A stretch of 64,000 bases of DNA, taken from the NCBI GenBank assembly GCA_047495785.1, contig JBLDXI010000081.1, positions 1 to 64,000 on the forward strand. The letters run 5' to 3'. The notes beneath the pieces are model-generated. The model did not search any database and was not told the DNA's origin. It worked only from the letters and a program-made list of their open reading frames with translations. A program made the translations under genes and the position numbers. How positions within the stretch are numbered: position 1 is the stretch's first letter; each line of letters opens with the position of its first letter. Below are positions 1-64,000 of the stretch, in pieces. Source of the DNA: Lepidodermella squamata (taxonomy: Eukaryota; Animalia; Gastrotricha).

Positions 1-732
1 ACACATCTCGTGAGAGTTTGAGAAGTGGAAAAGAAAAGACTGAACTTAGGATGAGCTGGCATCTCGAAAAGCTGTTTCCTATAGTCATCGGCCTGCTGAG
101 CATACAAACCATTGTCTCATCGGAGGAAGATATCATTTAGGCATGATATTTTAACAACATTTATTTAAAAAAATGCGTGATGCGCGCGATGTCTTCTTAT
201 TCAGCCAGCGCAACTAAAACGAATAAGATAAAGCCATGAGGCGTGGCTAGCAGATGAATATCGCGAATTACGTCGGCAGTTGGCAGGAAATCATTGCCTG
301 CTAGCTTAGACTTAGCGATTAGAACTGGCATCATTACAATCAAACGAAATCGAACTGGCTCATATCCTCAGAAAATAATCGATTTCTGCGAGTTTTCTCA
401 TAACCACTCTACCGTAGTTCTACCGTATGCGATCTTATTGTGGAGATCGAAAATGCGTTGGAATGAATTATGAGCGTCTGAAAAAATGTCTCGTGTCGGA
501 CGATGAAAATTCAAACGTTCAGGACTGCGGAGGAATTGAGCGTACTTTCTGCCCCGTACCCCCAATTTATAAAAATAAAACTTAACAAATAATGAATAAA
601 TTGTTCTTTAATGGTTCTATAGAACTGCAACAATCATGACCTACATAAAGTTCTCTTTCATCTGTCGTCTGAATTTAGTTTAACCATTAGCTGTTTGCAA
701 GCCACGCATTGTTATTACCGAGTCCTTGTAAT

Positions 733-2301
733 TTATTTGTACGGGTAAGGACATTGTGCGGGGTAGTAAGTTCCGGGGATGACACATGCAATAGTTGATT
801 GAATCCAGTTTAGGTATGGCTTGATTGTAGTCATAAGAATAGGCTTTGCCTCCCCACATGCAGAACGGTAACTGTAAATCGCATGCAGAGCCAATCGCGT
901 GTAATGATCCCCTACAGTATAGAAAGCTGGGCTTCCTTCATCGCCCGTACACGGGACACTTGTGTTAGGGCTGGCAGAAGCGCAAGCCATTGTTCCAGGT
1001 GTGAATGCGTTAGGCCACTGTTCCTTGCAAGTTTCATCACTTTTGCCAGCCAGTGAAAAGTAACGAATCATCGTGTGACTTGATAGAGGTGGACGGCCGT
1101 TAACTCCCCATCCAGCCATGAAGAGAGGTGAATCATCATAGTTGAGAGGCAAGCAAATGTCGTTGACGTATAGGTTAGACATGTCAATCGGCTGAGTTAG
1201 TTCAATCAGTGCAATGTCGTTGAAAATCATTCCTCGGAAATTGGTATAGTTTGGGTGCAAGACAATATCCCTTACTGTATGTGTTTTTCGGAAATGCGGA
1301 CTAGTAAGAAGGTCATATTCGCCAACATTAAGCCAGTATTTCAGAGGATTAGCGGAACTTTTGAAACAGCTTGCTGTTGTTAACGCCCAATAATTGCCAA
1401 TGATGCTTGCAGAGCACACATGAGAGGCAGAATCTGACGTGGTACCCATCCGTAGGCTGGCTAAAAATGGAAACTGACCTTGTCGGGCGGATACCTGCGG
1501 AAGTAATGGTGTTGACGGGATACCGGGCAAACGAGGAGCGCCACATGGCGGAGCGGAGAGAAAGAAGCGGCAAGCATCGCGAATTCGCATAACTTCTTGA
1601 GCAGTGAGTTCCGCTGAATAAACACTGAAACACGATATAGCAAGATTAGAATTAAATCCGTATATCCATTTATCCCCTATTCCTCCTATATCGAAACCAG
1701 CATCGTTTTTGTTTCCAGCCAAGATATTGCCATTATTTGAAACATATGTAACAAGACCATATTCGTTATACATCTTAAAATCGCAGGTGTTATCAGAAAA
1801 CGTAATTGAAACAAAGTTCCATATGTTGGGATCAGTTGGGGCTTCGGCCCATTCTTGTAAGTCCCATATACTGTAATATACTTTGTAGGAGTGTGAAACC
1901 TTATGGCAATAACTTATTTCCACCGCGCCTTTCATGTTATTGGAGTTGGCGAATTTCACAATGTTGGAACACCAACTCGATCCGTAGCCATAGACAAAGA
2001 ATGAAATTGTGAATGCAGAAGTTAGCTTTATTCCACTGTTTCGGACACTCATAATGCCGCTAGAACTAGAAGATCGATACGACGAATGTGGATCTCCAAA
2101 TGGTCCGGCTGCGGTATTAACGTACGATCCACTTTTTGCCGTTCCATGGTATCCGTTTCCGCTGATGTCTTGCAACTTGTAATAGCCATTCAGAACCCAA
2201 AATCCAACCAAATCATCTGTCCGCGGCAGGTACTCAGACATTTGGCTGTATGAAGAATCACACGCCAGCAGTAGAGCGAATATGAATATGATATATTTCA
2301 T
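733..2301 (-). CDS. Secreted LamG/pentraxin-like + trypsin-like serine protease homologue (catalytically inactive), palindrome copy 1
   Basis: Signal peptide; LamG-like motifs (LVGFW..DISGNG, FTISFFV, WNFVSIT); S1 fold motifs with LTTASC (His lost), NDIALI, GDEGSP (Ser lost). Single 522-aa ORF. Confidence 0.85.
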   Translation of the reverse strand: MKYIIFIFALLLACDSSYSQMSEYLPRTDDLVGFWVLNGYYKLQDISGNGYHGTAKSGSYVNTAAGPFGDPHSSYRSSSSSGIMSVRNSGIKLTSAFTISFFVYGYGSSWCSNIVKFANSNNMKGAVEISYCHKVSHSYKVYYSIWDLQEWAEAPTDPNIWNFVSITFSDNTCDFKMYNEYGLVTYVSNNGNILAGNKNDAGFDIGGIGDKWIYGFNSNLAISCFSVYSAELTAQEVMRIRDACRFFLSAPPCGAPRLPGIPSTPLLPQVSARQGQFPFLASLRMGTTSDSASHVCSASIIGNYWALTTASCFKSSANPLKYWLNVGEYDLLTSPHFRKTHTVRDIVLHPNYTNFRGMIFNDIALIELTQPIDMSNLYVNDICLPLNYDDSPLFMAGWGVNGRPPLSSHTMIRYFSLAGKSDETCKEQWPNAFTPGTMACASASPNTSVPCTGDEGSPAFYTVGDHYTRLALHAIYSYRSACGEAKPILMTTIKPYLNWIQSTIACVIPGTYYPAQCPYPYK

Positions 2302-2551
2302 CTCAAAAATCTACCAATGAAACCGTTTCTCATATGTCGAGAACATTAAATACCAATGACACAGATATCGACAGTCGATAGAGCGAACAACAAACTGCTC
2401 TTATCAAATTTCGAATTTCATGAGAATGCTAAGGATATTTCCTTGGAAGTTGCTTATTACTATGCTGTAAAACCATTTATCATCAACTGATAAAAGCAAA
2501 AAAAACTATTGTTTTTCTTTGTGTGGGCTCATTTTTCCCACCATTAAAATA

Positions 2552-2733
2552 TCGCGGGGTGGGCGACAGAACGACCTGACTAAAATAGAAACAACTGGCG
2601 TAATGCATTTGATGCACAGAAAAAACTGGCGCTCAGTGTTTCCGGCACGCGACTGGCTTGGTCGAGATGCAAAAAATAGCTTTACGCCATTTGTATCTAT
2701 TTTAGTCAGGACTTTCTGTCGCCCACCCCGCGA
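2552..2733. mobile_element. MITE with long TIRs and TA target duplication
   Basis: TA-tcgcggggtgggcgacaga...tctgtcgcccaccccgcga-TA; related copy near 15020-15175. Confidence 0.8.
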
Positions 2734-3056
2734 TATGAGAAAGCAAAGACACATCGCATCCATTTTCATTTGATGGGTCGAGTTGCAAGAATACTGCGTG
2801 AGATTTGAAAATTGCTCACTGTGAACTAGAAAGATTAGAGACAGAATCGAGAGACAATCACATCACTCGACCAACTGTCATGCTGAATGTTGACCCCAAG
2901 TTTGATCAGAGTCTATACGACAACGTGTGTCCGGCAAAATAGCCAGAAAGTGAACACCATTTAACAATAGTTTTTATTTTTTATCTCTAAGCCAAATCCA
3001 TCAAATTATCTTCTCTGCTTGCTCATCACCATATCACTTGCGCGGCAACAATGTTG

Positions 3057-3272
3057 TTAGAAAACTCGCTTTCTGGCCCCCTCTTTAGCAGGGTCTGCGC
3101 GAGCGGCTTCCTCCGGCTCAGCTTCTTCTTGTCCAGCTGTGATTTGAAATTGTGTGATGCAGTCAATGTACGGCTGGGCTGACTCGGTATTGCTGGGAAT
3201 TTGGGCTATGCAACTCAACTGAGCAGCATTCAGCCCATCTGCCCCAGCTACGGCAGCAACTGCAACAGCAAC
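3057..3272 (-). pseudogene. Exon 2 of small secreted C-x16-C peptide gene, first exon absent (palindrome mirror)
   Basis: Mirror of 5032-5247; homologous to 20992-21189. Confidence 0.65.
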
Positions 3273-3318
3273 CTGTAAAATATACAATAGGTTCAGCGAT
3301 GAAGCGAAGTGGAAAGTC

Positions 3319-3455
3319 TTGAAAATATCTGCGATTGAATATTAAATTTTCTGAGGTTAGTATCAATACCACTCCGACTGCTGTCTATTAGAATGCGCGG
3401 CGTAAGCTTGCATTCTGCCTTGAAATATCTGCGATTGAATATTAAATTTTCTGAG
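3319..3455 (+). repeat. ~36-bp direct repeat pair upstream of the LINE ORF1-like gene
   Basis: ttgaa(a)atatctgcgattgaatattaaattttctgag at 3319 and 3420; mirrored at about 4849-4985. Confidence 0.9.
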
Positions 3456-3485
3456 ATTTGTTAAACATATTATTGAACCGAACAA

Positions 3486-4232
3486 ATGGCGAGCACGACT
3501 CTGCAAGCTAAACTGCTTAAAATGGCTGAAGACGAGGCAATTTGTGACTTGGTTAAGAAACTCGGATTTTCAGTGGCTTCGATGCTGAGTGACCTGATCT
3601 CCATCGAATCTGAAAGGAAAGACGAAATAATCACGGTATCCAAACAATATCAACAATTTGTTGACGAAGTCAAAGAAGATACTGCTTATGCGGCTGATAA
3701 CGTGATCGACTCTGTCAAACAAGCGTCCTATGAGATCAGGAATGGCGGATGCCTGATCACCGCCGTCCACGAGGCCCTTTCCCAACGGGACAGGGCGAAC
3801 AACATCGTCATCTCCGGACTGGAAGCGCCAGACGGTAATACCGTCATAGCCTTATCTGACCTGGTTGCAAATCTCGGCATCCTGAACTTCGACGTCAAAG
3901 AACGCATAATACGAACGAACCTGATCACGAGGGAAAACCAAGATCCTAAAATTATTGTGCAGCTGAAATATGCCTCCGACAAACGTCTGTTTCTGGAAAA
4001 AGCCCCCCAACTTCGCAAAAAAGCTGGGTGGGAGTCTGTGTTCATTAGCAAGGACCTGACCCCTGCTCAAGCTAAGATCGAGTTTGAAAAACGGGAGCAC
4101 AACAGACGCCAACGGACAGGGCGCCAGGTTCCTAAGGTGATGTCGGTTGAGGAGGCACCAGGTTTTTCTTTACCGGCGCACCAGTCGATCGTTGGCGTCT
4201 GTTGTGCTCCCGTTTTTCAAACTCGATCTTAG
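3486..4232 (+). mobile_element. LINE (L2/CR1/L1-type) ORF1p-like RNA-binding protein, copy reading through the palindrome loop
   Basis: Helical N-terminus followed by RANNIVISGL...IIVQL...K..FL..A..LR...VFISKDLT, typical of the ORF1 RRM/CTD region. Confidence 0.7.
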
Positions 4233-4818
4233 CTTGAGCAGGGGTCAGGTCCTTGCTAATGAACACAGACTCCCACCCAGCTTTTTTGCGAAGTTGGGGG
4301 GCTTTTTCCAGAAACAGACGTTTGTCGGAGGCATATTTCAGCTGCACAATAATTTTAGGATCTTGGTTTTCCCTCGTGATCAGGTTCGTTCGTATTATGC
4401 GTTCTTTGACGTCGAAGTTCAGGATGCCGAGATTTGCAACCAGGTCAGATAAGGCTATGACGGTATTACCGTCTGGCGCTTCCAGTCCGGAGATGACGAT
4501 GTTGTTCGCCCTGTCCCGTTGGGAAAGGGCCTCGTGGACGGCGGTGATCAGGCATCCGCCATTCCTGATCTCATAGGACGCTTGTTTGACAGAGTCGATC
4601 ACGTTATCAGCCGCATAAGCAGTATCTTCTTTGACTTCGTCAACAAATTGTTGATATTGTTTGGATACCGTGATTATTTCGTCTTTCCTTTCAGATTCGA
4701 TGGAGATCAGGTCACTCAGCATCGAAGCCACTGAAAATCCGAGTTTCTTAACCAAGTCACAAATTGCCTCGTCTTCAGCCATTTTAAGCAGTTTAGCTTG
4801 CAGAGTCGTGCTCGCCAT
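4132..4818 (-). mobile_element. LINE ORF1p-like protein (probable original copy, 228 aa)
   Basis: Same motifs; stop codon lies inside the 75-nt loop; no ORF2 follows. Confidence 0.7.
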
Positions 4819-5031
4819 TTGTTCGGTTCAATAATATGTTTAACAAATCTCAGAAAATTTAATATTCAATCGCAGATATTTCAAGGCAGAATGCAAGCTT
4901 ACGCCGCGCATTCTAATAGACAGCAGTCGGAGTGGTATTGATACTAACCTCAGAAAATTTAATATTCAATCGCAGATATTTTCAAGACTTTCCACTTCGC
5001 TTCATCGCTGAACCTATTGTATATTTTACAG

Positions 5032-5247
5032 GTTGCTGTTGCAGTTGCTGCCGTAGCTGGGGCAGATGGGCTGAATGCTGCTCAGTTGAGTTGCATAGCC
5101 CAAATTCCCAGCAATACCGAGTCAGCCCAGCCGTACATTGACTGCATCACACAATTTCAAATCACAGCTGGACAAGAAGAAGCTGAGCCGGAGGAAGCCG
5201 CTCGCGCAGACCCTGCTAAAGAGGGGGCCAGAAAGCGAGTTTTCTAA
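5032..5247 (+). pseudogene. Exon 2 of small secreted C-x16-C peptide gene, exon 1 displaced by the LINE-like sequence
   Basis: Acceptor ttttacag at 5031; near-identical peptide to 20992-21189; upstream homology ends near 4987. Confidence 0.65.
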
Positions 5248-5570
5248 CAACATTGTTGCCGCGCAAGTGATATGGTGATGAGCAAGCAGAGAAGATAATT
5301 TGATGGATTTGGCTTAGAGATAAAAAATAAAAACTATTGTTAAATGGTGTTCACTTTCTGGCTATTTTGCCGGACACACGTTGTCGTATAGACTCTGATC
5401 AAACTTGGGGTCAACATTCAGCATGACAGTTGGTCGAGTGATGTGATTGTCTCTCGATTCTGTCTCTAATCTTTCTAGTTCACAGTGAGCAATTTTCAAA
5501 TCTCACGCAGTATTCTTGCAACTCGACCCATCAAATGAAAATGGATGCGATGTGTCTTTGCTTTCTCATA

Positions 5571-5752
5571 TCGCGGGGTGGGCGACAGAAAGTCCTGACT
5601 AAAATAGATACAAATGGCGTAAAGCTATTTTTTGCATCTCGACCAAGCCAGTCGCGTGCCGGAAACACTGAGCGCCAGTTTTTTCTGTGCATCAAATGCA
5701 TTACGCCAGTTGTTTCTATTTTAGTCAGGTCGTTCTGTCGCCCACCCCGCGA
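5571..5752. mobile_element. MITE (palindrome mirror of 2552-2733)
   Basis: Same TIRs and TA flanks. Confidence 0.8.
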
Positions 5753-6002
5753 TATTTTAATGGTGGGAAAAATGAGCCCACACAAAGAAAAACAATAGTT
5801 TTTTTTGCTTTTATCAGTTGATGATAAATGGTTTTACAGCATAGTAATAAGCAACTTCCAAGGAAATATCCTTAGCATTCTCATGAAATTCGAAATTTGA
5901 TAAGAGCAGTTTGTTGTTCGCTCTATCGACTGTCGATATCTGTGTCATTGGTATTTAATGTTCTCGACATATGAGAAACGGTTTCATTGGTAGATTTTTG
6001 AG

Positions 6003-7571
6003 ATGAAATATATCATATTCATATTCGCTCTACTGCTGGCGTGTGATTCTTCATACAGCCAAATGTCTGAGTACCTGCCGCGGACAGATGATTTGGTTGG
6101 ATTTTGGGTTCTGAATGGCTATTACAAGTTGCAAGACATCAGCGGAAACGGATACCATGGAACGGCAAAAAGTGGATCGTACGTTAATACCGCAGCCGGA
6201 CCATTTGGAGATCCACATTCGTCGTATCGATCTTCTAGTTCTAGCGGCATTATGAGTGTCCGAAACAGTGGAATAAAGCTAACTTCTGCATTCACAATTT
6301 CATTCTTTGTCTATGGCTACGGATCGAGTTGGTGTTCCAACATTGTGAAATTCGCCAACTCCAATAACATGAAAGGCGCGGTGGAAATAAGTTATTGCCA
6401 TAAGGTTTCACACTCCTACAAAGTATATTACAGTATATGGGACTTACAAGAATGGGCCGAAGCCCCAACTGATCCCAACATATGGAACTTTGTTTCAATT
6501 ACGTTTTCTGATAACACCTGCGATTTTAAGATGTATAACGAATATGGTCTTGTTACATATGTTTCAAATAATGGCAATATCTTGGCTGGAAACAAAAACG
6601 ATGCTGGTTTCGATATAGGAGGAATAGGGGATAAATGGATATACGGATTTAATTCTAATCTTGCTATATCGTGTTTCAGTGTTTATTCAGCGGAACTCAC
6701 TGCTCAAGAAGTTATGCGAATTCGCGATGCTTGCCGCTTCTTTCTCTCCGCTCCGCCATGTGGCGCTCCTCGTTTGCCCGGTATCCCGTCAACACCATTA
6801 CTTCCGCAGGTATCCGCCCGACAAGGTCAGTTTCCATTTTTAGCCAGCCTACGGATGGGTACCACGTCAGATTCTGCCTCTCATGTGTGCTCTGCAAGCA
6901 TCATTGGCAATTATTGGGCGTTAACAACAGCAAGCTGTTTCAAAAGTTCCGCTAATCCTCTGAAATACTGGCTTAATGTTGGCGAATATGACCTTCTTAC
7001 TAGTCCGCATTTCCGAAAAACACATACAGTAAGGGATATTGTCTTGCACCCAAACTATACCAATTTCCGAGGAATGATTTTCAACGACATTGCACTGATT
7101 GAACTAACTCAGCCGATTGACATGTCTAACCTATACGTCAACGACATTTGCTTGCCTCTCAACTATGATGATTCACCTCTCTTCATGGCTGGATGGGGAG
7201 TTAACGGCCGTCCACCTCTATCAAGTCACACGATGATTCGTTACTTTTCACTGGCTGGCAAAAGTGATGAAACTTGCAAGGAACAGTGGCCTAACGCATT
7301 CACACCTGGAACAATGGCTTGCGCTTCTGCCAGCCCTAACACAAGTGTCCCGTGTACGGGCGATGAAGGAAGCCCAGCTTTCTATACTGTAGGGGATCAT
7401 TACACGCGATTGGCTCTGCATGCGATTTACAGTTACCGTTCTGCATGTGGGGAGGCAAAGCCTATTCTTATGACTACAATCAAGCCATACCTAAACTGGA
7501 TTCAATCAACTATTGCATGTGTCATCCCCGGAACTTACTACCCCGCACAATGTCCTTACCCGTACAAATAA
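6003..7571 (+). CDS. Secreted LamG/pentraxin-like + inactive trypsin-like protein, palindrome copy 2
   Basis: Identical translation to 733-2301. Confidence 0.85.
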   Translation: MKYIIFIFALLLACDSSYSQMSEYLPRTDDLVGFWVLNGYYKLQDISGNGYHGTAKSGSYVNTAAGPFGDPHSSYRSSSSSGIMSVRNSGIKLTSAFTISFFVYGYGSSWCSNIVKFANSNNMKGAVEISYCHKVSHSYKVYYSIWDLQEWAEAPTDPNIWNFVSITFSDNTCDFKMYNEYGLVTYVSNNGNILAGNKNDAGFDIGGIGDKWIYGFNSNLAISCFSVYSAELTAQEVMRIRDACRFFLSAPPCGAPRLPGIPSTPLLPQVSARQGQFPFLASLRMGTTSDSASHVCSASIIGNYWALTTASCFKSSANPLKYWLNVGEYDLLTSPHFRKTHTVRDIVLHPNYTNFRGMIFNDIALIELTQPIDMSNLYVNDICLPLNYDDSPLFMAGWGVNGRPPLSSHTMIRYFSLAGKSDETCKEQWPNAFTPGTMACASASPNTSVPCTGDEGSPAFYTVGDHYTRLALHAIYSYRSACGEAKPILMTTIKPYLNWIQSTIACVIPGTYYPAQCPYPYK

Positions 7572-8305
7572 ATTACAAGGACTCGGTAATAACAATGCGT
7601 GGCTTGCAAACAGCTAATGGTTAAACTAAATTCAGACGACAGATGAAAGAGAACTTTATGTAGGTCATGATTGTTGCAGTTCTATAGAACCATTAAAGAA
7701 CAATTTATTCATTATTTGTTAAGTTTTATTTTTATAAATTGGGGGTACGGGGCAGAAAGTACGCTCAATTCCTCCGCAGTCCTGAACGTTTGAATTTTCA
7801 TCGTCCGACACGAGACATTTTTTCAGACGCTCATAATTCATTCCAACGCATTTTCGATCTCCACAATAAGATCGCATACGGTAGAACTACGGTAGAGTGG
7901 TTATGAGAAAACTCGCAGAAATCGATTATTTTCTGAGGATATGAGCCAGTTCGATTTCGTTTGATTGTAATGATGCCAGTTCTAATCGCTAAGTCTAAGC
8001 TAGCAGGCAATGATTTCCTGCCAACTGCCGACGTAATTCGCGATATTCATCTGCTAGCCACGCCTCATGGCTTTATCTTATTCGTTTTAGTTGCGCTGGC
8101 TGAATAAGAAGACATCGCGCGCATCACGCATTTTTTTAAATAAATGTTGTTAAAATATCATGCCTAAATGATATCTTCCTCCGATGAGACAATGGTTTGT
8201 ATGCTCAGCAGGCCGATGACTATAGGAAACAGCTTTTCGAGATGCCAGCTCATCCTAAGTTCAGTCTTTTCTTTTCCACTTCTCATAAAAAACTCACTAG
8301 CTTCA

Positions 8306-8522
8306 ATGATCGCAATTCTGGTGAAACTTTCGTATTAAGATTCTCTACATTTGATCCTCCTATCATATCATACAGGTTGTTGTTGCTGCTGTAGCTCTAG
8401 CAGATCAGCTGAATGCAGCTCAGTTGAGGTGCGTAGCCCAAATTCCTATCAGTTCCGTCAAGTCGTCGCAGCCGTACACTGACTGCATCGCAAAATATCA
8501 ATCCGGCAGTGGACGAGAATAG
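8306..8522 (+). CDS. Small secreted C-x16-C peptide paralogue (exons 8306-8320, 8376-8522)
   Basis: MIAIL|VVVAAVALADQLNAAQLRCVAQIPISSVKSSQPYTDCIAKYQSGSGRE*; 55-nt GT-AG intron at the same position as the 20.9-kb copy. Confidence 0.6.
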
Positions 8523-8969
8523 GTGGGCAATTTTAGGAAAAAAATTTTAGGTATCAAACACTGATCCAGGGATCTGCGGCTAAATTTCAAAAAATAAAAA
8601 TTTACCGGAAATATCTTCTAGAAAATTACCCAGGCCTCAGAGCAGTTGCTGGTAACGGTTGTACAGTAGGTTTTCATGGGAACCTTGTTGGCGCAAATTT
8701 TGTACTAAGGGAAAGCCAACAATGTTGCAAATCTCAGTAGAAATAAGAAATACCCCAGTTTCGCAGGCTGCTTTCGTCGGGAAAACAGATTGACTCGGTG
8801 TCTGTAAGGCAAAAGTAAATCGAGGAATAATTTACTGCAATTTTAACTTACATCTGTCCCATCGCCGGGCAACTGAGCTGTACCCGGGTTGTCCACCTTG
8901 GCCTTCGAACTGGGGGGACCTTCCCCCGCGACTCGAGAGAATTAGAGCCATTTTTATTTTGCTCAACAA

Positions 8970-10022
8970 ATGCCTAATTTTCCTACAATTGCAGATGCGT
9001 CTGCTGGGAATTTCTTCACCTGCCGATCAATCGCTAGCCAATTCAACTCTTGGACCTACTTCGCATTAATATTCGACCCTTCTACTGGAAAAGTGACTGC
9101 GATGTGCGACTCGGTCAGCTTCGCGGTAGTAGTACCTGTACCGAAAACGAGTACCAGAATGAGAGTCGGCCGAAGCTTCGACAACTCCATCAGCTTCCCG
9201 GGTCAAATGTCGTGCCTATCCGTATTCAAGCAAGCCCTCTCCCTTCAACAGCTATGGATTCTTCGCAGAAGATGCCTTCAGATCCACGCTGGGCAAACGT
9301 GGCCACCAGAATCTTTGAAAATTCTGATCCCCTCACACATAGGTGTTTGGCCGCTGGTTTCTGATTTATCGGATCGCGTCGATCCTATCGCTAATGCAAC
9401 ACCCCCAAACACGGAACTAGAATTGACTCGCGGCCCGTTCTACTCGGTACGCTCGGCGCTTATCTTCGACACATCGGACCCGATTGTCGTGACTTCTGAC
9501 AAGGTCAAGCTGGAAACTGGCGACTTTACCTTTGTGTTCTTCAGCCTTGGGCAAATTACTAATCTACAATTGCCTACATTAGAATATGAACCTGCCTCCT
9601 CAGGCTCAGGGCTCAAGTTCACCGTGGCCGATTCATCTTACATGGCGACGCCATATGACGGGTTTTCCGTGGCTGCCTCTTGCCTGTCAAACATGGAATG
9701 GAATTTCGTCACTACGACTTACAACTCGAATACCAGTAAAATGGCTGTTCTGTGCGACTGGAAGGGCAATCAGGGTGCGCAACTTTCATCGCGACCAATC
9801 ACTCGGACCGGTAAATTCATTCTAGGACGGTAAGCTTGACCTAATTCTACTCAAATCTCGGCTCAAATTTAAATTTAATTTATTAGGACTTGGGCTGATT
9901 ACGGCGATACGCTGCAAGGAAGTTTTGCGTGCCTCAACATTTTCACTGAAACGCTGACCCTCAACCAACAGCGTATCGTCGAAATCAACTGCGCATCTTT
10001 CTACATACCTGCCCTGTTTTGA
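8970..10022 (+). CDS. Tandem LamG/concanavalin-A-like domain protein (3' exons; 5' part not identified)
   Basis: WTYFALIFD, MRVGRS...FPGQMSCLSVFKQALS, WNFVTTTYN, FILGR|intron|..GSFACLNIFTETLT; stop at 10020-10022. Confidence 0.65.
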
Positions 10023-10362
10023 AACCCTGCTGTTATAGCGATCGCTGGATTACTGCTCAATAATTTGTGACTTGTATTCTTTCGGCTGGCCATAATCGAA
10101 AACATGTCAACAATTCAGATATATGAAGTATTGTCAATTACTTTTTGATTTCAAAATTAGGCAGTTGAGCTTAATAAATCACTTCTTGAGGAATTAACTT
10201 TGATGACCTGCGTTTGCATACAAGTTTGATGACAGTCGTTGAAATTTTGAAAATCTTTCCACTTTAACACCTAGCATCAACAGGTTTTCAAGATTTGTAA
10301 AGTGTGCGAAACAGAATCCTCGGGCTAGGTCGTACTTTCGGGTTTTTTCGGCATGAAACTTT

Positions 10363-11322
10363 GCTCAATTCCGGGCCCATCGTAGTTCCGTCCGGCGCGC
10401 GCGCGTCGGTTGCGCAATTGGAGGGTAAAAGTGGACTTAACGCAAAACGCTAAGTCGAAGTTTTCATCAAATCCAGAGCCGCGCGCGCTAATGTCAAAAG
10501 ACTAGTTTAGATTTTTTGGGCGGTTTTTACACCAAAATGAAGAGGAGGCAATTCTCTATCAAATGATATATGCTTCTATCGTGATAAAATTAAAGGAAAT
10601 AATTTTTACGTGTATCTCAAGTTTTGAGAAGCGAGTGTGCGCGCTCTCAACTGGCGCGCTAAATCTAAGGTGCGCGTAAAACTTTTTTAGTTTAATTTTT
10701 TCGCGCGAGAACCCCATATTCAATCGATAGAGAATTGCCTGAATTATTTTTTGGTAAAAATACCGACGTGAAATTTGAAAGTAACCCTTTAGCATCTTCG
10801 CGCGCGGTAAAAAATTTGTTAAAAATAAGAACTTGGCTCACGCGCATCAGTATCATTGATTTTTAACATATTTAATACCGCGTGCGCTGATGTCAAAGGG
10901 CTACTTTTGAATATCTCGGCGGTTTTTATACCAAAAAATAATTCAGGCAATTCTCTATCGATTGAATATGGGGTTCTCGCGCGAAAAAATTAAACTAAAA
11001 AAGTTTTACGCGCACCTTAAATTTAGTGCGCCAGTTTATGAGCGCGCGCACTCGCTTCTCAAAAGTAAAGACGCGCGAAAACCTTCTATATTTTAGTTTT
11101 TCGCGCGAGAAACCATTTTCAATCGATAGAAAATTATTTGAATTATTTTTCGGTATAAAAACCGCCGAGATATTCAAAAGTAGCCCTTTGACATCAGCGC
11201 ACGCGACGTTAAAATTCATGAATATTTCGACTTAGCGTTTTGCGTTAAGTCCACTTTTACCCTCCAATTGCGCAACCGACGTGCGCGCGCCGGACGGAAC
11301 TACGATGGGCCCGGAATTGAGC
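10363..11322. mobile_element. Non-autonomous Mutator/foldback-like element
   Basis: ~97-bp near-perfect TIRs (gctcaattccgggcccatcg...), 9-bp TSD tgaaacttt at 10354-10362 and 11323-11331, internal inverted modules. Confidence 0.92.
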
Positions 11323-11728
11323 TGAAACTTTTGGACCAAAGGACCCCCTATGGCCTATGGTACCTTAAGGGTTTCTTATGCTGGGACCTCTCGAGCTGGG
11401 GCCTGTTGTACCCCTGAACTCACTGAACTGGATTGCAACAATTTTCAAATTTTCCATACACTTCGGTAGAAAAACTTTAATCTATCAGAGCTGTTTTCTA
11501 TCTGTTACTGGAAACGAAACGTTGCTTAGACTCGGGTCTACGAGACAGAGAACATGTGGTCAAGTGATGCGATTTTCACGCCTTTTTTAAATGGAAAACT
11601 TCGGAATTCAGTTCAAATTTTCACGCCCTTTAAATGCAAATTCAACACCCTCTATCAATTGGCGTTACTGTCGAGATAATCGAAGGTTCCCTACTCAGAG
11701 AAATTAATCTGTGTCTGAAAACAGGACA

Positions 11729-11897
11729 GCCCACCTCGCACAGGAAGCTATTCAAAATCTGACATACGATAATTCTGAGCCCAATTTTCATACAAATTCC
11801 AAACTCAAACAGGAATGATTTATTTAAAAATATCGTTTTAGTGAACAAATCAAAGCATGAACATCAAAAAATCGTCAAATCAAGCTCTACAGAGTAT
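11729..11897 (+). repeat. Dispersed repeat also at ~21678-21836
   Basis: cccacctcgcacaggaagctattcaaaatctgacat...caagctctacagagtat shared by both sites. Confidence 0.85.
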
Positions 11898-12213
11898 TAA
11901 ATCAATTAAAAAAGACATTTTAGCCACAAACAAAGAAATGCCTATTAGCTAGTCCGAAACTCAAACACTTTCAGAAACCACGGAAATCACGTGATAGCAA
12001 ATGAAATAGCGATAAACAAGCACGTGCCACCGAAATGCTCACCGAGCATCCGTGCCAGCTAAATTATCCGTGTCCGTTCATTATTTTCAGGGCAAAATTT
12101 AGCTGAATCGCAGTAATCACATGAGGATAAACACGCACGTGCCATCAAAATGCTGTTGAAAAAATGTTGAGGCAAACATTTACTAATTTATTTGCCTTGA
12201 TTTGTTTTTATAA

Positions 12214-14558
12214 ATGACGCTCGTAAAACTTTTTCTGCTGTTAGCGGTCCTTTTCAGCAGTTGTAACTGCTACAAACGATGCTTTTCACGCCGGAATGAC
12301 GAATTCGTTGCCTGCAAGGATGATTGTGACCTTTTTGATGAAGTCCAGGTAATTTGGCTGAAAATAACAAGCGATCCGATCGATGCTTATTTCAATTCAG
12401 CTTGGCCCGAATTTTTCCAGTTTTTCGACCTGTACACTAGGCGTAAGTTTTATGGAAAACAATCTTAGCTAAGAGCTATCGCATAGAAAAACCAATTTAA
12501 AGTCAACCCGCAGCTGCTACAACACAAAACTGTTCACTCTACGATGCCTTCCTCAAATGGGTTCCTGCTCAAATGACGAAATCTTGGTAAAATCAACCCG
12601 AATTTCCACAAACACAATTGCTTTCTAAAATAATTCTCAAGCATGTCAATTTTGCTGGGGTGGCGTTCAAGCCTCGATATGACGTTTGCATCGATACAAT
12701 TCGGCCATACATGGTATTATTAACAAATTGATGAATTTGTAGAACTTATAATTTTCCCTTGATCAGAGTAACCCATAGCGAAACAGTGCTTGAAAAATTA
12801 TGTCATTACATGCATCCCTATAGAAAGCAACTGTTCATCAGGATGGGTAGGTATTTTTTACGTGCCTCAATCTTCATTTAAATCTAAAATTCGCTTTAAT
12901 TTTTCCAGAGTGAATTGCCTCTTAAAATAACTTTAAATGACTGCCTAAACGAGATTCCAGGTTTGGTGTTGCTCGAAAACAACCATTTTTCCGTTCATTT
13001 GTGTTTGTTTCGATATCTAGTCGCCAGGAATCCGGATTATTCGTCTCACGTTCGTTGCTTCTGAAAAGCTGATCGCTCCTTCGCAGGGTGCAAGGCTGCT
13101 ACCCCTGGTTGTAATGTTACCTCGCAAACTCAGGTTGGCTTTTTTTACCAAATTAAAACTTGGACTGAATAATGCTATTCCAGGAGTTTAGTGGTGGAAT
13201 GTACATTGACAAAAGCCATTGCTCAGACGGAGTGAGTATTGCATCAACTGAAAATTTAGACTAAATTCGTCATCCACACTGATTTTAGCCAGCAGCGTTA
13301 TGTAAGTCTGATTCATCGTTGGTGTGCCGCGGAATATGCAGGTCGCCCATGAGCTTGGTAGGATATTCTTCCTATATTCCGTTTTTTCTTTCATTATTTT
13401 ATTCTCAGGTGGCAACATCCACAACATTCACAGCTAAAGATTTCGGTTCGAACTATGCTGGATGTTTGACTGACCTTGCCCAGTATATTGTAAGCATTGG
13501 AATGCAACTTTAGCTCTTTTTCCTTCTAACTCTTCTTTTCCCAGTAACCGCAGCAGTTATGTCTGAACTCGCAAACCTACGCTCTGGTCAAATGCGTACC
13601 TACAGATAACAGCGAAAATTGCCCAGCCAATAGTAAAAAACAGCTTTCGACTGGTGTGACCTTTTCGAATCGCGGCCAATGCGAATCCGGTTTTTTGACG
13701 ATTTCTAGCTCCTCAATCTTTTTTCCCTCATAAGCGCTGTTTTGGTTCAACAGAGCCGACATTTTCCGGTTGTAAGCCAGCTCAGTTGCCATGCGATGGA
13801 ACAGATGTAAGTTGATATCATGAAAGCAAATCCTTTTATTTTTGTTTGCTTTACAGACACCGAGTCAATCTGTTTTACCGACGAAAGCAGCCTGCGAAAC
13901 GGGGGTATCTCATTTCAAATTCTATCGAATTATATGAAATAATCCTGTTACTAGCCAATCAATATGTGCTACGATACTGCAACTGGCGGTAGCTGCCTTA
14001 ATTCAAGTCCAAACGGAGCTGGGAAATATGACGTAATTAATTTTGATTTTTTTCCTAATAATTTGTTTGTTTGACGACTTTTTTTACAGCTCGGGACGAT
14101 CGGGTCGAATTCGACAAGTTTTGCCACCAATTTTCAAACTTGCGTTGCTGCCACTCAGGTAATGGCTTAACGCAGCTTGGTTTAATCGCCATTAAAGTCT
14201 TCTATTTTCTTCGCAGGGGAAACATAAGAAATGTTTTGATTCCAACACTAAGGTCTTCGCAATTTGCGTTCCAGTTGGCTCCAGTTGTCCAACATCGACG
14301 GTGAGCTGTACAACAACAACTGTTGCCCGAGTTATAATATAAGATTTCCATTCAAAGATGCCGAGCCAAGATGAAGTCTCATATGACTCATTCGCTGTTT
14401 GTAAAGGTATTTCATTGCAAATTTTACTCGGCATTTAATTCCAATTTGTCTACTATATAGCTGCCCCCTCGTACATTCGCTGCTTCTACACCGACAAATC
14501 TCACAATGGCTGCTTTAATGGCCCATCTTGTCCTAATCCTGAAATTAACGTGGCATAA
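12214..14558 (+). CDS. Putative multi-exon secreted cysteine-rich protein of unknown family (possibly pseudogene)
   Basis: Signal peptide + CFSRR..C..DC exon, series of ~50-60 nt GT-AG introns, Cys-rich mini-exons, last exon SYIRCFYTDKSHNGCFNGPSCPNPEINVA*. Exon phases not fully resolved. Confidence 0.45.
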
Positions 14559-15019
14559 AATCGCCACATATTACCTCTTATTACCTCTTTGCCTGTCTTG
14601 AAGGCTTGGAAGAATGTAATATATCCGATGTAATATATCCTTATCCAATACGGGCGATAAATTCTGCATTCAACCGTGTAAAGCATGTCTGAGCGCTATG
14701 CGCGCAAGACGGTCAAATTTCGGGAAAATCATGAAAAATGTAAATCACCCAAAAATGTTCGCTCGAGCGACCAATGGAAAAATCGACACTAACAAAACAC
14801 CGGCAACCTGTATATAGGCGAGACCTATACCGTTAGAAATGGCGATTGATTGCGCACATTCTAAAATTCACCCGGTGACAATAGGACACAGTGGAGTGAG
14901 GCGCGGCGCGAATAATCGTTCTACACAGTACTATTCAGCACCACAGCAAACACCGTATTCAGCAAAGTACACGTTGTTATTATCAGTGTAACCAGTCTCT
15001 AGTTGCGACAGGGGCGACA

Positions 15020-15175
15020 GATGGGCGACAGAACGACTCGCCTAGAATAGAAACAAATGGCGTAAAACCTGATCGCTAGAAAAAACTGAACACGCCAGTA
15101 AATTCTGCGCATACAATGCATTACGCCATATGCTTCCATTTTAGGTTGTAGGCGAGTCGTTCTGTCGCCCACCCG
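15020..15175. mobile_element. MITE related to 2552-2733
   Basis: tgggcgacagaacgactcgccta...taggcgagtcgttctgtcgccca inverted ends; shared internal tggcgtaa/ttacgcca. Confidence 0.75.
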
Positions 15176-15539
15176 CCAGTCTCGATTTCTACAGTGCAGG
15201 TACTCTACCACAATGAATAAGCGATTTGTCATAAATGATGCAGCCCACCGTCATTTAGTTACCAAGCAATCTTCTGTTTTTCGATAATGTGCATATAGGA
15301 ATAGGTAGAATGACGCAACGTCGTAGTTGGTAGCCGCTGAATAATTCAAAAGAAACGCAGGTGACTGACTATGTGGGGAGTATATTAGCAGAACATCCAC
15401 GCAAGCTAACGCCACTTTTACGCCACAGCTTTCTTGTTTGCAAAACTCGCATTTCGCTTCAAGAGGAAATAAATTCTCTCCGTCTGGCAAGTTATAATCC
15501 ATTACACGGCTTTTTACTTGGTCTCTACGTCTACCTGAA

Positions 15540-17466
15540 ATGGCGAATTCAGCAAACTCCGAAATGGCAGACATCGACGAACACATTTGCCGATTGGTCT
15601 ATCGAGAATGTGGTCAGTTTGTGTTGGATCAGGAAGGACTAGAAAATATCCTTCTCAATCCGGCCATCAGCGACAAGCCTGTTATCGTTGTATCAGTAGC
15701 CGGGGCTTTTAGAAAGGGAAAGTCATTCTTGCTCAACTTTCTGGCTCGCTACCTGAAAGCGGATGTAAGATGTTTTTAAATTAAAATCATATTACTGGTC
15801 ATGTTGCCATTCTTCTTTCCTTCATCGCCACAGCAATCGGCCAAGTGGTTAGGAAATCCAACCAGTCCTTTGAACGAAGGATTCCATTGGCGAGGTGGAG
15901 CTCAAGCTGATACAAGTGGTATTTTGTTGCTGAAAACTCCACTGTTTGTGCCTCTTTCTGGGGATCGAACAGCCGCTGTGTTGTTGATGGACACACAAGG
16001 CGCTTTTGATGACATGACCAACACAGAAGAAACAGTCGTAATTTTTGGGCTGAGTACAATGATCAGCTCTGTACAGATTTACAACATCAGTCAACAACTT
16101 CAAAAGGACAATTTCGACCACTTACATGTAATACAAGAAACTCTAATTAAACTTCAATTTAGTTTCAGTTGTGTTTACATTTAATTCACAATAATTTCTG
16201 ATACTTAGTTCGTTTTGGGATACTGCGAGTGTGCAATGAAGCATGGCTATGACAAGGAACAGAAGCCGTTTCAACGACTAATGTTTCTCATTCGCGACTG
16301 GCAGCACCCAGATGATTATGTCTACGGTGTCGAAGGAGGGGGTCGCTTGCTGCAAACAAAATGGCTAAGCTCTAAGACAAAGGAGGTTAGCGAAGCAACA
16401 ACCTACCTAAAGAAGTGCTTCAAAAAGATGGATTGTTTCCTCCTGCCTTATCCTGGGAAGATTGTGGCAACGAAGAGAGATTTCAACGGTCAGCTAAATG
16501 ACATCGACGATGAGTTTCTGCTTTACTTGGATCAGTTTGTCAAAGCCGTCTTTGACAAACCAGAAGACTCAATCAAGTGCGTCAATGGCGAATTTATTAC
16601 CGGTGAAAAGCTTTTGGCTTTTGTGAAAACTTATTTTGCCGCAATGAAGTCCTCAGAGGGTGAAATGCCACGTCCGGAAACACTATTTGCTGCAACCGCT
16701 CAGGCGACAAACGAGAACGCAATGCGAACAGCAGAGAAGCATTACGAGCAGAAAATGAATGACTTGATTGATGGGAAGACGTTAATGGATACTGAAAAAT
16801 TCGAAAAAATGCACTCAAGTCTCAAGCAAGCTGCACAGGAAATGTTCAAGACGTATGTGAAAATAAGCTTAGTCCTAGTTGACAAGTCAGCTTAATAATA
16901 GTGATGGTTTATGTTCATTTAGGACAAAGAAACTTGGAACTGTCGAGTACGTCAAGCAATATGAAGATCGTCTCGTCAATTTGATTGAAAATATGTACAA
17001 GCATTTCCAAGTGCGACACAATCTAAAGTTGCAATACCAAAAGCTGAATACGGAAATGACCACAGCTAAGAGTGACTTGGCCGACGTGCGAAAGAATGAT
17101 AAGAACAACAAAAAGAAGATTGATGCATTGGAAAGTCAGTTAAAGTCAAAGGAGAGCGACATGGAAAGACTTGACAACGAGATAAAAAAAAATCAACTAC
17201 TACACTACGAAGAAGTTCAGAAATTGCAACAGGGTTGGGAACGGCGTCACAGGGAAGAGTTGGATAGTCTTCAACGAATTCTGAAAGAAGAAGGTCAGAA
17301 AAATTCGGCTCGTCTTGAAAAAATGCTTGAAAAAAGTAAGACGGAGACGGAGGAAGCGAGAAGTGCAGCATTTCAGGCCCAACGAGCAGCAGAAGCGGCA
17401 CGAAATCAATCACCCCCAGTCGAGAGATTTGTCTTGATACCTTTTTATCCATATGCCTTCAGATAA
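15540..17466 (+). CDS. Atlastin/GBP-family large GTPase, 4 exons, coiled-coil tail
   Basis: G1 GAFRKGKS, GFHWRGG..DTSGI, G3 LMDTQG, G4 FLIRDW, CFLLPYPG; three short introns near 15765, 16128 and 16853. Confidence 0.9.
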
Positions 17467-18720
17467 AATTCTAGTAGGCGACAATCAGTTGACATCTTGA
17501 AATTTGCTGCCTATAGACTCTACATTAGCAGGTTGATCCATTATAGATTCTCTTGCTTTTTCCCTTGATTTTTCTTTATTTATGCTGAGCGAATGATGCT
17601 GATAATTTTAATGAGTAGGGTTCATCTTTCCGCCGATTAACCGAGTTGTATACCAATTTGAAAACGCCATTGCTTGCTATAGTTAGTGAATACTAATCCG
17701 GATAGAACAAAATAAAGTTCACATTCAATACTCTAAAAATCGAAAAACAATGAGGAAGCGACAAAGTGACGAACTCATTTTTCAGCTAAACGTGGACTTT
17801 GATCCTGCATAGCCGGAGTCAGTGCTCCCTCGATAATTGCACGTGGGCCGGGGTCAAGGTCGTGCAATTTTCAAGGGAAACAGTTAATGGGGGCTGTGCA
17901 TGAGTCAGGGATTAAGTTCGAGCGAGTTGCTAACCAGGCGCTGAACAAACAGCAAAAATGACAACGCGTGGTGATTATCTATTTCGTCTATTGGCTCCTG
18001 TTATGCTCAGCGGTCTTGAAACTCGAATCGATTATAATATGCATTGGCATTGGCGATAAATATTTAATGTCCAGACATTAATGTCATGAGCATTTGGGCA
18101 TCGCTTGCTTCATTTCATTGAAAATATCCAGAATCATTGAAATGAGACAATAAAGATCTTCAAAAATACCGAACAATGACGTATCAACAACAACGCAATC
18201 AGCGCCAAAAGCAGCAAAATCCATTCATTACTATCATTACCAAAGAAGTGGAATACGACGACGATGAAGACGCAAAAAATAATGACCATCATTCATGTAA
18301 ACAAGTTCATGCTAAAAATAGATCGGCAAACGCCAATGGTGCCGTGGCAAATTGCTCTGGGAAAAGGTTTTCTCAATATTTTCAGAGCTTGAAATGGGCC
18401 ACGATGACGGTGACTTCAGCACCCGGTTGGTCACTTAATTCAAACTCTAAATCAAGTTATTCTCAAGAAATTGCTGTTCAGGAATAATTGAAATTGAATT
18501 TTTAAATTTCATTTCATGGAAAATTTGAATAAACAATTTAATTATTTTTTGAATTCATAGGTCGATCGTTCGATAGCAATTCCGTGCCAATGGCTGCCAA
18601 TGCTAATAGCTATCAGCTCTCATGGCTATTCAACTCTAAACGGCTTCAGGAAGGCTTCGAAAATTGCATTCCGAACAATTTTAAACTATTTACATCCGAT
18701 AATTTACTCTGTCATGATTA

Positions 18721-19156
18721 CCGTATTTTACGAATTATTAGGCAGGACCCAATTATAGGGCAGAACCTGAATAAAGGGCAGAGGGTAAGGGTCATTTGAA
18801 ATAATAAAGGGCAGAACCGTATTAAGAGGCAGGGCCTTGTATGAAGTGGCTTACTTGAGCGTTGAGCGCCTGCTGGGTAAGTGGTTAAAGTTGGAAAGGT
18901 TGCGATTTTTTGTCAGTAAGTGCACTAATCGTCCTTTATCCACCTTAATCCACTTGAGCAAATACTTATCGCGTGTAGTCACAGGTGGAAGGCAGTAGCT
19001 ATAGTGGTTATTCGGCGGTTTTAACTGTTGATCTAGGTACTCTTCAGGTGACTGTTTAGGTTCGAAAAATTAAAGGGCAGACCCTAAATACAGGGCAGGA
19101 CTTGAACCTCGTTTGAAAAAATTACAGGGCAGGGTCTTATAATTCGTAAAATACGG
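18721..19156. mobile_element. Tc1/mariner-type MITE
   Basis: TA-ccgtattttacgaattat...ataattcgtaaaatacgg-TA; repeated aagggcag subterminal motifs. Confidence 0.85.
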
Positions 19157-20035
19157 TATTAGAATTTTACCTTGAATAAAAACTGCGAATAACTGAGTTC
19201 CGACTTGAGTAACTTGAGGAATCAAGTGACATGAAGCCGGGCAGTTGAGTATTACAGGATTGTAGTCTACTTGAATAAAGAGCAAAGGTGATATGACAGA
19301 TTGATTTTTGCCCAATTTTTAACTCTCAAAGCAGTTTCGCCGAAATTTTAATCTACAGGGCGTTCGCGTAACAATACTCTGGGTGAGCTAAAAATAGCTA
19401 AAAAAAAGCTAAAGGGCATGCAAAAAGTAGAAAAGCTATTTTTTAGAAGAGTATTAATACGCGAACGCTCTGTATCTGTTTGGCCGAAATTTGGTTGTTT
19501 TAGCGAACAGTTTAGCTGAAATGTTGGCCGAGAACGCTTCAGCCTGTTGTTCAGCCGTGCCTTTGCAGTACGAAACGCGGTGTAGTAGGGTTGAATTGTC
19601 AGCGTCCGATATGCAAGACGGCCTAAAAACGTATTCATCCCGCCAGTTTGCATTGAATTCGCCGGTGTTGTGAGCCTTGATTACGGCGATCAGCTTGCCA
19701 ACTCGAATCACGTCGGCCTGCTCTAAATCGGAAGCCAATTGTTTGTATGATTCTGATGGGCTGTTTTCATCCCACAATGCCACAGTATCACCCTGCAAAA
19801 TCATTCAGTAATACGGCGTGAATTCCTTTGAAAATTCAGACCTCTTGATTTGCTAACGGGCGATCGCTAGTTTTTAAACAGCAGTCACTCCCCAAGGTCC
19901 AGGCACATATTAGGATCGCTACAATTATGAGCCTTGTGCTAATAGCGTGTTTCATATTGTTTGCAATGCAACTGTAATGTGTGAAATGAGGCATTGCTAA
20001 TGATTTCAATGCTTCAATGACGGGGAACTCCCGTT

Positions 20036-20311
20036 GTGCGAATACTACATACTGCAAACTACAAGTGCGAATATTTCATGAAGCATGGCTTTCTTAGGTG
20101 CCCGGCGTCAGCGAAAGTCGTTGAGAACAGCGATGGATCTGTAGCTTTCGCTTCTCAAAATCCAGAACATAACCATGAGCAAGATCCCAAAGCGACGAGC
20201 AGCAAGTTCTTGCGCATTGACCGCACAGCTTCTGCTGTCGTGAACGATTTCCTCAAAGGCTCTAATCCGATTGTCGATGGAGATCGGCTGCAGTCATCTA
20301 GCATATTTTGA
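20036..20311 (+). mobile_element. FLYWCH/WRKY-type zinc-finger remnant, probably from a Mutator transposase
   Basis: YKC-x9-CPA...HNH spacing; no catalytic domain nearby. Confidence 0.5.
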
Positions 20312-20902
20312 CTAACCCTTACGGAGTCATCGAGCAGGTAGATCTCCGCTAAGCATGTGTCTCTACCGCCAATGTCGCCGATTCATTCATTTGCTAGCAA
20401 GACAAACGCGTAACCGCATCGTTTTCGTTTATCAGCTCGTAGCCTGACGATTTAAGCTAAATCAATGAAATGAAATGACAAGAATGATCTTTAAAAGCTT
20501 GCGAGATCTTTTCATTCCATGGTAAGATATCAGTTTACTATTCCTTCCTTGTATGGAATGTTCTTGAAATATGTTTTATACGTACGTTAGTTTACTGGTT
20601 GCTGTTGATGTTGAAAGTGTGTCTCAAAATAGTGATTAGTTTAAGTAACACACCCGAGGGCGGAAGGAATAGGGACAGGGGGCAGGGGGTCCTAAATCCC
20701 AAGCCGGATCCCGGACGAACGTTTCACATGGGCAAAATGTTATGTGTAAACATGTCTATAGCCGATGATATCATCCTCCTGTGACATGTTCCGTTATTGT
20801 TTGCTCCGCAGGCCGATGACTATAGGAAACGGCTTTTCGAGATGCCGCTCATCCTTTTCTTCATTCTTTTCATTTTCACTTCTCATGCAACTTTTCTTTA
20901 CT

Positions 20903-21189
20903 ATGGCCAAGCTAGTTTCAATTATCGCAATTTTAGTGAAACTTTCATATAAAGTTCCTCCACATGGTTGAACCTAAGATATATTTTACAGGTTGCTGCT
21001 GCTGCTGTAGCTGGGGCAGATCGCTTGAATGCTGCTCAGTTGAGTTGCATTGCCCAAATTCCCAGCAATACCGAGTCAGCCCAGCCGTACATTGACTGCA
21101 TCACACAATATCAAATCACAGCTGGGCGAGAGGAAGGTGCAAGGGCAGACCCAGCAGAAACGGCCGCAGGGAGGCGGCTTGTGACATAA
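20903..21189 (+). CDS. Small secreted C-x16-C peptide precursor (exons 20903-20935, 20992-21189)
   Basis: MAKLVSIIAIL|VAAAAVAGA-DRLNAAQLSCIAQIPSNTESAQPYIDCITQYQ...AAGRRLVT*; 56-nt GT-AG intron; paralogues elsewhere in the window. Confidence 0.75.
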
Positions 21190-21321
21190 GTTTGAAGCTG
21201 CTCAAAGGAGATGAAGATGAGAATAACCCTGTTCCGAACCACTGACAGCACTTTGCCGTAGCGAAGATAATAATTTGAGAGATGAGTACCTATGTGGCTT
21301 TGAACAGCGATTTTTTGAGCG

Positions 21322-21652
21322 ATTTGAGCGATTCTCCGTCGATTGGATATGGGGTTCTCGTTCGAAAAAATTAAAGGGAAAATTTTTTACGTGCACTCAA
21401 AATTTGCGATCGAAATAAGCGCGCTCATGATGTGTGTGTCATGTGCGCGAAATTTTGAGTGCACGTAAAAAAATTTCCCTTTAATTTTTTCGAACGAGAA
21501 CCCCATATCCAATCGACGGAGAATCGCTCAAATTTTATTTTGGTCTAAAAACCGACAACATTTTCGAAAAGTCTCCTTTGAAAGGATACGCGTGACCTTT
21601 CAACCAATGGGAGTGCGCGCGCGGACGAAACATAGGCGGGCCCGGAAATGTG
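21322..21652. mobile_element. Deleted relative of the 10363-11322 foldback element
   Basis: Inverted repeat 21322-21533 containing the atatggggttctcg module, plus a diverged TIR (ggacgaaac..gggcccggaa). Confidence 0.7.
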
Positions 21653-21839
21653 CGTGTCTGAAGCTAGAACAACCTCGCCCACCTCGCACAGGAAGCTATT
21701 CAAAATCTGACATCTGACGATAATTACGAGCCCAATTTTCTTATAAATTCGAGGAAGATTTATTTAAAATATCGTTTTAGTCAACAAATCAAAGCATGAA
21801 CATAAAAAAATCGTCAAATCAAGCTCTACAGAGTATCAT

Positions 21840-21990
21840 ATGGCGCTACGCTCCAAGGCAGTTTTGCATGCCTTAACATTTTCACTGAGGCATTGAATCT
21901 AACCAACAGCGCATCGTCGAAATCAACTGCGCATCTTCCTACATTCCCGCCCTGTTCTGAAACCTTACGCTGGATTACTGCTGAATACTT
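21840..21990 (+). pseudogene. Frameshifted copy of the last exon of the LamG gene (9900-10060)
   Basis: GSFACLNIFTE...QQRIVEINCAS..IPALF* with a 1-nt deletion. Confidence 0.8.
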
Positions 21991-22538
21991 TGAGCTTCTA
22001 CACCTGACATTACGAGTAACGATTCGAACGTATTATTATGTTTGGCTATTTAATTTCTAGCCTCGGAGTGTGATAAATCAATAGAGAAACAGCACTAATT
22101 ATGTTTGCCCTTGCTTGCGAGTGAATTTAGTATGCGCTTCGATTTGCAGCTGCAAATCAGATTTCAATATCTTTCACTTCAACGCCAATCAAAATGTTAC
22201 ATTCAGTCTGTGACGTAGGAACTTCGAGCTATTTTCGATTCTGAAAATTCTGATTAAAGGTTCGGCCGTGTGGATTCTCTTGCATATACCTCTCGTGCTA
22301 GTCCTGTTCTCCCTATACTTCGTACAGATTTGTAAATAATGGTCAGAATCGATAAACAAAGTATCAAACTAACGTGTGAAAAAAGGTTAAGCTTTTTTAT
22401 TCGATACCGATACCAGTAAATTTAACGTCTGATATCTTGAAACGCAATATGAAATCAATCAAACTACGAGCATTGAGAAATCGATAATCAAAAATCGAAC
22501 CGAACAACTATTCCTAAATTGGCAGACACAACTGTCAA

Positions 22539-25500
22539 TCAAGATTCTTCATCGTCTTCATTATCAGCTGCATCCGATTGGATCTGAATTCTCTGACCAT
22601 TCGCAGGCTTGATAAAATCATGTTCAGCCGACTCAGCTTTCAGAAACTCGCAGAGAACTGGTTTAGCCAAGTCGCAAGAATCAGCCGCGAAAACGCCTTG
22701 TGGTTCTAAAGCTCCACCTAAGATGCAAACACATTGAAATCAAAGCTAAAGAGAAGAAGTTCAAGCTATTACATTCACGATCAGCCTGTTTTTGCGGGGC
22801 TTGTCCTTTCGAAACCGCCAACCCACCAAACCATTGCCATCGCCCTGCCTCGGGAATTCGAGCTCCAAGCCACGCGCCTCGACTATCAGATTCATAGGCA
22901 AAATTCAGCAAAATCTTCTCGATCTTCGCGAGTTCAGTAGCAGAAGAAGCGATCGCAAGGAAACCACCCTTTCTGCCGCATTCTGCCAAGCTAGTTCCTC
23001 AGTGAAATAATCGTAGAAAGTCACCTGAAAAATTCGAAATTTTATCAAAATTCCCTGCACCTTGAAAGCTAACCTTGGGCGATCGGTAGAACCGGCAGAT
23101 GACGGGCTTCTTTTCAGCGCATTCGTCAGCTTTGAAAACAGCCTTTCCATCTTCAACTCGATAACTGAGACACCAATTGGCTGCTTCAGAATCGATTTCA
23201 GCATCAAAAGTTGACCCATCGACCCAAAAAGCTTGATCCTTTGGCTGGAACCGCAATCCAATCCAAGCTGGTGATCCATCGAGAGTTGAAACAGCTTTAT
23301 CTAGATCGTTATCGTCAGTTAGAACAGCTAGGTAGCCACCTTCTTTACGGCAATTTTCGAATGCGTCACTTGCAGTTGATTCGCTGGCGAGGAAGAAGTG
23401 TTTCGCCATCGCATTCCCGATTTCAGATCGAGCCGTTGAGCCGCAGACTGGAATTTTTGAGCAATATTCGAATTTTCTAGTATCAGAGGCGAGAAAACAC
23501 ATCGGAGCTCGGGAGTTGCTGTACGGCATTCGACACGCGTTGCCCTTCATTGTACCCTGTGGGAAGTAATTCGGGTGCAGTTCGCTGCGGTTCAACTTCT
23601 CCCAGTTAGCACATTGTTTGCCTGAATCAGTCGTCGAAACTGGCCCATCGTAATCGTTGCCGTTCTTCGTGATTCTACAACCGCTTTTCGCTAGGTCGGA
23701 CGCCTTCTCACCGGCGGCAGTTGCGTAGATGAAGAGATTGAAGCCTGTGTTGCTCGAGTCGCCCTTCTTGAATGACTGGAAGATCACGATAGCCCAATTT
23801 CTGTCGGTCCAAGCGACGCGGCCGGATGAAACTCCAGCTCGGCAAAATCTAAACAAAATTTATTAAATTTAAAGATTTGAAGGAGTCTAATCATATGTGA
23901 GGCGGTTCGGTCTAATATGATACAAGAAACTTACTTTGGCCCACTTTTCGTAGGGTCAGCGTCGGTTTTGATTTCGACATAGTCCTCGCAAATGCCTGAA
24001 TCACAAAAATAATCCAATACACGATTTGAATGTCAAAATTCGGTCGTTACCGTTAAAATGTTGCGAATGCTTAATTTGCGGCGTGTCTTCAAACCCAAAC
24101 AGCAATCCGCTTCTTTTTGGCTAACTATAAAAAAGAGAGCAATATTGAAATTATCAACTTATTTCGACGAACCGCTCTGATCAGCCAAACACAGCGCATA
24201 TTAGGCTTGTAAGGTCGCGGGTGGTCGGGCGAGGTTAAGGAGGCAACCTCGTCAGCTTTGATTTCAGCAACGCCGCCACAGGAGGTTGACTCTAGAGCTG
24301 AGCAATCATCGCCTCCGAAGCCATCGGGGCACAAACATTTCCTGCAGTTGTTCGGATCTTGGTAGCCACCGTTTTGACACTTCACCTTAGTTGATCCACA
24401 GCTCATTTCTAGAAAAGAAGAACATTGAATTTCCAGTTTCAAATTAGGAAATCCTGATCTATGGATGTAAGAAATGAAACACGCATGCAGTTGTAGTGGA
24501 AATTGACTCGTTTTGCATCATTGAACGCAATGTAATCGCGCTGACCCATCGAAGCTAAGTAGCGGCGATCATGCGGCACGATAGTGCGCTGTTTCCGATC
24601 TTGTGAGAATGAATTCGAGGTGTAATGCATGACGGACGAAAAATCATAGGGCGTTCCGTAATTTCTATCCTCATTAGCCTTCAACGGGTAGAAATTGTGA
24701 TGCATTTTCCTATGTAAGCAACAAATGGAAAATAATAGAAAACTTGTAGTATCGTAGCATATAGCCGCTAAAGCAGCCGCCATTGTAAAGCAAAGGGGGG
24801 AAATTCAATATTCGGATAGGTGATCGACGCGTCAATTGACCTAGGACCGAAATCTCAACGAAGGACACTTACCAGAGATCAGCGCATGCCAAATTCATGA
24901 AAAGCATGGCTGAATTCATTAAATAGCAGCATGAAAAGATGACCGAAACGAAACATATTTTCCATTCAAGCGTCCATTCAAGATTTTGGAACCCTAAGGT
25001 CAGGCGACGCGGCGACCGGGGACCTGAAATTTTGAATTCCCCACAAATGCGTTACCATGGAAAATTTTAAATTTTAAATAATTAAATTTTAAAATATTTT
25101 TCAAGCTTTAAATGTTAAATTATTTTAATAAGAAAATTGACACGTTCAGAATTAGAAAACGTTCGATTTGTTTTCTGGCTGTTTTGACGCCGCCGGTTTG
25201 ACGGAGTCAAAAAGTCCGAGTTTTCGCTCCCATAAAAACGTTTTCTTTATCTATACCGATATCAAATTCAAGATTACGGGCCTAACGGAAGTATGATATT
25301 AAGCGTAAGCCAAGAGCGTCCAATCAACGTTGAGAAATCCAAATCTCAGCCGTTGAGTACCTCCGCCGTTTAGTAGCTTAGAAATTTTACAAACTTCTCG
25401 ATGGCGTCGAAGAAGACACGAATGTGGGTCTCGCCATCGAAACGATTCTGTTCGTGTTCCTAAACAAATTAAATGCTAATAGAAGATGCTTGAAACTTAG

Positions 25501-27348
25501 TTCACTTACCAATCCAAGGGCGTGGCCTAATTCGTGAGCTACTATGGCAACCTGTGTTAAATTTGCAATACTTATAGGTAGTGCATCAACAGAGTATTGG
25601 CACAAGTACTAACCATATCACATCCTGTGCCAATCGAAACATTCTGGAATTTTCTTTCCTGGGACATTCCTAGAATCGAGTAGCACCTGTTACAGAAAAA
25701 AATAATATCGTTTTGTTAATATTGAGTTATTCTTACCCGTCATCACTAATGAAATGGATTCCGTTCCTACGCAACGGGCGGAAAACCAGTCTAAATCGAA
25801 CACAAGTCATTTTCTCCCACTGTTTTACTGCCTTCCGAATGACATCAGCAACATCTCGAGCTAATGGGAACAAAATTAGCTGCAATTTCAAGATACAAGG
25901 AAACTTCTTACTGATAGCTTTGTCGAAAGAGTAGTATATCGGAAAATTCCACTTCCTAGTCTCAACGTTGATTCCACGGACAGAGTCGTCGTCGGTCTCG
26001 AGTCCTAATTCATTCTTCAACTCGTTTAGTATTACTCGGGCTTGATCGGCCGAATGGCGGACTCCACATGCAGGCACCGGTCGAAAATCGATAGTCCGGT
26101 GCTCATCGTCCTCTTCGTCAGGATTCGGCGGCATCAATCTGACAGCTTCGTCCTCGTCTTCATTTTCCGATTCTTGGTCTTGGCGCGATTCATCCTGTTA
26201 ATGAAAAAACGACACAAATTAAACTCGAGCAGTGTACGAAGTACGAAAGCAATGGGGCGTTTTGTAAATTGCAAATTTCGGAATTTCCGAAATTCAAAAT
26301 AGAAATTCAAAATTAATTTTTGTTAGAAATTCCTGAAATTTTGCGAACAATTGAATTTCAAAAATAAATTTTCCAAATCCTAAATTTCTAAAAAAACGGA
26401 AGGTGCAACCCAATTATAAAAAGTAGCGAGAGATTTTGGGCCTCGGTGATTTAAATTGCGATATACCGTCGTTTGGGGTGAATTGGGCAAATTCGCCCCA
26501 AAAAACCTGCCCAGTTTGCCCCATACCTGGGCGAATTGAGATAAATGAATTTTCGGAATCCGGACCCTGTGAAAACGTGTAAATATGCAATAAAATCAGG
26601 GGTTAATTTGTTCACTGCCCAACTCGCCCCAAATGACGGTAGTGAATTCATTACCAAAAATTTTTAAATCCCCAATTTCAAGTCCCCTAAGCCATAACCC
26701 TAAGCCTAACCCTAACCCGTTATAAACCGAATAAAAAGGTTAGGTATTAAATTTAAATGAAGTTTGGTACCGCCTTAAGAGTTTCACTGAAGGAGCGTCT
26801 CGTAACTCCCAGTTTGAAATTCAGAAAACAATTCAAAATTCATGACCGTTGGAAATTCCGGAAAATTCTAAATTTTAATTTTTCAAACCAAAATTTCTAC
26901 AAATATGGACTGTGCAACCTCATTTTAAACAGTAGCCGCAGATTTTGAAATTTTCCACCTACCTCTGTCATCGCTTTTCGCCTTTGTTCCATTAGCTGGG
27001 CTATTTCCTCGTAGATAGCAGCTGTTTCAGTGTCGTCATTAATCGCTGTATCCTCGTCGACATCAACAGCTGGCGTGGAGGTTTCGCCGCCATCTGTATA
27101 ATCGAGATCTTCGTTGTAAGGCTCCTCGCTAACATGGCGTCGTACCTGAAATATGGATTTTTAGGATTTTTTAGAATTTGAAAATATTTACGAGAGGAAT
27201 TATCGGAGGCAAAAAAAATGATTAGAACTCGCGATAAAATTACCTTGGTTAGGTAGCTGTCATTATAGGCATTTCTACTACCCAAAGCCGATGAATGGCA
27301 GCTAGAAAGACACAGCGTAAGAATGAGGATAATAGGCAAAACAATCAT
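22539..27348 (-). CDS. Astacin metalloprotease A: signal-pro-astacin-EGF-CUB-kringle-CTLD-CTLD
   Basis: HELGHALGL|EHEQNR zinc motif across an intron, SVMHY Met-turn, CQNGGYQDP..C.CPDGFGG EGF, LTSPDHP..Y..CVW CUB, YDG..STTDSG.QCANW kringle, WIGL and WLGA lectin domains. Confidence 0.88.
26684..26718 (+). repeat. Degenerate (CCCTAA)n tract in astacin A intron
   Basis: ccctaagccataaccctaagcctaaccctaaccc. Confidence 0.6.
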
Positions 27349-27467
27349 TATCTCTAAACAAAAACTAGAATGACTAAAGACGGAACTTACTTACTTACTT
27401 CAAATAGTTCGAGGCCCGCGTCCAGCGTCCATATGGCTTCGTAACAAGTTTGAGCTTTGAGCACGCC

Positions 27468-27501
27468 CATAGACATAAGGACATCTTAAATTATGTCTCT
27501 G
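27468..27501. mobile_element. 34-bp hAT-type mini-element
   Basis: catagacataa...ttatgtctctg flanked by 8-bp TSD agcacgcc; empty site in the paralogous sequence near 48710. Confidence 0.8.
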
Positions 27502-28274
27502 AGCACGCCTTAAGTAAATTTGCTAATCCATTTTAACAAATGGTGCGCGATACAGTGCTCCCTCGTTAGTGGCACCCTCGCTAAAAGAACTTCCTCGTTT
27601 GTTGACCGTAATTTTGGACCCCGCAAAACAAATCAGTTGCTAATTTTAAATTAAACGAAGAATAATTATCTGAACAGTTACACAAATTAAGTGTGAACAT
27701 GTTTTAAATTAGCGTTCCTAGAAACCTAGCGGCGCGTTTTCGTAGTTTTGAGGTTTTGAGAGGTGCAGTTATTTCAAGTTCAGTTAAACGAGTTGACAGA
27801 TCATCAGTGCACGTAAAGCTGTTCATGAGTTTGATTATGCAACAGAGTTTGTGGATTAGCTGCCACTTGAGTCGTGCTGCGAGTCGCACACTGCTATTTT
27901 CAATTACAAATCCATCATAATTTCCACCAGCTCATCAGAAGCGAATCAGCAATTTAGTTTCATTCTATAATTTATTCCTATTTCCATATATTATTCCCTC
28001 AATTAAGCCTGAGGTCACTTGCTCATCAGCTATTCACCCATCTGAATTGCCTTGTTTTTTTATGTTTTATGAGTTTTCCCTGCCAGAATAATCTCTTTGA
28101 ATCTATCAGCATGGTCATATCGTTATTCAAAACGAGATTTTTAGTTTGAAAACTGACATTTTTAGTTATTTCCTACTCAGATACTCCTATTCGGAAGATA
28201 TTTTTTCGTTTTTTAAAGGAAATCCTGCTGGCACAAACCGTGAACCGATTAGGAAATCCTTCTTTAAAAACCAG

Positions 28275-28460
28275 GAAAGTGGCCCTTCGTAATCATAGAC
28301 AGAATTCGTGATTCTACAACCGCTTTTCGCTAGGTCGGACGCCTTCTCGCCGGCGGCAGTTGCGTAGATGAAGAGATTGAAGCCTGTGTTGCTCGAGTCG
28401 CCCTTCTTGAATGACTGGAACGACTGGAAGATCACGATAGCCCAATTTCTATCGGTCCAT
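28275..28460 (-). pseudogene. Isolated copy of astacin CUB-end/kringle-start segment
   Basis: Near-identical to about 23640-23810 with a 9-bp tandem duplication (QSFQSF). Confidence 0.85.
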
Positions 28461-29098
28461 TTCCGGCAAATCTCTTGATTACCACATTTGATAAAATCGA
28501 GCTTGTTTGTCTTTTCATTCAATAAAATGAATTAGCAGATATTATTAATTTTATTATAGCTCTTTATAGACCCCGGTTTGCCAATTTCTTTTCGGAGAGT
28601 TTAAATAGCAGACGTAGTAACACGAAAATAAGAGAAAATAAATGAAATAGGAGAAATAAAAATAATAAAAAATTATGTGCATTTTCTGGTTTTATTCATG
28701 GTTTTATTTAGCACTGGACCTATTGGCGGTCAAAAATGTCGTACGGTCCATAAATAAATTAGCCCCGAGTTCTTGGACGTTTTATTGAAGACTGAATTTT
28801 GACTGAGTTTTATTGAATTGAACGCATTAGTGCGCGGTTTTCTATCGCCTTGCCAATTTTTGAGCCGACTAATGGCGTGAATGCGCTACAATTTTCATCG
28901 TAAACGGCCAATATCGAGGTTTTTAGCTGCCGGAGGAAACCACTGCGGATCCGTAAATGTGCCTATATTACAGAAAGAGCAAAACAATAGTAAATTTGTT
29001 AAAAAAATTACACACGTTGTAGAATGCTTTACGTTAATGCTCACGCGAAGAAGCTTTATTCAAGCCTTTTTTGTAGCTGGCTTTTTAAAATCCTCAAA

Positions 29099-31880
29099 AT
29101 GCACCACCTAAAAGCTAGTACAATCGCTTTGCTTTGGCTGGTTTCCGAAGTAGTTGTTGCTCAAGATACTGCAGAATGCGGCGCTGTAAACCCGACTGCT
29201 ATGGCGAAATCGCGAGGCCCAGGCAGCCATCCCGCAGCACCGAATGACTACCCTTGGCTGGTTCGTTTTAATTTATAATCAAATCGATCTATCTCAAACA
29301 GGATGTTGCGATAGGTCTTTCTTGAAATTAACAAAAGCGGCGAACCGTTAGCGTCGTACTGCGGAGCTTCCCTCATCTCGAAGCAATGGCTGATTACAGC
29401 TGCTCATTGTGTTTGGAATGCTGGAAAGACTCCTATCCTGTACGTATAATTTTTATTTCCCCTTTTCGATGGTATATTTTTTAGTTGATCAGGATCAAAG
29501 CACTGCTAGGTCGCCATAATATCACTGTTCGTTCAGAGGCGGCCTCCTACGAATCGCTGGTGTCGCTGCCTCCTTTAGTGCATCCTCTTTACAACAGGAG
29601 TCGGAATTTCTTTGACTTTGATTTTGCTCTCTTGCGACTGATGAGCCCGGTTCCTAGATTCTCGCAGCAGATCAAACCGATTTGTTTGCCTGACGCGAGA
29701 ACCATGTGCCAAGCCAATTCTGTCACCGCCGCTTCGATCGACGGATGCGATTCAGCGGTTGCGGCTGGCTGGGGTCACTTTGTGAACAGTATGCTTTGTC
29801 AATTTAACATCATTCCCGCCCCCGTTCTACCTTTTTCTTATCTGTCTCTTGTATTCTAGTCAGATTATCTGAGATCCCGAGAAAGCTGGATCTTCAAGTT
29901 CGATCGTACCAAAATTGCTCGCTGGAATATTCCCGCGGCCGCTCGGATCCGGTCACCATCACCGACTCGAAGATGTGTTTCGCTGCCGATAACAGCGATA
30001 TTTGCTTCGGGGATTCTGGAGGCCCTCTCATGTGCTTGAAATCGAGACAGACTTACCTACTCGGCGTAATTTCGAATGGCTATGATTCATGCAACGGATA
30101 CACTCCTGGTATCTACAGCAGAGTCTGCAAAGTTCTCGATTGGATTTCCGGCAACACAGATGTTCGCAGCCAGATAGTGATGCGCTCCGATTTTGGCTAA
30201 TCGCGATTAAATCACGATTAAGTCGAATCGAATTTTAATCATGGCGCTCGTCCCAAAATCGTCTTTCCTGGCATCGATTAATCGCCCGATTAATCGCCCG
30301 ATTAATCGGCTATGATAGATGTTCTGACAAGACAGTGTAGAGGCGAATCTGCTTACGTTCATTCCTATTTCTTTTTTTCTTCTATTGCATTCTTTTTTCT
30401 AAGCATTTTGTTCGATGAGGAGGACGCTTTGTTAAGAAAAATCTATTCGCTATTTGAAAATTGCATGCATAACAGGAAACTGATTGATTATCGATTATCG
30501 ATTATCGATTTGCGCTCATCCAATGGTCTCTATCAATTAACGGTTCGTATCATCTTGTTCAGCGTAAAAAGTTACCCTAGAGCCCAAATTTTCATCAAAA
30601 CAGGGTGAATGGTTGTGAAGAAATCGCGCAATCAAAATTTGGTTTCCGGCTATTGAATTGATCAATTAATTGGATTATAAAAATAAAAATCTCAAAGAAA
30701 TCGGCAAAACCGCTTCTTTTCATGTCGAAACCCCCCTTAGAAAGGTAGTTTTTCACGAGGAATCAGAATCTGCTTTCAGAATTTCAATAGCCATCATACT
30801 TCCGGAGATAATTAGTACTAATTAATAAATTTATTGCTTTATTGCACTCAATTTATTTTGCATCACCAAAACCAATTTAGGTCGAGTAACACATAGAATT
30901 ACTCAGTTTTTTGCGTAGAATCTCGTGGAATTGTCAGATTGAGGATACGAGTTGATAGTAATGCTAGAAGCGCGTTCAAATATTTGTTACAAACAAGCCT
31001 ATCTGATTATGATTTTACTTGAATTTAATACAGCGCCCACGATTAATCGATTTGATTTGTCGGGCGATTCGATTGACGATTTAATCGCGATTAACACGAT
31101 TCGATTATCGTGGAAATCGAATTTTAATCGATTAAAGAAAAAATAATCGGCGCGCATCACTACAGCCAGACTACCCTGAGTACTCCGGAGCAATCTTGCG
31201 CTGTGCCTAACCTATCCGCGGGATTTGTAACCCGAGTGGACCCTGATACTTCGGAAGATACCGACGCGGTTCTAAGACCTGGAACTGCTGTAGAGAAAGG
31301 TGGGTTCGTGAGCCTGAAATGCAACCCTGGTTACACCTATTCGTCCTCTGTTTCGATCGCTACATGCGTACCTCCATTTCGACCGGTGATAAATGGCAGG
31401 TGTAATCCGACAAGTAAGTGAAATCAGAGTTTATTCTGCTGGGATAGTTCATACGTATGATGAAGACTGCGGCCCCGCCCCCGTACCGAGTAACGGCTAT
31501 TTGGCCAGCTCATCCAACAGATCGACATCTTACTTGTCCACTGTGACATTCGTGTGCAATCCAGGCTTCAAACTCGTTGGCCAGGGAACAAGCCAATGCC
31601 AGGCAAACGGCAGCTGGTCTGCGGCTGGTAGCTGTGAAGCATTAGGTGACTCATTTTCAAGTCATTCTGCATCCCTTTAACAAAATTATCGTGTAAAGTT
31701 TGTGGACCGCCACCCTCGATACCAAACGGCAACGTATCCCCTGGTCTATCGAACGTCGGAGCCACTCGAACCATATCATGCAACCTCAATTTCGAGATTC
31801 GAGGAAATGCTGTCATATCTTGCCTTTCGAACGTAGCCTGGTCCCAGCCTGGTTCTTGCGTCTCCAGGCAGCGAAGACCT
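29099..31880 (+). CDS. Trypsin-like serine protease + 3 sushi/CCP domains, copy A, interrupted by a hAT MITE
   Basis: Signal peptide, LITAAHC, DFALL, DICFGDSGGP; CCP motifs CNPGY, CNPGF..C..NGSWS; multiple short introns. Confidence 0.85.
30175..31162. mobile_element. hAT-type non-autonomous element inserted in a coding exon
   Basis: TIR tagtgatgcgc...gcgcatcacta, 8-bp TSD cagccaga at 30167-30174 and 31163-31170; many cgatta/taatcg subterminal repeats. Confidence 0.93.
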
Positions 31881-31900
31881 GTAAGTTTTCCAAAGGAATT

Positions 31901-32169
31901 CACTAGGAAAAAAATATAGCTTTTTAGCTCAGGACCCCTCGAAATGCTATTGCTAGAAATCTCGTTCCCGTACCCTTATTTAGCTATTTTTAGCTATTTA
32001 GCCATGTTCAACCATTGTGTGCGTAATCCTTTAATCCTTTAACAATGAATTATGGCTAAATGTTCATGGCTAAATAGCCAAAAAAGCTAAATAAGGGTAC
32101 GTAGAAGAGATTATTAGCAAGAGCATTTCGAGGGGTCCTGAGCTAAAAAGCTATATTTTTTTCCTAGTG
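31901..32169. mobile_element. MITE with CACTA...TAGTG termini and ~50-bp TIRs
   Basis: cactaggaaaaaaatatagctttttagctcaggacccctcgaaatgct and its reverse complement; no clear TSD. Confidence 0.85.
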
Positions 32170-32958
32170 AATACACCAGTCACTGGGCAATAGGACGCAG
32201 AATCACAGCTTCACTAGTGAAAACAGTAAAACCATCGCAACATACAGGGTGTTGCGCTCACTGCGATAACCAGCGGTAAATCGTCCATGTTGGTTTGAAA
32301 AAGGGGCTGGAACATTTCATTAGCTAAGCAGATGTCGATGGCATTGCGTGTTCAAAATTAAGAATCGAAGTAACATGCACGTCTTTTTTGCTGTAGCTCT
32401 ATTTAATACGGTCATTTGAGCTGTACCGAGGGTACGGTTCGTCAGGCTGTACAACTAGTACAGTTATTTTGACTGATGTTTTACCGCGAGTAAACCTCCC
32501 GCCACCTTGTATTACAGTTTACAGTATTTCTGAAGAGGGGTTCGAAACACCCTTAGATTACTCAAAAATAGAAAATTCGGCTCGCCTTCTCTGTCCTGTT
32601 TTTCCCCGTCTACTCTCTGATTCCTTTCATACTACTCATCACTTTTGTCTTTGCTTTCTTCCAGATAATCGCCAGCTTTCCTTCTCCTAATAATGTGTCC
32701 GATACTTCCTCTTTTAGAGTTAAATTCAGCGTGTGCCCGTCCGATGTCATGAGCGGCGCACTGTCCCGGGCAAGCGCCGTGTTGTTATGTGCCCAAACCT
32801 TCCTTATCTCGAACCCTATATCGCCTATATATTGTCGTCAGTTGAAGTTACCTTTTTGTTTACTTTCAAAGAAATAGTGCGTTTTCAGCTTCAGAATTCG
32901 ATCAGGTTCTATAGGAATTTTAATTTCTGTTTGTTTTTGCTATATTTAGGTCCGTGAA

Positions 32959-34716
32959 GTGTACGACCAGTTGTGGAATGTTACAAGTAACACTGCCGAC
33001 GTGGCGCAGGTGCGGCAACTCGTTGCGGAGATCGACGAATCCACTGGAGGTAAATTCGACCCGAACTGGCGCAACCCCAGAAAGATTGACTGCAGCCATG
33101 GTTGGTATGTGACTAATGGCACCCTGCTGCATAGTGTTTTGTGCGCTGAGACGCAATCAGACCAACGCTCGCAAATTGCGCAGTTTCTTATCGATCGTGG
33201 AGCTGATGTAAATGAGAGGGAGGATGACCATGGCAGGACGGCATTGGTGTGGGCGGCTGCGAGTGGGCATATTGAAGCAGTTCGCCTGTTGTTGGATCGC
33301 AACGCGGCAATCGAGGCCAAGGATATCAATGGCTGGACGGCGTTGATGAATGCGGCTGGGAATGGGCATATCGAAGTAGCTCGACTGTTGCTGGATCGCA
33401 ACGCTGACATTAAGGCCAGGGGTGACTATGGCAGGACGGCGTTGATGAATGCGGCTGGGAATGGTCATATCGAAGTAGCTCGACTGTTGCTGGATCACAA
33501 CGCTGACATCGAGGCACAGACTATCAATGGCTGGACGGCGTTGATGAATGCGGCTGGGAGTGGGCATTTCGAAGTAGTTCGCCTGTTGCTGGATCGCAGC
33601 GCTGAAATTGAGGCCAGGAATGACTATGGAGTGACGGCGTTGATGAATGCGGCTGAGAATGGTCATATCGAAGTAGCTCGTCTATTACTGGATCGCAACG
33701 CTGCCATCGAGGCACAGACTATCAATGGCTGGACGGCGTTGATGAATGCGGCTGGGAGTGGGCATTTCGAAGTAGTTCGCCTGTTGCTGGATCGCAGCGC
33801 TGACATTGAGGCCAGGAATGACTATGGAGTGACGGCGTTGATGAATGCGGCTGAGAATGGTCATATCGAAGTAGCTCGTCTATTACTGGATCGCAACGCT
33901 GCCATCGAGGCCAAGTCCAACATTGGCTGGACGGCGTTGATGTTTGCAGCTGTGTATGGGCAAGTCGAAGTAGTTCGCCTGTTGTTGGATCGCAACGCGG
34001 CAATCGAGGCCAAGGATATCGATGGCTGGACGGTGCTGAATAATGCGGCTAGGTATGAGCATATTGAAGTAGTTCGCCTGTTGCTGGATCGCAACGCTGC
34101 CATCGACGCGAAGAATAATGATGGCTGGACTGCGTTGATGTATGCGGCTAGGGAAGGGCGAGTCGAAATAGCTCGGCTGTTACTGGATCGCAACGCTGCC
34201 ATCGAGGCCAAGTCCAACATTGGATGGACGGCGTTGATGTTTGCGGTAGAGAGTGGGCATGTCGAAGTAGCTCGACTGTTGTTGGATCGCAACGCTACCA
34301 CCGAGGCCAAGTCCAACGATGGCTGGACGGCGCTGAATAATGGGGCTAGGTATGGGCATATTGAAGCAATTCGCCTGTTGCTGGATCGCAACGCTGCCAT
34401 CGAGGCCAAGGAATACAATGGCACGACTGCGTTGATGAATGCGGCTGGGAATGGGCATATTGAAGTCGTTCGCCTGTTGCTGGATCGCAACGCTGCCATC
34501 GAAGCGAAAAATAAGGAAGGTTGGACTGCGTTGATGTATGCGGCTAGGTATGGGGACGTCGAATTAGCTGGGCTGTTGCTCGATAGAGGTGCAAATGAGG
34601 ATGCTAGAAATGTATCTGGCAAGACAGGTCTCGATATCGCGATTTGCAACAACAGAACCGATGTGGCCGATTTGCTGAGATCGCGAGGAGCACGTCGAAC
34701 GGAGTCATCGTGTTGA
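32959..34716 (+). CDS. Ankyrin-repeat protein with 14 tandem 33-aa core repeats in one exon
   Basis: G.TALM.AA..GH.EV.RLLLDRNA.IEA repeats; GTG stands where the paralogue has ATG. Confidence 0.9.
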   Translation: MYDQLWNVTSNTADVAQVRQLVAEIDESTGGKFDPNWRNPRKIDCSHGWYVTNGTLLHSVLCAETQSDQRSQIAQFLIDRGADVNEREDDHGRTALVWAAASGHIEAVRLLLDRNAAIEAKDINGWTALMNAAGNGHIEVARLLLDRNADIKARGDYGRTALMNAAGNGHIEVARLLLDHNADIEAQTINGWTALMNAAGSGHFEVVRLLLDRSAEIEARNDYGVTALMNAAENGHIEVARLLLDRNAAIEAQTINGWTALMNAAGSGHFEVVRLLLDRSADIEARNDYGVTALMNAAENGHIEVARLLLDRNAAIEAKSNIGWTALMFAAVYGQVEVVRLLLDRNAAIEAKDIDGWTVLNNAARYEHIEVVRLLLDRNAAIDAKNNDGWTALMYAAREGRVEIARLLLDRNAAIEAKSNIGWTALMFAVESGHVEVARLLLDRNATTEAKSNDGWTALNNGARYGHIEAIRLLLDRNAAIEAKEYNGTTALMNAAGNGHIEVVRLLLDRNAAIEAKNKEGWTALMYAARYGDVELAGLLLDRGANEDARNVSGKTGLDIAICNNRTDVADLLRSRGARRTESSC

Positions 34717-35085
34717 ACTAAGTGAATCAGTGATCACGCAGATTAATCACATTTCTATTCCGGAATGTTTACCAAGTTGGAAATGTAACTTTTTGTCGGC
34801 TTTTTCTGTTAATCAGCCTCTATGTCGTTCTAACATGCTGTTTTTCTGAAATAGAGGTTGCCGAGTTTCTATATATATCAGAATCATATTAGAGAAAAAA
34901 ATGACCAGAGAGTAATCACACACGCTAAAATTTCGGAATTTGCATTTTTTTCAAAGTTGAATTTCTCAAAACGGATATCTCTGTTTTCACCAAATTTTGC
35001 ATTATAGAACGCGAGCTGCTCTTTCACATGGTACCGTCAGATGGGGTGACTTTAGCTGGCGTGCCAAAATGGGGCGACTTTAGCA

Positions 35086-35395
35086 TACCAAAAATCGACG
35101 ATGTTAAGGTAAATACCCCATGAGTGGGATACCGTTGGATAGCCTTGCGGAAATGAAGTCTGAAAATGGCATACGATTTCCATTTTGACCAGACGGCTTC
35201 AAGTGAGCAATCACCAAAGTTTCAATAAAAATATGAATTTTTGAAATTTTTTCAAAACTTCACCTGCTATTATATTGGTGGCTTCTAGGTGGCTTCTATT
35301 GATTTTCATTGTACACAGCCAGGTTGACCTTTCTTTGGGCTATCCAACGGTACCTCAGTCATGGGGTATTTACCTTACCATCGTCCATTTTTGTA
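35086..35395. mobile_element. Inverted-repeat element (MITE-like)
   Basis: taaggtaaataccccatga..taccgttggatagcc versus ggctatccaacggta..tcatggggtatttacctta. Confidence 0.7.
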
Positions 35396-36219
35396 CCATC
35401 GTTCGAAATTTATGAGGGATGCTTTCTTGTTGCTTCAAATGAAAAATGAAAAATAAACCTATAAATTGTTTCATCGTATCGCTTCAATGCATAGCTGGGA
35501 GGTCTGTAACCTGCGACATATGTCAATCGTAAGCTCTATTTTCTATTTCACGCGCCAGTGCGCAGCTGTTAGCTGTTTTACGTTCAGTAAACATCATGCA
35601 AATGCTGTTTGGAAACTGAGAAAAAGTGGTGGAAAAACGGCGGAAATACGGTGGAAATACTCGAATCTACCAAACCGGTAAAAACCGCATGATAAAAACT
35701 GCAGTTTTAACGGTATACCGCCACACTGGTTTTGTGGGCACTGCGCGATTTAAAATCAAGGAAACTTCCAGAATAATGTTTCTTATAGAGCCGCTTGAGC
35801 TCATGGCGACCCTGACCGGATTGGTGGTTTCAATAATCTCCGTTGTCTAGCCTTTGGATTAGGTACTTCGTGATCGACTGAATAATTTTGCGATCTAATA
35901 TACTGATTGCTGATCTGGTAGCTTTTCTTATAGCTTCGCCGCGCTTTCGGGTCAACGGTCAGCACTTCATCATTCCGGAAATTCATTCCCCTAGAATTTT
36001 CAGATTTTCCATGAACTTCGCTAGAAACATTTTTATTTTATCAAAGTAGCTTGCGAGAAACGGATGAGCATTCTTCCATTCGATAAAAGTTAAGTCTGAT
36101 ATCATGAAACGTATTACGAAATCAAACTATTAACATTGAGAAATTGATAACACTGAAAGTCGATATTTCAAGGCTGATTGAAAATTAAAACTATTTCAAT
36201 CAGTTGCAGACAACAATTC

Positions 36220-39200
36220 TCAGGATTCATCGTCTTCTTCATTGTTAGCTTCGTCAGATTGTATTAGAATTCTCTCGCCGTTCGAGGGCTTGACAAAATC
36301 ATGTTCAGCCGATTCAGCTTTCAGATACTCGCAAAGCACTGTTTTGGCCATGTCGCAGGAATCGGCCGAGAAAACGCCTTGTGGTTCTAAAGCTCCACCT
36401 ACAAGATACAAAAACATTCAAATCAAAGCTAAAGAGAAGAAGTTCAAGCAATTACATTCACGATCAGCCTCTTGTTGCGGAGCTTTTTCTTCCGAAACAG
36501 CTACCCCGCCAAACCAATTCCATCGCCCGACGTCGAGATTTCGAGCTCCAAGCCACGCGCCTCGACTATCAGATTCATCGGCGAAATTCAGCAAAATCTT
36601 CTCGATTTTCGCGAGTTCAGCAGCAGAAGATGCGATCGCAAGGAAACCACCCTTTCCTCGGCAAAATTCCGCTGCATCCTGCCATGCCATTTTCTCAGCA
36701 ACATAATCATAATAGGTCACCTAAAGAATTCGAAATTTCATTAAAATTCCCTGAACTTTGAAAGCTAACCTTAGGTGATCGGTAGAACCGGCAGATAACG
36801 GGCTTCTTCTCAGCGCATTCGTCAGCTTTGAAAACAGCCTTTCCATCTTCAACACGGTAACTCAGGCACCAATTGGCTGCCTCAGATTCAATTTCAGCAT
36901 CAAAAGTTGACCCATCGACCCAGAAAGCTTGATTCTTTGGCTGGAACCGCAATCCAATCCAAGCTGGTGATCCATCGAGAGTTGAAACAGCTTTATCCAA
37001 ATCGTTTTCGTCATTCAAAACAGCTGGGTATCCACCTTCTTTCCGGCAAGTTTCAAAGGCGTCACTTGCAGTTGATTCTTTAGCGATGAAAAAGTGTTTC
37101 ACCATACGATCGTTGACTTCAGATCGAGAGGTTGAGCCGCAGACCGGAATTTTCGAGCAATATTCGAATTTGCTAGTATCAGAGGCGAGGATGCACATCG
37201 GAGCTTTGACGTCGCTGTACGGCATTCGACACCCGTTGCCCTTCATTGTACCCTGGGGGAAGTTGTCTGGATGCAGGCCGTGGCGGTTCAACTCCTCCCA
37301 ATTGGCACACTGCTTGCCCGAGTCTGTCGTCGAAAGTGGTCCCTCGTAATCATAGCCGGTATTCGTTATTCTACAACCGCTTTTCGCTAGGTCTGACGCC
37401 CGCTCACCTGCGGCAGTTGCGTAGATGTGGAGATTGAATCCAATATTGCTTGAGTCGCCCTTCTCGAACGTCTGGAAGATCACCATCGCCCAATTTCGGT
37501 CAGTCCAAGCGACGCGGCCGGCTGAAACTCCAACTCGGCAAAATCTTAGAAAAAATAATGCATGCGGGTCTAAAATGGGAGAAAGACTCACTTTGGCCCA
37601 CTTTTCGTAGGGTCTGCGTCGGTTTTAATTTCGACATAGTCTTCACAAATGCCTGAATAATTTAGCAAAATCTAATATGCGATTCGAATGTCGAAATTCA
37701 ATCTTTACCATTAAAATATTTCGAGTGCTTAACTTCCGGCCTTTTTTCGAACCCAAACAGCAATCCGCTCCCTTCAGGCTAGTTACAAAAGAGAAAGCAA
37801 TATTACTATTTCGCACATAATTCAACGAACCGCTCTGATCAGCCAAACACATCGCATATTGGCCTTGTATGGTCGAGGGTGGTCGGGGGAGGTTAGGGAG
37901 ACAATCGCGCCAGCTTTGATTTCAGCAAGGCCGCCACAGGAGGTTGACTCTAGAGCTGAGCAATCATCGCCGCCGTAGCCATCAGGGCACAAGCATTTCT
38001 TGCAGTTGTTCGGATCTTGGTAGCCACCGTTTTGACACTTCACCTCAGTAGATCCACAGCTCATCTCTGGAAAAGGAGGAAATTGAGTTCCGATCTACGG
38101 GTCGAAGAAATGAAACTCACGCATGCAGTTGTAGTGGAAATTGACCCGTTTTGCATCATTGAACGCAATGAAGTCGCGCTGGCCCATCGAGGCCAAATAA
38201 CGCCGATCATGAGGAATCATAGTGCGGCGTTTGCGATCTTGCGAGAACGAATCTGAGGTGTAATGCATGACGGACGCAAAATCATAGGGCGTTCCGTAAT
38301 TTTTGTCCGTATGAGCCTTCAACGGGTAGAAATTATGATGCATTTTCCTAGAAGGAAAAAAATAAAATAAAATAATAAAGAAATTATAGAAAAAAGTTAT
38401 GCCCACTTCTCGACAGCGTCGAGGAAAACTCGAATGTGAGACTCGCCATCGAAACGATTCTGTTCGTGTTCCTACAAAAAGGGGATAGAAATAAAGGAAT
38501 CTTGAAACTTGAATAACTTACCATTCCAAGAGCGTGACCGATTTCGTGAGCTGCAATGGCAACCTGTGTTGAATTTGTAATAGATAGGGCATCAATAGAG
38601 CAATGGCACAAGGGCAAACCAGTTCACAGCCTTTGCCAATCGAAACAGGCTGGATTTTGCTTTCACGGGCCATTCCAAGAATCGAGTAGCACCTTTTACA
38701 GAAAACAATATAATCGCTTCCTTCATATTGAGAAAATCTTACCCGTCCCCACTAATGAAATGGATTCCGTTACCATGCGTTGGATTAGATACCTCTCGAA
38801 ATCGAACACAAGTCATTTTCTCCCATTGTTTTGCTGCCCGGCGAATGACGTCAGCAACATCTCGAGCTGTTACACATAAAATTATTTGCAGATTTCTAGA
38901 AACCTGACCATCTTACTGATAGCTCTGTCGAAAGAGAAGCTTATCGGGAAATTCCACTTTAAAATCCCAGCGTTGATTCCACGGATCGATTCGTCGTCAG
39001 TCTCAAGTCCCAATTCTTTCTTCAACTCGTGTAGAATTATGCGGGCTTGATCGGGCGAATGGCGGACCTCGCATGCAGGTGCCGCTGGAAATTCACTGGT
39101 CCGCTGGTCGTCATCCTCTTCGTCGGGATTTGGCGGCAGCAATCTAACGGCTTCGTCCTCGGCATCGTTTTCCGATTCTTGTTCGTGATTCGATTCATCC

Positions 39201-40994
39201 TGTTTCCAAAAACAGAGGCAGAATTAAGCGATGTACGAAGAAAAGGGAAATGGGGATATGGGGGTAGAAAGCCATAGAGGGAACATTTAATCAAAAAATG
39301 GTGTCGGTTTACTCATTCACGGCATTTTCCTAGGTTTATACGCCTTAGCTCCAGGATTTCACTTTATGCAGTCATTTGAATTGAAAAATCGAACTAAGAC
39401 CAAAACCGATCCTAAATTTAACTCTGAGCCCCAACCAAACTATAACCCTAACCCTAACCTGAAGGGGCAACAAAATCGACATATACCTAACCCTAATTTT
39501 AAGCCTGAACCCTAACCAAACCCCAACCAACCAATAAACTCCCAACTATAACCTGTTCAATTTTCAACTTAATTTCCTTCAACCTGCATCCCCTAGCTCA
39601 TTGGTTTACTGAAAACACAATTATATGGAAAAATATGTATAAAGGGTTACAATTCTTTACATACATTATGAAAGGTCAAAATAAACGTTTAAACCGTTTG
39701 AAAAATTGAATTTTTGAAATTTTTGATAAATTTTTCAATTCCAAGTTAATTTCTTTCTAAATTTGATGAAAGGAAGCTGCTACCTAATTCTAACAAGAAA
39801 TCTGAGATTTTGAACTTTATTCCTCTTGTGATTTCCATAGACAACTATATACAGATCGGAAAGTAAAGATCGTCCTATTGTAAATAAATAATAAATGCAC
39901 GTCAAAACGTGAAAAAGTGGGCACGCGATCTTCATTTTCATTCAATTATCGCCCTATCCGCCCATTGTATTTTTTTCATTATAAATTATTTTATAAAATT
40001 CCTAGAGAAAAAGTTTAATTTCTTCTAAAAATAGCTTTGGCTTTGCTACTTTTTCCATGCAAGTTAAGCTTTTATTTAGCTATCTTTAGCTCGCTCAGAG
40101 TATTATCACGCATACATGAAAATTTCGCAAAAAAATTCTGATTTGCTCAAGTTTTATATCGTTGGATAGAACAAAAATCAAATAAGATCATGGTATTTTT
40201 CTCGAAATTTTTCGGCGTAAAATAAAAAAAGTTTTACCGCCCTGAAAACTCTTAAAATGGCGATTCTACGTAAAAGTGACCAACTTTGAGACGGGGCTCA
40301 TTCGATAGAGGAGCGCTTCTAGTATTCCGTAAAATTTGTTTTGAATTTTTAGGAAATGAAATTTTTTCTGTAAGAATTTCAGAATAAACAATTAAAAATG
40401 TAAAAATTAGAACGGGCGGAGCAATGAGTGAATGAAAATGAAGGTCGCGTGCCCACGTTTTGGTCTGAATGTATTTACTATAGGACGATCTAAATACTTT
40501 CCGATCTGTATAGAGTTGTCTATGGTGATTTCGAATTTAGACTAACTGACCCGCTCCAAACAACAAAGTTGCTTCTTACCTGCTCTGACATCACTTTTCG
40601 ACGTTGTTCCATCAGCTGGGCTATTTCTTCGTAGATAGCGGCTGTTTCAGTATCGTCATGAATCATTGCGTCTTCATCAACATCGGCAGTTGGCGCAGAG
40701 CTTTCGCTTCCATCTGTATCTTCGAGGTCTTCGTTGTATGGCTCCTCTCTAGCGTGGCGTCCAATCGATGACCTGTCCTAAAAAATGGACAAACAAATTA
40801 GACGTAGATTCTTAAATAGAGCTAATAACTAAATCAGCTACAGAACAAAAATGGAACAAAAATAGAACTGAAAATAAATTTACCTGCGTTATGTAGCTGT
40901 CATTTAATGAATTATAATCACGACTGCCCAGTGCTGTTGAAACGCAGCCAGGAAAACACTGCGTAAGAATGAGTAAAATTGGTAAAACAATCAT
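36220..40994 (-). CDS. Astacin metalloprotease B, same architecture as A
   Basis: HEIGHALGM|EHEQNR, SVMHY, EGF, CUB, kringle, two CTLDs; colinear exons with copy A. Confidence 0.88.
39430..39555 (+). repeat. Degenerate (CCCTAA)-rich tract in astacin B intron
   Basis: taaccctaaccctaacc...cctaaccctaa...ccctaacc. Confidence 0.6.
39836..40524. mobile_element. hAT-type MITE in astacin B intron
   Basis: TIR catagacaact.tatacagatcggaaagta, 8-bp TSD gtgatttc on both sides. Confidence 0.92.
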
Positions 40995-41435
40995 GATCAG
41001 TAGCCTGAAATTAAGGTGACTGAAAGCAGAACGCAATAAAATTTCAAGTTAGTTCGAGCCCGCGAACATCTGTCAAGCTGTTACTAGCTAGCCTTATGGC
41101 TTCGTAATTAATTTGAGCACGAGTTGAGCAAACAGGGTCGAACAAATGGTGCGTGACATGTAATTAAAGTTTGAAATTTTTATCAAGGTTAAAATGTCTT
41201 TCTCGTGAACTGGTTCGCCCAACTCACTCAGCAGCAACAAAAGGAACATTGTCTGAGCTCAGACAATACTGTTACCGAAGGGAAACTCACAAAGTGGAAC
41301 ACTCAAAGAGTTGCAAGAGGCCACTCATCGGCTTTTATTGATAGATTTTTTTTTAAAAATCGACTGCACTAATCTTGCTAGAAAATTTTGTATTATAAAG
41401 TCAATGCGATTCTACCGGAAACGGATTGAATACCG

Positions 41436-42788
41436 TTATTGGATCATCAGTATGAGCACAACAACATCGGTTAAAACAGTGATGATTAGAATGACTGTAA
41501 ACACGATGCAATCAATAAAGCGAATGAGGGTCATATTCATTAAATTAACTTGAATGCGTAGAAACCGCTTCCTACCCGCCAGATCGCTAGAAATAAGGCA
41601 ATAGATGGCGCAGAGCACTGCAATAGCCATTTGACCAGCTAAGAATACCAGAATATAAGGAATTTCAGCTGATTTTGGTATCGAGTCGCTGATGCTTGAT
41701 TGCGAAACTGCCGAGGCCAGCACGACAGTTATGCAAAATGTCGGCCGATCTGGGTGTTCAGGTGGCATGAAACCAGCGGCGATCAGAACCAGTTGCAGGC
41801 AGATATTTGGGAAAAATATTGTCAGCAAATGAAACCCGTAACGGCGTTCGAAGTCGAAGTTAAATCGTAATGATGAATAATTCGTTCGCCCATTATCGCC
41901 TTCATCCAAAATATATTCGGCATTATAAGATATCAAACGCCACATCTCGCTCGGGTTAATGAACTCGAAGTTCTCTATTTTGATGCCATCGTTCTGGAAA
42001 AGGTATTTTGTTAGCCGTGAGTTGAAGAACGATTCGATCCTCATGCCACAAGATTGCTTGTCGAATGGGAAGTTCAAAAAGCTGCGAAAAACGAATTGTC
42101 AATCACAGTAGCTCAAGAGGTAAAAAGTCACAACAAAGCTTCTCACTACTTTGCTCAATCGCAACTCTTATTTTGCGTAGTATTGACATACTTTAGGCTG
42201 CAGAGTGACGTGAAAGCGCCTTGCAGGTACATTGTTACTTTGCCATCGTTGTAATATACAACTGTAGCTCTCTTGCTCAAGCTTGAAGGGAAATGCATTG
42301 ATAAATTGGGGAAATACAAAGTTTAGCTAGCAAACCTTTCAATTGTCGACATTTCGAACGCATTAATATGAGTGAAGACAGGGGTCCACGTCTCTGAACC
42401 TTTCAACTCGATGGCTCTTATATGAGAATAATTTGAAATATGCTGCCAGATCGCGCATGGGTGCTTCCAGCTGATAGCAAGCTCGCCGTAAAACGAGAAC
42501 CTAGGGACATTCCAGGTAAATTGAAGGTAGAAATATAGGAAAGAACAATTGTTACGATTGCTCGTCTTCGTTTATCCCTCGAAAATAAAATGGTTCAACC
42601 GATACATAAATGAGCATAGTTTCGGTGAAGTTAGCAACAGGTCGAATCCGTTGATCGAGGCGACATCTGGAAATCAGAAAGTCTCTCAGCTCAAGCGCAT
42701 CCGGGTTGAACAACGGAATCTCCTCCTCAAGATTCCCAGCGTTCGAATACGCTGTAAGAATTATCAATAGTATGAGTTGCTTATACAT
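41436..42788 (-). CDS. Divergent Cys-loop ligand-gated ion channel subunit (nAChR-like), copy 1, 4 exons
   Basis: Signal peptide, RIRPV, WTP, spliced C-x13-C loop ending NFPFDKQSC, four hydrophobic TM segments. Confidence 0.88.
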
Positions 42789-43309
42789 TACGCAGAAGAG
42801 GTAAATTGTCGCGAGATGGGAAATATGTCCTACTTTTAAAAAATAGTTGAAAGTCGGCTTGTCTATCTAGTGATCGGTACCGAGTAAATACACAACCCAG
42901 ATCTATATGTTGTCAAATATCCGGATTTGAAAAAAATACGTGTGCACGAAAGCTCACGTCACTCTGTTTGTTGTTTACTCAGCGGATAAAATGAACATCG
43001 CTTCGGATTATAACGCGATGATTACTCATTGAACTACCTGCAGCGATTTTGAGAGAATCCGTCAGCTAAGCAATGAACCAAGTGACAATAACATACAGAA
43101 CGATGTGATCAATCTGTTCCGATCACGATCTGTGATCATGACTTTTGTGCTGCTTCAATTGTTTGAGATGGGAAAGTTTACCCTGGCGTGGCGAGTGGCG
43201 AGCTGTTCGAAGACGTATATAAGTACCGGAATATTATAAAGGTTCACTATTTTTGAACGGTCCTAAGTTATTTCAAATGCCTTGCAACCCTTTTCTTCTA
43301 GACAGGTCC

Positions 43310-43800
43310 TCATTTACATTCCACTTTATACGGTAATTTCAGACCTTGCACAAACATCCAGTTTCTCTTCATTTCACAGGAATCCACGTCTGCGAACCTT
43401 TTAAATCGATGATTCTTATGTGTGAATAGTTTGAAATGTGCTGCCACATCGCGCATGGATGCTTCCACATGAGAGCAAGCTCGCCGTGAAACGAGAACCT
43501 TAGAACACATGTAATTATAGATTCATGGCAGAAATAGGAGCAATTATTACGATTGCTCGTCTTCGTTTATCCCTCGGAAATAAAAGGGCAATTCCGATGT
43601 ATAAATGAGTGCATTTTCGCTGAAATTTTCGAATGTGTTGTCAGTTGTCTCTCAACTCACGAGCTTCCGGTTTGAACAGCGGAATCTCTTCGTGCGGATT
43701 CCCAGCTTTCGAATAAGCTGTAAGGATCATCAAGCAAGATATGTAAGCTGTAAGCTGTAAGCTCATCAAGCTGTAAGCAAGATATGAGTTGCTGAGACAT
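43310..43800 (-). pseudogene. Degenerate 5' fragment of a Cys-loop receptor paralogue
   Basis: Homology to exons 1-2 (YFRGINEDEQS) with deletions and aagctgt repeat insertions; no TM exon. Confidence 0.75.
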
Positions 43801-44110
43801 TACATAGAACAAGCCACCTCTCCTTGGAAGCGAAATAAGCCTGAATTTTGTTATTGGGGAAATTAACTGACGCCGTAATAGCTATCTAGTGATCGGTACC
43901 AAGTAAATACACAAGCCAGATCCATGCCCTGTCAAATATCAGGAAACACGTGCAGGAAATACATTCGCAGTTCTGTTAAATGAATTGCATTTGATGACGC
44001 TAAAGCTAACATCACTACGGAATTTCTGGTTTGCTGAAATGGGATTCGATGTTCACACAGCGGCCGAATTGAATTTCGCTTCGGATTATAACGCGATGAG
44101 GAACTATTTT

Positions 44111-44135
44111 GAGAGAGAGAGAGAGAGAGAGAGAG
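44111..44135 (+). repeat. (GA)n microsatellite
   Basis: Direct reading. Confidence 0.95.
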
Positions 44136-44503
44136 TCAGTTCCTTGCGTTAACTAATCAACGAAACGATGGGACAGAGCACTACTAGGTGAAGGACACTC
44201 TAAAGGCAATAAGCCGAGAGTGGCAAAGTCGGGCAGCCCGAGTTTAACCACCAGCGTCTAAATATCCAGATTTTCTGCCTGCTAATTTTGTTATCATGTA
44301 ATTTCAGCAGTTTCTTATTCAAATGACTTAGTAGATGCTCACGTAGCCTTAACGTAGTGCCTTTTGTTTTTGCTATGAATCCAACATCTCTCAACAAAAG
44401 AAAAGATGATATAGCGTAGTTTTATGAGAACAACGAAAACATGACACAGGCAGCTTCATCAGCAAGCTATAAATTACAGTTAAGCCACTTAATGTAGCAA
44501 AAA

Positions 44504-46471
44504 ATGGCTAAATCAAGCAGATTGTTCAAGATCATTGCCGTCTTAACAGCTTTCTACGTATTTTTTAAATACACCCCCATCGGGAAATACGCTGGGAAGC
44601 AATTATTGGCTCAACTCCATCGAACACCAGCTTCTGTCAAGCTACTCAAGGCAACAAAATCCCATATAACTCAGCGACAGTCGGAAATTGGCGATGAAGG
44701 AGCCTTATTTTACGAGGGCTATCGACTCAGCCAGATAGGCCAGATGAAAGAAGCTGTAGCGATGTTCAATGAATCTTGGCGGGCGTACGATCTATCGAAG
44801 GAGGCCGGCCATTGGCCTACCATCGCGATTCACAGCATTTTCGACCATTTTCAGTACAATCTATACCGGCAAGCCGAGTATCAGGCTGCTTTTGAGATTT
44901 GCAAAACGGCACTGAACTCGGAGGAGCTTAAAAATGACGAGGAACAACGGCGATTTTTCCTAGTTCGAGCTATCAACGTGGAGGCGGAGGGTGCAATTAA
45001 GAGGTCAGCGACTCCAAACAATCCTCTATTTAATCACCTGGTGCCAGCTGTTTTCAAACCAGGAGATGAGAAAATTGGCTTGGAAATAGCCATGATATAC
45101 TTTGGTGGCATGCATTCGCAATACGCTCATCGACTTGCTGTCGAAACGTGGCGGCTTTACAATGCTTCGCTGGAACTTGGCCGGAAGCCTACTGTTAACC
45201 TTGTTAACTTATTGGAGACTCTCATGGATTATACTCAGGGTTTGAAATACTTCGAGGAGAGTAAAGTCTACGCTGATATACTTCGGCAAAACATGGATGG
45301 ATTAAGCGAGGAGAAAGTCAAAAGTCTCCAAGGAAAATTCCGATTTGTTGATGCCAATGTCATTTTAAATTTCTTGGAGGTACTTTTTAATTTTTCAATT
45401 TTTCAAATTAAAAATGTTTACGAACTTTGGATATTTTATTTTAATTTTAATTGTTAATTGTTAATTGTTAATTTCTTTTACTTTCTTCTATTAATTGTAT
45501 TTTATTTTGGGATTACGTAATGGAAGTTGGCTGACCCATTTTATTGTTTTTCAATTTTTCAGAGAAACGGAACTTCGCTCGACACAGCTCCGATCGATGT
45601 GCAAGTTGAGAAGGCTAAAGAGCTGGAGAATACTATGCGTTACGATCTATGCCGTGAAGATTCTGACATGGTAAAAGGTCTGAAGAAGCTCTACGAAGAC
45701 CCTAAGCTCTACTGTCGATACTCGAATCGCGGCAGACATCCCCTTCTCATCTACGCTCCAGTGAAAGAGGAAATTCTTAACCATGACCCTGTCGCTGTTT
45801 TAATTCACGATTTTGTAAGACCAGCCACTGCAAAAAGGTTCATGGACGAGGCTGATCCTCACTTATTCCAAGCCGGCACGATAAACCACCAGGGGGGTGT
45901 GTCAGATTTGAATTACATGCATAGACGCTCGAGGCATACGTGGATAAAATCTGACAACTACCCAGAATTCACTCGCAGGGTCGAGGCTGTACTTGGATTG
46001 GACCCGACGGACAATTTGGGCTGTGAGATGTACCAGATTAACAAGTACGGCATCGGTGGACACTACGGCGAGCATCCCGACTATCTCTACCCTTCAGTTG
46101 ACCCGGGCAGGGAGAGGATTGCTACCCTCCTTCTTTACTTCAATGAGGTTGAAGTGGGCGGGTGGACTGTTTTCACGAGATTAGGACTAAGAGTCGCCCC
46201 GGAGCAAGGCGCTGGACTATTTTGGTACAACATCCATCGGAACGAGACAATCGACCCTAGAACCCATCATGCAGCCTGCCCATTGAAAAGCGGCATTAAA
46301 TGGGTTGCTAACAAATGGTTCCGTTTTCGGGGTCAGTTTCACCTTAAACCTTGCGGCAAGACTGAGGTCGAACCTTTCACGCTCAAAGATTTTGTCGCTC
46401 CCAAGTGGCTGCGTAATAAGCCGATGACTTTCAAATACGTCGGACAATTACCTCCTGATGCCATGTATTAG
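44504..46471 (+). CDS. Prolyl 4-hydroxylase alpha subunit-like (exons 44504-45379, 45563-46471)
   Basis: LIYAPVKEE, YGIGGHYGEHPD (HxD), RIATLLLY..V..GG.TVF, HAACP, KWVANKW; phase-0 intron joins the two ORFs. Confidence 0.92.
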
Positions 46472-46629
46472 CTATATAGATGAATAAAATTTGTTGGCTA
46501 ACACATCAGCGAGTTATTTACTTACTCATTAAAATAAGCACAACGACATCAATGAAAATAGTGATGTGATGTGAATTTACTTACTATTGGAAGATCTTCA
46601 CTTTCAGATCTGTATAGAGTTGTCTAATA

Positions 46630-47081
46630 GAGACTAACTGACCCGCTCCAAACAACAAAGTTGCTTCTTACCTGCTCTGACATCACTTTTCGACGTAGTT
46701 CCATTAGCTGGGCTATTTCCTCGTAGATAGCGGCTGTTTCAGCGCCGTCATTAATCGTTGCATCGTCATCAACGTCGACAGTTGGCGAAGAGCTTTCGCT
46801 GCCATCTGTATCATCGAGGTCTTCGATGTAAGGCTCTTCGCTAGCTTGGCGTCGAATCGACATTCGTCCCTGAAATAAAGAAAACTGATTTTTTGACTTT
46901 TTCCCAAGGCAAATTTTTGGAGAGCCAAAGTAAAATAAAAATATAACAATACAAATAGCAATCACTTTACCTGAGTTATGTAGCTGTCATTATAGGCGTT
47001 ATAATTCCTACTATTCAATGCTGTTGAAACGCAGCCAGGAAAACACTGCGTAAGAATGAGTAAAATTGGCAAAACAATCAT
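46630..47081 (-). pseudogene. Truncated astacin paralogue C (first two exons only)
   Basis: Highly similar to about 40540-40994; ends at a remnant of the intronic hAT TIR near 46600-46625. Confidence 0.8.
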
Positions 47082-47582
47082 GTTCACTATCCAGAAATGC
47101 CGGGGGAACCCCCATACTGTCGCCGTTCGCGTATGTGTGTGCGGCGAAAAAAACCTATGCGGGCCTTGCGCTCAGTTCCCGCACGCCTGTCGCGCACTCC
47201 CACGTTTTCGTTCAGGTTGCTCAGAATGCGTTGTTACCGATTCTGTGACTAGCCTATAGCCTTCCACAACTCCCGGATTGTATGGTAATGGCATTAGCAT
47301 GTGCCGATTTCTGAATGTGCCGATTGTTACCGTAGTTCTTACCGCAGTTCTACCGTAGCCATGTGACGTAGATGTTTACGGACGCGGTACCCCGATTTTC
47401 TGCCTGAAAACATCGCGGAAAATCTCGTTCGATGTATCATTGTTTTGATGCAGAGGCCGGGCCGAATTTTTGAATATTCGTGTTCTGTGTAGCTCATGCA
47501 AAAAAATCGCGGTAGTCCTACGTCCGTCAACATATACGACACATGACCGTAGCTTTACCGTAGTTCTAGCTTAGTGAACATA
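47080..47582. mobile_element. Short-TIR insertion immediately 5' of the astacin C start codon
   Basis: atgttcacta...tagtgaacat ends and accgtagtt repeats; absent from paralogue B. Confidence 0.55.
47360..47545. mobile_element. Nested hAT-type MITE
   Basis: TIR catgtgacgtagatg/catatacgacacatg, 8-bp TSD accgtagc. Confidence 0.85.
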
Positions 47583-47631
47583 ATACATAATGAACATAAT
47601 GCCGTCTAGCATGGTACCGTAGATAGAAAAA

Positions 47632-47709
47632 GGGATGAGTTTTGAACCCTCAATCCTTCATCACCATCTCTCACGAAGACAGGCACGTTATCCACTGAGC
47701 TATCGCTCA
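47632..47709 (-). pseudogene. tRNA-Arg(TCG)-like pseudogene or SINE head
   Basis: Minus strand: A box TAGCTCAGTGG, GGATAACGTGCCTGTCTTCG, GATTGAGGGTTCAAAAC B-box-like, then TTTTT; acceptor stem does not pair. Confidence 0.55.
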
Positions 47710-49701
47710 GTTTTGGACATGCTACTTTTTCGAAAGTGTCTCATGAACAGTTTTCAAGTATTAGGTCCATTAGGTTTTAGTTTAGAGGCTAGTCTCTGGC
47801 GGAAGTTTTCGCTCTGTCGACGAGAAGCTAACTTGAAAAACCTCGTGGTAGTTATAGTCATGTTCTCATGTACGGCGCCCGAGAGTGTCGCTGCGATTGC
47901 GCCGCGCTGGATACGTGGTGAGTCCCTCGTGCGCCGCGTTGCCGACTTCGGCTTTGTCTCATTTGTCTCAGCGGTCAAGATACAACTTCGCCGCAAGCAC
48001 ATGTGGCCAAACAAGACACTCCGCGTCACCCTGGAAGTCATATGCCTACTTCAGAGACTCCGCCCTCGAGCATCCAGTCGAAAATCAGTAGACCTTGAGC
48101 TCTGTAGATGGCGCGCAGATCCAAAAGGCGAATTATTCTTCCAAAATTACTCATTTTATGAACTATTGTCGATCCTATTATAGACAGGATCTATGGGCAT
48201 CAATCACGCGGAGGTCCTAATTTTACGATCTACGATCTACGATTTACGATCTACGTATATGGTAAAAGGTAAGATGAGGTTGAGCCCATACAATCTATCA
48301 CAGTGGTAAATTTCGATCAAGCCGGGGTCTACTTTGTTAAGACTGGGCAATGGTGTCGTTTGCCAGGCGTGCCGTTTTTCTTTTGTGGCGCATTCAACGC
48401 CGTTTGCTAAGTGCTACCATTGCGTGAGGATATGGAGAGGTGAACCTTGGATCCTGATTGTGGCATGCTCAGAGATTACAGCAGGCTCGGTTCACGCCCT
48501 GCCCAGTGGTTTTCAAGTAGAAGTAGTGAACTACCGTTATTATTGTCATAAGTCCATAGGTTCCCCCCGGCGCTACTGCGGCAGCTTCGCTGCTGCTGTT
48601 GCCAATTAGGGTGACTGAAAGCAGGTAACACTGATATTTCAAATTAATTTGAGCCCGCGAACTGACCAGCTGTTAGATACTGGCTAGCCATATGGCTTCC
48701 TAATCAATTTGAGCACGTGTTAAGTAAATTTGCTAATCCACTTTAATAACTGGGTCGAACAAAATTCAAATCAAGCTTAACAGTTTAACTTTAAAATGCC
48801 TTTCGGGAACTGGTTCGTCCAACTCTCTGGCAACAAAAAGCAACGATGAAGATAACATTGCCTGAAAGTGGAAAATTCTGAGCTGTTACAGAAGGGAACC
48901 AACAAACTGAAAGGTTAAAAGAGCTACAAGTACAGGTACAAGAGGTCAGCATTTAAAATATTTTTATTTCGAAAATCGGCAGCACTATTATGTATTATGG
49001 TCTCCCAAAATGATTGAACTTTTGTAAAGAAAATCCTGGATTCCGTCCTCCATCAAATGAGACAAGGTGCAACTCATCGTCTCGCAAGAATAAATTTCCC
49101 CAATATTCCAAAAAATTACCTATTATAGGCGAATTTCGGCAAATTTTCGATTCTTTCGCCTCCAGCTTCTTCGGAATTTTTTCGAAAAATCTGGATAAAT
49201 GATTCCTAATCATGTTCTCACTGTCTCTCTATTCAGCATTTTTAATCAGTAAGCATTTCTCTGTATCTGCTCGAGAGCCCGTTTCAATTTTACATAATTC
49301 AACACTCACCAGTCAATGTGACTAGTGAAGGGTAGATAACCCTGACCTGGTTTCGTACTTCGGCTATCAGACTGAACAACGACAAAATCAAATAAGCGAA
49401 TCTCTCGGATATTTTATTGTATTTCTTTAGGGCTTATATAGCCAACAGAACGCCAAATTGGATGAAATATAATGATGTGCGACACGTAATCTTGCTGGCA
49501 CGAGCGCTGGCTAATGATGAGAAAGAACTAATGAATAATAATTGGAGTCCAGAACTGGGGCAATCTCATCCTGTCAACTAGCTCAAGGCATCATCTATCA
49601 GGTAAATTCTAGTAAATCGTCGAAACTAGAAAATCTAGTAGTCTGCTAAACCTTGCTAGATTTTAAAGTATAGGTTTTAAAGTCAATGCGATTAAAAATC
49701 G

Positions 49702-51053
49702 TTATTGAATCATTAATATAAGCACAACAACATCTGTTAAAACAGTGATGATTAGAATGACTGCGAACACGATACAATCAATCAGACGAATGAGGCTGAT
49801 ATTCATGAAATTGGCTTGAATGAGTAAAAAACGCTTCCTGCTGGCTAACTCGCTAGCAATCAGGCAATAGATGGCGCAAAGTACAGCAATGGCCATTTGA
49901 CCGGCTAGAAATAGCAAAATGTAAGGTATCTCGGCTGATTTTGGTAAGGATTCGCTGATGCTCGATTGCGAAACTGCATAGGCCAGTACGACAGTTATGC
50001 AAAATGTTGGCCGATCGGGGTGTTCAGGTGGCATGAAACCAGCGGCGATCAGAACCAGTTGCAGGCAGATATTTGGGAAAAATATAGTCAGCAAATGAAA
50101 CCCGTAACGGCGTTCGAAGTCGAAAGTAAATCGTAATGATGAATAATTTGTCTCCCCATTATCGCTTTCGTCCAAAATGTATCCGGCGTTGTATGAATTC
50201 AATCGCCACATTTCGCTCGGGTTAATGAATTCGCCAAATTTCACTATTTCGATGCCCCCATTCTCGAAGAGGTATTTCGTTAGCCGTGTGGTGAAGAAAG
50301 ATTTGATGTCCATGCTACAAGATTGCTTGTCGAAGGGAAAGTTCAAAAAGCTGCGTAAAGCAAATTGTGAATCACAGTCAATCAGGTAAAAGGTCATAAC
50401 TAAGCTTGACCCTAGCCCGATGCAACTCTTATTAAAACAATTAAAAATTCGCTACATTGACATACTTTAGGTTACAAAGTGACTTGTAAGCGCCTTGCAG
50501 GTACATTGCACCTTTGCCATTCTTGTAATACACAACTGTAGCTCTCTTGCTCAAGCTTAAAGGAAAATTGATAGACAACAATTCCAAGATTTCGCTAAAA
50601 ACCTTTCAATTATCGACATTTCGAAAGCATTTATATGAGTGAAAATAGGAGTCCACGTCTCGGAACCTTTCAACTCGATGGCCCTTATATGAGAGTAATT
50701 CGTAACGTGCTGCCAGGCCGCACATGGGTGCATCCAACTGATAGCAAGCTCGCCATAAAACGAAAACCTAGGGACACATGTAAATTCAGGGTATTAGAAA
50801 TAAGAAAGAACAAATCTTACGATTGCTCGTCTTCGTTTATCCCTCGAAAATAAAATGGTTCCACCGATACATATATGAGCGTAGTTTCGCTGAAATTAGA
50901 AACAGGTCGAATACGTTGATCGAGGCGACATCTTGAAATCAGAAAGTCTCTCAACTCAAGAGCATCCGGGTTGAACAAAGGAATCTCCTCGTCAAGACTC
51001 CCAGCATTCGAATACGCTGCAAGAATTATTAATGGTATGAGTTGTTGATACAT
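49702..51053 (-). CDS. Divergent Cys-loop receptor subunit, copy 2
   Basis: Same exon layout as copy 1; spliced CNLNFLNFPFDKQSC; four TMs. Confidence 0.88.
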
Positions 51054-51603
51054 TACATAGAAGAGGCTAACTGTAGTTAGATGGGAAATACGCCCTACTT
51101 ATAGAAATTAACTGAAAGTCAAAATGTTTATCTAGAGATCGATACCGAGTAACTTCACAGCCCAGATCTTCATCCTGTCAAATATCCGGACTTGAAAAAA
51201 ACACATGAACGAAAACATACGCATTTCACTAAAATGCATTGAATTTAATGACGCATGCTCACGTGAGTCTTTTCTGGTTTGCTGAAATGGAATTCGATGT
51301 TTACTCAGCGGCTAAAATGAATATCGCTTTGCATTAAAACGCGATGAGTATTCACGGACATCTCTCTCTCTCTCTTTCCTGGCTTGCTGAAATGGAATTC
51401 GATGTTTACTCAGCGGCTGAAATGAATGTCGCTTCGGATTAAAACGCGATGAGTACTCATGGAACTACTACCTGCGGCGATTTTGAGAGACTCACTTGAT
51501 TTAACCTCGCGCTATTTCATCCATCATATTTGGATTTGCTGAGATTTCAAAGTAAGGTCTGATGCGCGTTTGATGTATAGCTAAGCAATGAACAGAGTCC
51601 GAA

Positions 51604-53464
51604 ATGCTGTCCGAAATCCCGCTGCCTAATGTCGGCGAACCAGTGATTCGGATCGACTCGTATCGGCGCCAGGTTGGTGCGGCAATCGCCGAATCTCGCC
51701 GTCTTCACGTCCCTCTGCTCGACCGCACTCAGCTGAGGAAAGTTTCAATGACCCGCGACATGCGTAGCCTGCTCGAAAGAAAGAGGATTCTTGAACGTGG
51801 GCTCGGCAATCGAGTTGATGCCGGGCTAGTCGATAGGATCCACGCCTTGGACGCCCAGCGCCCAGTTCCACGCTGCGAAAGCGGCTCAGCAATTGCGGCT
51901 CCAACCTGCGATATGTTGAAGCTCTGTCGTTGCAGCACCGCTACCGAGAGGCTTATGCCCGCCTCCGTCGTCTCGATAAGTTTCGCCCTACCCCTGTTGA
52001 TCGCCTGACCTACATGAAGCTCGATGATGGAAGTGCCCTGCCGCCGTCTACTGCCCTTGCTGATGCACTGCTTGATCATTTCGTCAAACCGATGTCGCCC
52101 TACGTCGACCCCGATGCGGACGCTGCCACTCGCCAGTGGTGGCAACAAGTCGAGGACGATGTCGTTGCAGATCCTGACCTTCGTGCTTCTGATGTGATCC
52201 GCGTGCCCACTCTCGGCGAGTTTTCTGTCAGTCAACGGATGCTCGCTGATGCTGTTAGCCGTTTGAAGTCCTTCAAGGCCCCTGGCTTGGATGGTATTCA
52301 AAACATCTACCTGAAGTGGGGTGGCCCTGTCCTGCAAGTCCTGTCCCTGGCAGTCGATACGTGCCTCAAGCGGTTGTTGTGACTATCCCGAAGGCCGGCA
52401 AGCCGCAGAACCATGTCTCGTCACAGCGTCCCATCTCCTTGCTGCCGACTGACGCCAAGCTCCTGGAGTCGATCGTGGCTCGGTGGATGACCCAGTTTCT
52501 CGAAAGTCAACACCTTCTCCCTGAGAATCAGTTTGCATTCCGTCCGCACCATTCCGCGCCAGATGTCCCACTTCGCATCGTTCATCGCGTCCACGTCAAC
52601 CGCTCCCTGCGCAAGAAGACTGTCGTGGCCGGCTTGGATGTTCAGGCGGCCTACGATTCCGTGTGGCACGCCGGGCTGATCCATAAGCTGGCCCAGCTGC
52701 CTCTCCCGCGAAATTTGGTCGGCTGGCTGGCCGACTATCTTCGCGACCGTCGTCTGCAAGCTCGCGTGGCGGGCTCGCTGAGTCGTCAAGTCGTCGTCCA
52801 TTGCGGGGTGCCGCAGGGTTCCCCGTTGTCGCCGCTTCTCTACATTCTGTACACCGCCGATTTGCTGTCCGCCCCAAGCGTGGATGGCACGTTGCTGCAG
52901 GCCTACGCGGACGATCTAACTGTCGTCGGCGAGGGTGGCACGTTCCCTGCTGCTCAGCGTCGCCTCCAATTGGAGCTCACCCGTATTTTCGGATGGGCCA
53001 AGAAGTGGCGCCAGAAGTTTAATCCCGCGAAGAGCGAAGTTATGCCCTTTGGTAACGCGTCCGTCAATGTTCGGCTCAACGGAGCCGTGATTCCGCAAGT
53101 CGAGTCGTTACGAGTTATCGGTGTTCACTTGGACCTTAAACTGACGTGGAAAGTTCATGTGGACAGGATCTCTGACCGCTGCCGCAGAAATCTGGGTTTT
53201 TTCAAACATCTCATGTTCACCCCTGGGCTGTCGCGCCGCTGGCGACGCACCCTTTACTTGACCCTGGTCCGTTCGTGCTGGTCTTATGGGACCATCTGCC
53301 TGGCTACCGCCTCGAAGCAACAGATTAATCGTCTCGCAGTCATCCAAAATGATAGCCTGCGTGCAATGCTCCACATTCGTCGGGACGACCGGGTCCGCGT
53401 GTCGGAGTTGGAATCTCGTTGCCGTATCCCGAGTGTCCCTCGGTTTCTGGAACAGTGCCAGTAG
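51604..53464 (+). mobile_element. 5'-truncated, frameshifted non-LTR retrotransposon ORF2 (RT; Jockey/I-group-like)
   Basis: KAPGLDGI, IPKAGK..RPISLL, QFAFR, D..AYDSVWH, GVPQGSPLSP, YADD; GC-rich relative to flanks; frameshift near 52370. Confidence 0.93.
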
Positions 53465-53776
53465 TAAATAAAACGGCCGAGATCTATTCTTTGTAAGCTG
53501 TGTTATAATCAAGAAAGAGATTTCAGACGACACAAAATTTTAAACTTTATCTTGCATTGAATTGGCTCAACGGCATAATGGCTGCTGGCTCAGAAAATGG
53601 CTCACAAAAATAACCTGGAACATTTAAATTTGCCTTCGCCAACAATTAATCAACAATTAAACCGGGTTTTCCAGATTTTTCTTTTTTTCACGCAGTTTAG
53701 TTCGAAAAATGTGCTATCATCAAAATTACATTGAATAATTTTCCGCAATCAAATCCGGCAATGTTTATGAGGCGCT

Positions 53777-54206
53777 CATGTGACGCCGCACTTAGAGCAC
53801 GCCGACAGACAAGAAGACGTGTTCACTTTTTTCCTCATTAATATTCAGCATATTTTGCAGCTTAAAAAAATAATATGACGGGGCTCAATTCGAATTTGTC
53901 TAATAATTGAAAATTGAAAATTTTAAATTAATTTGTTCAAGTTTCAAAGATCGCAAAAAGCAGTGATTTGGCGCGGTTTCCGAGATGCTACAAAGAGGAG
54001 ATGCCTCTTTAAAGATGAATTTAGCTGATGAAATGGCAGCATCTGCTCGAAATTACACAGAAATAGCACAAGAAACATTTGGGTGGAAAATAACGACATG
54101 ATTCATCTCATTAAATTTGAAACGATGAACTTTGCCCCTTTTTAGTCTGACCTCAGTTTTTCGTGTCCGAAAACCTCTTAGTGCGGCGTCCTATCTACGT
54201 CACATG
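53777..54206. mobile_element. hAT-type MITE (same termini as 47360-47545)
   Basis: catgtgacg...cgtcacatg, 8-bp TSD gaggcgct. Confidence 0.88.
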
Positions 54207-54291
54207 GAGGCGCTAAGCCTAATAAGAATATTATAATCGGCCCGTTTAGTTTACTTTTTAAATTTTAAATTTTAAATTAAAAAAAAACCTA

Positions 54292-55060
54292 CCGTAACGA
54301 GTGGTAACTTTGGACAAAACGTGTTTTTCGAATATTAAAAATCAGCCTTTGCTCTTAATTTTCTGAAACTTTTACCAAAGGTGGGGACGGTGATTCTTGA
54401 ATTTTCTGTAAATTTTAAAATTTTTGAGAATTTTACCTGACCTTTGGCTAATTAATATGTGTTCCGGTAACTTTGGACAATTAGAGGGTAGTTTTGGACA
54501 CTCATTTGCATATGCAATTTCATTGTAATTTCATTGTGAATTATCTGTTTTTCATGGTTTTTCATTTAATCTTGGGTCAGATTTCGAAAAAAATTATGAA
54601 CAGATGGCGCATCATCTGTTTCTCGGAAGTTCAATAAAAATACGTTTCTGCGCAGCAGCATACTTAACCCGTCCAAAAGTGTCCAAAATTACCCCAATTT
54701 TCACCTGTTTTTCAGGTAAATGCCCTGCTAAAACGCGTCGGCGGATTGCCATTTTTTCTTCGATTATAGGGAGAGTAAAGATAGGAGAATACTCATGCCA
54801 ACTTTCATTGAAAACTGATCGATTATTAGAAAGATAGAAGGGGGGTCCCAAAACGGCATCCAAAGTCTAACGGCTTGTAACTTTTTCTGAAATCCGATTT
54901 CAGCTCCAATCGTCTTGATTTTATTCCAAACGAAAGCTGAAGAGACGGAGAATTTTAAGCAAAAACCCCCATGATTTGAACGTTAAATCCTGAAAAGCTA
55001 AACACCTGCAAAGCCGAAAGTGTCCAAAGTTACCGTGTCCACAATCACCACACGTTACGG
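54292..55060. mobile_element. Tc1/mariner (pogo-like) MITE
   Basis: TA-ccgtaacgagtggt...accacacgttacgg-TA; repeated ggtaactttggaca motifs in both orientations. Confidence 0.85.
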
Positions 55061-55355
55061 TAATTGCTGGAAACAGGCATTGTTGAGGAAAAAGTGAAAA
55101 ATGTGGTGAAAGTATGAAATATAATAAACACATTTCTAAATTGTTTAATTTTTTGAATGATATCATTGATCTAAATAGTCTAAATAAAATTGATAAGGCT
55201 TTATTATTAAAACTTCATATTATTGGCCTCATAAAACAGGATTAAAACTGATAAAATGAATTAATACAAATATGAGATATGTGGAAAATTCTGAATCTGA
55301 ATCAGTGTTTATGAGTTTTTTTCATTCCGCGCTGATTTTTTCCATCACCGCGGTC

Positions 55356-55795
55356 TTAGAGCGAGATCCGAAAATCGGGGTCATGAGTGGCTTTATAGTT
55401 CTTGATGTGCGGGCTGTATTCAATTGTCTCAGGAAAATCGAGGAGGGCTCCGATCCGCTCTTTCTCCGGAGTGTCGTACGGCCGGCCGCCTTTCCGAACT
55501 TTCGAGCGTCTCGACTTGTTCCTCTTCGGTATGTTGGTGATGGTTGAAGAACCCGCTTTGAGGGTCGAATCCGGCTTCGAGAGAGTCTTCGAAAGCGAAA
55601 GGTTGATCGACGAAATACTTGCCGTCGGTGAGAACGCCAGTGACCTGATCGCTGATCGGCGACTGGAGCAAGAGCTGACAGAGCCAGCCCGTGATCGGCT
55701 TTCCGGAGCCACCGGCAACACACACAGCTTGTCCAGCTTTCCTTCCAATTCGACCAGCGCAATTTTGAGACTTCTCTCGGTTGCGAAGCAGGCCT
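55356..55795 (-). other. Ser/Lys/Arg-rich low-complexity exon-like ORF, unknown
   Basis: GC-richer open frame preceded by a ttttctag acceptor; no recognisable domain. Confidence 0.25.
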
Positions 55796-56948
55796 AGAAA
55801 ACAATTTCAATACAAAGCATGACTCATAAAAATCAAAGATTATTACTTTTTCACCATCACCATCCGTATAATTGAAGCAATAAACTTCAACTCAAATGAA
55901 GTTCATCCATCGCAGACAGCCGTAGTTCGTCGACCACAATTTTGTGCCACCCTCCGTTTTCGACGACGGTCATTCGGACGAGCATTGTAGAAATTAGAAA
56001 AATTAATTAAAAAAAAATTAAAAATTTCTTTTGATGAAAAGTTCAGATGAAAAATGTGAGATAAAACTGAAAATATACAAAATTCGCGTGTCTTGTAAAC
56101 CCACCAACAGCTTTAAGGAGCGCGCCTTATACTAAAAAATTCCAGCCAATAGAAAAATTGTGGATTCACTGGTTCCACTAAGTTGACATCGAATAACTGG
56201 GGCGTCGTGACACCCCAGCACCCTGATCCCTGATTGTTCGATCATTTTTCGATCAGAGTCACATGCACACTATGACGATTGATGATGACCATTGATGACC
56301 CACCGGCAGTTAGGGTTGTTTATTTGCCAAGGGGCAGGGCGTGTTTTTAATTTTTCTTAATTTTTTCTTACTTTACGTATAACTTAACGTAACTTAACGT
56401 AACGTACATTTCGTTTTTTATGTATTTTGGCTAGTTAAGATGATTGCGTGAAAGAAATCGCCTCCGCTCATCACGAATTGCTGCTGAATTCAGGCCGATA
56501 ATTGGATACCCAGCACTCATCAAAAGGGCACTGTTGATTTTCCTGAGCTGTCACTGCTGCAATTTACGGCCCTGTTTAAGAATTCTACTTCTTCACTGCT
56601 TCGAAAACTCAATACCTTCAATTCGATAATTCAAGTCACAACTTTACTACCATTGTATTTGTTATATTGTTCAAGATTCATGTCGTAATCAGCGAATGAT
56701 TGGGCAGGTTTTATATGTCTCTGAGCCATAGGCATGAGCATGCACTTGCGCGCAATAGTATGATTTCTGTTAACGTGTAAATTCTGGAAAATCGCCAAAA
56801 TATATTAAATCTTGCTGGAAAAGGTATGGGCGATTCCACGATTCTAGAGGATGAACCAACCATTTTAGCCGCTGACTGATCGTTGTTTGCCAAGTATTTC
56901 AGTGCGAAAGTCATGTTTTTAGGTGCAGTAGCACTGATTTGAATATGT

Positions 56949-58417
56949 TTATTGAATCATCAATATAAGCACAACGACATCGGCTAAAACAGTGATGAAT
57001 AGGATGACTATGTAAACACGATGCAATCAATCAGGCGAATGAGGCTCATATTCATGATATTAGCTTTAACGCCTTGAAACCGCTCTCGCCCGGCCAAATC
57101 GCTAGCAATAAGGCAATAGATAGCGCAAAGAACAGCAATGGCTATTTGGCCAGCTAGAAATACCAGAATATAAGGAATTTCCGCAAATTTTGGTATCGAT
57201 TCACTGATGCTTGATTGCGAAACTGCATACGCTAGTACGACAGTTATGCAAAATACCGATCGGGTTGCTCAGGTGGCATGAATCCAGCGGCGATCAGAAC
57301 CAGTTGTAGGCAGATATTCGGGAAAAATATTGTCAGCAAATGAAACCCGTAACGACGTTCGAAGTCGAAAGTAAATCGTAATGATGAATAATTTGTCTCC
57401 CCATTATCGCTTTCGTCCAAAATGTATCCGGCGTTGTATGAATTCAATCGCCACATTTCGCTCGGGTTAATGAATTCGCCAAATTTCACTATTTCGATGC
57501 CCCCATTCTCGAAGAGGTATTTCGTTAGCCGTGTGGTGAAGAAAGATTTGATGTCCATGCTACAAGATTGCTTGTCGAAGGGAAAGTTCAAAAAGCTGCG
57601 AAAAGCAAATTGTGAATCTTATTCAATCAAGTGGTAAAAGTCATAAATAAACTTCATCCTTAATTTGTTGAACTCAAGCCCGAATTCAACTCCTCAATGT
57701 AAGGCAATTAAAAATTCGCTACATTAACATACTTGAGGCTACAAAGTGACTTGTAAGCGCCTTGCAGGTACGTTACAACTTTGCCATTCTTGTAATACAC
57801 AACTGTAGCACTAAACGGAAATGCAAAGATTGATTGCTGGCAAAGATTTGCTAAAAGAAACCTTTCAATGTTTGACATTTCGAACGCATTTACATGAGTG
57901 AAGACAGGAGTCCACGTCTCCGAACCTTTCAAATCGATGGCCCTTATGTGAGAATAATTCGAAATGTGCTGCCAGGCTCTGTAAGGCAAGGCAGAGATCA
58001 ATTCATTAAACGGTAAGCGGTAAGCTTACATATTATTTCGGGCTGGCTCGAGAGGGGCTCAGAAGGGCGAAGATCGCAAGGGCACCTAAAGGAATACAGG
58101 AAGCCACAGGGTCACATTAGTTTTTAGGGAAAATGTCGGTGATGAGGCGGCAGGGCTTAGCCGGGTCACCAATGCAGTCTCGCAAGTGCCATGCTGGACA
58201 GTGCTTCTCCAGCATTCGGAGGCCGAAGGCGTCGGGCTGGAAGCTCGCAACGTAGGATATGTAATCCTTCATTCCGTTATTTGCGTTGAGGCACCTGATG
58301 GCGTACCGCATCAGTTGATGCTCAAATACGTCGCTGATTGCTTCGACGACAACACCGAATACGCATAAAATTCGAATACGCTGCAAGAATTATTAATGGT
58401 ATGAGTTGCTGATACAT
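56949..58417 (-). pseudogene. Cys-loop receptor copy 3, disrupted
   Basis: Frameshifting deletion at M2 (PDRYFA*); most of exon 1 and the start of exon 2 replaced by foreign sequence at about 57977-58369. Confidence 0.85.
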
Positions 58418-58913
58418 TACATAGAAGAGGCTGTCGTTGGATGGGAAATACTTTTAAAACTTAGCTGAAAGTCGATATGTCGATCTAGTGATCGGTACCG
58501 AGTAAATACACAACCTAGATCCATGCCCTGTCAAATATCTGGACTTCGGGAAAAAACACATGCATGAAAACATACACAATTCACTTAAATCAATTGAATT
58601 TAATGACGCGTGAGTCTTTCGGAGATGGAAAATTTCTTTTGCTGTATTTGCCAAGATGAGGTTTTTACTAGAAACCGAGCGAAGCGAGATAAAGTTGAAG
58701 ACTTTCCTCTAATACAGGCTCCACAACATCTGAAAATTAACGAAACAGTGGGATAAATTCTCATTTTGTTGTCTGGCCCGGCCGAGCTAGGGGGAATGAT
58801 CCCCCCCCCCCCACCCCCCCTGAAAGTCGCACACTGCTTGAAGAAGATAGAAGTAACATTTTATTATGCACTTGGTAATATAAATGTTATTGATCTGCGT
58901 GATTGCGCTAATT

Positions 58914-59678
58914 TCAACAAGATGACTTCGCTCGGCTTGCTCCTCGCGATCTCAGCAAATCAGTTATAACTGTTTTGTTTTCGCAAATAGCAATATCTAG
59001 AGCTGTCTTGCCATCTGATTTTCCGGCATCCTTATTTGCACCTCTATCAAGCAACATTCGAACTACCTCGACTTGCCCAAATGCAGCCGCATACATCAAC
59101 GCTGTCCAATTATCTATATCCTTGGCTTCGATTGCAGCTTTCCGATCCAGCAACAGTCGAACTACTTCTAACTGTCCTTTATTAGCCGCAATCATCAGCG
59201 GCGACCTGCCACCGTTATCCTTGGCCTCGATATCCGCGTCGCGATCAAGCAACAGTCGAACAACTTCGACCTGCCCGTTATAAGCCGCGTACATTAACGC
59301 TGTCATGCCACCGTAATACTCGGCTTCGATGGCAGCGTTGCGATCTAGCAACAGTCCAACTATTTCAACTTGCCCATTCCAAGCCGCATACATCAATGCC
59401 GTCATACCACCATAATCCTCCATGTAATTCACATCAGCTCCACGATCGAGGAGCAGCTGAGCAATTTGAAATCCCTGGCCTGATTGCGCCTCAATGCACG
59501 TAACACTTTGCAGCAGAGAGCCATTCGCCATCAAGTAACCTCCGCAGTCATACTCCTTTGGGTTGCGCCAGTTCGGGTCGAACTTGCCGCCAGTGGATTC
59601 GTCGATCTCCGCAACGAGTCGCCGCACCTGCTCTACGCCAGTCGCCTCGGCTGTCACATTCCACAACTGCTCGTACAT
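58914..59678 (-). CDS. Ankyrin-repeat protein paralogue with 4 core repeats
   Basis: Shares the N-cap (VRRLVAEIDESTGGKFDPNWRNP) and C-cap (LDIAIC..DLLRSRGA..SSC) with 32959-34716. Confidence 0.9.
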   Translation of the reverse strand: MYEQLWNVTAEATGVEQVRRLVAEIDESTGGKFDPNWRNPKEYDCGGYLMANGSLLQSVTCIEAQSGQGFQIAQLLLDRGADVNYMEDYGGMTALMYAAWNGQVEIVGLLLDRNAAIEAEYYGGMTALMYAAYNGQVEVVRLLLDRDADIEAKDNGGRSPLMIAANKGQLEVVRLLLDRKAAIEAKDIDNWTALMYAAAFGQVEVVRMLLDRGANKDAGKSDGKTALDIAICENKTVITDLLRSRGASRAKSSC

Positions 59679-60009
59679 TTCACGAATCTATACAGGGTAT
59701 GATAATTTTCATGCTGAAATACAGCCAGACTCAGTGAAGTACGGGGTTAACGGGAGTACCCCAACTCAAGAGGTCCAGGCAATGAAACTTTACTTCATCC
59801 ACTGGCACCCCTGGGTGTGCTCGACTTACCTATGTGAAGCTGCCCGATGTGGGGATTGAAGTTGAATGGTAAAAGAATAAAGCACAAATAGGCTATTGGC
59901 TCGGCCTAACCAATACCCCTGAAATCTAGGTTTTAAAACGCGACTTAGCCGGTTTGCAATCTGATTTCCCGGTTCCCGGAAACACTACTAAGTTAGACAA
60001 AGAAACTAA

Positions 60010-61526
60010 CAGATCTTCCTAGTCTTGAGACACAATAACCAGGCTGGGACCACGTCGAATTTGAGCGGCACAGTATGGAAGCATTCCCTCTGATCGCAAA
60101 GTTTAGGTTGCAGAATATACGTCGGGTGGCTCCGACGCTAGACAGACCAAGAGATACGTTGCCGTTTTGAATCGCCGGAACGGTACCGCAGCCTCAATAG
60201 GACGCGTTTCAAATGCCTTGTAAATGTTTAGAGGTTTTCCTTACCTAGAAGGGTACACCTTCCATTTATCAGTGGTCGAAATGGAGGCATGCACGTGGCA
60301 AAATTAACTGATGATGAGTAGGTATATCCAGGGTTACATTTAACGCTCACGAACCCGCCTTTTTCCACAGCAGCTCCAGGCCTTAGAACTAAGCCAGTAT
60401 CTTCCGAAGTATCTGGGTCCACACGAGTCACAAAGCCCGCGGTTACATTCGGTACGGCACAAGACTGTTCTGTAGTAATACTGTAGCTTCGAACATCTGA
60501 GTTCTCCGATATCCAATCAAGAACCTTGCATGTTCGACTGTAGATTCCAGGAGAGTATCCGTTGCATGACTCATCGCCATTCGAAATTATGCCGAGAAGG
60601 TACATCTGCCTTGATTTCGAGCACATTAGCGGGCCTCCAGAATCTCCAAAGCAAACGTCGCTGTTATCGGCAGCCAAACACATCTTCGAGTCGGTGATGT
60701 TGACCGGATCTGATCGACCGCGGGAATACTCCAGTGAGCAATTCCGGTAAGATCGAACTTGAAGTTCCAGCTTCCTCGGGATCTCAGATAATCTGGCTAA
60801 AATACGAAATAGTGATAAGGCTGTGGTGATAATGGTGTCTAACTGCGCGCGAAATGACCCCAGCCAGCTGCAACCGCTGAACCGCATTGGTCGATCGAAC
60901 TTGTGATGAAAGTGTTGTTTCGGCACATGGTTGTCACGTCAGGTAAACAAATCGGTTTGATCTGCTGCGAGAATCTAGGAACAGGACTCATCAATCGCAG
61001 TAGAGCGAAGTCGTAGTCGTAGAAATTCCGACTTCCGTTGTAAAGCGGATGAACCACAGGTGGCAGAGAAACAAAGGATTCGTAAGAGGCTGTCTCAGTC
61101 CGAACACTTATGTTATGCCGACCTAGAAATGCTTTGATCCTGTAGAAACAAAAAATGGACAATCAAAAATAGCTGGAATACAGAAAAACTACAAGATTGG
61201 AGTTTCCTCGGAGTTCCAAACGCAATGAGCAGCAGTTATCAGCCATTGCCTCGAGATGAGAGAAGCTCCGCAATATAGGGTTGACGTTTCGCGGCTGTTG
61301 TAAATCTCGAGGAAGACCTTGCACAAACATCCCGTTTCAGTTCATTTGAATTACCAGTTGAACTTACTAGCCATGGGTACTCATGTGCTTCTACTGGGCG
61401 ACTGCCGGGGCCTCTTGATTTCCCCGTAGCGGTGGGGTTCACTGCGCCGCATTCGAGATCTTGAGCATCCACTACTCTGGATACCAAACTGGACCAAAGG
61501 AGAGTGATTGTTATGAGACGGCGCAT
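60010..61526 (-). CDS. Trypsin-like serine protease + sushi domains, copy B (uninterrupted, 2 CCP seen)
   Basis: ITAAHC, DFALL, DVCFGDSGGP; continuous WISENSDVRSYSITTEQSCAVP linker. 3' end approximate. Confidence 0.85.
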
Positions 61527-62090
61527 TTTGTATGCTTTATACAGAAAAAGCTGACCTACAGGCTACAGCTTACTACAAAACGCCTGTTCGTGTAGCTTGT
61601 AGCTTGCGTCTAATGTTTAATGCAATTCTTTTATTAACAATTCATTTCTCCTGCGTTTTTCTCTCATTGTTATTTTACCTAGGTAAGTTATATAAGAAAG
61701 ACCATTCGTAGTAGGCCTGATGACAAGTATAAATAAAAGTATAAATAAAACGAAGCAATAAAACTCTGAAGTTCCATCTTTTTTCTCTGCAATTCGCAAT
61801 TTCATGTTTTCTCTGGAATCTTGAATACTTTTCTGGAAATTCGCCGATAGGTGCAATAATTCATGAATTTCGGCAAGAATTCTGTGGCAGTTATCCGGAA
61901 AAATTCCGGAAATTTCAGAAAAATCCATGATGTTCTTGAGAACTTTCTCTATTCGGCGATAAAAAACTTCTCGACTTTTAGAAAATACAAATGAATTTAT
62001 TATGAAAATGGTTATGAAAGTAATTTCAAAGTTACATACTAGCATGATCAATGAAAATCCCATTGTTTCCAGATTGACAGCATAAAGATT

Positions 62091-64000
62091 TTATTGATTG
62101 ATAATGCGCAGAGTGATAAACGATATTTCTCTTAACCAATTTCTTTTTGAGAAGGTATAATTGAAAGGTTGAAAGCTAATCATAGCATTTTTCAGTCTTG
62201 ACATCTCGCAGTAATATTTCGCTTTTATTTTAAATTCGCTCGCACAATCCAGCGATGAGATTGAAGCATTGTTGCTGCTTCAGCTGATCATTGTCCAACG
62301 CGTAGCCTAGAATATATCAAATACAAAGCAACCGAAAACGTTCGGCGAAAAACTCACAGTACTCTGTTTCGCTGGGCGCAGGGTTACCGGCGATTTGAAT
62401 CAGCGAGCTATCGAAGGTCTGGCCTGTTATCCAAGTTTTCTCAGCCAGATCCGACCTTTTTCCATTTGTCCAAACGTACAATGTGCCGAAATCGTTCATC
62501 ATACTGATGGTTCGGTTGTACGTATCGTTGTCGGTTACGGTTGGAAGCGCCCGGCTTAACGACAAGCACTTAGCCGCAGCATGCGACCAGTTACCGACAA
62601 GCTCGTTCGAGAAGAGAGACCTGAGACTTGCAGAATCCTAAGCATGCAATCTGTGTAGCTAAGGGATAAAAAGTTCCAGAACTCACGTTGCCGCTTCTGT
62701 AACAAACCGCGCTGTCAGCTGGTTGCGAACAGTCCTTATCGACCAAGCCGTTTCCAGTTATTGCCAGACCTAAAGGCACAGCAAGGAAACTGAACAATAC
62801 ATCGGAAATCGGAAACAAATTGTTTTATAAAGAGTATCTAGTTTGCGGATCAGTGCGCGAAGTACCGAGAGATTCGGGGTACGGGGTACGTATCATACCA
62901 CCAAGTTGACAAGGTCGAAGTTGAAACCCTTTGGTCGCAAATTTCTGGCCTGAAACCTGATACCTGATAATTCAAGGATCCTACTTCGCGTCCTATGCCC
63001 TCGAATTTGCAAGGCCAAGGTGGAAAGCTTAAATGAAACAACTTTGATCATAAAATGTTGGCCTATAAGTTCGGATCCTATAAGGAATAGAGGAATCCAT
63101 TAAAAGGATATAGAAATCCTATAAGGAATATAGGAACCCTGTAAAGGATATAGGAATCTTATAAGGAATATAAGGATCCTACATCGCGCCCTTTTGTGGA
63201 TGCGTATTAGAAAATTGACCAGTTTCACTTACAAGAGCCCCAACCCGCTGGGCTGTTTGAATCCCAGAACGGCGACGTCATGTCGACGATCGAGTTATCG
63301 GCCTGCCAGCGAAAAGTACCCGTCAACCCTATGAGAGCCACGCCGCTGGGAGGCAGGGCGAGAATCGCTGCAGCGACATCGGCCTTGGTCTGCATGGTGG
63401 CTAGCCGGCCGCCGTTTTGTGCACAGGCATCTAGTTGCATGCGGAAGGTGCCGATAAACTGTGGTGATATGAAGTACGTCTTGTTGGAGCCTAGAGCGAG
63501 AATTTCGAGCAAGCACCTGGCGTGATTTGCCGCGAACTTGGGCGCAGAACTATAGGTTTTCACCTGTGAAAAAGCAATCGATAATGCAACGAAGAACTGT
63601 TTACTTAAAACTTACTCGTGTGGTTCCAGCTGGGCAGTTGCTGTAGCATTTTTTGCCAGTAGGAGTGTCACACTGAACAGCGTACTATACAAAATTCATT
63701 TTTCCAATTCATATTTAATTGAGATGGCTCGCAAGCAGCTCTTACCCATGATTCACAGTTGTCCTTGTTCCGATAGACTCGGCTCGAGTACTGGTCAGTT
63801 TCGTTGGCGAGGCAGCCGGTGCTGTTGAGGCGGCATGCGATGAACTTGCCATCGGCTGCATTGAAACACCGTTTGTGTGGCTTCCGAACATCAGGAAGCG
63901 TAGCTTTACCGAAAAATTAAGACAAATCGAAAACGTTTATTGAACAATGACTAGCCACCGCACCATTAGCGCTACGAAGGCAAGTGTCCAGATTTCCAAT
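62091..64000 (-). CDS. Multi-exon C-type lectin-domain protein, 5' end outside the window
   Basis: CAQNGGRLATM..ALIGL..FRW..FW..SP; second CTLD-like CLSLSRALPTV..VWTNG..W..YYCE; short introns. Boundaries approximate. Confidence 0.6.
63075..63180 (+). repeat. ~20-bp minisatellite (atcctataaggaatatagga-like) in an intron
   Basis: About five degenerate tandem units. Confidence 0.85.

Follow-up and report, generated by a model that had tools for sequence, protein, structure and literature searches.

A palindrome with 4096-nt arms at a contig start of Lepidodermella squamata is very probably a fold-back library molecule

We analyzed a window of 64,000 nucleotides from the gastrotrich Lepidodermella squamata (contig JBLDXI010000081.1 of assembly GCA_047495785.1, here C81) that opens with a gene-bearing palindrome, and asked whether both of its arms belong to the genome of the animal. 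By repeat search and direct string comparison, the two arms are perfect reverse complements of 4096 nt each, with no mismatches and no indels, separated by a 75-nt spacer. Such complementarity over this length rules out a chance origin of the repeat. The outer boundary of the palindrome is sharp, since base 18 does not match the complement of base 8286. A preliminary description had reported two 4096-bp arms around a 75-nt loop with mirrored intra-arm open reading frames (ORFs), and had proposed a base-by-base self-alignment of the arms. This geometry was borne out: the alignment is indel-free at 100% identity and all ORFs are mirrored. The features of the palindrome are listed below.

Features of the palindrome at the start of the window and the evidence for each of them
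Feature	Position	Strand	Evidence
Untrimmed SMRTbell barcode stem, bc1003 (16 nt) plus adapter T, non-genomic	1-17	+	17-mer counts, adapter identity
Unpaired base between barcode and left arm, no pairing with 8286	18	+	direct comparison
Left arm: inverted copy, judged an artefactual snap-back product on the contig's first read	19-4114	+	outer end abuts barcode
Mirror of the trypsin-like ORF, within the arm judged artefactual	733-2301	-	ORF mirroring
Mirrored pair of 84/87-aa ORFs	2506-2773 and 5531-5798		ORF list
Mirror of the MITE-like element	2549-2736		repeat search
Mirror of LINE ORF1, extending into the loop	3486-4232	+	ORF list
CAACG microhomology at the junction: last 5 nt of the left arm before the loop, native LINE as well	4110-4114	+	reverse complement of 4190-4194 (CGTTG)
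Young APE+RT LINE, 5' 773 nt: short 5' UTR and ORF1	4110-4882	-	other genomic copies
75-nt loop, native LINE: final 18 ORF1 codons, stop and part of the ORF1-ORF2 spacer	4115-4189	-	LINE colinearity
LINE ORF1, 228 aa	4132-4818	-	ORF list, other LINE copies
Right arm: native locus, running into unique sequence from 8286 on	4190-8285	+	LINE colinearity, contig continues rightward
188-bp MITE-like element, terminal inverted repeats of 58 nt	5568-5755	.	repeat search
Trypsin-like serine protease ORF, 522 aa	6003-7571	+	Pfam Trypsin PF00089, E 6.8e-28, residues 271-500

The window corresponds to C81:1-64000, and its first base is the end of the contig in a 121-Mb assembly. The proximity of the left arm to the window edge, which had been regarded as suspicious should this be a contig end, thus proved to be a justified concern. 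The margin (bases 1-18) consists of an untrimmed PacBio barcode followed by one base. The 17-mer of bases 1-17 occurs exactly 178 times in the assembly (147 forward and 31 reverse copies; a control pattern gave none), and as printed, the 3' end of the bcAd1003 adapter is identical to it (bioRxiv 10.1101/2023.02.19.526140). At least 24 contigs carry the 17-mer at their bases 1-17, and all six reverse copies that were fetched sit at the last base of their contig. About 120 of the 178 copies are internal to contigs, including one at C13:1117 that interrupts a CCCTAA telomere array. The base that follows the barcode (the 18th) differs among barcode sites. Elsewhere in the window the barcode is absent, even with up to three mismatches allowed. 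Because bases 1-17 represent the stem of the bcAd1003 adapter, C81 starts where one read starts, and because the arm begins one base after the barcode, arm length is set by the reach of that read and not by biology.

Two other origins of the margin were considered and rejected. As a noisy continuation of the palindrome, bases 1-18 align with the sequence beyond 8285 no better than random 18-mers (p ~0.18). They also share what we take to be an 8-nt resemblance to the Tn5/Nextera mosaic end; a remnant of this element would be in the wrong orientation, and the idea was abandoned after the barcode had been identified.

Among the repeats within the arms, the MITE-like element has dozens of copies genome-wide (75-94% identity), and the LINE fragment shares 99.1-99.5% identity with copies in C42, C4 (two copies) and C20. 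In all four of these copies an ORF2 follows, with Exo_endo_phos_2 and RVT_1 domains; in C81, the fold-back truncates the element 22 nt past the ORF1 stop. A run-on from 4132 into ORF2, which the preliminary description had named as grounds for refutation, is seen in these four copies, at loci other than that of C81. The loop is colinear with the four copies except for one difference, and they match the window as far as base 4110, with the left arm extending to 4114. Since the sequence from the loop through the right arm follows the native LINE colinearly, and the private variants of the C81 copy recur in the left arm, the event took place inside one molecule and did not join two LINE copies. 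The junction lies at a 5-nt inverted repeat, CAACG/CGTTG, spaced by 75 nt, for which the chance expectation is about 1 in 1000. For a native single strand ending at 4110, folding prediction places the 3' end in a paired state in both the minimum-energy and the centroid structures. The inverted repeat would thus allow snap-back self-priming within the LINE. No adapter sequence is present in the 75-nt loop.

We further searched the assembly for the locus in its unfolded form. A third, unfolded copy of the C81 arm was not found in the assembly, which contains five copies of the LINE ORF1 and four ORF2 starts, all four of the latter belonging to the other copies at internal sites. Nor was there a partner contig beginning with the remainder of the LINE, as no LINE match occurs at a contig start or at a known contig end. 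Given that no unfolded copy exists and that ORF2 starts only at the four other copies, the true continuation of the C81 locus is missing from the assembly. The paralogous region in C42, searched for an empty site or left flank, was uninformative: its homology is patchy and ends 98 nt before the LINE.

The same structure is found at other contig starts. Two of the five other barcode-led starts that were sampled, those of C4 and C7, fold back likewise. The segment C4:19-1517 is the reverse complement of C4:11458-12956, and the same DNA occurs once in C36, without an inverted partner. Similarly, C7:18-1517 is the reverse complement of C7:7182-8681 and is present as a single copy in C38. The arm is offset from the barcode by one base in C4, as in C81, and by none in C7. 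The left arm of C4 alone contains four one-base homopolymer indels, whereas the arms of C81 are free of single-read errors. C4 and C7 also differ from C81 in that their unfolded sequence is retained elsewhere in the assembly; C4 and C36, as well as C7 and C38, seem to be adjacent contigs that share redundant overlaps and were not joined. The arm length of C81 equals 2^12, for which no software cause was found; we treat it as a coincidence, since the palindrome centres in C4 and C7 lie ~6.5 and ~4.3 kb from the barcode.

Taken as a whole, these observations make it very probable that the palindrome is a fold-back library molecule carried into the contig end and that the left arm does not belong to the genome of the animal. 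A fragment of the C81 locus would have had its 3' end at 4110, inside the LINE, and the terminal five bases, CGTTG in the sense orientation of the LINE, would have snapped back and annealed to the CAACG lying 75 nt further upstream. Copying of the strand by a polymerase, back to the far end of the fragment at 8285, would then have left a hairpin-closed molecule with a single ligatable end, to which the barcoded SMRTbell adapter bc1003 would have been joined. Such a molecule would be read in the order barcode, arm, loop, arm, and the assembler may have taken this palindromic read as the first read of C81, retaining the barcode. We infer that the hairpin formed while the library was being prepared and that its read support amounts to one or very few reads. 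Speaking against this reading are the missing continuation of the locus, which a real fold-back that lost its distal portion would also predict; the virtual absence of fold-back reads from the unamplified HiFi set of PMC12870357; a junction geometry that in vivo foldback priming in yeast produces as well (PMC10622511); and arms free of single-read errors, unlike the left arm of C4. Of the two origins offered in the preliminary description, the artefact (for example, a long-read chimera) is therefore strongly supported by the contig end, the barcode, and the fold-backs in C4 and C7 with their unfolded copies, while the young or homogenised inverted amplification gained no support, the arm length being set by a read start.

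The alternatives differ in whether the fold-back existed in the animal. A real germline or clonal fold-back inversion is unlikely. In this scenario the LINE broke, the broken end was sealed through foldback priming at the 5-bp inverted repeat, and replication yielded a palindromic chromosome segment with arms exceeding the reads; the assembler would have collapsed these arms, showing only the reach of the last loop-spanning read. The short inverted repeat at the centre is comparable to that of yeast foldback inversions, long, perfect inverted duplications also occur elsewhere in this genome at a distance from contig ends, and the lack of a third arm copy, together with the excess of ORF1 copies over ORF2 starts, fits a loss of the distal part. 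However, the outer boundary is a library barcode and not genomic DNA, and at normal coverage the farthest loop-spanning read would be expected to continue beyond the loop for roughly one complete read length instead of 4.1 kb. Moreover, the twin structures in C4 and C7 coexist with unfolded copies, a palindromic and probably dicentric chromosome would be unstable (PMC10622511), and neither a telomere repeat nor another stabilising junction was seen. It is quite unlikely that the sequenced animals themselves carry the fold-back, as a palindromic chromosome end that persists at appreciable frequency with the trypsin-like gene in two inverted copies. Were this so, the break would lie within a young, probably active LINE, and of the second arm the assembler would show just the initial 4.1 kb.

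The hairpin could also have formed in vivo in a few cells, for example at a somatic break, and the capped molecule, lying outside the consensus genome, could have been captured in the library by chance. In vivo foldback priming has the same geometry (PMC10622511), the junction evidence is identical, and sequence alone cannot tell such a molecule from a library-made hairpin; yet the presence of such structures at several contig starts suggests that they stem systematically from the preparation and not from rare cellular events, which makes this origin improbable. Extremely improbable is a purely computational fold-back, caused by a SMRTbell adapter missed in the read or by an assembler that wrongly joined two inverted LINE copies. 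Palindromic PacBio reads are known to result from missed or missing adapters (PMC6218980), and the LINE is multi-copy, but the centre consists of 75 nt of native LINE without adapter or barcode, both arms share the private LINE variants and 3.4 kb of unique flank, which shows that two LINE copies were not joined, and the 5-nt microhomology points to physical priming.

It is known that assemblies can acquire artefactual inverted duplications from palindromic PacBio reads (Warris et al. 2018, PMC6218980). As in the fold-back artefact reads described there and in PMC12870357, the C81 palindrome is a false inverted duplication derived, on the preferred reading, from library preparation. Those reads are diagnosed by symmetry about the read midpoint; the C81 case was met in a finished assembly and not in reads, with its arm starting at the adapter and the untrimmed barcode marking the read start. 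The one unamplified HiFi genomic set checked by Heinz, Meyerson and Li (2026, PMC12870357) had virtually no fold-back reads, whereas the library behind C81 seems to have been unusually affected. Oxford Nanopore (ONT) fold-backs often lack a spacer (PMC12870357), in contrast to the native 75-nt loop of C81. Reads with missed or missing SMRTbell adapters likewise run down one strand and back along the other, but have the adapter or nothing at their centre, where C81 has a native stretch of 75 nt with a 5-nt microhomology.

Amplification by phi29 polymerase was also considered. Lasken and Stockwell reportedly described in 2007 that inverted chimeras of phi29 multiple displacement amplification (MDA) have junctions primed by a few complementary bases a short distance back on the displaced strand. 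C81 shares an inverted junction at short complementarity (CAACG/CGTTG, 75 nt apart), and a phi29 origin of its fold-back is possible. However, 40-50% of reads were palindromic in the amplified libraries of one study (Pacasus paper, PMC6218980), and such a proportion would probably have damaged the assembly far more.

Palindromes of the sex-chromosome type keep their identity by arm-to-arm gene conversion, lie between unique sequences and persist stably from one generation to the next. The C81 palindrome is likewise gene-bearing, with near-identical arms and a short spacer; unlike them, it has no genomic sequence to the left of its left arm and ends in the barcode at the contig end. Biological foldback inversions and breakage-fusion-bridge events (PMC10622511; Marotta et al. 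2013, PMC3834830) use the same chemistry, in which a 3' end self-anneals at a short inverted repeat and is extended. In yeast, foldback priming in vivo made use of a repeat of 5 bp whose copies were separated by 35 bp (Al-Zain et al. 2023, PMC10622511), and the 5-bp repeat of C81 with its spacer of tens of nucleotides matches this pattern, but the second arm of C81 ends at a library barcode and is not joined to other genomic DNA.

The palindrome consequently carries little biological weight: the copies of the trypsin-like gene, the MITE and the LINE ORF1 at 19-4114 should be left out of gene counts and not be taken for a duplication. The finding matters mainly for quality control, as the public assembly retains all 178 barcode stem copies and at least three of its contig starts (C81, C4 and C7) are very probably fold-back reads. 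Before a biological reading is given to any other palindrome of this genome, its surroundings should be inspected for a barcode or a contig end.

Repeat search and direct string comparison bore out the palindrome that the preliminary description had recognized from the sequence alone. Its two arms are 4096 nt long, free of indels and 100% reverse-complementary (19-4114 versus 4190-8285), the ORFs of one arm are mirrored in the other, and the loop between them spans 75 nt (4115-4189). The outer boundary is sharp, base 18 being unpaired with 8286, and base 1 of the window is the first base of contig C81, one of 151 contigs in the 121-Mb assembly. The MITE-like element found in each arm has dozens of relatives on many contigs at 75-94% identity. 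Gene density in the window is low, and neither tRNA nor Rfam matches were found in its 64 kb; its content is that of an animal, one with a small genome and judged not to be human. Outside the palindrome, a Laminin_G_3-like ORF (8970-9833) has just to its right a nest of inverted repeats (10363-11322), with arms of 61-178 nt that are 75-91% complementary.

Features of the palindrome, LINE copies, barcode sites and overlapping contig regions (bare coordinates are window positions, C-numbers are contigs of the assembly)
Feature	Location	Remarks
Trypsin-like ORF, 522 aa	one per arm	Pfam Trypsin, E 6.8e-28
MITE-like element, 188 bp	5568-5755, mirror 2549-2736	one per arm; 58-nt terminal inverted repeats
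First 773 nt of LINE	4110-4882 in window	inner end of each arm
LINE ORF1, 228 aa	4818 to 4132	minus strand
LINE copies other than the window's	C42:1.390 Mb; C4:0.455 and 0.539 Mb; C20:3.092 Mb	
Contigs with 17-mer at bases 1-17	C2, C4, C5, C7, C9, C10, C16, C20, C22, C29, C31, C32, C34, C35, C43, C46, C52, C54, C57, C61, C64, C66, C81, C109	
Internal 17-mer examples	C13:1117-1133, C1:2059199, C2:2911641, C4:2247014	
Internal barcode sites with abutting inverted repeat	C3:3656455, C4:1626148, C9:3484710, C12:785111, C14:162058, C15:2646197	
Overlapping contig regions	C4:1-12956 with C36:1863-5460; C7:1-8681 with C38:10159-11658	

The possibility that bases 1-18 are a noisy continuation of the palindrome was rejected (p about 0.18). 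Across the assembly these 18 bases match at 190 places when up to two mismatches are allowed, compared with 2-4 for a control pattern, and the exact 17-mer ACACATCTCGTGAGAGT occurs 178 times (147 forward, 31 reverse) versus 0 for the control, the chance expectation being ~0.01. At least 24 contigs begin with it (bases 1-17), followed by a variable 18th base, and all six reverse copies fetched sit at the very end of their contig. The 3' end of the PacBio hairpin adapter bcAd1003 is the barcode ACACATCTCGTGAGAG followed by T (bioRxiv 10.1101/2023.02.19.526140), a barcode also in use as the PacBio-style 'bc3' (PMC11480859). Bases 1-17 of C81 are identical to the printed adapter end; thus, C81 starts at the start of one PacBio read. 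The reach of this read fixes the arm length, and therefore the figure of 4096 nt is without biological meaning.

About 120 of the 178 copies of the 17-mer lie inside contigs, and the one at C13:1117-1133 breaks a CCCTAA telomere array. Among 30 copies fetched, the internal ones were all forward (18/18) and the sole reverse ones were the six at contig ends. From these orientations we infer a layout in which every read supplies the prefix from its own 5' end and the final read is retained in full. The copies are adapter contamination of the released assembly. At six of the 18 internal sites, one arm of an inverted repeat (61-372 nt, 94-100% identity) lies 0-3 nt from the barcode, so that read starts coincide with hairpin boundaries; these repeats either occur naturally and were cut at the loop, or they represent short ends formed by snap-back.

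The inner ends of the arms fall within a young LINE that shares 99.1-99.5% identity over 4110-4882 with copies on C42, C4 (two) and C20. Past the position matching 4110, these four copies continue uninterrupted into an ORF2 with endonuclease (APE) and reverse-transcriptase (RT) domains. The element is ~3.75 kb long, with an ORF2 of ~926 aa; three of the copies are full-length, and in the C20 copy ORF2 is cut off after 289 nt. No Pfam match was obtained for ORF1. Several 5'-truncated copies at 98-100% identity are also present, and the family is accordingly probably still active. A second, older LINE family is present at ~75% identity.

The native LINE aligns colinearly with the loop and the right arm, so the right arm represents the original sequence, and the left arm is its copy. 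Private variants of the C81 LINE copy are present in both arms, and the unique part of the arm has no match elsewhere in the genome; both observations place the fold-back within the single C81 locus. A join of two LINE copies is ruled out on the same grounds. The native LINE match stops at 4110 and the arm extends to 4114, where CAACG (4110-4114) is the reverse complement of CGTTG (4190-4194), a microhomology of 5 nt that about one junction in a thousand would show by chance. In both the minimum-energy and centroid structures of a native single strand ending at 4110, the 3' end is predicted to pair with the 4190-4194 site, and this pairing is prolonged by ten further pairs in an interrupted stem; the overall folding energy of the strand is not unusual (z -0.85). 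In vivo foldback priming in yeast also uses a 5-bp repeat and a spacer of tens of nucleotides (PMC10622511), thus the junction alone cannot separate the test tube from the cell.

We propose that, in a fragment of the C81 locus, the LINE sense strand had 4110 as its 3' terminus. This terminus would fold over and anneal to the 5-nt complement lying 75 nt upstream, and extension to the 5' end of the fragment at 8285 would yield a hairpin-closed molecule. Adapter ligation would then be possible only at the open end, and the polymerase would read barcode, arm, loop and arm in that order. Placed in a string graph, this read would connect a unitig with the reverse complement of that unitig and become the terminal read of the contig, with its barcode kept. 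Perfect arm identity would be expected, because both arms would come from one strand and be corrected with the same reads. The C81 palindrome would then be a case of the fold-back (palindromic) artefact already known from long reads, a source of spurious inverted duplications in assemblies (PMC12870357, PMC6218980). The native sequence at its centre rules out the missed-adapter subtype. Its mechanism resembles foldback priming at a DNA end, for which a library enzyme is a likelier agent than the cell.

Five other contig starts led by the barcode were sampled (C4, C7, C10, C2 and C5). C4:19-1517 is the reverse complement of C4:11458-12956, with a symmetry centre near 6.49 kb, and a third copy of this arm lies at C36:2462-3960 without an inverted partner in C36. 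Over the C4 right arm and the adjoining 599 nt of outer flank, C36 is 99.9% identical to C4. Relative to both of its counterparts, the C4 left arm has four one-base indels in homopolymers, the signature of a single read that escaped correction. At the C7 start, C7:18-1517 and C7:7182-8681 are reverse complements of each other around a centre near 4.35 kb, and the arm is also present as a single copy at C38:10159-11658. As the C4 and C7 starts share the structure of C81, fold-back contig starts are recurrent in this assembly, and the redundant contig, where present, shows the unfolded path. The pairs C4/C36 and C7/C38 probably represent neighbouring pieces that the assembly did not join, so that several kb are present in duplicate. 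In C10 an inverted copy occurs 4.7 kb from the start, but because this sequence belongs to a multi-copy repeat, the case is ambiguous. The repeat (C10:18-1517), a very young mobile element, has 15 or more additional copies at ~100% identity, spread over 10 contigs. No fold-back was seen at the C2 start. C5 starts within an rDNA array (18S and 5.8S by Rfam), whose unit repeats every 8,460 nt in C5:1-18437 and fills many small contigs (C53, C91, C111, C89, C79, C52, C69).

Away from contig ends, C4:450511-460999 and C4:533511-543999 form an inverted match of 10,489 nt that is 100% identical, without mismatch or gap, and contains a full-length young LINE. The match reaches both ends of the compared sequence, hence its true length is greater, and its symmetry centre would fall near C4:497,255. 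No barcode was found in 2 x 15 kb around it. It represents either a genuine inverted duplication of large size or an assembly fold-back on a larger scale.

A real fold-back inversion in the genome is, in our estimation, highly improbable, despite several observations in its favour. With distal loss it predicts the five ORF1 copies versus four ORF2 starts seen in the assembly; an ORF2 start for the C81 continuation was not found, the assembly matching only at the four other loci. Unlike C4 and C7, C81 has no third, unfolded arm copy in the assembly, and an origin in the library needs the neighbouring piece to have been left unassembled or filtered out. The HiFi genomic data examined by Heinz et al. 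contained almost no fold-back reads (PMC12870357), which does not fit such an origin. However, the outer boundary of the palindrome is an adapter, and at ordinary coverage the farthest loop-spanning read across a real inversion would be expected to extend for roughly one read length rather than 4.1 kb. In the twin cases, C4 and C7, the fold-back is demonstrably not the sole path; moreover, palindromic fold-back chromosomes are unstable (PMC10622511).

The palindrome is thus very likely not a real genomic feature. The preliminary description had proposed either a young or homogenised inverted amplification or an artefact, and the latter is supported by the barcode at the contig start and by the fold-backs at the C4 and C7 starts with unfolded copies in C36 and C38. 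The main worth of the finding is as a quality warning for this assembly.
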